The notes beneath the pieces were generated by a model that made no database searches, had not been told where the DNA came from, and saw nothing but the letters and a program-made list of their open reading frames with translations. From contig NC_043009.1 of NCBI RefSeq assembly GCF_006345805.1, forward strand, positions 61,938,001 through 62,002,000: a DNA stretch of 64,000 nucleotides, written 5' to 3'. Made by a program: the position numbers and the translations under genes. This stretch comes from Octopus sinensis. Its lineage: Eukaryota. Below are positions 1 to 64,000 of this stretch, in pieces. Position 1 is the stretch's first letter, and each line of letters starts with the position of its first letter.

Positions 1-554
1 AAAATGGCTCTTCCACAGTGTAATTGCTTCGGTTTCAATATAATGGTTTGAGATCAAGTTGCTTGCCAACAATTGTGAAGTAAACTGTTTTATTAACACT
101 GCAGTTCTATGGCTTTTCAAATTTGTTAAATTTAATCAATACAGTGTTTCAAAATAACCTCAAGCACCTCTTTAATACATACACGCTTGTGCACACACAC
201 ACACCCACACACACATGCACATCCACACCCACACACATCCACACCCACACACATCCACCCACACACAGAGTCCTTGTCTTGTGAATGAATTTGATAGTTG
301 AAAATGAGCAGATGCGTACCATACATGTGTGCGTGTGTTTTTCATTTCTTGATGATTAGTGTTGGTTTGTTTGCATCCCTGAATAATAGCAGTCAAGCAA
401 AAAGAAACCAAACATAAATGTAAGAACTGGAGGTGGTTTAATTGACTAAATCCTTCAAAGTAGGACCTCACAATGGCTGCGGTCCAGTGACTAAAGCAAG
501 TAAAAGAGAGTGTGTGTGTGTGTGTCTTCACACATACTGTCACACATTCTCTCT

Positions 555-830
555 CTTTATATATCATGATGTTGATATATCAGATGGTGTTATACATCAC
601 TGGTCACAATGTGCTTTGCATTGTCTTAGATTTCGAATGATGCTACCCTGCTGGCTAGGTGAGCAGGCCAACATTCCCCACTTAATCAGAAGGCTAATCC
701 ATCATATACCCATCTACAGCTGAGTGGACTGAACAACAGGAAATAAAGTGCTTTGCTCAAGAACACAACACGCTGCTTGGTCCAGGAATCGAACCCACAG
801 TCTTGTGTGTGTGAGTGCAATGGGGATCTC
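555..830 (-). mobile_element. tRNA-derived CORE-type SINE with RTE-like 3' tail
   Basis: Minus strand: B-box GGTTCGATTCC, then CORE-like TGTGTTCTTGAGCAAAGCACTT...CAGTCCACTCAGCTGTAGATGGG, then a tail matching 54625-54700 and 63735-63800. Confidence 0.7.
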
Positions 831-936
831 AAGAACTCAAATATGTGTCCACTGCATCTTATAGCAGAAATAGCTATAAGCTAATGAGGTTCACTTAAGA
901 TAATCATTTATTCCTTTGTCATCTTATTTTCTTTTA

Positions 937-986
<50 letters not shown>

Positions 987-987
<1 letters not shown>

Positions 988-1200
988 TTCAAAATCTGAC
1001 CGCATGTGTATTGTTGGCAATTTTCTTTCCTCTGTCTTCCCTTCCTAGGATCTTTCCTTTTCCTATGTTTCTGACGAAGAGCTCTGCTTGAAACATTAAA
1101 TTCTCCTTCTTTCTTTCCTTTCCTGAGCGTCCAATAACACTATACTTGTTCCATGTCCTCGCGTTGTGTTTTCTCTTTGTGTTTTCATGTTTGGATTAAC
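987..1200 (+). mobile_element. Penelope-like element terminal-repeat fragment in a (TA)n microsatellite
   Basis: Flanked by TA runs; carries a hammerhead-like core at 1071-1094. Confidence 0.5.
1066..1102 (+). ncRNA. Decayed minimal hammerhead ribozyme motif
   Basis: CTGACGA-A-GAGC-tct-GCTT-GAAA-CATT; the helix III palindrome AACGTT is broken to AACATT, consistent with CpG decay. Confidence 0.45.
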
Positions 1201-1530
1201 TTTATATATATATTAATTTGTAGTGTTGGAGCACCACTGAAAAGCTTCTTGTTTGTATAATGAATAAAAGTGGTGGGTGGGGGACACTTGTGCCTGGTTT
1301 TCAGAATATTTAGAGGAAGAACCTTGGAAACTGATAAAACGCTTGTCATTTATACACTGCTTCTACTGTGATTCCTACGTGTATTCAGTAGCTGTTTACA
1401 GTCAAGTGGACTGAGTCATTGAGGTTGAATGTCTTTCTCAGGCACAGTGCTAAAAATTTTGAGGCTATACTTTTGATTTGGCCAACTGTGCTGCTGTGAT
1501 TACTAATTAACAATCTGATTGGAGCTAATG

Positions 1531-2097
1531 ACCCTCATAGAGGTAATGACAAGTGACCGAGACCTTTGGAAATATGCTGTGCTTCAGAAGACTCAGCAAG
1601 CCAAGTGAGACTGTAGCCATGGCCTATGCCAGTGTTGCATAACCGGCCCATTTAAGAGTATCCTTCAGTCGTTGGGCAACATACTGTGCTTGAGAAGACC
1701 TGTTGAGTCAAGTGAAGTCATTGTTGTGGCCGATGCCAATACCACCTGACTACGTAAAAAGCACCATTTGAGCATGGTTGATGCCAGTTCCCCCTGACTG
1801 GTTCCTGTGCCAGTGGCATGTAAAAAACACCATTCGAGCATGGTCATTGCCTGTGCCCCCTGACTGACTTCCATGCCGGTGGCACATAAAAAGCACCATT
1901 CCAGCGTGGTCAATGCCAGTGGCACATAAAAGGCACCCACTGCACTCGAAGTGGTTGGCGTTAGGAATGGCATCCAGCTGTAGAAACCATGCCAGATCAG
2001 ATTGGAGCCTGGTGCAGTCTCCTTGCTTGCCAGTCCTCAATCAAGCCGTCTGACCCATGCCAGCATGGAAAGCGGACCTTAAAGATGATGATGATGA
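1531..2097 (+). mobile_element. 5'-truncated RTE-clade LINE: ORF C-terminus, 3' UTR with ~60-bp tandem units, (GAT)n tail
   Basis: 1531-1608 encodes TLIEVMTSDRDLWKYAVLQKTQQAK*, similar to the RTE ORF end at 59620-59690; followed by gtgccggtggcac units, GGTTGGCGTTAGGAA(T/G)GGCATCCAGC, CCATGCCAGCATGG and (GAT)n. Confidence 0.75.
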
Positions 2098-2939
2098 CTC
2101 CCTTCTGAGTTATATATGACTCTCTATCCACACACACAAAACTGCTAAACATTAGAACTCTCTTCTTTATCTGTCACCACTGATCAGTTCATTTTACTTT
2201 GGTTTTAAATGTCAGTGAAATGTATATTTATGATATTTTTGTATTTCTCCCTCTTCACTAGTGACACACCGGTGGCCTTCATGGCTTGCCTTTACATGAA
2301 CTTCTACCGAAAAACAGCATATAATTGACTGCCTCTGGCTGACATTTTATTGTTTGTTGTTGCTATGGAGACAATATAGAGCACCACCCTTTTAGGGAGC
2401 AGTAAACAAAGACGGTGCTTGTTGCTGGTTACAGAAATTGTTATGAAACTCAGTGGAAGGTCAATTGAGTTCGGTCAAACAACAGAGGCTCAACAGTATT
2501 TGTTTGATCTCTTCTGGAATAAATTAGAGTAAATCGTTAGCAATCAGTGCTGATCTGTGTCAGGAGATGGCTGCACAATTAATGTATGAAGCTAGATATG
2601 GTGTGCTTGTTTAAAACCAGTTTAACCCTGATCCAGCAAACCCATGATGGAGAGGTTCTGGACATGGCCATCTCGACTTTTATTCAGATGCAAGGTATTT
2701 GAGACAACATTGCCTCATATGTACTTCCTTGTTCCTAAGCACTCGTTTAGTTCTTTTCTGACAGAACTATAGTGAAATGGGTTCCATTTATGACCATCAT
2801 GTCTTTCATTCAGACACTATTTCAGACTACATTGTTGATTGCATCCTTTCTTATTATTGTTATTTGTTCAGCCTAACATCAGCCTTAGTCCAGCATCCAT
2901 CCTCATTGTCCTATGTTCATCAACGGTAGCAGCACCACT

Positions 2940-3450
2940 GTTCCCCATAAAGGTCTTAAATATGGTTCATGTGTAACCATGGTTCATCTTCCTATGTGTC
3001 AGTACCCAGAGGATGACTTGGCTGACCTGTAACTCTGGCTATCTAAACTGCAGTCATCTTCTTATTTTGTTTGTCAGCTGGAGGAGGTTGTCTTGGATTT
3101 GCCATCTGGAGCATCTGAGTTTGGCAGCCTTTGAGATACTTAGGTGTGGACCTAATCAGAGCACAAGTTTTGCATCTACCAAAAAGTGTGGGTTGTATGT
3201 ATGAAGATTCTCTTCTTGAGTTGATGAAAGAGGTAGATCTAGATATTCTTTATATCATTGAAAGTTCTTCAGGTAAGACTTTCATGTCTTTCTTCAAGCA
3301 TGCCTTGCTCTGAATAATCTGGAGTTAATGAAATCAGAAACTTGTTTGAGCACCTTGCAATCATATCTTGAGCAGCTTGGCCTTGAGCTGTTGCTTTATT
3401 TTGTTGCATTCAGTCTCTGCCACTGAGAGAAGAGCCTGAGTATATGTGAT
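2940..3450 (-). mobile_element. Very degenerate RTE-like LINE C-terminal fragment
   Basis: Minus-strand text resembles the C-terminal region seen at 41340-41660 and 46856-46995; many stops and frameshifts. Confidence 0.35.
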
Positions 3451-4617
3451 TTAATCTAATAGCAAAGCAGTATTGTTAACAACATCTAGATGAGTAAGAG
3501 TTACCAGACCAACCATTCTAGACTTTCTTGGTGAAATTATAAAAAGTCCAGCTTCTAATATCTAGGACTAAGTTATCTGTGTCCTCATTTTAAAAATAGT
3601 TGGATAAGATTTAAGAAAGATTTAACAGCTCTGCCAGGCCAGATGATCACATAGTGGCCCTCTAGTTGGCTTGAAACGTGTTCTGTGAAGAGAAGAAAAT
3701 GTAGTGTTTGATAAGTTGGATTGCATTGATAAAATTGCCTACTTTGTCATGCTGCAGCAATTTGTATCCATTTATTATATACTCTTTAAGAGTAGCAGAT
3801 GTTGCACTGTAGTATTGTTTAACTCTGTCTTAATGGGAGAGCGAGAATTAAGGTGGGTCAAGTGAGTGTTTTAAGAGGAGCTGACCATTGAAGGGTTTCA
3901 AATTCAAATCAAGTGACATTGTATAGCCTTCCTTCTTGGGGACAATGACAACGACTAATAGTTACTAGGTGTTATTGGAGACAGTGCTGGCGACTGTTGG
4001 GAACAGTGAGGAAGTAGACACCCTTAAACACAACTTCTGTAGTCATTAGATGTGTACAGTGTATACCTTACATATAAATTATGCATGCATTTATATTATG
4101 AAAGCATATGTAAAACTCAATGATGATAATGATGGTGTGTGTGTGTGTGTGTTTGCACACATTTCAGTATATGCATGTCTGTGTAAACTAGTGTGTTAAG
4201 TTTTGTCCCTTTATGTCAAATCAGTAACCTAGCCAGTCAATAAATAGAGATCGATAAAATACTAAACAGAACTAAGTACTGGAGTGGATATGATTGGTTA
4301 AAAGCTTTCAAGATGCTGCTTCAGCAAGGTAGCAGCAGCGCAGTAAGTCATTTCCTGGACTAGATTCATTCATTAAGATGATTTTTTTTTTTCGAGTGTA
4401 AGATTAATTAAATAAAATTTCTACGTTTACTACATCAAAGAATGCTAATACCCACTTTACTATATGTATATAGCAACAGTTGAGGGTTTTCGTCTTTTTT
4501 TTCCCCAATTTTCAGTCTCACAAAAGAAATTATAAGTCATTCAGTGTCACGTCACTTTGTTATCTGCCTTAATCTTTTTAACTTGTAATCACTTAACCCA
4601 TGCTTAGATTCACTTGT

Positions 4618-4653
<36 letters not shown>

Positions 4654-4887
4654 ACACAGTGGTTGGGAGAAGGTACAGATGCTGTATGTTTTAACCCTTC
4701 TAAAATATGTTATTAAGCAGAGTTCAAAAGAACTACATATGATGAAGATTATTATAATATAACCGAACAGATCCTCACCCAGTCTTGGAATTTAGAATGG
4801 CATTCCTAGGCTGCTTGCCAAAATTACTACCAGCTACACTTTTTCATTTTTGTAATTCTTCTTTTTCTTCTTCTTCTTATTATTATT

Positions 4888-6275
4888 AAGGCAGTGAATT
4901 TGCAGAATTGTTAGCACATTGGACAAAATGCTTAACAGCATTTCTTCTGGCTCTTTATGTTCTGAGTTCAAATCCCACTGAGATCAACTTTGCTAGTCAT
5001 CCTTTTGGTTTCAATAAAGTACCAGTCATGTATTTGGGTTGATATAATCAACTTACTCCCCCACTACCACCTTCAAAGTTGCTGGCCTTGTGCCAAAATT
5101 AAAAAGAATAATTACCACCTGACTGGCATGTAAAAAACACCATTCAAGCATGACCGATGCCAATGTCGCTGGACTGATGACCAATGCCAATGCCACTGGA
5201 CCGACTCCCGTGCTAGTAGCATGTAAGAGCATGACCGATGCCAATTCCGCTGGACTGACTCCTGTGCTGGTGGCATGTAAAAAACAGTGCTAGCTCCTGT
5301 GTCAGGGGCATGTAAAAAGCACCATTCAAGCGTGGTCAATGCCAGTGCCACCTGACTTGGCCCCATGCCGGTGGCATGTAAAAAGTACCCACTACAATCT
5401 TGGAGTGGTTGGCGTTAGGAAGGGCATCCACCTGTAGAAATCTTGCCAGATCAAATTGGAGCCTGGTGCAGTTTCCTGGCTTGTCAGTCCTCAGTTAAAC
5501 TGTCCAACCCATGCCAGCATGGAAAGAGGATGTCAAACGATGATGATGATGGTTATTGGGATTGTTCGGATTGGCAAAATCATTGAAGTGTTGGACAAAA
5601 TGCCTTGTGGTATTTTTGCTACAACTCTTAATGACTTGAGTTCAAATCCTGCACCCTCTGGTGTTGCTTATATAAAATACCAGTCAAGTACTGGGGTTGA
5701 TGGTATTAACTTCACTCCCTACCTCATCAAAAGTGCTGGCTTCTCACCTAAATTACAAGCAATCATTATTAGGGTGAAGATTGGCAGAATTGTTAGAACT
5801 TTGGATAAAATACTTTGTGATTTTTTTTCTAACTCTTTATAGTCTGAGTTCAAATCCTGCCAAAGCTACTTTTGCATTTTGTTCTTCTAGAGTTCATCAT
5901 CATCATATGTCTGTTTTTCGTGCTGACATGGGTTAAACAGTTTGACAGGAGCTGGCACACTAATGGGATGCATCAGGCTCCAGATGTCTGTCCTGGCATG
6001 GTTTCTATGGCTGGATATCCTTCCTAACTTGAACCATTTTTCAGAGTGTACACTGGGTCCCTTTTTACATGGCACCAGCACTGGCACTCCTTCAATACTG
6101 CTGGCACGGGTGCTTATTATGTGGCACCAGCATGGATGCTTATTACGTCCTGCTGGCACGGGTGCTTTTAATATGGCACCGACACAGGGTTAATAAAGTA
6201 AAGTAACTTTCAAGCACCGGTGTTGATTTAATTAAAAAAAACATTTCTGCACAAATCCTGGCCTTTTGCCCAAAT
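4888..6275 (+). mobile_element. Cluster of three tRNA-derived SINE copies (4888-5105, 5565-5760, 5772-6275) interleaved with RTE 3' ends at 5115-5551 (+) and 5895-6190 (-)
   Basis: Repeated head TGGCAGAATTGTTAG...GAGTTCAAATCC and body ...CATCCTTT...ATAAAGTACCAG; RTE tails with (GAT)n/(ATC)n; the third SINE is split by the minus-strand RTE end. Confidence 0.7.
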
Positions 6276-7064
6276 TACTGTTTTAGTAGTTTCATTTTTA
6301 TTGCACGCTCACAGAGCACAGCTTTGTATTCCTTTGATACCTGCAGTATTTTGTTTAGGTCTTTTTATATTTTGTTGTACTAGCAGTACAATATGTGTGC
6401 AGTGCCTAGTCATACTATTTTCTGTATGTTGTGTATATTTTTTTTTGTATGTTTTAGATTTTGACTCATCTTTCTCTTATTTGTTTCACTCATTGGTCTG
6501 GTTATCTGTATTTCTAGATCTTTAGACCTCAGTAATCTCCTCATTTTCTGTAGAGATACATTGTCTGTGGGGACAGATACTTTGATTAGGAGGTATTTCC
6601 TCTCCCTGTGGTTTCTATTAACATTACCCAGCTCATTAGTCTTGATTTCCCTGTCTGTTGATTGCATGTCCCAGAATATATCTGCACTTCAATTATCTGA
6701 TGGTATTTCGTTATTATTCTAGCATAACTCCCCATGTATGAAAGCCCCAACTCACACATTTTCTTTTGGTGCAGCCAAAACCTGGTACATTTTTTTTCTT
6801 CCCAGTCTCCTCATATTCTGCAGTTACTTAATGCTTTCTGCATCATTACATATTGTTAAGGGCTTCTTCTTAACTTTGTTTTAGCATGATCTCCTGTTAC
6901 TCTATTTTAGCTTAGTTTTAAGCTTTTATGCAGTATCTGTTGTTGTTGTTGTTGTTTCCTCTTTCCTGTTACTATTATTTCATTTTGTATTTGTTGCTTC
7001 CTTTGAAGACAGAAAATGGATTTTTGTTTTGTTTATGTCTTGTCATTATCTACATTAGCTTGCC

Positions 7065-7580
7065 GTGAAGGCATGTGGCTTAACTCTTTCGTTACCGTAT
7101 TTATTTCGAGATGCTCTGTGTTTCTTTCAATTACCTTAAATATAACAAAGAATTTAGTAAAATAACTTAGTTATCATTCAGCTAGTGTTAAGAACATAAA
7201 TTGTGACTAAGGCTCGGTGGAAGATTTTAATTCAAAAACCTATGTAAACGAGACATTTGCACTCAGAGCCAGAGCTGGTTTCAGCTGGGTTGGTAGCAAA
7301 AGGGTTAATGGTGAGGCTATTTGGCTCATAATCATAAGGTCATGAGTTCAATTCCTGGCAGTGCATTATGCCCTTGAGCAAGACACTTTATTTCATGTTA
7401 CTTCAGCCCACTCAGCTGGCAAAAATGAGTAGCACCTGCATTTCAAAGAGCCAGCTTTGTCACATTCTGTGTCCTGCTGAATCTCCCCAAGAGCTACATT
7501 AAGAGTACACATGTCTGTGGAGTACTCAGCCACTTGCATGTTAATTTGATCGGAACAACTGGAACCTTGTCGTTGTAAGC
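7065..7580 (+). mobile_element. CORE-type tRNA SINE with its A-box disrupted by a piggyBac MITE
   Basis: GTGAAGGCATGTGGCT[TAA..MITE..]TTAATGGTGAGG...GAGTTCAATTCC...CCTTGAGCAAGACACTT...CCACTCAGCTGGCAAAAATGAG. Confidence 0.75.
7084..7304 (-). mobile_element. piggyBac-like MITE, 221 bp
   Basis: TTAA at 7080-7083 and 7305-7308; termini CTCTTTCGTTACC / GGTAGCAAAAGGG; reverse complement of 9084-9304 (strand is relative to that copy). Confidence 0.85.
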
Positions 7581-8039
7581 AACAGATTGCCAGTAAGTTA
7601 TTAACTTGCCGTTGTCCTCTGACAGATATTACAAAACAGGCTAAAATAGGTTGTTTTCCCAGTTGTTCATTCATTCTCCGTGATATTATTGCACTTCAGT
7701 TGCTACATGTATTTTTTAGCATTTCTTGCTTCTGTAGTTTGGAGGTATTAAGATGGTTAAATAAATCTGAACATGAAAATTTTGAATTAGCCTAATACAT
7801 TTATTAACATTATTAATTACGCCATAAAATGAATGTCACTCGGTTTATGAATATCTAGAGCATGTAATTCTTCTTTTTTTTTTTCAAAAAATGGAATGTA
7901 TGCATTGGAGATTAAGAAAAATAAAATCATATGGCATTAATTTTTGGTTGGGTACCGGAAACAGCACTTCATCTATGACACATTGAATTAAAAATTTGTT
8001 AATTATGTTATCTGGAATGTCTTATGTTTTTTTTTATCG

Positions 8040-8395
8040 TTTATCTTTTACGTGTTTCAGTTATTAGACTGTGACCATGCTAGGGCACTGCCTTGAAGCA
8101 TTTTTATTTGAATGAATTGAGCTTAGTATTCTTTTTCCTGAAACCTGGTGCATATTTTGTCGGGCTCTTTTACCAGACTGCTAAGTTATGGGGATATAAA
8201 GACACCAACACTGGTTGTCAAGCAGTGGTAGGGGATAACACAGACACACAGACATGACAGGCTTCTTGCAGTTTCCGTCTACTAAATCCACTCACAAGGC
8301 TTTGGTTGGCCTGAAGCTATAGTAGAAGATACTTGCCCAAGGTACCACGCAGTGGGACTGAACCTGGAACCATGTGCTTGGGAAGCAAACTTCTG
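8040..8395 (-). mobile_element. tRNA-derived SINE (family of 41877-42270)
   Basis: Shares GGTTCAGTCCCACTGCGTGG-ACCTTGGGCAAGT...GAAACTG and the CAGCATGG-CACAGTC...TGAAAC 3' end. Confidence 0.75.
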
Positions 8396-8440
8396 TGTCT
8401 GCGTATTTTTCTTAATTTTTAATTTTTTTTTTTTTTGTAG

Positions 8441-9780
8441 GGTCATATAATTCACACGATTTCTTGGATTTCCTTTGTTGACTATACATGGCAGTCCATT
8501 TCCATTAGTGTTTATATCAAATACAACTTCCACTAATTGTAATGGTCATTGCAGCATTTCGGTGAATTTCTTGATTATTCTTGTGATATTTTTTGAGTTG
8601 TCACATTGTAAAATCCATGACCAGCCCAAAAAATTCTTGGCAATTTGAAGTATAGTTCTCCAAGATCTCCAGACAAACTGTATTATTCATGATATCCTTG
8701 AACTGATGTATGAGATTGACCCCCTTTTGTAAACAAGCAACCCCTATCAATGTCGCCATCATGCTCAATTGTTAGTTTCATGCATTCTGGTTGTCAGTGC
8801 CAAATAAACTTTGGCTTGTCTGACAGCATAGAAATTTTATTGCTCCTGTTGTAATTGTAACTGTAATTTGGGCCTTGAGTACTTAGACTAATAAAACATA
8901 ACCTGCTAGATTCCAGCAAAGAAGTAAAGAACTCATAATTCATTTTATGTGGATAAGAGTTATGTTATAAATAATTGGCAAAAACAAAGATGTTCTTAAG
9001 ATCAGAAACCCAAGTGAGAATGCACACAGAAGAGAAATCGATTGACCTTTCAGGAACATGACAATTTGAAATGCCATGTTTAACCCTTTCGTTACCAACC
9101 TGGCTGAAACCGGCTCTGGCTCTGAGTACAAATGTCTTGTTTTCATAAGTGTTGATTTAAAATCTTCCATCAAACCTTTGTCACAATTTATGTTCCAAAC
9201 ACTAGCTTAATGATAACTAAGTTATTTTACTAAATTCTTTGTTATATTTAAAATTAATTGAACAAAACACAGAACATCTCAAAATAAATACAGTAATGAA
9301 AGGGTTAAGAGCTAAAAAACTGTTGGTTGTCTTATCCCTAAACAAATGGAATGAATATAAGCAGAGTAGTTTTTCAGAGAAATGTCCAGATTTTCACATG
9401 CAACATGCCCCACAAACTCAAACTACTTTAGTTGATATTTGATGCCAGTGACGCCAATCTGAATTTGGTATTTCTGTTGAGCCTCATTCAAAATGTTGGT
9501 GATGGTCATTTTCTTTTCTTTCATTGACAAACAATGAATGTATTGAGTTCTCCTTTCAGGACTTTTCATGGCTGCCTTGATTTAAGACAAAGAATAGTTA
9601 CATATTTCTTTGAAGATGTCCACTAGTATGGTAAGCAACAGCTACTGGGCATCTGGAGTGGTTATGGTTTGAAAAGTCCATTTCAGCTTAGGTGGCTGCA
9701 TAATTCTGAGCTGTGTCTTGTGTCCCTGACGATGAGCTTCTCATTTAACCATCACAACAAATGCTAGGATGATATAAACA
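8441..9780 (-). mobile_element. Degenerate LINE reverse-transcriptase fragment interrupted by a MITE
   Basis: Minus-strand remnants in RT motif order (PG.DG, ..P..KK.DL, GFTKRG, GNPR for YG.P); heavily disrupted. Confidence 0.45.
9084..9304 (+). mobile_element. piggyBac-like MITE, 221 bp
   Basis: TTAA TSD at 9080-9083 and 9305-9308; TIR CCCTTTCGTTAC / GTAATGAAAGGG. Confidence 0.88.
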
Positions 9781-10059
9781 CTCAACAGTTTGTCTTGCAT
9801 AGCATAATAGCATATATTTGAATATCTAAATGAAAATACCTTCTTTTTTTCTGTTTTAAAAGTTCTTAAATTATGTGACATTGATTTTTGAGGTTTTATT
9901 AATATTGTCGATAACTGCATTATGCTAATGAAAATTTTTTTGAGAGGGAAAAAAAATTTTTCTTTATATTCATATGTAGTTTGAAATGTGTGATTAAATC
10001 AATGAAAATAATTAATGCTTATTCATCATTATACTCATCTTTAAAGTGTCACCATCATA

Positions 10060-10090
<31 letters not shown>

Positions 10091-10654
10091 AACACAGAAT
10101 GCAGCATTTAGTTGTTTGTCTTACATGACTATATTTACCGAAGTGAGGTTATATTAACTCTTATTTAATGTTATCACTGATATGATGATTATCATCACTA
10201 CTATCACAAGTATAATCACCACCGTCTCCACTAGTATGACCATTATCATCAACATCACCACCACCACCACTACTACCAGCACCCCTGCCTCTACTCTCCG
10301 TATCACCATCTACACTGCCACACTCATCACTCATTGCTATCATCACTATGATTAATAATTTATTTTTATGAAAAACAGACTGTTATTTTCTATATTTTGT
10401 GCATATGTACACACACACACACACACATGCATGCATGCACACTTGTGCTTGCACATATCCACATATTATGTACGAAGTATGAGCAAGTTAATTTGTATGA
10501 CATTTCATTCACCAACCTCGCCACATTAACGCAACTGGTGTATTGGTACCAATTGGTATTTATCTTTGACCTTCCTCTACTCTCACAAAAGAGGCACTAT
10601 TTAACCTTCAAGATCATAATAGCGGTGATGGCAGTGACTGGTTTAACTGCTTCA

Positions 10655-10830
10655 AGTAAGAGCTGAATGTTTTCACTGGAGTGGTACTTGACTATTTAGG
10701 AGACTGATTTGAGTAGACCTTCATGGAATGGTACCTGATTATTTAGCAAACTGATTGCATAAAGCTTCAGTGGTGTGGTACTCGGTTGTTTTGGATAGAG
10801 ACTGAATGGGGCTTGAGTGGCACTTTATCG
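10655..10830. repeat. Degenerate tandem repeat, ~45-50 bp unit
   Basis: Recurrent ACTGA...TTCA-TGG-GTGGTAC-TG-TTATTT motif, about 4 copies. Confidence 0.5.
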
Positions 10831-11064
10831 CATTGGCAAATATTATAGAAATAAACTGATTAAGTGGGATTTAATCAGTTAATTTTAGTTTCTGTTGAAA
10901 GTATGGCTAGCTTAACTATAATTATTTCAGATGTGCCTTGGTTCAAATCTGGTATATATAGGATATATTGATGGCATTGAGAGGTCCATGGCACAGCAGT
11001 AACCCCCTCAAAGAGGATTTTTGTAACTGAATGCTCTAGAAGTATGTTGTGCATCATCAAGTAG

Positions 11065-11390
11065 GGAAGGCACATAGCTTAGTGGTCCAGGTATTCAGTT
11101 CGCGATCATAAGGTTGTAAGTTCAATTCCCAGCAGCACATTGTGTCCTTGAGCAAGACACTCCATTTCACATTGCTCCAGTCCTCTCATCTGGCGAAAGT
11201 GTGTAGTACCTGTATTTCAAAGGGCTGGCCTTGTCGCATTCTGTGTCATGCTGAATCTTTCTGAGAACTATGTTAAGTGTATGCATATCTGTGGAGTACT
11301 CAGCCATTTGCATGTTAATTTCTTGAGCTGGCTGTTCTGCTGATAGGGATCAACTTGAACTCACGTGGGTGTAACCAACAAAGTGCCTAT
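11065..11390 (+). mobile_element. CORE-type tRNA SINE
   Basis: TAGCTTAGTGG A-box, AGTTCAATTCC B-box, TGTGTCCTTGAGCAAGACACT...CCAGTCCTCTCATCTG; body shared with 7310-7580. Confidence 0.78.
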
Positions 11391-12371
11391 TTAATAAACT
11401 GAATGGACTGTTGTTAGTGCTTGTTGTATATCAAGACCCTTAATGTATATCAGATACAGTTTACTGTAAGCAGTACATCAAGCACTCTGTTGCAACTGTA
11501 TGTTATGTAACACACATGCTATTATATTATTATAGCATGTTGGTTGTTTTACTGATGTCCAAAGATAATGTGAATATCTTTGTAGGTTACTAGTTGTTAA
11601 GTATCAGGTTAGACCTGGTCCAGTACACTTCTGTTCAAAAATGTTCCAGCTGTGACACATTATACAATGTAACTTTTATTGCTTTGTTTTTAAGCTGGAG
11701 GGGTGTGATTTGAAAGAGATTTGCCTGCTATGTCTAGCAGCTTGATTAACTACACAGAGGCTCTATCATTGGCTGGTGTTTGGTTAGAAGTTCTTAGTTG
11801 AAAATATCTGGCTGGTTTGTTCTGAATCTCCATTGATTTTAGGACTGGTGCTTATTTACAGTTTCTGTGATATGAAGTGGATCTGAGAGAGAGATTTTTT
11901 TGGATAAGATGCTGCTTTGTCACTGACAAGATTCCTCATTGAAGGAAGAATTGAACTTGCTGTTGCAAACAGCTGAATTGCTCATCAATTCTATAGTGTT
12001 GTTGCAACCTGCAGTGATAAACTATATCACTTTGTGATACCTATTTAGGGTAAGGTAAAGTATATCATGGCACCTATTTAGAACTAGGTGAACTGTTGTA
12101 CTTCTTTAGAATTGTTTTAGAACTACAATGGTCTATAAAACTTAGAACTAGGTGAATTCAACCAGTAAAGAGAATATGAAATTCTAAACTTTTTACCGTT
12201 TGTTAGGTGCACTGTCAAAGATGTCTTTTACAACAATATCTGCTTTATTATTTATGAATTTCTTGTACATTTACACATCACAGCTTTGTTAGCTTTTCAT
12301 GTGAATTTCTGGTTTGTACTTAGCTATTTCCATACCACAATTTCATTTCTGTGGCTTCACACCATATCTAA

Positions 12372-12592
12372 TTTCTTAGCATTCAGATTACTCTGTCTAA
12401 TGTAATGCTGATTTATCTACATTGTTTTGAATTGATCATGCATTATCTCATAGCTTTGAGATTTCGATGTTGTGATTGTTTATATTTTTTTAGAGTGACA
12501 TTATAAAGTAGGTGTGAGAGGCTGGTTCTAGTCAGTTTGAACACAAAAACAGAGTATTTGGGCCTGATATTACCAGTTAAAATGCTAAAGGG
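12372..12592 (+). mobile_element. piggyBac-like MITE (second family), ending 164 nt upstream of the first MIB1 exon
   Basis: Right end AATGCTAAAGGG-TTAA; decayed left end ...TTAGCATT; reverse copy at 49348-49505. Confidence 0.65.
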
Positions 12593-12756
12593 TTAAAGCC
12601 TATATGTACAGGGATTTTCTTATCAAATTCCCTCTCTGTTACCAAATTGTATCTAAGTTGTTCACCCCACACCAGTATTACTGGCAGAAGACAAACAGTC
12701 ACCGTGAGAATCACTGTATTGTTACTTATTTATTTTTTCTTCTCTTTCTGTTGCAG

Positions 12757-12889
12757 TGCGATGCGCATTCTTCTGTCCAAGCTTCCCCGGCCATGGATCG
12801 TTGATGAGAAGAAAGACGATGGTTACACAGCATTGCACCTGGCAGCACTTAATAATCATGTGGAAGTGGCTGAGCTGCTAGTCGATCAG
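12757..12889 (+). CDS. MIB1: MIB1 coding exon (133 nt, phase 2 to phase 0), ankyrin repeat
   Basis: Pyrimidine tract plus ttgcag| acceptor; CAG|gtgagt donor; encodes [44 protein letters not shown]. Confidence 0.96.
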
Positions 12890-13091
12890 GTGAGTTGTCA
12901 ACTGCTTGTACTTTTGATTGGGCTGACAGGTACACTGGAAGGAAGTGGTTGGGAGGTCATAGAAAGATGAGAAAAGAACGGAATGAGTGGAGATGAGAGA
13001 GAGAGAGAGAGTGATGATTTTGTAATGATGGACATCATTACGACAATGTTCCAGTTGATTCGATTAATGGAATGATGATGATGATGATTAA

Positions 13092-13345
13092 TAGCCTGTT
13101 TGTAAAATTAATGTGCAAGTGGCTGAGTACTCCACAGACATGCGTACCCTTAATGTGCTTCTCAGGGAGATTCAGCATGGTATAAAATGGGACATGGTTG
13201 GCCCTTTTGAATTACAGGTATAACTAACTTTTGCCAGCTGAATGGACTGGGGCATTTTTTGTGAAATAAAGTGTCTTGCTCAAGGACATGACACACCTTA
13301 CAATTGTGAGCTGAATACCCTAAACACTAGGCAACACACCTTCAC
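13092..13345 (-). mobile_element. CORE-type tRNA SINE
   Basis: Reverse complement of the 7310-7580 and 11065-11390 family (GTGGCTGAGTACTCCACAGACA, AAGTGTCTTGCTCAAGGACA). Confidence 0.75.
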
Positions 13346-13586
13346 AATGATGTAGTAAGGAGTGAAGAGAAGAATAAAGGAAGGGAAAGCATGAAGAGCA
13401 GGTAAAATGAATGGCAGAGAGAGAGATAGAGATTGGAGACAGGGTAAGAAGTGAAGAAGGAAGGATGGAAAGAGATGGGGGTTCGACAGAGAGAGAAAAA
13501 TGTTGGTTTGTTTTAAGAAAATGATGGGTTTAAACTTATGCTTTACACTACCTTAACATTGAATTTTGAAATAGTTATACATTATA

Positions 13587-13746
13587 GGCACTAGAATGGC
13601 TGTGTGGTAAAGAGGCTTGCTTTGTGACCTGGTGGTTTTCAGGTTCAGTCCCACCATGTGGCACTTTGGGCAAGTATCTTCTATCATAGTTCTGGGCCAA
13701 CCAGTACCTTGTAAGTGGATTTGGTAGGCAGAAACTGGTTGGAAAC

Positions 13747-13777
<31 letters not shown>

Positions 13778-14250
13778 GGAGTGTTTTGGAAATTCCTTGA
13801 TACAGTTATAATATTTGGAGGGAATATTTTTTCTCAAAGAGTTAAGATTGAGAAAAGAACCTTTTTAGAAAGTTCTTAACGTTGAACTGAAAGTGCTTGC
13901 ACATCTATAAAAGCAAAATGCCACACACATTTTGTGAAATCCCTTCTCAAAGGTTAGTGCCTTTCGACTTTCTAAAAAGGTTCTCTTCTCAATCTTAACT
14001 CTTTCAGAAAAAATCTTCTCTCCAAATGTGTGTGTATATCACCAACTCACTGCTTAACAACTGGTGTTGGTTTATTTATCTCCCTGTAACTTAATGGTTC
14101 GGCAAAAGAGGTAGATAGAATAAGAACCTGATTTAGAAAAGAAAAAAAAAAAACCTTTACTGGAGTCTATTTGTTCAACTAAAAATCTTCAGAGTGGTGC
14201 CCCAGAATGGCAGCAGGCCACATACTGAAACACGTAAAAGATAAAAGATT
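13587..14250 (+). mobile_element. tRNA-derived SINE split at its internal microsatellite by an inverted-repeat insert
   Basis: Head 13587-13752 and 3' part 14035-14250 match the 41877-42270 family. Confidence 0.7.
13813..14027. repeat. Inverted repeat, ~60-bp arms, ~93-nt spacer
   Basis: 13813-13873 (ATTTGGAGGGAA...AAAGAGTTAAGATTGAGAAAAGAACCTTTTTAGAAAGT) is complementary to 13967-14027. Confidence 0.85.
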
Positions 14251-14374
14251 ATAAACATATGTCTAAATATCACAGTACCATTGCTTATGAGTTCTTAGAA
14301 TTTACATCTAGTATATAAGATGAATAAAGATTATGACAGAGAACTGGGTTTCCTCATTTATAATATATATTGTG

Positions 14375-14555
14375 GAAGGGCAGTGACCTGGCAGAAACAT
14401 TAGCAAGCTGGGTGAAATGCTTAGAAGTATTTTGTCTGTCTTTATATTCTGAGTTTAAATTCCACCGACATCGACTTCGCCTTTCACCCTTTCAGGGTCA
14501 ATCTAATCGACTGGCCCCCTCCCCTAAAATTTTGGACCTTGTGCTTAGAATAGAA
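14375..14555 (+). mobile_element. tRNA-derived SINE (family of 53360-53987)
   Basis: GGCAGTGACCTGGCAGAAACATTAGC...GAGTTTAAATTCC...GACTTCGCCTTTCACCCTTTC. Confidence 0.7.
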
Positions 14556-15084
14556 GAGAATTTATACTGAGGAGTATGATAGAAGTCACCAGACTTGCCT
14601 AGAAAAAGAGGAAGTTCACAGGAATTTTTCTGCTAAAGTTTGTTGATTGTATAAAGTGAAGTGTATGGAGGTTTTGAATTTATGTAGCTTTGTTATCAAC
14701 ATATTCTGCGTGGTGAGATTATATGTTACTAACAAAAAACCGTCATTGTACTCCTCCCATAACAGACTAACTGGCTCTTGCGTCATCATAACTCAACATA
14801 TAAAAGCACTTGTTTGCAGTGTTGCATTTCTCCCAGTGCCACGTCTTGATTGTTGAAGATGGTTAGATTGTCCCAGCTGTTCTGGGTGGGTGTCATATAT
14901 TGACCCTTTGTAGGCAGTCTTGTAGCTGCTTCTACACTAAAGTTGATGGAATCATTTTTACAAGATACGGAGCAGCCTTATTCTTCTTATAAGGCTGTTT
15001 TTGATTTTGATTCTGTAAAAATAAAACAATAAAAAATTTAAATCTTAATTTCAGTAAATAAAATGATGATGATGATGATGATCC

Positions 15085-16130
15085 TTTCTACTATAGTCAA
15101 CAAGGTTTGAAATTTTGGGGGTTTCAGGAGGTGAGTCAATTATATCAACCCTGGTGCTTGACTGGTTCTTACTTTTTCATTTGCAGAAGGATGGAAAGCA
15201 AAGTTGACCTTGGCAGAATTTGAACTCAGAGTGTAAGGATGGATTTCAAATTTTGTCAAGACTGACTTTGGCTTCCATCCTTTCGGGGTTAATGATAATT
15301 ATGAACATTTTAAATTTTGGTATTAGGTTAGTAATTTTGGGGAGAGGTAAGTTGATTACATTGATCCCAGTGCTTAATAACAACAACAACAACAATAAAA
15401 ATAATAATGATGATGATGATAATAACAAGGGCACTCAGAGAGTGCAAACCTCTGCCAAGGCAACACCAACGTCCTCTCAGTGATTAGCCAGAGATGATTT
15501 TTAAAATGAGGATATCTGAAATAAACTCAACTGCTCTCACAAACGAGAATACTAAAAAAATGAACCCGACCACTCTCAAAAATTAAGAAAAAAAATTCCA
15601 GAATCCTTGTTCGGTACCGGATTGATCCCAAAGTCTAATCAGTTTGTGCCAGTCACGAGGCCAAACATCCCTGAAAGTTTCATCTGAATCCATCCAGCGG
15701 TTCTTGAGATATCTTGTCCATGGACAAGCAAACAGACAAACATGACTGAAAACAATGCCTCTACCATCGCTAAGGTGGAGGTAGTAATAATAAGTTTCAA
15801 ATTTTGGTATGAGGCTAGCAATTTTTTAATGAAAAGAGACCAGGTGATTATATTGATATCATTACTTGACTGATACTTTATTTCATTGGCCCTGAAAGGA
15901 TGAAAGACAAAGTTGGCCTCAGCGATATTTGAACTTAGAATATAAAGAACCGGAAGAAATGCCACTATGCATTTTATCTAGTATGCTAACAACACTGCCA
16001 GCTCACTGCCTTATATGGTTTCAAATTTTGGCACAAGGCCAGCAATTTAGAAAAGGAACTTTGTGAGCACTTCACTGGTACTTATCTTGACTTCCAGAAG
16101 GATGAATCACAAAATTGGCCTTAACTGTAT
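15085..16130 (-). mobile_element. Cluster of partial minus-strand SINE copies (15085-15240, 15305-15375, 15795-16012, 16015-16130) with a short inverted piece at 15243-15295
   Basis: Repeated TTTCAAATTTTGG...CTGGTACTTA...GAAAGGATGAAAG-CAAAGT-GACC motifs. Confidence 0.65.
15425..15783. mobile_element. Non-autonomous Helentron-type (HINE/DINE-1-like) element
   Basis: Subterminal inverted repeat ACCTCTGCC (15448) versus GGTGGAGGT (15774-15782); terminal hairpin CCTCTACC-atcgctaa-GGTGGAGG; (ACAA/ACAG) tetramer microsatellite near that end; A/T-rich flanks. Confidence 0.6.
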
Positions 16131-16385
16131 TGGGCACTCTTTTAGCTTCATTGTAATTCACATTAGTTTGAACTCATAATCTCAGAGTCTTTTTTTTTCA
16201 AATCACTATATTATAATACATGTGACACTCACTTGAAGTATTTTCACCCAATAATGCGACATTCTTAATACAAAGAAGGCTGATACTACTCATCAGTGTC
16301 ATTACTTTTCCCTCAAGTTCAATATATTTACTGATCATCTCTAATTCTTACTCTGCTGATGAAATCTAAAATTAGGACATGCCAA

Positions 16386-16766
16386 TCTCTATATATATAA
16401 AGCTGAGGTTGTCTGTGTATGGCAGGTTTGGTAGCCTTCAACTATCACTATCTCCTCCAAGACCCTGTGGTGCAAGTTGACCAAAATTGAGAGTATGATA
16501 GAAGAAGGCTTGCTCTTCATTCCGTAGAAGAAAAAATTCAAATCAGACCTTTTAAGACCAAAAATTATTTACATCAAAAAGGTGCTTTTTTTCTATGGAA
16601 ATCTCTATTTTTTTACTGCTGTGTCGCCATTTTTCAGTGTATTTCAACCAGAAAAATGTTCACTTAAAGAGAATAACAAGCTACATAATGCAAAATTTTT
16701 ACTTTTCAAAAATTCCAATTCTAAAGGGTTGAAACAAACCCGAGCAATGCCGGGCGATACTGTTGG
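16386..16766 (+). mobile_element. Non-autonomous Helitron
   Basis: 5' A|TCTCTATATATATAAA start; 3' hairpin CCCG-agcaatgc-CGGG at 16739-16754 then a decayed CTAG (TTGG)|T. Confidence 0.6.
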
Positions 16767-17171
16767 TTAGCTTTAAAGAAAAGGTCCTTTCCTAATTGTA
16801 TTGTCTGATGATGATGATGATGTATTGTCCCTAATATTATGTTTGCTGATATTATTGGAATTATCTCTCATGTTTTTGGATTTTGAACGTCTATAGAGGA
16901 AGTTTTATCTTGTAATTGTTGGGCATAGTCTCAGTTAATTGAAGTTTTGCAATTCTCTGTTTGACTTGTGTGAATCTGTGCTGTGTATGTGTATGTAATA
17001 TGTAGAATGCTCCGCTGAAGAATTTGCCCTCAGCCCTATTATTATGTGTGTGTGTGTGTTACATACACAGACATACACACACACGTATATACAAAGTGTG
17101 GTGTACTGAGTAAGTAATCTATAAGGATAGAACTAGTAACTAAGGCAACACAAACGCATGCATGCATGCTT

Positions 17172-17219
<48 letters not shown>

Positions 17220-18779
17220 CACACACACACACACACGTGCATGCATGCAGTGTTGGTGGGTGTAAGGGGTGTCAGATTGCCTAGCATCTTTAATATCCAT
17301 ATGTGGCCCCTTTTCTGGTTAAAAATTTGGGGGATCCTTTGCTTTAGAAGACCTACAGGGTTCAGCAGGGAAGGGTGAGAGAGAGAGAGAGAGAGGGAGA
17401 AAGAGGAGTGCCTATCTTTTAATTAACTCTCAAGTCAATCTCTGCCCCCCTTTCTCCCCCATCCCCTACTGTCTGTGTAAAATGTTTAGGATCCTCTGCC
17501 CCACCAACATAATCTTCTCACCTCATCCTTTTCTATTTTTGTACCAGTTCTTTCTCTCTGGTCTTGTACATCTTATCTCTTCCCTCCTCTCCCCCACCAC
17601 CATCTAACACTCATTACTTCTCAGCACTACCTCCCAGATCCTTTCCTCTCCATCCACAGCCCCTCCCCTCATATCACCCAGCCTCACCACACAATCTTCT
17701 CACCACATACCTCACTGTCTATCTCTCCTTATCCTACCATCCCCACATCTCTACCCTAAATCTTCACTCCCCACACCCTGACTCAGTATATCTCAACTTA
17801 CCACCACCACCACCACCACCACCCATCCACCACCCAGTTGTATATAGTCTACTGCCACTATCATAGTCACAGTTATCATGGTCACCGCTGTCACTACTAC
17901 TATTACCAAACTCACCACCACCACCACCACCACCACTAATACACCATTACAACTGGCACCACCTCCACCACCTATGTACCCAAACACCTCCTCATCCCAC
18001 GCTACCAAAATAACTGTTGCCAACATTAGTTAGATAAGTGACCAGCTGGCAACAGGAAACTTGGTTTATGATTGTGTGTGTGTGTATGTTTGTGTAATCT
18101 CACACACACACACACACACATATAGAGGCCTTCTGTTACTACTATAGCTATTAAGCCGGTTGTGCTGGGAGGAGTTGAATGGGAACTTTAGTGAGACTAC
18201 ATGGTTCTTGCTGAGAATAGTTTTGGTAGGATATAATAGGGATTATCTGGATGCAGATATACACATGGATATACATGTTTATCTTAAAGCATTAAACTCT
18301 CACACTCAGAAATACACTGCTTTACAACATGGCAATATGCAAAGGTGCATGACTACGCACACATCTCTGATTGTCTTTCTCTCTCTCTCTCTTGTCCTCC
18401 CCATGTCATCTCTATCATCATCATCATCATCATTATTATCCAGCTGCTCTACTTCCCCACTTCAGGGGTACCATTGGCGGTCCCCCACCTCTTCAGCCCT
18501 ACCCAATTCTTACAGCTGTTGCCTGCCTCCCCTCTCCCGCTTTTCCCCATGCACTTTTGCAGACTCCCATCCACTCTTAGTTCTTCTGTCCTTACTAGCT
18601 TCTGTTCACTTGGTACTTTGAGGTACTGCTTGGACACTTCAACACCACTCTTGACATCTACTACTGATTTCTTTCCTAAACCACTCCTAAATGTGAACAG
18701 CCATGCAACTCCCCTACAGCAAGAGCATGCTCTTCCTCGTCCACTTTTTTCATATCTTAACCCTCAGCCCCTAGCATAA

Positions 18780-19010
18780 AGCCTCTCCCCTTAGGTTCAT
18801 AGGCTTGCAAGCTGCATGTCCACCTCAGTGGTGCCGGTGGCACAAGAAGAGCACTCATCTTACACTTTTAAGTGGTTAGTGTTAGGAAGGGCATCCAGCT
18901 GTAGAAGCGATGCCAAAGCAGATACGGGAACATGATGCAGTTCTTGGATCTACTGGATCCAGTTAAACTGTTGAATCCCTGTCATTCGGAGAAAGGTGCA
19001 CACAATGATA
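18780..19010 (+). mobile_element. Old RTE LINE 3' end preceded by a pyrimidine-rich UTR-like tract
   Basis: GTGCCGGTGGCAC...GTGGTTAGTGTTAGGAAGGGCATCCAGCTGTAGAA; upstream 18365-18780 resembles 59950-60430. Confidence 0.6.
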
Positions 19011-19691
19011 AAGACATGCAAGGAAGAAATAGAGGAGAAAATGATGTTTTTGGTGATACCTGTTATCAAAGAGAAGGAAAAGAATTGAGAGACAAAGTAA
19101 AGAGAAAGAAATGTACACTATCAAATATGTCTGTTTTTACAGAGTCAAACAGATGTCTTATATTTGGTATCATACATTATTTCTGTTTCTTACTCCTCTC
19201 AATTCCTTTGTGTGTGTGTGTGTAGCAAGTGAATTGCTATATATATAGCAGGAATATATATTCCTGGTGTTTAGCACATGAAGTGCTTCTACAGATATTG
19301 GCTATTTGAAAATTGAAAGGTGGAAGGCTTTCTCATGCTTCCACTCCAACTATCTGAAAATCCACAAAATATCCAAAGAGTATGTGTGATAACAAATATT
19401 TAAAATGCAGTATATTTATATATTTATGTGTATTATGTATGTGTATGTATGTATGCATATATATGTATATGTGTATGCTTGTGTGTGTGTGTATGTATAT
19501 ATATTCGTACACATTTAAACACACACACACATGTAACATATTGTATAATTATAAACAGGGCAAATTTTACCCGTTTTTCTGCAGATTGAAAAAATGATGA
19601 TAGATATATATATAATAATAAAAGGGTAAAATCAATTAATTAATTAATCAATCGGTACATTGAAATAACCTTTTTAGGTAAAATTACACAA

Positions 19692-20009
19692 ATATTCTAT
19701 AATTATAAATATAATTATAACCAGGGGTCAGGTAATTGCTTTGACACGCACCGAATTTAGAAATAGGTAAATGCCTTTTCTGCTACCATAAAGATCTCCC
19801 AGACAGTAACACACTTTTTTACATAGGCAAAAAGAAAAAAATAATGAATCCACACAACTCAGATTTTCTTTTTGCCTATGTAAAAAAGTGTGTTACTATC
19901 TGGGAGATCTTTTTGGTAGTAGAAAAGGCATTTACCTATTTCTAAATGTGGTTTTGGTGAAGCAATTAGCTGACCCTTGATTATAATTATGTTTATAATT
20001 ACAGAATAT
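19692..20009. repeat. Long fold-back inverted repeat, ~146-bp arms, 25-nt loop
   Basis: 19692-19838 is complementary to 19864-20009 (e.g. GGTAAATGCCTTTTCT / AGAAAAGGCATTTACC; TAACACACTTTTTTACATAGGCAAAAAG / CTTTTTGCCTATGTAAAAAAGTGTGTTA). Confidence 0.92.
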
Positions 20010-20039
20010 ATATATATATATTATATATATATATATACT

Positions 20040-20440
20040 GGTGCTATATAAAAAGCATTCATACCTGTGCCAACACCACATAAAAAGCAGCCATGCTGGC
20101 ACCACATAATAAGCACCAGTACTCGTGCCATGTAAAAAGGTACTCATACAAGCACCACACAAAAAGTACCCAATATTCTCTGTAAAGTGGATGGCATTAA
20201 GAAGGGCATCCAGCCATAGAAACCATGCCAAAACAGATGATCAGAGACTGGTGCAGCCCTCTGGCTTACCAGCTCCTGTCAAATTGTCCAACCCATGCCA
20301 GTATAGAAAATGGATGTTAAGTGATGATGATGTATATCATATATATGGCAACATCATCATCATCATCATTTAACGTCCATTTTCCATGCTGGCATGGGTT
20401 GGACGATTTCACTGAAGTCTGGAGAGCCAGCGGCTGCACT
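20040..20440. mobile_element. Two RTE 3' ends tail-to-tail (20040-20331 +, 20352-20440 -)
   Basis: GTCCAACCCATGCCAG...GATGATGA followed by CATCATCAT...CCATGCTGGCATGGGTTGGAC. Confidence 0.72.
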
Positions 20441-20922
20441 GTATATTTAGTTGTATACTTAGACAAATTTCTTTGTTGAAAGTAGACGCCTATATACACA
20501 TACTTATACAAAACCACAAGCTCATATTTATTGAATAGCACATAAACCTGAACCTGTGAAATCGCAGGCAGACTAAATATTTACATCATCATCATATTCA
20601 TCTACATATTTTTATGTTTTGCTTAGGCCTAGAAATACTAATAGCCTGGTGTTAGAACTCAGTATACATATGCTTCAGCAGGAAGTGTTAGTAGCATACA
20701 GAGTGTAAGTATGAAATTACATAAATGGCAAATTAACAGGAAGCTGAAACAAGGTGATGCACAAGTACCCACTTCTGGGTACACTGCGTTTCGTAGCAGA
20801 AACAACTGTAAGATAATGAAGGTCATTGCATAATTTCCTATTCCTTAGTCATTTATTTAATTTCATTGTGTGTGTGTATGTATATATATAGATATATATA
20901 ACACACACACACACACACACAT

Positions 20923-21034
20923 ATTAAAATAATTAAGTTTATGTCCGGTCATAAAGTGACCAATGGCTTTGCATCCACAAAGACCTTAACCTTTGGTCAC
21001 CCTATGACTGGACATAAATTTAATTACTTTTAAT
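20923..21034. repeat. Small palindromic element (MITE-like hairpin, ~41-bp arms)
   Basis: ATTAAAATAATTAAGTTTATGTCCGGTCATAAAGTGACCAA versus TTGGTCACCCTATGACTGGACATAAATTTAATTACTTTTAAT. Confidence 0.8.
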
Positions 21035-22001
21035 ACATTACTGCTCTATGCTTTAAAGTGTGTTTCTTTTTCCGATATATGATACATTGACGATATACAT
21101 ACATACATAAATATATATATATAAATTATATATATATATATGCACATTCATATATTCATGCATGTGTGTGTATACATGTATAATCATATGTATATATATA
21201 TTCACAAATGCATACACAAACATGCCTGAACACAGATACAGCAAAAATATTGCAAAGACATATTGAAGTGATAAATAAGAAAACAAAGATGAAAATGGAT
21301 TTAGTCCATTGTGTCATTAGGAATGGTTACAGAGAATCATGTGTGTATGTGTGTGTGTGCACACATATGCACACATGTAAAAACCATGTCTGCATGTATA
21401 CATACACTTTCACACACACACTCATGCATGCACATGTGTGTGTATGATATATATGTGTGTGTGCATGCCTACATATGATATATATGTGTATGTAGGCACA
21501 CACACATATATTCCTTTTCCTTGGGCCGACTCCAAAATGGAACCATAGGGACACTGTTGTAAGGTTCACTATATCTTGGGATATTACATATTTCACACAC
21601 ACACATGCATACATCTCCATGTAATATACACATACACACACACACTAGTATTACATATATATATATATGAATGTTTATATACAAATTCATATCCATGTAT
21701 ACATATGACTATGATGTGCACAACTTCGTATAGCAGTACTCAATGGTGTAACAAGAATTCTGAACACCTGGAGACAAAAGTCACTTTTTCAGTGCCCTGG
21801 CTTTCATTAATAAGTATGTTCGGGTAGAAAAAAATTTTGCTACTTCATCATAACCGCACCTGGGGATAAAAGCCCTTCCCTCCTTGCACCCCTTTTTTCT
21901 ACATCCCTGGGTTTCCTTGTAACTGGTTTAACAAATTAATACACTTAGAATGTAAAACATGAAAACTGTGAAAAATAAAGATAGGAAGAAAATTAGTATT
22001 T

Positions 22002-22037
<36 letters not shown>

Positions 22038-22189
22038 ATATATAATATATATATATATATATACATGCTTTCGGTGCAAAGATACCATTATTATTATTTA
22101 CAAGATTGTAAAATACAGAGCCGTATAAAAAAAACCATTCACACTGAAAGCATGTTGAAAGTTTGTTTATATAGAACAAATACGAACTA

Positions 22190-22464
22190 CATTATTTACC
22201 TTATTTACATTAGTCAGATATTTGTCCTCATCTTGTTTGTTGTTAACACGTTTTGGCTGATATACCCTCCAGCCTTCATAATAATAACAACATCGAAAAA
22301 TATCTTAGGAATGAGAACCCAGGTTTGAAATTTCCCCAAGACACTTGATGAAGGTTGGAGCATATATCAGCCAAAACGTTGTGTTAACAACAAACAAGAT
22401 GAGGACAAATATCCTTCAAATGTAAATAATGTACATAATTCCTCATCTCTTAAATATAGAACTG
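22190..22464 (+). mobile_element. Penelope-like insertion: terminal repeat preceded by an inverted partial copy, with hammerhead motif
   Basis: 22201-22279 is complementary to 22348-22429; ACAC-TTGATGA-A-GGTTG...CAGCC-AAAA-CGTT-GTGT at 22341-22384; possible TSD AAATAC(G/A)AACTA at 22178-22189 and 22465-22476. Confidence 0.7.
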
Positions 22465-22734
22465 AAATACAAACTAATATAGTTCTTAAAATTTGACAGA
22501 AAGAGAGAGGCTAATATGCTGGTGTAAAGTAACACAGTCACGTTAACAAAGGGATGTGGGTTCGAGTCCCATGCGAACAGGAAAGCCTTCTTTTTCTCTG
22601 TGAAGGGCTTATATGCCCCTTTATTAGACTATTTTCTTTAGTCATTGCACGATGATCGCCATAAGCTTTAAGCTTATATAAAAATACCATATATATATAT
22701 ATATATGGGGGCGGGGGAAAACACACACACATAG

Positions 22735-22850
22735 ATGTGATTGACTTCTTTCAGTTTCCTGAAGACACATGCCCAAGGTGCCATGAAGTGTGACTGAATC
22801 TGGAACCATGTAGTTGGGAAGCAAGCTTCTTACCACACAGCCACTCCTGA
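22735..22850 (-). mobile_element. SINE head fragment (family of 41877-42270)
   Basis: Reverse complement of AGGAGTGGCTGTGTGGTAAGAAGCTTGCTTCCCAAC...CCTTGGGCA. Confidence 0.7.
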
Positions 22851-23049
22851 ACATATATATGTGTGTGTGTATATATAGAGAGAGGTAGTGACTTGTGACT
22901 TAAGGTTCAGAATTATGTAGACATGGAAATGAATAAAGGGAAGGAACATACAGAAACTAAAAGCAATTGTTCTGTTGGGAATAGATTTAGAGAAATTCTA
23001 GTGTTGATGTGTATCACTGTTGGGCAGAAATTTAAGATAGCTATAGCTA

Positions 23050-23885
23050 GATAACAATTGGGAACTTCTGTTGAAATACCCTGCTTAGGGCTACTGATCA
23101 GATATGTGGCTGGAGTGGAGTTCCAGCCAAGATGAAAGTGATATGGTTGATAGGGTGGTAAAGGCTAATTAGACAAGCTAGGAAAATCTGGGAGGCAGGC
23201 AATAGCTGGGAGTGCTACCAAGTGGTTAGAAGGGCAGCTAGATGACAGGTATAGTTATAAGTGAAGCAGGAAGAAAGAGATTAAAGCATGTCCAGCAATG
23301 TGAAGAAGAGAGGCATGAAGTGTTGATGACAGTGTGTGAAAGAGAAATGAGATGTCATTGGTGAGAAGTGTATTCAGAAGGATGAGAGTATACTCATCAT
23401 TGGCAGGGAAGACCAGAAAATGGCATCGAACTGCTGAGAGGCTGTTTAATGTGGAGAATGTATTGGATAAAGAGGGGCTACTTCATGCTGACCGGCAATC
23501 AGGATAGGTGCAGAGATACTCATAATGTCTGTTGAGGTAGGATACATGGTTACTTCTCAGATGGTTAATTTGATCATAAGAACGGTGTTGTAGCCAATGA
23601 CAGGTGTAGTGGTATGATTGTGAAATGTTACCGAGACAAAGAAGACACCTTATGGAGAGGAAATTATAAGGGAATCAAAATACTGGATCATGTTGTGAAG
23701 GTCACGAAGAAAATTACAGCACAACTGATCTGTGATGGAGGAGACCCAGATGAGTTGAACTTAGTATCCAGAACAGGTACCCTGTACGGAATCTTCCTAG
23801 TGAGGCAGCCACTGGAGAAATACTTGGTTAAGAGTAAACTATTGTACTTAGAACTTGTGAACTTGGAGGATGTGTTTTGACAGGA
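23050..23885 (+). mobile_element. Degenerate RTE LINE fragment, pre-RT region and RT N-terminus
   Basis: ORF 23614-23880 has GNYKGIKILDHVVKV...GIFLVRQPLEKYLVKSKLLYLELVNLEDVF, matching the RTE RT motifs NYRGI.LL, IF.VRQL.EK and FVDLEKAFD; a SINE 3' half follows at 23900-24085. Confidence 0.75.
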
Positions 23886-24241
23886 TATCACATTCGGTAA
23901 TTTGCTTGACAACTGATGTTGGTGTGTTTATGTCCCTGTAACTTAGTTGTTCAGCAAAAACAGACTGATAGAATAAGTGCTAGGCTTACAAAGAATAAGT
24001 CCTGGGATTAATTTGTTCGACTAAAGGCAGTGCTCCAGCATGGCTGCAGTCAAATGACTGAAACAAATAAAAGAGCAAAAGAATATAGCCATTCTGGGCT
24101 ATGGACACACAAGAGGTATAACAATCAGACTAACAGAGAAAGTAAGTTCTGGAATTATAAGTCTTTCATTTATAATGAATTAAAGAATACTCTACATTTA
24201 GGTTTTGAGTTCTGCTATTTATTAATTCTTAGCAAATCAAC

Positions 24242-24274
<33 letters not shown>

Positions 24275-24368
24275 GGAGTAAACACATAAATGTGAAACAA
24301 GGTGGAAAAAAGAGTACTCAAATACCAGTGATAGAGTAATATGCTTTATTAAATAAAGTATTAATAAA

Positions 24369-24414
<46 letters not shown>

Positions 24415-24851
24415 GTGTGTGTGTGTGTATATCTGTGTGTGTATAAACTCACAGATGCATGCATGTGCATACACACATACTTATACATACATGTGTATGC
24501 ATGCACGTTTATGTGTGCGTGTGTGTGTGAAAAATGTGATCTGATTGCTCAGGAAGGCTTTTACGAGATTCTTGCTTCTATTTTGGGTAATATGTTCAGG
24601 GCATTCACCTTTGCATAGCTGAAGTGAGGGAGCCAAGTTGGGTACAGAAGGATCCTCCCAGCTGTGAAGTTACAGTGAAACTTGAGTAGTTTATTATAGA
24701 ATCCTTCCCTGATGTTCTCTAAGATTCTGGTGAATTACTAATCCTTCCCATACTACATGTAGCTACCTTTCTGCTGTCGAAACACACTCCCACTCACCCA
24801 CCCAAAGATATATTTGCAAAGATGTCTGTGTGTATGTGTGTTTACATATAT

Positions 24852-24894
<43 letters not shown>

Positions 24895-24895
<1 letters not shown>

Positions 24896-25843
24896 CGTGG
24901 CCCCTACTTGGGACGTAGTCAGTCCACCTGTGCATACCTTCCTTCCTTCTTGTGACACTTGTGAAGACCTGTGAAGACCTGTTGAGGCAAGTGAAAATCA
25001 AATCAAATCAGATCAAAATAGATGAACATCAATGGAATTTGTATCTTTGTGGTACCAGTGCCGGTGGCACACAAGAAAACCATCCGAACGTGGCCGTAGC
25101 CAGTACCGCATCGACTGGCCTCCGTGCTGTGGGCACGCAACAAACACCATCCGATCGTGGCCGTTCGCCAGCCTCATCTGGCACCTGTGTCGGTGGCACA
25201 TAAAAACACCATCCGAAGACCCGGCAAGACTAGTCAGGCCATAACCCGTAGCCCCTACCTGGGACGTAGTCAGTCCACCTGTGCATACCTTCCTTCTTGT
25301 GACACTTGTGAAGACCTGTTGAGGCAAGTGAAAATCAAATCAAATCAAAACAAATCAAAATAGATGAACATCAATGGAATTTGTATCTTTGTGGTACCAG
25401 TGCCGGTGGCACACAAGAAAATCATCCGAACGTGGCCGTAGCCAGTACCGCATAGACTGGCCTCCGTGCTTTGGGGACGTAACAAACACCATCCGATCGT
25501 GGCCGTCCGCCAGCCTCATCTGGCACCTGTGTCGGTGGCACATAAAAACACCATCCGAGCATGGCCGTCTGCCAGCCTCGTCTGGCACCTGTGTCGGTGG
25601 CACATAAAAACACCATCCGAGCGTGGCCGTTCGCCAGCCTCGTCTGGCACCTGTGTCGGTGGCACATAAAATCACCCACTACACTCTCGGAGTGGTTGGC
25701 GTTAGGAAGGGCATCCAGCTGTAGAAACACTGCCAGATCTGACTGGCCTGGTGCAGCCTTCGGGCTCCCCAGACCCCAGTTGAACCGTCCAACCCATGCT
25801 AGCATGGAAAACGGACGCTAAATGATGATGATGATGATGATGA

Positions 25844-25847
<4 letters not shown>
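24895..25847 (+). mobile_element. Young RTE LINE 3' UTR copy with ~350-bp higher-order repeats and 62-bp units, (GAT)n tail
   Basis: CCCGT(G/A)GCCCCTAC... at 24895 and 25246; repeated CTGGCACCTGTGTCGGTGGCACATAAAAACACCATCCGA; CCATGCTAGCATGG palindrome; CpGs intact; TA-run flanks. Confidence 0.85.
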
Positions 25848-25887
<40 letters not shown>

Positions 25888-25959
25888 ATATATATATATA
25901 TATGTCCAACCCATGCTAGCATGGAGAACGGACGTTAAACGACGATGATGATGATGATG

Positions 25960-25990
<31 letters not shown>

Positions 25991-26024
25991 TAATATATAT
26001 ATATATTATTATATATATATATAT

Positions 26025-27219
26025 ATCATCATCATCATCATCATCAATTAACGTCCGCTTTCCATGCTAGCATGGGTTGGACGGTTCAACTGGGGTCTGG
26101 GGAGCCCGAAAGCTGCACCAGTCCAGTCAGATCTGGCAGTGTTTCTACAGCTGGATGCCCTTCCTAACGCCAACCACTCCGAGAGTGTAGTGGGTGATTT
26201 TATGTGCCACCGACACAGGTGCCAGACGAGGCTGGCAAACGGCCACGCTCGGATGGTGTTTTTATGTGCCACCGACACAGGTGCCAGACGAGGCTGGCAG
26301 ACGGCCACGCTCGGATGGTGTTTTTATGTGCCACCGACACAGGTGCCAGACGAGGCTGGCAGACGGCCACGCTCGGATGGTGTTTTTATGTGCCACCGAC
26401 ACAGGTGCCAGACGAGGCTGGCAGACGGCCACGCTCGGATGGTGTTTTTATGAGGCTGGCAAACGGCCACGATCGGATGGTGTTTGTTACGTGCCCACAG
26501 CACGGAGGCCAGTCGATGCGGTACTGGCAACGGCCACGTTCGGATGGTTTTCTTATGTGCCACGTGCCACAAAGATACAAATTCCATTGATGTTCATCTA
26601 TTTTGATTTGTTTTGATTTGATTTTCACTTGCCTCAACAGGTCTTCACAAGTGTCACAAGAAGGAAGGTATGCACAGGTGGACTGACTACGTCCCAGGTA
26701 GGGGCCATGGGTTATGGCCTGACTAGTCTTGCCGGGTCTTCGGATGGTGTTTTTATGTGCCACCGACACAGGTGCTAGATGAGGCTGGCGAACGGCCACG
26801 ATCGGATGGTGTTTGTCATGTGCCCACCGCACTGACTACGGCACTGATGGATTTCTTGTGTGCCACAGGCACTGGTACCACAAGATACAAATTCCATTGA
26901 TGTTCATCTATTTTGTCTATTTTGATTTGATTTGATTTGATTTTCACTTGCCTCAACCGGTCTTCACAAGTGTCACAAGAAGGAAGGTATGCACAGGTGG
27001 ACTGACTAGTCTTGCCGGGTCTTCGGAAGGTGTTTTTTATGTGCCACCGACACAGGTGCCAGATGAGGCTGGCGAACGGCCATGATCGGATGGTGTTTGT
27101 TACGTGCCCACAGCACGGAGGCCGGTCGATGCGGAACTGGCTACGGCCACGTTCGGATGGTTCTCATGTGTGCCACCGGCACTGGTACCACAAAGTGTGT
27201 GCCACCGGCACTGGTACCA
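26025..27219 (-). mobile_element. Young RTE LINE 3' UTR copy, inverted relative to 24895-25847
   Basis: (ATC)n tail at 26025; four near-identical 62-bp units starting 26201, 26263, 26325 and 26387; higher-order repeats to 27219. Confidence 0.85.
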
Positions 27220-27228
27220 TATATTATA

Positions 27229-27292
<64 letters not shown>

Positions 27293-27293
27293 G

Positions 27294-27327
<34 letters not shown>

Positions 27328-27490
27328 ATATATGTATATATATATATATATTATATGATATATATGTATATATATATATCACATATAGTCATATATGTAT
27401 ATGTTTGTGTATATGTGTATGTATGTATGTAAAAATGTATGTTTTTATGTGTACATATGTATGCATATATATATATATATTATATATATA

Positions 27491-28732
27491 TAGGGTGCAA
27501 TGAATAAACTGTTGTCTAGATTACACAAAAATGAAAATAACACTAACATCTTATTTTAACAGATATATTTACCAAAATTACATAAAACTATCTTGAAATA
27601 CTAAAGAGTAAATTTATTCAATAAAATTGCCATTGGCTTCAACCACGACCTCCAGACAACTTCAGAATCTCTTGCAACTCTTCTGGATGGTCTTCATGTT
27701 TAAGTTGGTGAATGCTTCCATAATACTTGCCTTCAGTTCATCTTTGGTGTTACAAGGAGTTTTGTTGGTCTCTCGCTCAACTGCGCCCCACACATAATAA
27801 TCAAGGGGATTACAGTCTAGGCAGTTAAGTGGCCAGATGTTAAGAGCAATGTGGTTACAGAAATTGTCCGACAGCCATGACTGGGTTGTCTTACTTGTGT
27901 GCCATAGTGCAGAGTCCTGTTGCCAGACATAGGGTCTTCCAGCAGCCACCCTTTTGACCCAGGGCAGCACAACCTCCTCCAGGCACTTGATGTAGGCCTC
28001 CATGTTGAATCTGAGGCTGTGTTGGAAAATGAATGTAGACATAATGTCGCCATCACTAGTGACCACTCTAAACACCATGATGTTGACTGAATGTTTGATT
28101 TTTATCACACTCAGTTTGTGTTTTGAGGACAAGGCAAGCCAACAGTTGTTTCTGTGTGTTCATCATCTGATCATGGCAGAATTTTTCCTCGTCTGAGAAA
28201 AACAAAAGCATGTTCAGTTGGAGGGAGTGCTTGAGTTTGTTCAAAAGCTTCATAGCATGGTCTTTTCTCTTGTCCTTGATGACTTGGCCCTTTTTCGTCT
28301 TGTATGAAGAATACCAAATGTCTTCATGTGCTACCTGCCTGATAAGAAACTCAGACACTCCCATGTTCCTGGCGATAGACCTGATTGACATGGAAGGATT
28401 GTTGTCAATCATGGCCTGGATCCCACCAGCAAAACGATCAGAGTGAGTTTTCTGAGCTGCCATACCATCCAACTCTTTTCTCTGCACTGTCCTAAGATTG
28501 ACACCCAAACATTCTGAAATGTTTGTATTGGAGCTTGTGTCATGAATGCCAAGCAGTACAGTATGTTGTTTCCAAATTTCTGGCAGAGTGACTTGTGTCA
28601 TGGTGCTGTTTTTCTTACAGATGGCGCCCAACTGACCCTACTATACTGTGTAGTCAACAAAATTAAAAACAAACAATATACATGTGCAAAATTAAAATTA
28701 TAAAATGGTGACAATTTACCCATAACACCCTG
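27491..28732 (-). mobile_element. Tc1/mariner superfamily DNA transposon, DD37D (maT) type, near full length and defective
   Basis: Imperfect TIRs (T/C)AGGGTG..ATG..TAAA.TGT at both ends with TA flanks (27489-27490, 28733-28734); transposase remnants inside. Confidence 0.88.
27614..28601 (-). pseudogene. Frameshifted DD37D transposase
   Basis: HTH-like NPSMSIRSIARNMGVSE; catalytic FFSDE, WQQDSA and CNPLDYYVW with 37 residues between the second and third D; C-terminus LEVVVEANGNFIE*; split over ORFs 28068-28631 and 27662-28132. Confidence 0.88.
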
Positions 28733-29809
28733 TATGAAAATACATTGTCACCATTTGTACTGGGAAATGTGTTTATCAGGGTTGCATATTACAGTGAATA
28801 AAGGAAGGGTAATACAGTGATGAGATGGTGTCTGACAGGAAGGGGGAAAAGGTCCAGATCATCATCATTTAACATCTACTCGTCCATGCTTGCAAGGTTC
28901 AAACAGGATTTTGGGGGGCAGATTTTCTGCTACTAGTTGCCCTTCTTGTCATTGACCTTCACTTGTTTCCAAGGAAGGTAATATTTTCCCAGTGCCAGAT
29001 ATGTTTTTCATAGAAGATTGAAAATAGACAATCATTTGCATGGCGATGGCACTCTTTTACTGCCATCATGGTATGTCTAGAGAAGGGTACACATGAAGAC
29101 ATACATGCATATATGTATTAGGTATGTATTCAGTGGGTTTCTCTCAGTTTCCGTTGACAGCTATCAAATCCACTTACAAGTCTTTGGTTGGCCCAGGGCT
29201 GTAGTAAAAGGCACTTACTGAAGATGTAGAGATCTTAAGCTAATTTCACCTGCTCTAACTTTCAAATCATTGTTCAATTCTGAGAGACCATGAAAGGTGG
29301 CAGAAAGAGCAGGGCATACCTTTTTAAGGGAAGGCATCCATTATAACTGCTGGTTGAAATACCATTTTCATAGTGAACTCCTACACTGGAAAAAAAATCA
29401 TTTCTTGACTGAATAGCATTAAACATACATGGAAATAGGCTCCAACAGTATCTGTTTAAGCCTTACTAATGCAAATCTGATCAGGTCAAGGTACACTAAA
29501 TACAGTAGTAAGAAACTCTCAAGGGAGCTGAACAGCAGAAGGGTCTTCAGAGAAGAAACCCCACTCCAGTAAGTGTTTCAGCCTGTAACTTCTTACACTT
29601 GAAGGAAGCTGGGCCACATCCAGGTCATGACGCCTGTGTGTCCTTCTGCTGATGATACTTTTTAGCCACTTAGTAGAGATTTATGTATTTAAACTGCTTG
29701 GAGATTTTATCTAACTGTACCTCCTTTCCGTTCACTCAGCTTTTATACTTTCCTATGCAGACTTTTGAGCTAGCTCCTGCTGAGGGCTAATTGGACCTGT
29801 GATCCAAAA

Positions 29810-30123
29810 CTAGAGAGCAATAATAGTAAAGCATTTACTGGTACCCTGCCAATATGGTATTTCTTTAAATTCAGTTTAAATGAAAAAGTTCACAAATTTT
29901 TTGAGTTCTTTTAAAATTTGAATTTTCAACTGTTAACATATGACAAATCCTCATCCAGACTTGATCCCAATGCTGGATGTTCAAGAACCAAATGAAGGAC
30001 GGATTTTCAATTCTTGGATCATCCTGATTCCAAAAAGGTATAATATGTCTATGTAGAGCAAATGTAGACTGAAATAGAGGGGTCCCGGATGGACAGACAG
30101 AATTTCGTGTGTGTAAGAGAAGA
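29810..30123 (-). mobile_element. Non-autonomous Helitron
   Basis: Minus strand reads A|TCTTCTC...CTAG|T; hairpin AGTAAA-gca-TTTACT (29825-29839) lies 11 nt from the CTAG end. Confidence 0.6.
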
Positions 30124-30399
30124 TGAAATAATGTTGGTTGTCGGGTAGTGGTGAAACGTCAATTCTATCACAATGAATCTCTCAGAATTACTTCCCTTTG
30201 TGTGTTAAGATATAAAAATAATCCTTCAAACTGTATGGAGATCGTTTTTGTTCCTCCTTGATATAAAGGGCTTATAAGATTGTGTGTGGTATGGAGGTTC
30301 AAGGTTCACCACCAACCAGTGAAAGCGGTTGTTAATAACAGCAATCGTCAATTAATTACCTCTAAGGAAAGGGGCACAGCTTGATGGCAATTATCAAGC

Positions 30400-30840
30400 A
30401 TTTTCTATACCTAGTTGTGATAGCCCCTATTGATAAGGTAGCTTTGAAAATATCCAAGACACAGGCTGATAAACTGAGAGGGAAAATGAGGCAAGCACTA
30501 GAAAAATCCAAACTGTTCAAATTAGACATCACAAGATAGGCAAAAAATGGCTACCAGAACACTGCACAGTGATATCTGTATAATGATGTTACTAGCAGAA
30601 AAAAAGTTAAGATATTGGTGGTGATGGGCAGGTTGTAATATACAGAGAAATTGGCAAGCCTAGTTGGGGATAGTCGCAACTGGAAGTTAAAGGAACATCT
30701 AACCCTGATAACTGGATGAAAATCACCGCAGACCCTAGAAAAGAACAAGGATCACTTCACATTGAATGAGTACAGAGAATTGAATCAACATTACAGAGTG
30801 TTATGGGGACAGTATGGTCTCCCTAACATTCACAAAGATA
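30400..30840 (+). mobile_element. Penelope-like element RT N-terminal fragment (decayed)
   Basis: Pieces ADKLRGKMRQALEKSK, IMMLLAEK..LVVMGR, EKLASLVGD and YGLPNIHKD match PLE motifs PADKG..VV.D and YGLPKIHK. Confidence 0.7.
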
Positions 30841-30899
30841 TCTTTGGAAGTGTTTTTCTATCTCTTACTTTTGATTTTTATTTCTTGTTAATGAATTTT

Positions 30900-31185
30900 T
30901 GGTTAGTTTAATTTAATAAAATAGTCTGTTTCTTAAATGGAATATTCCACCTTTTTGTTTAGTTTAATCAAACATATCTGTTACTGAAAATGGAATATTC
31001 CATTTTGGTAGGGTAGTTTAATCAAACATGTCTTTTGGCAAATTGGAAGATTCCATTCTGGGGGTTAGGGGTTACTTTAGTTGAATCAAATGTCTATTGG
31101 TTAAATGGAACATTTCATTATTTTTTAGTTAGTATAGTTAGTTTAATCAAATCAGCCTATTGGTAGAATGGGATATTTCAGTTTT
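30900..31185. repeat. Degenerate tandem repeat, ~55-65 bp unit, about 5 copies
   Basis: Recurrent TAGTTTAATCAAA...TGGAATATTCCATT. Confidence 0.7.
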
Positions 31186-31298
31186 CTTTCACTTGATAAC
31201 TAGTTGTACTACTATCCAGTGAGTGAGTTCAGCATGAAACATGTTCCACTGTAGCAGAGTTGAAGAATGGTGGAAACAAACATCTGGTTATAATTTGT

Positions 31299-31365
<67 letters not shown>

Positions 31366-31639
31366 GCAAGCTTCTTACAGATGTAGGTTCAATTTGTCAT
31401 TTGAGTAATAAAAAATGGTAGCTACATTCTTTAAAATAATATCAGCTTAGACAAGACCTCTCCCTTTTCCTCATTTATGAAGTTGAGGCCCAGTTTGTCC
31501 TGATAAAAGACCAATACTTCTAACACCTCTTCCCTCACTTCATCTCTCTCTTTCTTTCTCTCTCTCTCTGCCCCAGATAACAACTGCTGCTTTATTTCAA
31601 TGTCAGAATGGAGAGAGATATAAAGAGGTTGTTTTGTAG

Positions 31640-32038
31640 TATTTCTTAACACACCCTCTGTTTGGTGTACTCCAAGGTTCTGTCTAGTGTTGTGCAATAT
31701 ATCTAACACTCCCTCTATTGTATGGCTTATTACAAAGCCCTCTCTAGTTTTGTGCAGTATTGCTAATGTTCTCTTGAAAAGCAGAGTTTGATGTACCACA
31801 GAGTTCTATTTAATTTTGTGCAGTGTTTCTATCACTTCATCTGTTTGGTTTATTGAAAAGTCTTGTCTTGTGTTTTGTCTTTTTACTTTTACACTTGTTT
31901 CAGTCATTAGACTGCAGCCATGCTGAGTCACTGCCTTTAAGAATTTTGTAGTTGAACGAATTGACCCCTCAGTATTTGTTATATTTTCTGTAAAACCCGA
32001 TACTTATTCTATTGGTCTTTTTACTGAATCACCAAGCG

Positions 32039-32083
<45 letters not shown>

Positions 32084-32380
32084 GTTTCTTTCAGTTTCCA
32101 TCTACCAAATCTACTCATAAGGCTTTGAGTTGGCCTGAAGCTGTAATAGAAAATACTTGACCTAGGTGTCACACAGTGGAGCTGAACCCAGAGCCATGTG
32201 GTTGGGAAGCAAATTTCTTTCCATCATTCCCTCTATTGCATGAATGCACTACAAAGTTCTATCTAGTCTTGTGCACTGTTTCAAACAGTTCCTCTGTCTG
32301 ATGTACTACAATATTCCAGTTCACATTCTGCAGTATTTTTAACTCTGCTGTACTCTGGTATCTGTGTAGGGTGCAGTTCT
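31640..32380. repeat. Degenerate ~48-bp tandem array split by a minus-strand SINE (31880-32222)
   Basis: Recurrent AGTTCT.TCTAGT.TTGTGCA...CCCTCT.TT on both sides of the SINE. Confidence 0.55.
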
Positions 32381-32714
32381 GGCATTGCACTCTTTCACAC
32401 TGTGTCAGTGTTCCATTGCATCACTCCCGCATAGTACACTATTACAACACTCCCTCAAACACTGCGGTACCCACTCGTGCTACACTATTATAACAATCCC
32501 ATGCACTATAGTACACTACACTACTCCCCTTATTGACGCTAAAGGGATGAAAGACAAAGTTAGTTTCAAACTTAGATCACAGAGAACCTCATCCACAAGA
32601 AATTTTATGTAGAATCACATCTTTGTTTCCCTCATCATATCCTATTTGTCTGTTTGTCTGTCTACACACACACACACACACACACTGTATTATTATGATG
32701 TTGGGTGTGAGTGA

Positions 32715-33180
32715 TGGATTGGCAGAATTGTTAGAGCAGTGAAGAAAATACCTTGTGGCTTTTCTTCTGGCTCTATACCCCCTGAGTTCACATACTGCTG
32801 CTGCTGGGGGTCAGATTCACTTTTCATCCTTTCAGAAATGATAAAACAAAGTATCAGTCAAGTACCGAGGCCTGATAGCATTGACCAACACACACACACA
32901 CACACACACTATTATTGCAGTAGATGGCAAAATTGTGAGCACAATATTCCGAGTTCAAAACCTGCCTAATATTGGTTTCAAATTTTGTCACAAGGCCAGT
33001 AATTTCGGGGAAGGGAGTAAATTGAATACATTGACCCCAGTGTTCAACTGGTACTTATCTTATTGACTCCTGAAAGAACGACAGGCAAAGTTGACTTCAG
33101 TAGGATTTGAACTCAGAACATAAAGATTGATGGAATGCTGCTAAGCATTATACCTAGTGTGCTAAAGATTCTCACTGCCG
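32715..33180. mobile_element. SINE copies in opposite orientations (32715-32885 +, 32972-33180 -)
   Basis: Same head and CATCCTTT/AGTACCAG body as 53360-53987. Confidence 0.65.
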
Positions 33181-33504
33181 AAAGAAAACTGCTAATATTG
33201 AAGAATTGATAATAATAGTTTTGTTCTTATGAGAGAAATCTCTATTATTGTTAATTAGTATAATACAATACTTCACCAAGTAGGTAGTACAGTACCCGGG
33301 GGTTGGATGGGTAGTGGTGGAAAATTTCACATGGGCATTGGGGACCAAGGAGGCTGAAGGGGTGAGTGTGATTGATGCATTCATAAAGTTTTTTTGACTT
33401 AATAAAAACAAAATTAAATGTGATATTATGATAAACTTGTTTGATTGCCAAAATCACAATGTCAATAACAACTACTATAATTTATCTTTAAAAATTATAG
33501 TTGT

Positions 33505-34400
33505 TAGGTGTGGCTGTGTGATAAGAAAGCTTGCTTACCAAACACATGGTTCCAGGTTCAGTTCCACTGTGTGGCACCTTGGGCAAGTGTCTTCTACAAT
33601 AGCTTGGGCCAACCAAAGCCTTGTGAGTGGATTTGGTAGATGGAAACTGAGAAGCCCATCGTATGTATGTGTGTGTATATCCTGACTTTTGTACATATTT
33701 CTATGTACTATACATGCACCTTTGATGAGTTGTAGTGCACCTGAGCACTATACAAAATAATTTCATCATCATCATCATCATTATTATATATGTATGTGTG
33801 TGAATCTGTGTGTGTGCGTCTGTGTTTTTCCCCCAACACTGCCTGACAACCGGCACTGGTGTGTTTATGTCCATGTGACTTAGCAGTTTCACAAAAGAGA
33901 CCAATAGAATAAGTACTCTGCTTAAGAAATAAACCTTGGTGTCAGTTTGTACAACTAAAAAAACCCTTATGACACCTGGTACTCCAGCATGACCACAGTC
34001 TAATGACTGAAACGAGTAAAGAAATATAAACCATTGCTGTTATTGTGTAATGATAAAATTATTTAAAATTTTATTCAATATGTATATTTATTTCTTTATT
34101 GCCCACAGGGGGCTAAACGTAAAGGGGACAAACAAGGACAGACAAAGGGATTAAGTCGATTACATCGATCTCAGTGCTTAACTGGTACTTATTTAATCAA
34201 CCCCGAAAGGATGAAAGGCAAAGTCGACCTTGGCAGAATTTGAACTCAGAACATAACAACATGCTAATATTGTATAATAATATATATTATATGTTATATA
34301 GGTGTAAGCATGGTCATATAGTTAAGAAGTTCACTTTGTAGCCACAAGATTTTGGGTTCAGTTCCACTGCTTGGCATCTTGGTCAAGTGTCTTCTACTAG
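33505..34400. mobile_element. SINE cluster (33505-34022 +, 34082-34260 -, 34300-34400 +)
   Basis: Matches to the 41877-42270 family and to the 3' half of the 53528-53924 element. Confidence 0.72.
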
Positions 34401-36206
34401 TATGTTTTGTAGTCAGGTGTCTTGAGTAAACTGGTATAATAAAACCAAGAGTGGTCTTGAAAGGGAAGGTAGGATGGAACCAGGAATAGTTCAGGATGGA
34501 TTGTTATTGAAAAGATTGGTTGTTGTCAGTGAGTTTTACTTGCAAAAAACTTCCATAAATATTTGACTAGATTGAAATAGTTCTAAATTCTGTGTCGTAG
34601 CCAAATATATTGTAAGATATGTTGTACTTTGAGTCAACTCTTTAAAGTACAAAACGAGGACCCCACTTTAAGCCAGACAAAAGTGTTTTGTCAAGTAGGA
34701 AATTTATAGTAACATTGTTCAGGTGGAGCAACTATGTAGCAGTTTTCCAGTTTGCTCTGAGTTTTTCTGACTTTGTCAGGTTACGGCTAGACAAGTCTGC
34801 AACACTGCTCATGTCCTTTAGAAAACCATAAATGTCACAGTCATGTAATGTAATTCCTTTCATAGCTTTTTGTGTCTAATTAAGGAATAATTTAATCCTG
34901 TAGGACATATAAGAATTATGGATGTCAGTTACTCTGCAGCAGAGATAAAATTTTGGCAAGCTGAGTCTGGGATCATAGTATCAGTTCCTATTTTTACTTA
35001 CATGGTTGTGTACTCCTTGAAATAAACCAGTATTGTTGGTGTTCAGGTATATTTGAGATGTAGAGGTTACAGATAGTATCATTGAACTTCCTTGAGAAAT
35101 GCATGAACGTTGCATATTCATATTGCACATTTCCTATATACATTTCATATCTCATAATAAAGAAATTAAAGGAAATATCAGAATTGGCCCATGGGATGGT
35201 TTTGATTTATTTGAAGGTTAAGAAAAGGGGTTTAGTTAAAAAGGTACCTGTAGGATATCCTTAAATGGACAGTCTTATTGGCTTAAACCATCTCCTCTCC
35301 TTCTCTCTCTCCTTGCTGCATCCTTGGGTGGGGGTGGGGGGTAGACTGTTGGCTGGCTAGCCCTCATTTTCCTCCATCTTTTTGGCTCTCTATTACAAAT
35401 CAGTTGTGCGTATGTGCGTGTATGTGTGCACACGTGTGTTTAGAGGGAGTTGGTGGGGATGCAGTAAGAAAAAGAAGAGGAAAAGGGGTCTCTACATGTC
35501 TTTCTCTCTTCTTCATCCTACAACTCCCACTGAAGTTTTATTGCCGTGTATTTCTATACCTTTTCTTGATTTTTTTTTGTCTTTCTGTTTCTACCTATAT
35601 ATATATATATACATATATAAAACTTTCTGTCTGTACATATTTCTATCTCTATATATCTGTACTCATACGTACTGTCTCTCTTTTCTCTCGTATCTGTCCA
35701 TCTATCTGCCAGCATCATCACCATTTCTCGAGGTCTATTTTGAAAACGTGCACACCACCCACCCACCCCTTCGCTACCGTCAGCATCACCACCCAAACGT
35801 AACCAAAACTCTACTCTTCCCCCCACGTTTTTCATTATTTCATTTTTGTTGTCTGTCTTCTGCGATAGGTGGAAGTGAAGAGATTATTGATGGTGGTGGT
35901 GGTGATGGTGGTGGAGATAGAGGGAGTTAGGAAGTAGGGTTTTTCGAGGGAAGACTGGCCTTTTTGAATTCCAGGAAACCTTGAAAGTAGGTAAAAAATG
36001 TGTGTGTGTGTGTGTGTGTGAGTGTGTGTATGGTATTTCTGGGAGTGCTTAAGGTAAATAAGATAGCTGTATAAGTAATTTAGTAGTGGTGGTGGTAAGA
36101 GGGAGCATATTTGAAAAATCCCAATGAAGCATCATATATGGTCTTTACAGCATTTGAGGGGTTCAGTGAGGTGGAGAAGGGATTTCAGCTTCTTTCTTTC
36201 ATATGT

Positions 36207-36650
36207 ACACACACACACACACACACATACATGCATATTTACCCACAGATGTTTCATTCACCTTAGCTCTCCACCCCACCTCACCTCACCCCACTTCACC
36301 TTACCCCACCTCACCTTACCCCACATCACCTCACCCCACTTCACCTTACCCCCACCTCACCTTACCCCCACCTCACCTCACCCCCAAAGTAGATATAATA
36401 TTACCAGATTATATCCTCAGGCGATTGCTCCACCTCCACTGCTGCATCCCCTTATGAAATGCATACATACATTTTTGTAATTAGATAAGAGCTAATTTGT
36501 AATTAACACTAAATTCTAATCATCATAATTTAACTTTGTCAGTGAAAACCAGAGTAGCCTTGATTTTGGTAGTAGTGATGGTGGCACCAGTAGCAGCAGG
36601 AGCAGCAGCAACTCTCGAGTGTGTGAGGGGAGGGGCATACACGTGTGCAA

Positions 36651-36704
<54 letters not shown>

Positions 36705-37130
36705 TACATGCATATTTACCCACAGATGTTTCATTCACCTTAGCTCTCCACCCCACCTCACCTCACCCCACTTCACCTTACCCCCACCTCACCTTACCCC
36801 ACATCACCTCACCCCACTTCACCTTACCCCCACCTCACCTTACCCCCACCTCACCTCACCCCCAAAGTAGATATAATATTTACCAGATTATATCCTCAGG
36901 CGATTTGCTCCACCTCCACTGCTGCATCCCCTTATGAAATGCATACATACATTTTTGTAATTAGATAAGAGCTAATTTGTAATTAACACTAAATTCTAAT
37001 CATCATAATTTAACTTTGTCAGTGAAAACCAGAGTAGCCTTGATTTTGGTAGTAGTGATGGTGGCACCAGTAGCAGCAGGAGCAGCAGCAACTCTCGAGT
37101 GTGTGAGGGGAGGGGCATACACGTGTGCAA

Positions 37131-37171
<41 letters not shown>

Positions 37172-37190
37172 ACACACACACACACACACA
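36207..37190. repeat. Near-perfect direct tandem duplication (~480-bp unit, 2 copies) containing a (CACCY)n tract
   Basis: TTAGATAAGAGCTAATTTG at 36481 and 36961; boundaries fall in (CT)n(CA)n microsatellites. Confidence 0.95.
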
Positions 37191-37749
37191 CATATATATG
37201 TGCACATCATCATCATCATCATCACACTTATCTCCACTGGATGCCCTTCCTATCACTAATCACTTTAGAGAGTGTACTTGGTACATTTTGTTGTGAAAGA
37301 GGTTGTCATGTCCTTGACAAGGGTGAAGGTCTCTCTCTCAGCTCCACATTGTATCTGTTCATTTGCCAGTCATTCTACAGAGTGGACAGGGTGCGTTTTT
37401 ATTATTTTATTGTGGCACCTGCATTAGTGAACCTTGTAAATTTAAAGTGTACATATTACTTTTAAGATGTGTTATTTCTTTCTATGACAGCAATGTGACC
37501 AAGAAGATAAATCGAAGGGAGAACATTGACAGAAGAATAACTAGGGTGGCTGGATGGAGAAAGCAAATGGGATGGGAGAGAGGGAGAGAGAGAGAATGGT
37601 AGATGGAGAGAGAGAGAGAGAGAGAGTAATGGATTGTAAAAGAAGTGGACATTGGTCAGAAAGTAGTAGATGTCAATAGCAAGTGGTACAGCAGAAACAA
37701 AACATTGATTGGCAGTAACAGAAAGGGTGAGGTTAGAATATATGGGGTA

Positions 37750-39040
37750 TGAGTAGATTTGATGCAATCCCTTAGTCATAGGCCTTGTGATGGATGAGTG
37801 TGACAGAGTGATAGAAATGCTGGTATGGGGTTGAATATGTGTAGGTTTAATAGTTTCCATTTGTTACACAGGCAACATGGTACAGTGAATAGATTTTAGT
37901 TCTAGATTTTATTTCTACATCTGGTATCTCTTCTGTAAATCTACTAAAGATTCTGTTATAAAACTTAGATCAAACTCTTCTATTGTAGCTTGGAGGAGTA
38001 TACTGATTAGGAGGAGGAGGTTCAGGGCTGAATCCTGCTGGATATCTACTTGAACACTAAATTTGCTGCTCTTAACTCATTGCTAACTCTTAACTGACCG
38101 GCTGCACTTCCGTACATGGTTTATGCAGTCATTTATCTACCCCTAACTTTCTCAGTGTCCACGAATTAACAAAACTTGGGACAGTCAAAGGCCTTCACTA
38201 GGTCCTCAAAGATATTCACCGAATCCACAAAGGTTTATCTAGGTAAATAAAACCCAGATATCGGGGCCTGCTCTTTGTTTCCTGTACTGTGAGAAGGTTT
38301 CAGCTGTATTTCTTGCTGGCATGAAGCTGAATTGCATCTCATCTAGATTTTCTTCTTAATCAATTGATCTATAAAACTTTCTTTTACATAATCTAGTCTA
38401 ACAGTTTGATATTTCTGTATTTCCCTCTCTCTGGTGTATCTCTTTTCTTCCTGTAACAGAGATGATGACAATACTGCTATGCCAGTCATTAGTTGTGACT
38501 TACCTACGTCTTACTCCACCAGATATCTTAACATCTTGGTAATAATTCTTGGTGGGTAAGGTGCCTTCTCTGCCTTCACATCATTAATCACCCCATCTAC
38601 ACAACTGATATCAATTCTCTGTTTGGTCTACTTTAGGAAGACACTTTTTTCCTCAAGCATTGTCCTCATTAAACAGTCTCTCATTATAACAGTTATCTGC
38701 CCTTTTTCTCTTCAATGTGAAACAGCACAAGTGTGCCTTCATACTTTCATACTCTCTCCTCCTCCAATAACTCCTGGATTTTCTCTCTCACACTGCCTTA
38801 CAATCCAGAAAATCTTCCTCTCCTCTGATCTTCCCATCTTAGAACATTAGCAAACTTCTTTCTTGGCTAATTATACTTGGCATCTAACTTCCCTTTTTGC
38901 TACTTCATATTGATCTTTACTACTGCCTTTCTTCCAGTCTTTCCAGGCGTTTTTTAGCATTTGTTACTCAGCCTATACCACTATGCCACTTCATATCACC
39001 CTCTCTTTTGCTGGGACCTTGAAATAGCCATACATAATTT
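37750..39040 (-). mobile_element. Degenerate RTE LINE with RT domain
   Basis: Minus strand gives IFEDLVKAFD, WTLRKLGVDK, TMYGSA and FSVQVDIQQDSALNLLLL (RTE: VDLEKAFD, WALRKLGV, VGVHQGSVLSPLLF); 38640-39030 resembles 23100-23470. Confidence 0.7.
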
Positions 39041-39116
39041 ATAGTATTGTTTTACATTGTGGAAACTTCAGAGTAACAGGTCAATGGGCCGGCTTCAATA
39101 AACTATATATATATAT

Positions 39117-39295
39117 ATCATCATCATCGTTTAATGTCCGTTTTCCATGCTAGCATGGGTTGGGTGGTTCGACCGGGGTCTGGGAAGCCAGGAGGCTGCA
39201 CCAGGCTCCAGTCTGATCTGGCAGTGTTTCTACAGTTGGATGCCCTTCCTAACGCCAACCACTCCGTGAGTGTAGTGGGTGCTTTTTACGTGCCA

Positions 39296-39297
<2 letters not shown>
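39117..39297 (-). mobile_element. Young short RTE 3' end in a (TA)n run; a plus-strand SINE follows at 39343-39620
   Basis: (ATC)n-GTTTAATGTCCGTTTTCCATGCTAGCATGG...GGATGCCCTTCCTAACGCCAACC. Confidence 0.8.
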
Positions 39298-39345
<48 letters not shown>

Positions 39346-39904
39346 TGTTGCTACATCGTAAGAAGTTTGCCTCTCAACTACATGGTTCCGGGTTCAGTCC
39401 CACTTGGGCAAATGTCTTCTCCTATGATCTTGGGCTGACCAAAGCCTTGTGAGAGGATTTAGTAGATGGAAACTGAAAAAAAGCTTGATGTATATATATA
39501 TCTATGACAGTGTGTCTTTGTGTTTTCTGTCCCCCCACCCCACCTGCTTAACAACTGATGTTGATGTGTTTACGTTCCTCTAGCTTAGCAGTTTGGCAGA
39601 AAAGACTGATTGAATAAGGGTCTCCATCAACTTTGTTGATCTCTCCTATGTGAAATCTCACTGTTTTTGAGAGGGTCACCAAAAGTCATGGGCACTCCCT
39701 GTTTTTCTGATTATCTGTGTATAGAACTGTCTAATCTGTGTATAGAACTGTCTATATCATCATCATCATCATCATTGTTATGTTGACTTTTCCTAGCTTG
39801 CATGGGTTGGTTGAATTTTATTGAAGCAGATTTTCTATGGCTAGTTATCCTTCCTGTGACCAACCCATACTTGTCACCAAGCAAGGTAATATTTCCTCAT
39901 GGTT

Positions 39905-39952
39905 CTTGTTTGTCCCCTCTATGTTTAGCCCCTTGTGGGCAATAAATAAATA
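39905..39952 (+). mobile_element. 48-bp 5'-truncated SINE tail with a perfect 17-bp TSD
   Basis: TSD AATATTTCCTCATGGTT at 39888-39904 and 39953-39969; the insert equals the 3' end of the 53528-53924 element. Confidence 0.85.
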
Positions 39953-40622
39953 AATATTTCCTCATGGTTAGTCAGACATATTTTTGCAGAATATTGAAAA
40001 TAACTGACATGGAGATACAAACACCCATGCATTCACATACGCACACAATCATATGCACATACATACACACACGCACGCACGCACATGATGGGCTTGGCCC
40101 AGGGCTACAGTAGAAACACTTACTGAAGGTACCGCACAGTGGGACTGAACCTGAAACCATATGGTTGGGAAGTAAACTTCTTAACCACACAACCACACCA
40201 ATTCAACAGATTTGAATTTGTAATCCTTAACATTACCATCAATCAAGCTGTAAGTAGGTACTACAGTGTGGTATAGGTTGCTGTACTGTATCCATGACCA
40301 AAACTTAAACCTGTCAACAGTCCATTATACTGCATCCAAGAGAAACACATTAAATTACCTATAGCCTAGCTAGCTGTGAGTAGAGATCACAGTATAGCAC
40401 AGTTCATTGTAGTCTGTCCAAGGGTATGACACTTCACTGTCAACAATTCATATCACCAGCTATTAGTAGATACCAGTGTGCTATATAATATAATGCTATG
40501 CGTTATTGCAAGGTTGCATTGTGTACATAGATATGCATCTATATATCTTGTCTATTATGCATTTCTATATATAATATAGTATTTATTTTTATATATTTAT
40601 TTTCTATTATTTATTTCATCAG

Positions 40623-40709
40623 GGCAAAGCGAACATGGATATTCAGAATGTCAACCTACAAACTGCTTTACACCTGGCTGTTGAGAGACAACACACACAG
40701 ATTGTTCGT
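40623..40709 (+). CDS. MIB1: MIB1 coding exon (87 nt, phase 0-0), ankyrin repeat; absent from the ORF track
   Basis: tttcatcag| acceptor; CGT|gtaagt donor; encodes [29 protein letters not shown], continuing the previous exon in frame. Confidence 0.95.
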
Positions 40710-40800
40710 GTAAGTATATAAAGTATGTAAGCATATATGTGTGTGTGTAAATATATATGTAAATAAAGCAGTCAACTTCACTTATTTTTTTGTGTGTGTG

Positions 40801-40843
<43 letters not shown>

Positions 40844-41339
40844 CACACAACAGTCAGTTTTCCTGCTCTGTCAGCTATTTACTTTAAACTTTTTCTGTTC
40901 TTTATAACATCATTCATCACTGGGTCTTCAGAATTATTTGTGTTATGTCTTGTCAATAATGTTTATTTATTCATTCTTGGCCACCTGTCAACACGCCAGG
41001 TTGTGTAGACTAAAACAACTGGTTATTTTTCACCCTTTTATTTTGTTTTTTGTTAGATAAAGAAATCATTGAGAAAGAAAGACGTCAGTTTTCTCAACCA
41101 ACCAAAGAAAATGTGTTTTTTTGTGAATGATAGTGTTTTATGCTGACGCTTGTTATGCCCATAATTTTGTTAAAATGGTTTTGAAAAATACATCCAAATA
41201 GATGCCAGACTTGGATTGGGTGTTGACCAACTGAGTGAACTGATGCAGGTTTTAGTCCCTGGTCATCCTTGATCAAGCAGAACTAACAATTAGGTTCAGT
41301 GTTCTTCTTAAATCACAGCAGAGGAGAACTAGCTGAAGT

Positions 41340-41660
41340 TGTATCCAAGACTTAAGAGAAAGTCAGTGCTTTACAGTTTTGGATGGTGGTACACGAGATA
41401 TGTAACTGGTTATAGTTGTGGGTACCCAAAGTGACCGAGAAGATTCAGCAGAGGAGAATGGGAATTGCTGGTCCTTGTGTCAGGCACCCGGCAGAACTTG
41501 TGTGTCTTATGGCAGTCAATCGAAGGAAGAACCAACAGAAGAAAATGTCTGACTTGTGTGAACAACTTGCTTGAGAACAGTGAAATGGCAAATGTCGATG
41601 AATTAAGAACATGTATGAGGCGGGGGGCATGATGGATGGTGTGCTCGAATGAAATCATTG
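41340..41660 (+). mobile_element. RTE-like LINE C-terminal fragment
   Basis: VPKVTEKIQQRRMGIAGPCVRHPAEL, WQSIEGRTNRR and DELRTCM pieces (RR..LAGHC.RH motif). Confidence 0.6.
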
Positions 41661-41876
41661 AAGCTTTTATGAGAACAGCCAAACTAATTAAACTGTAGTT
41701 GATGGTCATGAAATTGTGTAACATGAAATCTACTTGTTGAATAGTTATTGTAGTCATTTCTGAGTTCTCTTGGTTAAGGGGAGATAATTTTACACTTCAG
41801 AAAAATATAGATTTCTTTATATCAGCTCTGTCACAAATTTGTAGTGGTCGATGAGAGAGTTACGATTTGAAAACCT

Positions 41877-42270
41877 ACTCTTTTACTTGTTTCAGTGATT
41901 TTGACTGCGGCCATGCTGGAGCACCGCCTTTAGTCGAGCAAATCGACCCCGGGACTTATTCTTTGTAAGCCCAGTACTTATTCTATCAGTCTCTTTTGCC
42001 GAACCGCTAAGTAACGGGGACATAAACACACCAGCATCGGTTGTCAAGCAATGCTAGGGGGACAAACACAGACACACAAACATACACATACACATATATA
42101 CATATATACGATGGGCTTCTTTCAGTTTCCATCTACCAAATCCACTCACAAGGCATTGGTTGGCCTGGGGCTATAGCAGAAGACACTTGCCCAAGATGCC
42201 ACGCAGTGGGACTGAACCCTGAACCATGTGGTTGGTTAGCAAGCTACTTACCACACAGCCACTCCTGCGC
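41877..42270 (-). mobile_element. Full-length, relatively young tRNA-derived SINE with internal (TA/TG) microsatellite
   Basis: Minus strand: GGCGCAGGAGTGGCTGTGTGG A-box, GGTTCAGTCCC B-box, body, CTCCAGCATGGCCGCAGTC...AAAAGAGT end; CpG-rich; about 10 relatives in the window. Confidence 0.85.
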
Positions 42271-42744
42271 CTATATCCTAGATATCATACATGTACTGAA
42301 TTCCACTTATTCTACCACAAATGTGTATTTTCTTGCACTCTCTCTCTCTCTCTCTTGTATTTTTATATTCCATCTTTGTTAATAGAAGGCTTGCAAATGT
42401 CTAGATATAGCTAAACAAATGCAAAGACAGTCTTCAGTGGTGAGAGAGTGTTGCTGATTTAATGCATGTGTTTTTGTATGTTGGACAGTTTCAAAAGGAA
42501 GATGAGACCATGTAATAAGAATAAAATTTATTTTGCTTAACTTGAAATGGAATTTTTATGCTGTTGGTCCTTCAAGTTTTATGCTTTCTCTTGCATGCGC
42601 ACACACACACACTCACTGATGCATGCTGTTAATTACACAGATTTTCAAATAATAGACTCAGTGTGCATTTGTGCATAAATGCGCTGGTATGTGTGTGTGT
42701 GTGTGTGTGTGTATATATAATAAAAACTTGCAGACATTTAGACA

Positions 42745-43780
42745 TGAAGCTTGCAGTGCTCGTAACAAGCTTTGGAACATCTGGCAATTAAGTATTTCAA
42801 AGTGAATAAGGTTGACTGTTTCCAGGGTGTGTGTAAGAAGCATTCTTCCTCTTGGAGTTGAAACATGGACTTTGAAGAGGGATCTTGAAGATCAGCATGA
42901 TGAAATGCACACCAGGTTTCTCAGGGGGCTCAAAATATTCTATGGCATGAGCACAAAACCAAAGGGAAGATTTATGGACATATTCTTCTACTATAGTCAT
43001 GGACCAACTACTGCTTTATGAATGTCTTTACTGGATGGAAACTGTGCAGAAGCCTATTATGTGTTTGTATGTGCACGTGCATATGTCTTTGTAGATGATG
43101 AGGAAAGTTTAGAGAGCTATTATCTTTGTTAGTAGATTTGGTTCTCCATTGGTTATGTCAATGAATTTTCCATTTGATTCAATGAATGGAACAACTTACT
43201 CAGGAAATTAACCTACAAGTGGCTGAGTACTCCACAGACATGTGTACTCTTGACTTAGTTCTCAGGGAGATTCAGCATGGCACGGAATGTGACAACTCAT
43301 TTTGCCCAGCTGAGTTAATAACAAGGGGCTTATCTCTCAAAGTAAAGAAAGGGCTGATATTGTACACTGTTTCTCGTTGAAGCATAGTGCAACTTAAAAG
43401 CAAGACTCATGTCTTGATTTGCAGAAGATTTGTTTTGAGCAGAATGAAATGAAGTGAGCATCTTCTGTTGAATATGTAATGTTTGTGTGCATGAATGGAT
43501 GGAGTGTAAATAAGATGGGAGAAAACTGGATAGAAAAAGAATCAGATGTAATCTGTAAGGGAGAATACTGCACTTGGTGTGTTGTGTGATGTTTATGAAA
43601 GATGACAGGTGTATGAACAAGAGCTGAAACTGGATGGAACCTGTAGAAGAGGGAGACGTGAGGAAAAAAAGATGGGGTGAAATAGTGAAGGCTGATGTCA
43701 AGATAGTGTCACCTGACTCATGAAAGAGATGACAAAAGATGAGGATGATTGATGACATACGGTGCTAGAGAAGACCTGCA
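42745..43780 (+). mobile_element. RTE LINE C-terminal fragments (42745-43025, 43325-43780) separated by a CORE-SINE piece (43190-43315, -)
   Basis: NKLWNIW...VCVRSILPLGVETWTLKRDLE (LLYG.ETWTL motif); the second piece parallels 58930-59690. Confidence 0.62.
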
Positions 43781-44732
43781 TACCCAAATAATCGTGTCCT
43801 TCATACCCAAATAATGTGCATCAGAATGGATGGAGACAGGTTCTGCGTCAACATTTGGTCCTTTCACACATTAATTTCCTGTTCCGTCTCCATCCACTCC
43901 CTCCCAGCTCCTTGATAATCTCTCATCTCTGTCACCTTCTTCTGTTCACTGTGCCATGCTGCCAGTGTAATAATGCACTTTATTAAGAGGCACCTTGAAT
44001 AATGGTAACACAAATTCTGCAATTAGAACTTCCACATTCTGTAGATAGAGTTGCATTTTTAGCAGGTAATTTGGAGCTGCTTAGGAATTTGATTGTCTTT
44101 TATTTTCTATTTTCATTTTTTTATATCTCTTTTTATTTTCAGGTGTGATATATTGTTATGAATGATGTGGATGCTTATGTAGTTTCTGGATTGTGTATAA
44201 ACGAATAAGTTATTGTGTTTGATTATCTGAAATGTCTTTTATCTTATGCAATTCCTCTGTACCTATTACCTTGGTACGATCTATTAATTAATAACATTAT
44301 TACTATTTAATTAATGTTATTTAAATAGTGTTTTCTTCAATTCTAGGTAATTTATTCTCAGTTTCTATAATAGATACAATTGTGCAGATTCTTCTTTTGC
44401 AAGAAAAATCTGATATATAACCTTTGAGTTTTCTAGCCAAAGCGGGGTTTTCCACCCAATATTTACATGGTATTAGTTATAGCTTTATGTGTACTTCAAG
44501 ATCCACTATTCTCAAAAAGGATTAAGAATTATATATATATATATATAATACCCATGCTGGTGCCATGCATAAAGCACCCAGCACACTCTATAAAGCAGTT
44601 GGCATTAGGAAGTGCATCCAGCTGTAGAAGTCATGCCAAAACAGACAATGGAACCTAATGCAGCTCTCTGGCTTGCTAGCTCCTGTCAGACTGTCCAATC
44701 CATGCCAGCAAGGATAACAGACATTAAATGAT

Positions 44733-44827
<95 letters not shown>

Positions 44828-45337
44828 TCTGGAGATATGCTGGGACTGTGAAGATCCGACAAATAATGTGAGTTCATGGCTGTTTCCTGCACCAGCTTCA
44901 CATAGAAGCCCCAGCCCATCCAAAGTGCCTTGGATCGTAGGGCGACCTGCTGTACTTGAGGAGACCTATTCAGTCAAGTATGTCAGCATCAAAAATCAAA
45001 TGGAAATTGTGGTTGCGATACCTGTGCCAGTGGCATGTAAAATGCACCATCTGTACGTGGCCGATGCCAGCGCCGCCTTGACTGGCTTCCGTGTCGTGGC
45101 ACATAAAAACCACCAACCGATTGTGGCCATTGCCAGCCTCCCCTGGCACCTGTGCCGGTGGCACGTAAAAAGCGCCCACTACACTCACGAAGTGGTTGGC
45201 GTTAGGAACGGCATCCAACTGTAGAAACACTGCCATATCAGACTGGAGCCTGGTGCAGCCTCATGGCTTCCCAGACCCTGGTCGAACCGTCCAACCCATG
45301 CTAGCATGGAAAACGGACGTTAAACGATGATGATGAT
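44828..45337 (+). mobile_element. RTE LINE 3' end with tandem units and (GAT)n tail; an older short copy lies at 44550-44735
   Basis: Same UTR, CCATGCTAGCATGG palindrome and tail as 24895-25847. Confidence 0.8.
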
Positions 45338-45341
45338 TATA

Positions 45342-45593
45342 TTGGGTTGGTGCATTATTATTGCAGCCTTTTTTTCAACAAATTTTATTCAACAAAAACA
45401 ATAACAACATGTAACAAAAACATCTTTAAATGATTATTCTGGAGCATATTCACCATCTACTTCAATTACTGCTTCCCATTTGCTTTGTAGACAGTCAGAC
45501 CGTCATTTAAAGATGTTTTTGCTAAATATTGTTATTGTTTTTGTTGAATAAAATTTGTTGAAAATAAGTCGCAATAATTATACACCAACCCAA
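45342..45593 (-). mobile_element. mariner-derived MITE, 252 bp, ~90-bp inverted arms
   Basis: TA|TTGGGTTGGTG(C/T)A termini resemble Hsmar1/MADE1-type TIRs; the centre encodes transposase C-terminus KWEAVIEVDGEYAPE* on the minus strand. Confidence 0.85.
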
Positions 45594-45869
45594 TATATCT
45601 ACACACACCCTTCTTTAGATTATCCCCACTTCTGGAGTCCTCATTGATTGTCACAAGATTTTGGTATTACATCTGCCCCACTTGGAGAAATATTTTTAAA
45701 AAATTAAGTCTTTATTTTATGCTCTTCATTACACTCTTTTAGCTTAATTAGCCAAATTCGTGTCATTGACCCTCTTGAGTTATTTCCCTTCTTTGCATTT
45801 TTGATTATGCAAATTACACTTGGCAAAAAAGATATTTAATTCTTTCTCTCAATTAAGAGGGATGATGAG

Positions 45870-46040
45870 ATCATCATCATCATCGTTTAGCGTCCGCTTT
45901 CCATGCTAGCATGGGTTGGACGGTTCAACTGGGGTCTGGGAAGCCAGAAGGCTGCACCAAGCCCAGTCTGATCTGGTAATGTTTCTACGGCTGGATGCCC
46001 TTCCTAACGCCAACCACTCCGTGAGTGTAGTGGGTGCTTT
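45870..46040 (-). mobile_element. Young RTE 3' end ~220 nt upstream of a MIB1 exon
   Basis: (ATC)n-GTTTAGCGTCCGCTTTCCATGCTAGCATGG...CCTAACGCCAACCACTCC. Confidence 0.82.
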
Positions 46041-46257
46041 AAAGTAAATTAAATTTATTTATTCATTTACATGATTAACTAAATATATTTGGAAATGTTT
46101 TAAATTCTGTGCTGTCTTTCAACTTGCTGTAACTACATCTATGATGTAACTGTTGACAACAAACATAAAAACTTATCATGTGATGTGGCATATTTGTAAT
46201 ATTGATTTATAAAATTTGTACTCTGATTTTATTTTATTTTTATTTCTTTCTGCCCAG

Positions 46258-46386
46258 TTACTTGTTCGGGAAAAATGTAACCTGAATGTTCCGGATAAAG
46301 ATGGTGATACGCCCCTCCACGAGGCATTACGTCATCATACACTTTCACAACTTCGACAACTTCAAGATATGCAAGATGTTAGCAGG
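46258..46386 (+). CDS. MIB1: MIB1 coding exon (129 nt, phase 0-0)
   Basis: T-rich tract plus cccag| acceptor; AGG|gtaagg donor; encodes [43 protein letters not shown]. Confidence 0.96.
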
Positions 46387-46624
46387 GTAAGGAATTACCA
46401 TCTAACTACTTTGATATTGAACCAAACATTTGCAGTTTTGCAGAAAACCTCATTAAGGATTCCAACATTTTTTTCTCTAATCTTTTGTACTAACAATTTA
46501 TCTTTGTTGTGAATCTGACAGAAGGTGAGGCGTTGCTAATAAAATTTTTTAATTTGTTTCCAGATGTTTCTCTAACACTGGTCTTTACCTGTTGTCTTCC
46601 TACATCACTAGTCTGTTTCAAATG

Positions 46625-46995
46625 TCATTGATTTAGCATATATTCATCATCAAAGCAATTATGATGTCCCTTCGTTGTAGTCCACATATCAGCTCCATAG
46701 AGAAGAATACTCTCTCCATATGCCCGGAAGAAAACCAGCCGTGTTGGTTTTAAAGTAGTTGATTGGCAGATGTGAAACTTGTTACAAACCTTTGAGGCTT
46801 GTTCCTTGTGTGTCAGTAAGTCTCGTCTTATGGATAGCAGCATAGGGCCCAAAACCAAAGAGGAGATCTATGAATGCATTCCACCATTCTCTGCTATTAC
46901 TGTTCAACATAGGGTAGGCTTTGCTGGTCACTGCTATCATACAGAACACCAAGGCATATTAGATGTTATATTTTAGAGATTTCCACACCCCTAAT
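46625..46995. mobile_element. RTE LINE fragment with an internal inversion
   Basis: Minus-strand RLVFFRAYGESILLYGADMWTTTK...FDDEYMLN (46858-46625) abuts plus-strand TKEEIYECIPPFSAITVQHRVGFAGHCYH (46850-46976). Confidence 0.68.
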
Positions 46996-47088
46996 AAAAG
47001 ATGAAAGCCACTCAACTACTTTGAGATTGGTGGAAACAGGCAACATAAAATTGAGGAAACGGGTGACACAATGGGTAATTAAAATGAA

Positions 47089-47412
47089 CTCTGGAACTGA
47101 CAGTAACTAGTCTGGATTCTGGAGTTGAGGGTAACTAGTCACCCTCTGGAGTTGAGCAGGGGGTTATTAATCTGGGCCCTGGGAGTGAGGGTAAGCATAT
47201 AGACTTTGGAGGTGAGGGTAACTTGTATATGGCTGAAGATAATTAATCTCATGTCTAGGAGTGGGGGTAACTGGTCTGGTCTCTGGAGTTGAGGGTAACC
47301 ATTCTAGTCCCAAGGATTGAGGGTGACTACTTTGGTTTGTGCAGTTGTAGGTACCTAATCTGACCTTTAAAATTGAGGGCAACTAGTATGGTCTCTGGTG
47401 TTGACGGTAGTG
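47089..47412. repeat. Degenerate minisatellite, ~28-bp unit, about 11 copies
   Basis: Consensus CTCTGGAGTTGAGGGTAACTAGTCTGG. Confidence 0.8.
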
Positions 47413-48129
47413 AGTTTGCCATCTTAGCCTTTGTAAGTGAAGTTATTGTTGCTAGGCTTCAGGTGTGGGGATGGCAACATTGTCTTCTGGTGAGTTAATA
47501 TGAAGACTACAGAGTAATAATTTGAAGTGAAGCTGAGATTTCTCTATAACTATTCTGATCTGTTAGCATGGCTGTTAACTTTCAAATGCTTGATATTGTG
47601 TATGACTTTGTTCCAGTACTTCACATTTCATTCCAAACTAACATAAACATAACCTGAGACTGTATTTTGCTGCCTTTCAATCATACGTTGCTAACATCAT
47701 CATTTAGGTCATTATAATAGGCGCATTTTATAGTAGACTCTTTGGTTTATCAGTCGTAGGTTCTTGCACCTCACTGGAAATGAAAGCAGTAAAAGTTGTA
47801 AGTCTGCCAGGGAGTGCTGTGTAGATTGTACTGTACTTGGTGGTTGTTTAGTTCATCTGGTTGTGGAAATGTCTTATCTTGACATAAGAATAACATTGTT
47901 AATTGTTACACAATGGAAAGAGTTGTACTGGAAAAGGAAGTAACAGAGGCCTGAAGCTTATGGACTATGAGTTGAGAGAGAGAGAGAGAAAGCGAGGGAG
48001 AATGTGTGTGAGTCATAGTGAAGTTAGAAGAAAGTTGGTAGGATAGATATAATGCAGTGTTGATTTGAAAGACTGATGCCGTATGAAGCAGCTGCAGTAG
48101 TTGTTTGTTATTTTAAGCAAAGAACGAAT

Positions 48130-49080
48130 TGCACTTCTTGGAATTTGTCTTAGAGAACACTTTCTGGTAAATGCCATAATGTGTAGTTGGGTGAAGAATG
48201 AAGAAGCTGGAGTAAATGAAAGGCTGTAAAGACAGTTCGTGCTGTGTAGGAAGATATTGCCAACAAGATGGAGATCAGCAGTGATTTCACATCTTCATAG
48301 TCTTTGTAGCATTAAATCTGAAGTTCAAGGTCAGAATATTTAGGAACTTTTATTGTTCACTGATGATCTGATTCTCGTAGAAATTTTTGAAGAACTGCAG
48401 AAAATGTTCCAAACTCAGGGTAGTTGAGACTTGATTATAAAGCATAACAAAACAACTAGCTTTCAGTTCTGTGTACTTGATGTGTATTGCCAGTGTATAG
48501 GAAGTCAGTGTGGTGTTCTGTACATGTGTAAGAAGCTAGTTTTATGGACTGCATGTGTATAAGGAGTCAATTCAATGTACTGTATGCATGCAGAGAATCA
48601 GGGCTGCATATGGCTAGGAAGTTAGTTCTGTGTACCACACATGTGTGTAGGGAGTCACTGTTATTTTATGTACTATACATGTCTAGAGAGTCATCATTCA
48701 TCATCATCATCATCATTTAATGTCCACCTTCCATGCTGCCATGGGTTGAATGGTTTGACAGGAGCCTGCACCAGACTTTGGTGTCTGTTTTTGGCAGGGG
48801 TTTCATGGCTGGATGCCCTTCCTAACACCAACCACCCAACAGGGAATCTGCTTGTAATGTATGACTCTGTAAAGTGTGTTCTGTATGTGTGTAGGGAGTT
48901 AGTGTTGTACACATGAAGGCAAGAAGTTGAGATCAAAACTAGTTACAAAATTTTTTCTCTTCTGAACAAAGAATAGACTGTATGAAGCATGTGTGAAGTA
49001 TGTGATGCTGTAAAGATAACAAGACATAAGTGTTGAATGCAGGTCTATGGAGGTTCGACAGACTTAAGTATGGTGTGTTG
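48130..49080 (+). mobile_element. Very degenerate RTE RT remnant with a minus-strand RTE tail inserted at 48697-48845
   Basis: TDDLILVE..EELQKMF (YADD motif region) followed by Cys-rich remnants; (ATC)n-tailed insert. Confidence 0.45.
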
Positions 49081-49347
49081 GATAAGTGGGCCATCAGTGG
49101 CAGAATTAGTAGAGCTTTGGAGAAAAATACTTTGTGCTATTTTATTATGTTCCCTTATGTTCTGGGTTCAAGTCTTGACTGGTATTTATTTTAATAAGTA
49201 TCAGTTTACAATATTATGGCCTTACACGCTTGAGAGCGGTGCTCCAGCATAGTCAAAGTCGAGTAAGTGAAACTGAAGAATTATAGTAACTGTCATGAAA
49301 GATTGATGATGACAAAAAAAAAAAAAAACTAAAAAAATGTGTTGTAC

Positions 49348-49505
49348 GTTAACCATATCCGGCCAAAATATTCTCCCCTGTTTTATGTTCAAATTGGCCA
49401 GGTCTGGTCTCACACCAGCCCTACTATGTAATTCTAAAAATTAACAGTTACTTCATCAAAATAAGTAAGCATAACTTTTGAGAGAATAATGTGAATGATA
49501 AAGGG
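49348..49505 (-). mobile_element. piggyBac-like MITE relic (family of 12372-12592)
   Basis: Reverse match to 12480-12580; ends GATAAAGGG-TTAA. Confidence 0.55.
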
Positions 49506-49784
49506 TTAAAGACTGTGTGTGAGTGTTAGTGTGAGAAGAAAGAGATGTGATGGGAGTTTAGTGAGTGAGAAGAAACTGATGGTGAGAGACAACTGTGGCA
49601 GGGTTACAGAAGTAGTTTGATACAAAAAAGTCGGGCCTTACAAATATTGCAGGATTGTGAAAAAAAGGACAATATATAATGCACTACAGACCCAGCCAAC
49701 CCACCCACAAGATAAAAAGGACAAATTATATCATTATTGTTATCATTATCATTATATTTATTGTGATTGTTACTGTTGTTATCT

Positions 49785-49824
<40 letters not shown>

Positions 49825-50759
49825 CATTATTATTTTTAGTAATTACTGTGGCTTTTATTTAATTTCTCTAATTTACTACTTTCAATTCTATTCTTTCCTT
49901 GATTCCATCACTAATCTAGAGAAATTGCTAATCTTTTCTTTTCTTTTTTTTTTTTTCTACTAAAAAAAACGAAAATATTGCCTAAATGCAGCATGCTGTG
50001 ACTTTGGTGTCTTTTGTCTAAGATTTCAGCAACAAAAATTACTAAAATGCTTCATAACTCTACCAAACACAATGAAGACAGTGTGGTTTATTTGGCGTGG
50101 CACTTCTTTTGTTTCATTTGCTTCAAAGTATCATGATATTTTCTTACATATTCTAAAATATATTTTATTTTTCTTGGAAATTTATTAAAAAAAATAAATA
50201 AATAAATAAAATAAATAAAAATAAAATAACTTCTGTTTGCAATCACAGAACAAAAGCCTTGTGTTCAAATATGCCAAAACTACATTCAGCAGTGAAAATA
50301 TATTCTAGTGCCAATACCAAGTATTACTCAACAGTGATTTCATATAAAAAGAATACATTATAAATATACTTAGAAACCCCATATAACTCCCCAAACTGCA
50401 ACAGGTCACATGTTTCTTTTACTAACAGGTCGTCTTTCTTTTCTGATCATTAAATGTGAAACTGAAGAAGCCAGCTCTGTATTTCCTGATGATTAGAAAT
50501 GTTGGTTTTAAGTATGTCTGTATTGTCTTTTTTTTTATTTTCCAAATGAAATCCTTTTAAGTTCTACTTTGTAGTGGTGTCTAGAATATCTATATTCACT
50601 GTACGTTTGGCCTAAATTGACACGACCTTTGTTGTAGGATTGCAACCTCGTTACCAAAGATACCTGATAGAAAAGTAAAGCAAAATGTCTTGAAGATTTT
50701 TATGATCCAAGATATTTGTGAGCCAAAAGAAAGAATGAGCAAAATTTCTTGTATTCTAG

Positions 50760-50852
50760 GCTGTGGAACCATTTGGGGGGATGACTTCCATTGGCAACAA
50801 CCCTGAGACTGATGCCAACTCCCAGCAAAATGCAGTTTGGAAAAGAACTACT
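50760..50852 (+). CDS. MIB1: Candidate alternative cassette exon of MIB1 (93 nt, 31 aa, phase 0-0)
   Basis: tttcttgtattctag| acceptor and ACT|gtaagg donor; open in the MIB1 frame (AVEPFGGMTSIGNNPETDANSQQNAVWKRTT); length is a multiple of 3; flanks lack recognisable TEs. No transcript evidence available. Confidence 0.5.
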
Positions 50853-53359
50853 GTAAGGGTTTATTTTCTGCACCACAGTCACTGCCAGCTGCTGCTGCTG
50901 CTGCCGTCTTTGCTTTTTTGCTTTCTTTGTCTCCATTTTCTCCTCTCTCTCTCTCTCTCCATCTCCATCATCTTCCATCTTATGCCCTGCCATACAACCC
51001 CCTCTTTTCATCATCTCTTACCACCTCCAGTTTATTGATGGTCTGCTACTTCAACTATTGTCTTACTAACTGTACTGGCACTTGGTCTGTTGCAGTAGCA
51101 CCCGGTATGCTGTCATCGTCGTTGTTGTCGTTGTTGTTGTTGTTGTTGCAGCTACTGTAGTAGCACCTAGTCTGTTGTTACTGTCGTGGTAGCAACTGCT
51201 CTGTTGCCACTGAGGTAGCCATAATTGGTCTGCCAACAGATCACCTACATCTTTCATTGCAGCTGTTACAGTTACTACAGCGACTGCAGCCATACCTGGT
51301 CTGTTGCAGCTCTTACAGCTAACCTGGCCTGTTGTTGTAACTGCTGCTGCTGCTGCACTACCACTTGTGTTTTTTTATTTGAAAGCTTTCCTTATTCTTG
51401 TTCACCCTCCCGTCTCCTCAATTGTAAACACTGCAGTTTTACTTGAACCGTCCACAACTATATTAACCACCCCAACACTACTATCACTGTTTGAAGTCTT
51501 TTTAAAAACATTTCCATTTGTTTTTCTAATTAATTAGTCAGAGGGAGAGGAATAGTGTCCATAAGGCAGGCCATCTCCCTTGTGAAATGGATAAGGTCAA
51601 TGTTCAGATTGAACTTTGGTAGGTGAGGATAGAAGAGAATAAAGAGTTTAATATAAGATTTGAGTGAAGGAGAGAGAGACAGTTGTGTCAGCTGTGCTGG
51701 GGCAGATGATGTATAAAGTGAACGAGTTCAGAAGAGAAAAGGCTCTTTTAGGGGCAATGGAAGAAGCTGAGGGAGGTTACAACAGGTTTGTGAGTCAGTG
51801 GTCAAAGCATATTGACACATGATTCTTTTAATTCATTTGAGTTCAGTCGGTTGAATGTCTTTTTGGATGTGGTCGAGGATATTTTTGTATGTTGTCACCA
51901 ATATGGAAGCAGAACTATTTTGTGGGTTCCTTGTGCACTTTGTAGAGGTTCGGCAACTGATCAGGATGGAAATGTTTCTTGCCACAAAGAGGAAACTTAG
52001 TTTGGGATACAGTTTCAACAATGAAGCCTGTTTAGCTCCAGCCCAGCCCTGATCTGGCAGATCAAACATACTCTATCTGATTATCCCGACTACATTATCC
52101 AGTGTCTTCCACTTTGAAGACAGCAAGGGTATGATTTGACTATTGTTTTCAACACTCGTGTTCTTGGAGAAAATGGAAGGTCTGGTATGTTGTACTTATG
52201 TCTGGATGATAGTTGTGTGAAAAACATTAAGGAGAAGTATTGAATGGATTCATCTGCATAGGAATATGTTGGTTAGAAGTGACAGCAATTGGCTTAATGT
52301 ACAGAAACAAGAGTGCAAGAGACATTACTGAACTTTGGGGTACACCAGAGTTGAAAGACTGTGGGCCAGAGAGAAGTAAGCTTGTTGGCACATAATGTAC
52401 TTGTGTTGTTTAATAAAAAGCTTCTGGTTTAGGAAATGTGTGGTTATGAGAGCCCAAAGGTGGTCAGTTTAGTCAAATAGGCTTTTCATTCTCGAGAGTG
52501 AGACCATTGGTATGTAACATAGCACAGTAAGCTCTGGTAGATCTGGTTTAACTAGAGACTTTATTGGTAGTCATTGAGAATAGGGAGAGAGCGAGAGAGA
52601 GAGAGAGAGACTGCAGCTGATGAAAACAGTTGTTCACTACGGCTTCTACAAACCTTGAAACGTTGGAAGTGAGAGTGATAGATTGGTTGTTGGTTGGAAC
52701 CTCATATTGCTGGCTGTTCCTTTTGGGAAGGGAACACTTCTTTTACTTAATTGTACTTAAAATATTTTCTAAAATTTTATTTGTTTATTTGTAATTATTG
52801 TTTGTTGTATTAAAGTTTTACTAAATTCATTAAATCCCCAAAACAGACCAGGTGATTAATAATTCATATTATAATTCTGAATAATTTAGGTATATTTACT
52901 ATATGCAGTCAATTTGTTTAATTGTACATCATTTGCTGTTGCTATTTCATCACTCTGAACTTAGTTTTCATATTGTCTTATAGTACTATCAGATTCTGTC
53001 CATTAGTTTGCCTGCAATCATTACTCTTGAGCTGTATATGCGACTATTTTATTTTTTGCTTAGGAGTCCAGGTGGAGGGTAAAGTTAGACACAAGGGCCC
53101 AGGTCTGAGAGGGTTAAGTTTAGCAAATATAGTGGTTAATTATAAAACCAATATCACACTTACTTGATTATATTTATCAGCAGAGTATGAGCTCAACAAA
53201 ATAGCGTTTATTGTATGATGTTGATCAGACTATAAAATGTTGGCCTCACAAAAAAAAAAAAAAGTGGTGTGAAGCATAGTGAGATGTGTCCAAAGTTTAC
53301 ATCTTTTTATGTAACTGTCCATGGAGTTTAGGTTACAATAAAACAGTGTTGATGAATAT

Positions 53360-53987
53360 CAGTTTCATATTTTGGCACAAGGCCTGCAAGTTTCAGGGAG
53401 TGGGGTAAATCGATTACATTGACCCGAGTGCTCAACTGGTACTTGTTTTTATTGACCCTGAAAGAATGAAAAGTAAAGTCAATCTTGGCAGAATTTGAAC
53501 TCAGAATGTAAAAATGGATGGAATACCTATTTCTTTACTAGCCACAAGGGGCTAAACACAGAGGGGACAAACAAGGACAGACAAATGGATTAAGTCGATT
53601 ATATTGGCCCCAGTGCGTAACTGGTACTTATTTAATCAACCTCGAAAGGATGAAAGGCAAAGTCGACCTTGGTGGAATTCGAACTCAGAATGTAGCGGCA
53701 GACAAAATACCGCAAACCATTTCGCCCAGCATGCTAATGTTTCTGTCAGCTCGCTGCCTTTCCTCTTTAATACAGTAGGGTTCGCCACCACCTCCTGCTG
53801 GAGCCTCATGGAGCTTTAGGCGTTTTTGCTCAATAAACATTCACAACGCCTGGTCTGAGAATCGAAACCGCGATCCTACGACCGCGAGTCCGCTGCCCTA
53901 ACCACTGGGCCATAGCATCTCCACTGGATGGAATACCGCTAAGCATTTTGCCCGGCTTGTTAATAATTCTGCCAGCTCACTGCCTTA
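53360..53987 (-). mobile_element. tRNA-derived SINE hosting a nested insertion
   Basis: Head at 53987 (GGCAGTGAGCTGGCAGAATT) runs to 53925, resumes at 53527 and continues to 53360. Confidence 0.8.
53528..53924 (-). mobile_element. Dimeric (two-headed) tRNA SINE with a perfect 13-bp TSD
   Basis: TSD TGGATGGAATACC at 53515-53527 and 53925-53937; head 1 TGGCCCAGTGG...GGTTTCGATTC; head 2 from ~53759 with GAGTTCGAATTCC. Confidence 0.85.
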
Positions 53988-54624
53988 GAGTGTCCACAAA
54001 TATTAGTCATGTTAGATGTTCTAAGAATACATAAGTTCTTCCAACGAAATTGGTTCAATCACGTTGTGATAATCTTTGTGAAATATGTAACATGATGTCT
54101 GTTGTAGAAATGTAATTAAAGGTCTCTTTGGTTAGTACAAGCAACAGTATAATCTGTATCTGTAACAGACACTGATTCTTAGTCTTATGTACTGAAAACT
54201 GGTAGGATTATTGGATGTAATGTGCTAGTGACTTCATTATAACATGGCTTTCTGTAAATCTAGTCAGTAGAGAAATGGGAAGAGTTAATCTATACTTTTT
54301 TAATCTTGGGAGGGTCATTATGCTAATTATAAACACATGCACTGGTTCTGTTTCTCTTCTTTAATTAGTCTATTTGTTAACACTTAACCAGTTAACTAAT
54401 CGATTGTTTGAATAATGGTTCAGTCAAGCTATCAATCAGCTATGTTTGTCAAAGTTCTTTCATCACTGTTTGTGACCTTATCAATGACTTACCCTCTTTA
54501 CTAGGGGTCTGCTTCACATGGAACAGCTTGGACAAACCTTGCTGTAAATATTTGACACACAATAAGCAACAGTTCGACAAATCACTGTCTGTTATTCTTT
54601 TATGTATAGCTCAACTAGTGCACA

Positions 54625-54940
54625 CACACGTATCACTGTATTGACCAGGCTGTCAGAGGTTATATGTCACTGGTCACAATGCACTTCCAATTCTTTCTTG
54701 ATTGTGCCATTCTTTTCCATTTTGGCCCAAATCGTTTAACTGAATCATCTTCCCATAACCATGGAGGCTTTCTGAGTGGCCCTTTCCAACCTCTTGGATA
54801 CCACTCTGCTGCTGCATGGGTCCACCTGTTGTCTATGAACCTTGCAATATGTCCAGCCTAGCAGAATATATGCTTTCAGTATTCTGTGATTACGTTATTC
54901 ACCCTGCTCTGTTCTCATATACCTTTTGCCTATATGCGGT
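54625..54940 (-). mobile_element. RTE-1-like LINE 3' end (second RTE lineage)
   Basis: AGHIARFIDNRWTHAAAEWYPRGWKGPLRKPPWLWEDDSVKRFGPKWKRMAQSRKNWK on the minus strand, then a short tail shared with CORE SINEs. Confidence 0.78.
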
Positions 54941-54994
54941 GCATCAGCATGGCCACAGCTCTGAGCTGAAACAATAAAAAAATATATATATATA

Positions 54995-55450
54995 TGTATG
55001 AAATAATATCATTATGGAGGCAACACGGGTGGAGTCTAAAAGAACATAATAGAAACACGCATCCAGAACTTATATAAATTTATATATTCCCTATAAAATG
55101 GACATAAAATTCCCAAATACACAAATATATATAAATAGACAATATCAATGCAATGCATAAAATACGATTGAATTTAAATAAAAACGATTGAATTTAAGAA
55201 AATATCATTTGTAATTACATTTAAAATCGTACATTGTATGATGAAATTAAAAAATTTAACTTGAAAGGAGCAAGTATTAAAGACAAATTAAAACCTACGA
55301 AAGAAAAATACAAACATCACATCTATGGGCCGTTTCAGAGATGTGCCAAGGAATATGACATATGAAATATGACATATTTCATATTATCAATCAAGGCACT
55401 CCCTTCATTTGGATGTTACACTAAGTTCATAAATACATCTACATACCAGG
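54995..55450 (-). mobile_element. Probable Penelope-like terminal repeat between TA runs, with a decayed hammerhead-like motif
   Basis: Minus strand 55415-55321: CATC-CAAATGA-AGGGAGTGCC...GGCACATCTCT-GAAA-CGGCC...GATG. Confidence 0.4.
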
Positions 55451-55479
55451 CCATATATATATATATTATGATAATACAG

Positions 55480-55851
55480 CCTGATTGGCACTCGTGCCAG
55501 TGGAACATTAAAAGCACAACTGAGCATGATCGTTGCCAGGGCCACTGATTGGCTCCCGTGCCGGTGGCACATGAAAAGCACCATTTGAGCGTGATCATTG
55601 CCAGTGCTGCTGAACTGGCTCCCATGTAGGTAGCATGTAAAAAACACCTTTTGAGCATGGTCCTGACTGGCCCTTGTGCCAGTGTCATGTAAAAAGCACC
55701 CACTACACTCTCGGAGTGGTTGGTGTTAGGAAGAGCATCGCTGTAGAAACCTTGCCAGATCAGATTGACTCTGGTGCAGTCTCTGGCTCACCAGTCCTCA
55801 GTCAAACCATCCAACCCATGCCAGCATGGAAAGTGGACATTAAATGATGAT
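55480..55851 (+). mobile_element. RTE LINE 3' end with ~60-bp tandem units
   Basis: Four GTGCC-GTGGCA...AAAAGCAC units, GGAGTGGTTGGTGTTAGG, CCATGCCAGCATGG and a GAT tail. Confidence 0.78.
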
Positions 55852-56129
55852 TAAAGTGATAAAGTTAATGTCTGGTCATAGAGTAACCAATGGTTTCACA
55901 TCCATGGAAACTGTAGTTTTGTGGACGACTCACCAGACTCTCGTCAGAAGACAAAATTCTTCACCTCTTGGAGGTGGAAAGTTGTTATGGTCATTGGTCA
56001 AAGAGCATCAGAGAATAAAAGGTCTGGTGATGGTGAGGACAGGTTATCTCCACTAGACCAGCTGTTTGGAGAAGGGAATAAGGGATGTATCCTTTCTAAT
56101 GGATTGTAAGGACTCTTCTGAGCTTAGTC

Positions 56130-56960
56130 AGTGGACGGGGAACCCCATGTTTGCAGCAGGTAGCGCTTGAAATGGAGGCATGGTGTGAAGATTTCTTGGT
56201 GAGTATCCAGCAACCCAGGTTTTAGGGAGTCTTTAAATATCCTAGTTTGCTCAGCTATATGCAACTTGTAGCATCCACTCCTGTTGATGTAGGCACCCAG
56301 CCATTCTAAGATCTTCCACTTGATATCGTATGGTGCCCCTTGATCTTTGAGGTGTCATGCATAGCTGGCCAGGGATATGGCAAATCGTCTTTCTGGGACC
56401 CTGAATGAGGACCTGTATTTGTATAAGCATTGCTTGAAAGCCATATTGGCTGATCCAATGTATTTCCAGGCTTGGGTGTTGGCTGTGTTCACATTACTGG
56501 TGCATCCTACCAGTTCACACAGCTGTGCTAATTTTCTGATTTCCTTCTCTAAATCTAATGTTTTTTGGGGTTTTCATTTACTAGTCCCTTAGAATAATTT
56601 TTTCCCATTTGTCTTGCTCCAGACTCATTTGGATATTGCTGCCGAATCTGTGTGATATTCAGGATATATTGCTTGGGGTGTAGTAGATAGTAAGGAGTTC
56701 TGTATGGTTGCACAGACATGTATGGAGTTTTGCATAATAACAAGGGACTTTATGTGGTTTTGTGTTGTAATGAGGATACTGGAATTGGCAGTTTTTCATT
56801 ATTTCTATATTCTCGTGGACAGTAGACAAGGAAAAACCTTTTCCAATTATGCTTATCTTCAGTGAAGTGTGTGGGAGACCAGGTGACATTGGAAACGATA
56901 TTTTTCCTTAGGCTGGGTGGCCGGTGCAGTTGGTGGTGTTGCCGATGCAATTAATCAATG
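56130..56960 (-). mobile_element. Penelope-like element 3' part with a decayed GIY-YIG endonuclease (Naiad/Chlamys-like signature)
   Basis: Minus strand: KYIGSANMAFKQCLYKYRSSFRVPERRFAISLASYA*HLKDQGAPYDIKWKILEW...CYKLHIAEQTRI...LLDTHQEIFTPCLHFKRYLL. Confidence 0.7.
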
Positions 56961-57854
56961 TGCATGTGGTGCAACAATGTTTTTATACAACACCTACACC
57001 CCAGGTGTTTATTATTAGTTGCACCGATGTACTAGAAAACAAGATAGAAAACAAGATAGTTTCATGTCTAACTGACCCTGATGCTGCTGCTATTGATGAT
57101 GATGATGGTGATGATGCTATGATGACTCATGGATGAATTGGTTGGTTGGAGAGTGGGAGAGGAAGTGGTTTATGGCAAACATCTGTTTTTTATTGATGAC
57201 AGTCTCTGTGTGTTTGTGTATGCGTGTGTGTGTGTGTGAGAGATGAACAGTGGGGGTGGGGGTGGGGACTGACAGGGCATTGTGACATGGGCATTTAATG
57301 AAAAGATGCTAAAAATACACACGTAGACAGGCAAGAAGAATGGAATGCAGCAGAGGATGTTAGAACTTGATGAGTCTGGCAGTAGAGACATCCACACGTT
57401 TGTTGTTTATCTCTCGGCCAGTCTTGATCCAGAAAACCTGCAATTGAAGACATGGCCATCCAGGAATACGTTAGCGAATACCCAATGTATCTTTTCGTCT
57501 CTTAAAGTGAATACGATGTCATTTGAGGAAAATTTGGCTGCTGTTTCTAGTATTGTGCATGATGGTGGTATAGCAGATGCATTCACTTGTGTAGTTGTTT
57601 TTGTTAGTTACTTATGAAGTGAGGTGTTGAGGATGTTTGGAGAAGGATGGTGGTGGAGTTGTAACTAAGGTGGATCTGTTAGTTGGATAAATGTCAAGTT
57701 GTTAGAAGTGGGGGTTAGTGGTGGGGGTGGTAGCTAAACCTTGAGAAATTAGTGCTCACTGTTGCATCAGTAAAGTTTAAAAATATGTCTGGAGACTGGG
57801 GACATGAAGTTGTTCAGTGCACAACATCTGTGAAGTCTTGAACAACTCTGCTGT

Positions 57855-58215
57855 GATGGTGGTGGTGGTGATGATGGGCTGATGATGGTAATGGCAATGG
57901 TGGTGGTGGTGTTGATAGTGGTGATGATGGTAGTCATGGTGATGATGATGGTAATGGCAGTGGTGGTGGTGCTGCTGCTGATAGTGATGATGGTGGTGGT
58001 GGGGATGCTGGTAGTGGTGGTGGCGGTGGTGATGATTGTATGATGGTGTGACTGATGATCATGATGTTATGATGGTGGTGATATGATGATGATGATGGTG
58101 ATGGTGGTGGAAACGATTATATGCTGATGGTATTGCAATGTTGATGATGAGATGATGGTAATGGTTGTTAAGATGATATGATAAAGATTGGTGATGATGA
58201 TGATGATGATGATAC
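57855..58215. repeat. Compound (GGT)n/(GAT)n trinucleotide tract
   Basis: Directly visible; similar (ACC)n tracts at 10190-10350 and 17800-17975. Confidence 0.9.
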
Positions 58216-58260
58216 TGAAGGTGATAACAACAAATCTTGTTTTTTTTTTGTTTTTTTTTA

Positions 58261-58453
58261 TGTATTTTCTGGCATACAAGTCAAATTCTTCAGACCAAAA
58301 TTTACATCCGAAAAAGGTAGGTCAACTTATACACAAAGATGATTTTGGAGAACCAAAAGTTCCATGTAAAATGCAGCAAAATTTGGGAAGATAATGATGA
58401 TGTTTGAATGTTTACACTATATACAACATTGATTTGTATGCTGGAAAATACAG
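58261..58453. mobile_element. pogo/Tigger-like MITE
   Basis: TA-flanked TIRs TGTATTTTCTGGCATACAAGTCAA / TTGATTTGTATGCTGGAAAATACAG. Confidence 0.7.
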
Positions 58454-58879
58454 TAATGGTTTCAGTGTCCTCTAAGATATATCTATGGATATCTTGTAAA
58501 TAAAAGATATGTTTGTTAGTCAGTCTGTATGCCTGTTTGCCTGTATATCACAGATGAAAGGTGCATGGCCTTGTGGTTAGTGTGTTGGGCTTATGATCAC
58601 ATGCTCATGGGTTCAATTCCTAAACTGAGTGGCCCATTGTGTCTTTGAGCAAGGCACTTCATTCCACATTACTCCATTCCATTCTGCTGAAATGAATACC
58701 AGCTGAGTGTTGGTGCAGGCCCTTTTCCTTTCCAGCTGTCGCATCTGTGGACATTTCACTGAATCAAGAATGGGAGGGCTGAGTGGGTATCTACGTTCTT
58801 GGCTACATAAATACTTAAAGCAATTAGCAAAAACACGGTTGTTTCAAAAGTTTGGTAGCCAGATTAAGCATGGGTTGGA

Positions 58880-60615
58880 GACAGTTCTGGGAGCTGCTAC
58901 CATGGCTGGCAACAAAGGTGTTTTTTGCCTCTGCCGAATGAAGGCAGATTGTACGATGCTTGTGTTGGAACTGCAATGCTGCATGGCACTGAGACATGGG
59001 CCTCGAACGTAGAGGACTTCAGAAGACTGGAAAGAAATGAAGCGAGCATGCTCTGTTGGATGTGCAGTGTGGGTGGGCATGAAAGAATTAGTATGAAGGT
59101 GCTGAGTGCAAAAAAACAGGATATAAGAGGAATCACATGTGTTCAAGGTGGAGGTACATGGCCTAGTGTTTAGAGCAGTGGACTCGCGGTTTAAGGATCG
59201 CAGGTTCGAATCCGAGACCAGGCGATGTGTGTGTTTACGAGCGAAAACACCTAAGCTCCATGCGGCTCTGGCAGAAGGTAATGGCGAACTTCTGCTGACT
59301 CTTTCGCCACAACTTTCTCTCACTCTTTCTTCTTGCATCTTGCAGCTCACCTGTGATGGACCGGCGTCCCGTCCAGGTGGGGAACCTATACGCCAAGGAA
59401 ACCGGGAAACCGGCCCTTATGAGCCAGGGATGGCTCAAGAAGGAACAAATAACAACATATGTTCAAGAAAGAAGACTGTGTTGGCATTGAGATGTGATGT
59501 GTATGGATGAGGACAGCTGTATAAAGAAGTGTCAGTCACTGATTGTGAATGAAGCTTGCAGAAGAGAGAGATCCAGGAAGTCATGGAACAAAGTGGTGAA
59601 GACTGACCTCAGAACCCTGACCCTTACAGAGGGGACAAAGGCTCAGGACGTCTGGCAATACATGGTTCTCAAGATGACCTGCTCTTTATGACAAAACTGG
59701 AAGCTGTATGCATCTATGTGCTCAAACGGGTACTTCACCCAATCTCCTCCTTGTCTCCTTCCCCTCTACCATCTCTCCCACTGCAACTCCTCCTTGATAC
59801 CACTTTCTCTTTCTCTTGCTACCCAGAACCATTTCACTCATTTGCCCTTCTTTATCCATTTGTCCTCTACACATCCACACATTACAAGGATCATCCTCCC
59901 CCACTGGACTACCAAATTATCTCCCCCTCCCTTCATGCACTGCACTCTTTCCCTTTCCTGAACCCTATGTCATTCTCTTTCTCTCTCTCATCCTCTCCCT
60001 GTCAACTCTATCATCATTACTATCCTGTTGCTGCTGCTCTTCTCTATTCTCCTTTTACGTCCCCCTGTCTCCCCTAACTTATCCACCATTAACCATACTG
60101 GCCTACCCACATATTCATCACTCCCTCCATCCACCCGTCAGCCCTTCCCAATCTTTACAGATTTTCGTTTACCTCCCATTTTCCCTCTCTTGCACCCCCA
60201 ACTCCTCCCACACTCTTACAAACCCCAACCTACCCACACTCCTAGTTTCTTTGTCCCCCACTCCCGCTCACCTTGAGGTACACCTGGACACCTCATCACC
60301 ACCACTCTCTATCTCTTTGCAGCTATTACTGATTCATTCCTTTTCAGCAAGGACCTGTTCTACCCCACCCCGTTTCTCTCATACCTTAGCACTAATTTCC
60401 TTGCTTAAATCCGCACCCCTCCCCTCAAACTTTGTAGTCTTGTGAGCTGTTTGTGCTGATTGGCATGGAAAAAGCCCCCAGTATGGGCTGTAAAGTGGTT
60501 GGCATGAGGAAGGGCATTCATAGAAACTATACTGAAGCTGATACTGGAGTGCAGTGCAGTCCCTAGACCCATCAGATCCTGTCAAACTGTCCAACGTATT
60601 CCAGTATGGAACATT
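58880..60615 (+). mobile_element. RTE LINE 3' portion: ORF end, pyrimidine-rich UTR, conserved tail; preceded by a CORE-SINE head at 58555-58705
   Basis: GRLYDACVGTAMLHGTETWASNVEDFRRLERNEASMLCWMC, then MDEDSCIKKC...RSRKSWNKVVKTDLRTL...DVWQYMVLKMT*, then GTGGTTGGCATGAGGAAGGGCAT at 60495. Confidence 0.8.
59148..59454 (+). mobile_element. Young tRNA-derived SINE inserted in the RTE ORF, 13-bp TSD
   Basis: TSD ACAT(G/A)TGTTCAAG at 59135-59147 and 59455-59467; A-box TGGCCTAGTGTT, B-box GGTTCGAATCC; (AAC) tail; same head as 53924-53780. Confidence 0.85.
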
Positions 60616-61005
60616 ACACTTATATCCTGAAGAAGGACAATGTTTATAATGTCTTAATTAACTTTTTCCACTTCTCTGAGCGTGAAACTAACAATTTTGA
60701 TCAAACCTATCCTTCCTTGTTTCTTTTCCTTTTCATTCTGTATATCATCATCATCATCATCATCATAATGTTCACTTTTCCATCCTTGCATGGATCAAGT
60801 AAATAATTTTATTGAAGCAGAATTTTTAATCACCAGATGCTCTTTGACTTGTTTCAAAGCAAGGTAATATTTGATGATGATGATGATGATGGATATAGAT
60901 AATTATTGTGAAAATTGTATTTTTCATCATCTGGGTTGGTGTGAATGACTTGTGAGTTGGTCATAACTTGCTTACGTTTTGTTTATTAGTATATTACATA
61001 TTCAA

Positions 61006-61135
61006 CCTTCAGCACACTTTGGCACATCATGACGCCGTACAAGTTTTCTCCCTTGTAAGCTCCAGGCACATTATGTTGCATTGACAGAAGAGAAAACTTG
61101 TACGGCAACACGATTCGTCTACAACATGCTAAAGG
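61006..61135. mobile_element. 130-bp piggyBac-like MITE with internal inverted repeats
   Basis: TCAA|CCTTCAGCA...TGCTAAAGG|TTAA; perfect 17-bp internal IR GCCGTACAAGTTTTCTC (61034-61050 and 61090-61106). Confidence 0.7.
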
Positions 61136-61881
61136 TTAAATTGAATTATGATTATTTATGTGTTTTAGTTTTTGTTGAGTGTGCTGATGAGTGGAAGGAA
61201 CATGGGCCTTTAATGATTGGGTACAAACATTCGGTTTATATGTTTCCAAACAGCATTGAATTTTTGCTAAGGCAGTTTGATGCCCCTGAAAGCTGTGATT
61301 ATGCCTTAAGTGTTGAAATCATGTTGCTATCTGTTCGGCGGCTGATGAGGGAAATTTCTGGTTGGGCTAAATTGGATTTTGTTCTTTCATTATTGTTTCT
61401 GCTTATCATTCTGCTTTGTTTGGTGTTTTTTTTTTGTTATTATTTTGGTGTTCTTGATAGGGATTATGTAGATTCTTAAGTCCTTTCTGTTTCTGTGTGG
61501 AGTTAGATATGGGGATTAGATATAATTTCATTCATGTGATTTGAAAATATAGCTTAGCACGGTCAAATTACTGTTTATAAGGTGAATATGAAGCACACAC
61601 AAACACACATGGCACATGTGCTTTCTATCTGTAGAGTGGTGGGGTTACCTTAATCAGCTAACCCTGTCAAGGGATTATGCTAACTATCTATGCCAGGAAG
61701 ACTGAGGGACACACACATACACACACATGTATCTGAGACATTTATATAGCAAGACACATCACCCACCCCAACCAACATCAACACACCCCCACTTCCCACA
61801 TTGCATACATATAAACAAGTAATATGTCTGATTGGAAACTAAAGTGATATTGTTTCTATTTCTTTATTGTTATCGTTGCAG

Positions 61882-62063
61882 CTTCTGATGGGCTTAGGAA
61901 CCCCAGGAGGCGACAAGAAATCTAGTGCCTCTATTGCTTGCTTTCTAGCTGCCAGTGGAGCAGATCTAAATATTAAGAACAAAAAGGGGCAGTCCCCTCT
62001 TGATCTCTGTCCAGACCCTAATTTATGCAAGGCTCTTACCAAGTGCCACAAGGAAAGGAACAG
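61882..62063 (+). CDS. MIB1: MIB1 coding exon (182 nt, phase 0 to phase 2), last ankyrin region before the RING fingers
   Basis: gttgcag| acceptor; AG|gtaagt donor; encodes [60 protein letters not shown]. Confidence 0.96.
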
Positions 62064-62099
62064 GTAAGTCTCTGCAATGTGTTTCTGTATTTTATATCT

Positions 62100-62480
62100 C
62101 TTTTTTTTTTCTTTTGGAATGTTGGATCTCGAAGCAGATAAAGCTATATATAATAGCATGTAAATATTGGGTTAAAAAAGCCTTTGGATAGAAAAGTTGA
62201 AGGTTGCTCATGGGATATGAACCCAGTTTTTCCATTAACATGACAGACATTCTACCACTGGACCAAAGCACTCCTTTGAGTTTCTCTATCCATTTTATAA
62301 ACTTTATTCTTACCAGTGAGAATTGTTTGTTCCTATGACATTACAAGAATTTATGAACTTAGAGAGAATGTAAAATAAGTCTTTTTTTGGAACAGTGAAT
62401 CTCAAAGTAGATAAAGCTATAAAAAATAGTGTGTAAATATTGGGTTAAGAACCTTTTGGATAGAAGAAGTCAAAGGCTGA
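62100..62480 (-). repeat. ~100-bp direct repeats flanking a tRNA-like head
   Basis: 62110-62208 is similar to 62382-62480 (GCAGATAAAGCTATA...TGTAAATATTGGGTTAA...TTGGATAGAA); minus-strand TGGTCCAGTGG and GGTTCATATCC boxes at 62270-62205; reverse copy at 44420-44520. Confidence 0.6.
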
Positions 62481-63094
62481 TTGTATGTGTTTTATATTTT
62501 TAAAACAGAGGAGAAGGGGAAGCACCCATGACTTGTTTCAGGTCCTTCATTATTGGTAAGAGAGAAAAGCTGGGGAGCTATCCTCAGGCCAGAGTCTGGC
62601 CAAGATGTTTGCAACAGAGTTGATTCTTGTAAACACACCTAAAAACCACATGGGTGGTTTTTATATATTGGGTGACAGAATAAGTCTACAGAAAGTTGTT
62701 CCCTGTAAAGTGGTAAGTGTAGAATGATCTTGGGACCGTTTTGACATCTCTTCCTTTAAATTCTGAAACAACTGAACTGTCATCCACTGGCAAACCACAG
62801 AATACTGTATTGAAGGTTCTAAGGAACACCAGCACATACAGGTCAATAGGAAGAAACTATTTGTATCGTGATTTTTAATGTTCACCATTATCAGATGGAC
62901 AGGGATTTGTGCCTCATCTACACCTGTAACACTACCACAATAACAACAACAGTAACCACAGTATAATGTGCTGTGATTCACTGAGATGGTCATTACATTG
63001 TAATTAATAATTCTTATAATGTTTTACGAAGTAGTTCACTCCACTACTTTGGAGGGAGACTGAGAATCATTTTGGTAATTCCTGTTATTGTTCT

Positions 63095-63252
63095 CATCAT
63101 CATCGTTGTTGTTTAACGTCCGCTTTCCATGCTAGCATGGGTTGGACGATTTGACTGAGGGATGGCTGCGCCAGGCTTCAATCTTGATCTGGCAGAATTT
63201 CTACAGCTGGATGCCCTTCCTAACGCCAACCACTCTGAGAGTGTAGTGGATG

Positions 63253-63294
<42 letters not shown>

Positions 63295-63431
63295 CGTTAG
63301 GAAGGGCATCCAGCTGTAGAAACACTGCCACATCTGACTGGCCTGGTGCAGCCTTCGGGCTTCCCAGACCCAGTTGAACCGTCCAACCCATGCTAGCATG
63401 GAAAGCGGACGTTAAACGATGATGATGATGA
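63095..63431. mobile_element. Head-to-head pair of young RTE 3' ends around a (TA)n run (63095-63255 -, 63291-63431 +)
   Basis: Both carry TTGGCGTTAGGAAGGGCATCCAGCTGTAGAAA...CCATGCTAGCATGGAAAGCGGACGTTAAAC in opposite orientations. Confidence 0.85.
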
Positions 63432-63504
63432 TATATATAAGACAACCTGCAAACATTGAGGAGAACTGGTATTTCATTTGGTAATTTTTGTATTGTCCTA
63501 CATG

Positions 63505-63800
63505 TGAAAGCACATGGCCTAGTGGCTAGCGCGTTGCACTCGTGACCTAGCGATTGTGGGTTCGATTTCTACTGAGCAGCACATTGTCTTCTCGAGCAAA
63601 GCACTTCATTTCATGTTGTTCCATTTCACTCAGCCGTTAATGGGTAATGCTTCGACTGAGTAGCTTTTCAATCAGGAGAAATGTTGGTCTGCTCACATAA
63701 CCTGCCAGGTGGTGGCATCATTCGAAAGCTAAAACAATGTGAAGTGCATTGTGACCAGCAATGTATAACAACATCTGAGAGTCTGGTCGATCACATGATA
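63505..63800 (+). mobile_element. CORE-type tRNA SINE with RTE-derived tail
   Basis: TGGCCTAGTGG A-box, GGTTCGATTTC B-box, CTCGAGCAAAGCACTT...CACTCAGC, tail GAAGTGCATTGTGACCAG. Confidence 0.75.
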
Positions 63801-64000
63801 TTGTCCCACATACTCCCCCATGTATATATAGTAGCCATCAGCATTCTCTCTCTACATCTATGGGGAGAAGGCCTGGTATTCATCTTCCTGTCAGTTTGAT
63901 ATCAAAGCATGTTGAGTAAGTATCACACAGTCCTATATTTATTTATTCTACAAGAAACTGAAGTGCAGCCAGTCTTGTTCCTGCAGAGGGTAACTAGCTG

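What the first reader, a model, noticed from the sequence alone, without database searches (positions are those of the whole stretch)
50760..50852. Candidate hidden 31-aa cassette exon in MIB1 at the ankyrin-stack insertion site
Seen: AG/GT-bounded 93-nt segment, phase 0-0, stop-free in the MIB1 frame (AVEPFGGMTSIGNNPETDANSQQNAVWKRTT), with a short weak pyrimidine tract and a GTAAGG donor, lying between the exons ending DMQDVSR and starting LLMGLG. Recalled: human MIB1 has an 11-aa stretch (VDAAWEPSKNT) at exactly this junction, while Drosophila Mib1 lacks it; the candidate ends in the loosely similar NAVWKRTT. Inference: a lineage-specific, probably regulated exon that lengthens a loop in the ankyrin region of a Notch-ligand E3 ligase.
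Basis: partly seen in the sequence, partly recalled or inferred. Interest (0 to 1): 0.8.

Follow-up and report, generated by a model that had tools for sequence, protein, structure and literature searches.

The report
Real, already annotated octopus MIB1 exon
This is a real 93-base optional exon of the octopus gene for the ubiquitin ligase MIB1, spliced in RNA reads, shared with argonaut and cuttlefish and already listed in public gene annotations; it adds 31 residues to a predicted floppy loop and likely only fine-tunes the protein.

Summary
The exon is real, but it is not hidden. Raw RNA-seq reads join 46386>50760 and 50852>61882 in 2 of the 3 raw-read runs laid on it (5+10 and 20+9 reads; the third run, another organism, laid nothing). 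RefSeq/GenBank already hold with/without pairs for Octopus sinensis, O. vulgaris, O. bimaculoides and Sepia pharaonis, and an included form for Argonauta. Octopus and cuttlefish peptides are 19/31 identical at equal length, against 93% for the rest of the protein. No related insert was found in 41 named non-cephalopod mollusc proteins. Exon depth is 0.17 and 0.42 of the next exon, which fits frequent skipping. My own lays showed no skip-junction read. The insert sits at the end of the long helix of ankyrin repeat 9 and is predicted disordered. Its resemblance to the vertebrate 11-residue insert is not significant (p about 0.3), so the two are probably independent. Human MIB1 needs no ankyrin domain for Notch signalling in a reporter assay, so a Notch-switch role is doubtful. 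Tissue regulation and function are untested. Verdict: an ordinary, conserved, already annotated cassette exon.

The parts
12757..12889 (+). MIB1 coding exon (ankyrin region), constitutive
   Evidence: tblastn of Octopus MIB1 proteins; splice sites
40623..40709 (+). MIB1 coding exon (ankyrin region), constitutive
46258..46386 (+). Upstream flanking exon; encodes the start and the long first helix of ankyrin repeat 9; phase-0 donor GTAAGG
   Evidence: loose ends of reads match its 3' end; helix 718-741
50730..50759 (+). Weak 3' splice site of the cassette exon (pyrimidine fraction 0.44, TAG acceptor)
50760..50852 (+). 93-nt in-frame cassette exon; 31 residues, 743-773 of the 1034-residue isoform
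   Evidence: junction reads; RefSeq/GenBank isoform pairs; single match in the genome
50853..51152 (+). Donor GTAAGG followed by a YGCY/CTG-rich tract, a possible Muscleblind-type enhancer (lead only)
   Evidence: 12 YGCY in 300 nt; 3 of 213 tiles of the window reach 12, median 3; the four constitutive exons have 1-2
58281..58316 (+). Second 36-nt in-frame segment annotated only in O. vulgaris; lies inside a dispersed repeat; no junction support here
61882..62063 (+). Downstream flanking exon; rest of the loop, second helix of repeat 9 and repeat 10

Best explanation
It is an in-frame cassette exon of MIB1, spliced in RNA reads and shared by octopuses, argonaut and cuttlefish, that likely arose in the coleoid ancestor and adds 31 predicted-disordered residues to the loop after the long helix of ankyrin repeat 9. 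A weak acceptor likely makes skipping the default. The YGCY-rich tract behind the donor may raise inclusion in some tissues through Muscleblind-type proteins (inferred, untested). Both isoforms are predicted to keep the ankyrin fold. The ligand-binding and catalytic ends are untouched, so both would remain active Notch-ligand ligases. The insert most likely tunes partner binding, localisation or turnover of the ankyrin scaffold through its two conserved ends, rather than switching the enzyme on or off.
For: Shown: junction reads X21 5+10, X22 20+9, and contigs in X7. Isoform pairs differing by exactly these 31 residues in O. sinensis/O. vulgaris, O. bimaculoides and Sepia pharaonis. Full-length Logan proteins on 3.7-4.1 kb contigs with (P0131, P0133) and without (P0130, P0132) the insert; these must be spliced transcripts, and P0133 equals P0130 plus the insert. 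Depth ratios 0.17 and 0.42. Conservation is 19/31, shuffle p 0.0002, concentrated at the ends (5/7 and 11/15; middle 3/9). AlphaFold: helix 718-741, then pLDDT 25-33 over the insert, second helix 787-797; the ankyrin part matches human 8V0E with TM 0.96, rmsd 1.5 A. Paper: repeat 9 has an atypically extended helix, and the ankyrin domain is nearly dispensable in a Notch reporter. YGCY downstream of an exon marks Muscleblind-activated exons (PMC5041496 passages).
Against: No skip-junction read was seen directly: the loose-end table was filled by repeat reads (420 rows not shown). Tissues of the runs are not given. The YGCY cluster is partly a CTG microsatellite in a microsatellite-rich genome, and its conservation could not be checked. 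The same loop also scores low in the skip model (727-758 under 50) and the alignments were shallow (38 and 35 rows; mean pLDDT 56), so low confidence does not prove disorder. The exon evolves faster than the rest of the protein (3 of 19 Octopus-Argonauta differences fall in it). No dN/dS was possible. Nautilus and named squid sequences were not retrieved.
Confidence: 0.7

Rival explanations
1. Tolerated, nearly neutral exon: it was fixed because this loop accepts any in-frame insert, and inclusion is unregulated leak-through.
For: The site carries unrelated inserts of 1-17 residues in vertebrates, chelicerates and amphioxus. A repeat-derived 36-nt segment was also annotated here in O. vulgaris. 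The ankyrin domain is nearly dispensable in the Notch reporter. The exon changes faster than the rest of the protein.
Against: Length and frame are kept, with 61% identity between octopus and cuttlefish and 6 of the last 7 residues identical. Inclusion of 17-42% is high for noise. It is single-copy, not repeat-derived.
Confidence: 0.17
2. Tissue-specific switch of Notch signalling: inclusion changes Delta/Jagged ubiquitination in neural or muscle cells.
For: Weak acceptor, downstream motif cluster and differing ratios between two samples. Alternative splicing is highest in octopus neural tissue (PMC9699675 passage).
Against: The insert is outside the MZM/REP ligand-binding region and the ccRING3 catalytic region. 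Deleting the whole ankyrin domain gives only a small drop in reporter activity. The sample difference is weak (p 0.10 when mates are halved).
Confidence: 0.08
3. The octopus and vertebrate inserts descend from one ancient insert that other lineages lost.
For: Same junction; both contain a tryptophan near the end, and phmmer aligns these ends.
Against: Similarity is no better than shuffles (p 0.27 and 0.34). 40 of 41 named non-cephalopod mollusc proteins, the insects retrieved, echinoderm and coral have no insert (hand count). 18 of 20 distinct non-coleoid inserts begin with valine, as read-through of a GT donor would give (inference), whereas this one is a separate exon 4.4 kb away. The vertebrate insert is present in 62 of 67 vertebrate-type proteins, so it looks constitutive.
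Confidence: 0.05

Closest known systems
RefSeq/GenBank MIB1 isoform pairs: O. sinensis XP_029643860.1 / XP_029643861.1, O. bimaculoides XP_014787470.1 / XP_014787471.1, O. vulgaris CAI9732164.1 / CAI9732165.1, Sepia pharaonis CAE1285820.1 / CAE1285817.1; Argonauta hians GAB1601619.1
   Same: The same exon at the same junction; the peptide is identical in the three Octopus species.
   Different: These are automatic annotations. No paper on the exon turned up in the searches.
Vertebrate MIB1 10-12 residue insert in ankyrin repeat 9 (human structure 8V0E)
   Same: Same junction and same loop after the extended helix.
   Different: Shorter, apparently constitutive (62 of 67), no significant sequence likeness, probably made by donor shift rather than as a separate exon (inferred).
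Frame-preserving cassette exons in disordered loops, including Muscleblind-activated exons
   Same: Symmetric phase 0-0, weak acceptor, serine/asparagine/glycine-rich peptide, YGCY tract downstream.
   Different: Factor binding and tissue pattern are not tested; at 93 nt it is too long for a neural microexon (limit of about 27 nt recalled).

Membership tests
MIB1 (mind bomb 1) orthologue | Flanking exons match MIB1 ankyrin repeats 9-10; full protein has MZM/REP, ankyrin and RING regions | tested here: met
Cassette exon | Spliced to both flanking exons in RNA | tested here: met
   5+10 and 20+9 reads; contigs in X7
Cassette exon | Also skipped in RNA | tested here: met
   Indirect: isoform pairs and transcript-derived Logan proteins lacking it; depth ratio 0.17 and 0.42. 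A direct skip-junction read was not displayed.
Cassette exon | Frame-preserving with canonical AG/GT sites | tested here: met
Tissue-regulated exon | Inclusion differs reproducibly between tissues or stages | tested here: inconclusive
   Two samples of unknown tissue; p 0.006 on reads, 0.10 halved
Muscleblind-activated exon | YGCY cluster in the downstream intron | tested here: met
   (12 in 300 nt; 3 of 213 tiles reach 12); partly a CTG repeat
Muscleblind-activated exon | Binding by, and dependence on, Muscleblind | not testable with these tools
   needs CLIP, knockdown or a minigene
Homologue of the vertebrate insert | Significant sequence similarity and continuous distribution | tested here: not met
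Repeat-derived (exonised) exon | Overlap with a dispersed repeat | tested here: not met
   1 match in the genome for 50640-50880 (the search skips very common words). The 36-nt segment does meet this feature.
Exon under purifying selection | dN/dS below 1 and conserved intronic flanks | not tested
   No DNA of related species was obtained; only protein-level conservation

The most novel reading that the evidence does not exclude
Coleoid cephalopods invented a Muscleblind- or Nova-controlled MIB1 exon that gives nerve or muscle cells an isoform with a new docking motif on ankyrin repeat 9. Vertebrates, chelicerates and coleoids each extended this same loop independently, marking it as a functional surface that explains why the Notch-dispensable ankyrin domain is conserved.
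Probability: 0.15. Interest if true: 0.55.

Novelty: already known. Interest (0 to 1): 0.25.

Why it matters
The exon itself is already in public annotations, so finding it adds little. What seems unremarked is that it is conserved across octopods and cuttlefish and that three animal lineages separately lengthened the same loop. The role of the MIB1 ankyrin domain is an open question (bioRxiv 10.1101/2024.03.01.582834), and a natural with/without pair offers a ready test of it.

Tried and rejected
Search with cuttlefish-type residues 738-777: 0 of 4 candidates scored, and even the Argonauta protein was missed, so the search is too weak to show absence. Search of 50%-cluster representatives with the 31-residue peptide: 2 hits, both unrelated tandem-repeat proteins with no matched stretch; rejected. 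Run search: no RNA holder listed on record; share values were not used as evidence. X20 laid 0 reads and X24 had no depth on the downstream exon: no test. The second lay was meant to count skip and inclusion reads at 61882, but repeat reads crowded them out. No A-to-G differences were listed in the exon. Supplements of PMC9699675: no MIB1 mention in the text held; the annotation archive was cut and the PDF was not searched; it may hold tissue-level isoform data. Supplements of the bioRxiv structure paper were not seen and may show which loop residues are unmodelled. Earlier scan notes: nothing. No complex prediction was run, as no partner is claimed.

Full report
Observation. The segment is as described: TAG acceptor, 93 nt at 50760-50852, stop-free, GTAAGG donor, between phase-0 exon ends at 46386 and 61882. 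The flanking exon is MIB1 (best solved-structure match human MIB1 ankyrin domain 8V0E, E 2.5e-35). Sequence features alone would not have singled it out: 29 comparable in-frame AG..GTRAG segments lie in the same 15.5-kb intron, and its acceptor is the weakest of the MIB1 exons in the window (pyrimidine fraction 0.44 vs 0.74-0.85).

It is a real exon. Four of the 24 runs listed were laid on 50300-50900. In X21 and X22 (raw RNA-seq) depth is almost confined to the exon. Loose ends before it read as the end of the upstream exon (5 and 20 reads) and loose ends after it read as the start of the downstream exon (10 and 9 reads), at 99-100% agreement. X7 contigs show the same two joins. X20, another organism, laid nothing.

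It is already annotated. The peptide found one protein, Argonauta hians MIB1 (E 1.4e-8). Its cluster holds O. sinensis X1/X2, O. bimaculoides X1/X2 and O. vulgaris pairs of 1034 and 1003 residues that differ by exactly this peptide. A Sepia pharaonis pair of 400 and 369 residues differs the same way. Full-length proteins from Logan contigs of 3.7-4.1 kb occur with and without the cuttlefish-type insert; since the gene spans more than 49 kb in this window alone, these are spliced transcripts (inference).

It is skipped. The evidence is the isoform pairs above and read depth: the exon has 0.17 (X21) and 0.42 (X22) of the depth of the downstream exon. The two samples differ at p 0.006 counted as reads and 0.10 if mates are halved, and their tissues are not given, so regulation is hinted at, not shown. 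I did not see a skip-junction read directly: reads from a repeat filled the loose-end table.

Evolution. Octopus and cuttlefish inserts are both 31 residues and 19/31 identical (shuffle p 0.0002), against 941/1008 for the rest of the protein. The ends are conserved (5/7 and 11/15) and the middle is not (3/9). Argonauta has one extra residue. Of 41 named non-cephalopod mollusc proteins with both anchors, 40 have no insert and one Lymnaea prediction has an unrelated 13 residues (hand count). Nautilus and named squid were not retrieved. The octopod-decapod split of roughly 270 million years is recalled, not from a call. Vertebrates (62 of 67 proteins), chelicerates and some amphioxus isoforms carry other inserts at the same junction; 205 of 230 proteins had both anchors and were counted. 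The vertebrate insert is no more like the octopus one than shuffles are (p 0.27 and 0.34). Of 20 distinct non-coleoid inserts 18 begin with valine, as expected from reading through a GT donor; this origin is inferred. The simplest reading is independent lengthening of one tolerant loop at a shared intron position.

Structure. In the AlphaFold model of the included form the ankyrin stack is confident (mostly above 90) and matches 8V0E (TM 0.96 by target, rmsd 1.5 A). A long helix (718-741) ends at the exon junction, the insert (743-773) scores 25-33, and the repeat's second helix follows at 787-797. The skip model has the same stack, and its shorter loop is also low in confidence. The rest of both models is poor (mean pLDDT 56). 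The structure paper (bioRxiv 10.1101/2024.03.01.582834; I read parts 1-3 of 5: abstract to discussion and part of the methods) describes ten repeats with an atypically extended helix in the ninth. It models residues from 428 to 794, yet the chains hold only 342-344 residues, so about 23 internal residues are unmodelled, plausibly this loop (inference). It also reports that deleting the ankyrin domain only slightly lowers DLL4-Notch reporter activity, and suggests the domain serves other partners.

Mechanism. Shown: inclusion, frame, position and conservation. Strongly supported: skipping. Inferred: the weak acceptor favours skipping; the tract behind the donor (12 YGCY in 300 nt, reached by 3 of 213 tiles, vs 1-2 behind the constitutive exons) may let Muscleblind-type proteins raise inclusion, in line with their conserved RNA map (PMC5041496, passages only), although the tract is partly a CTG repeat; both isoforms stay active ligases, and the insert tunes scaffold interactions through its conserved ends. 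I put this at 0.7, a tolerated neutral exon at 0.17, a Notch switch at 0.08 and deep homology with the vertebrate insert at 0.05.

A second insert. O. vulgaris annotations add 12 residues from 58281-58316. This lies in a dispersed repeat (40 of 40 scored candidates match, 1790 candidates). No 58316>61882 joint was listed in X21, X22 or X23, and reads leaving the 93-nt exon went to 61882. It is probably rare exonisation of a repeat.

Literature. Searches found no paper on this exon; the library lacks most subscription journals. PMC9699675 (passages and part of the supplements) and PMC10970066 (passages) do not discuss it. Other papers were seen as listings only.

Verdict. Its conservation in coleoids and the repeated use of this loop are worth a note. 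Interest 0.25.

Noticed in passing
window:58281-58316: 36-nt in-frame segment annotated as a second MIB1 insert in O. vulgaris only. It sits at the start of a dispersed repeat of about 200 nt behind a T-rich tract; no junction reads in three runs.
   Followed up: partly
window:59245-59450: Very highly represented repeat in RNA runs (depth above 1000 from other copies), SINE-like.
   Followed up: no
window:28071-28637 (- strand): 189-codon stop-free frame that resembles a decayed Tc1/mariner-type transposase fragment (resemblance recalled, not searched).
   Followed up: no
window:23569-23877 (+ strand): Stop-free frame that resembles a LINE reverse-transcriptase fragment (resemblance recalled, not searched).
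   Followed up: no
window:12890-40622: 27.7-kb MIB1 intron; the six segments mapped here cover only about 220-250 codons in 49 kb.
   Followed up: no
proteins P0020, P0026, P0027, P0032, P0075, P0081, P0117, P0229-P0233: Scorpion, spider and similar unnamed MIB1 proteins carry their own 13-17 residue insert at the same junction, all starting with valine-glycine.
   Followed up: partly
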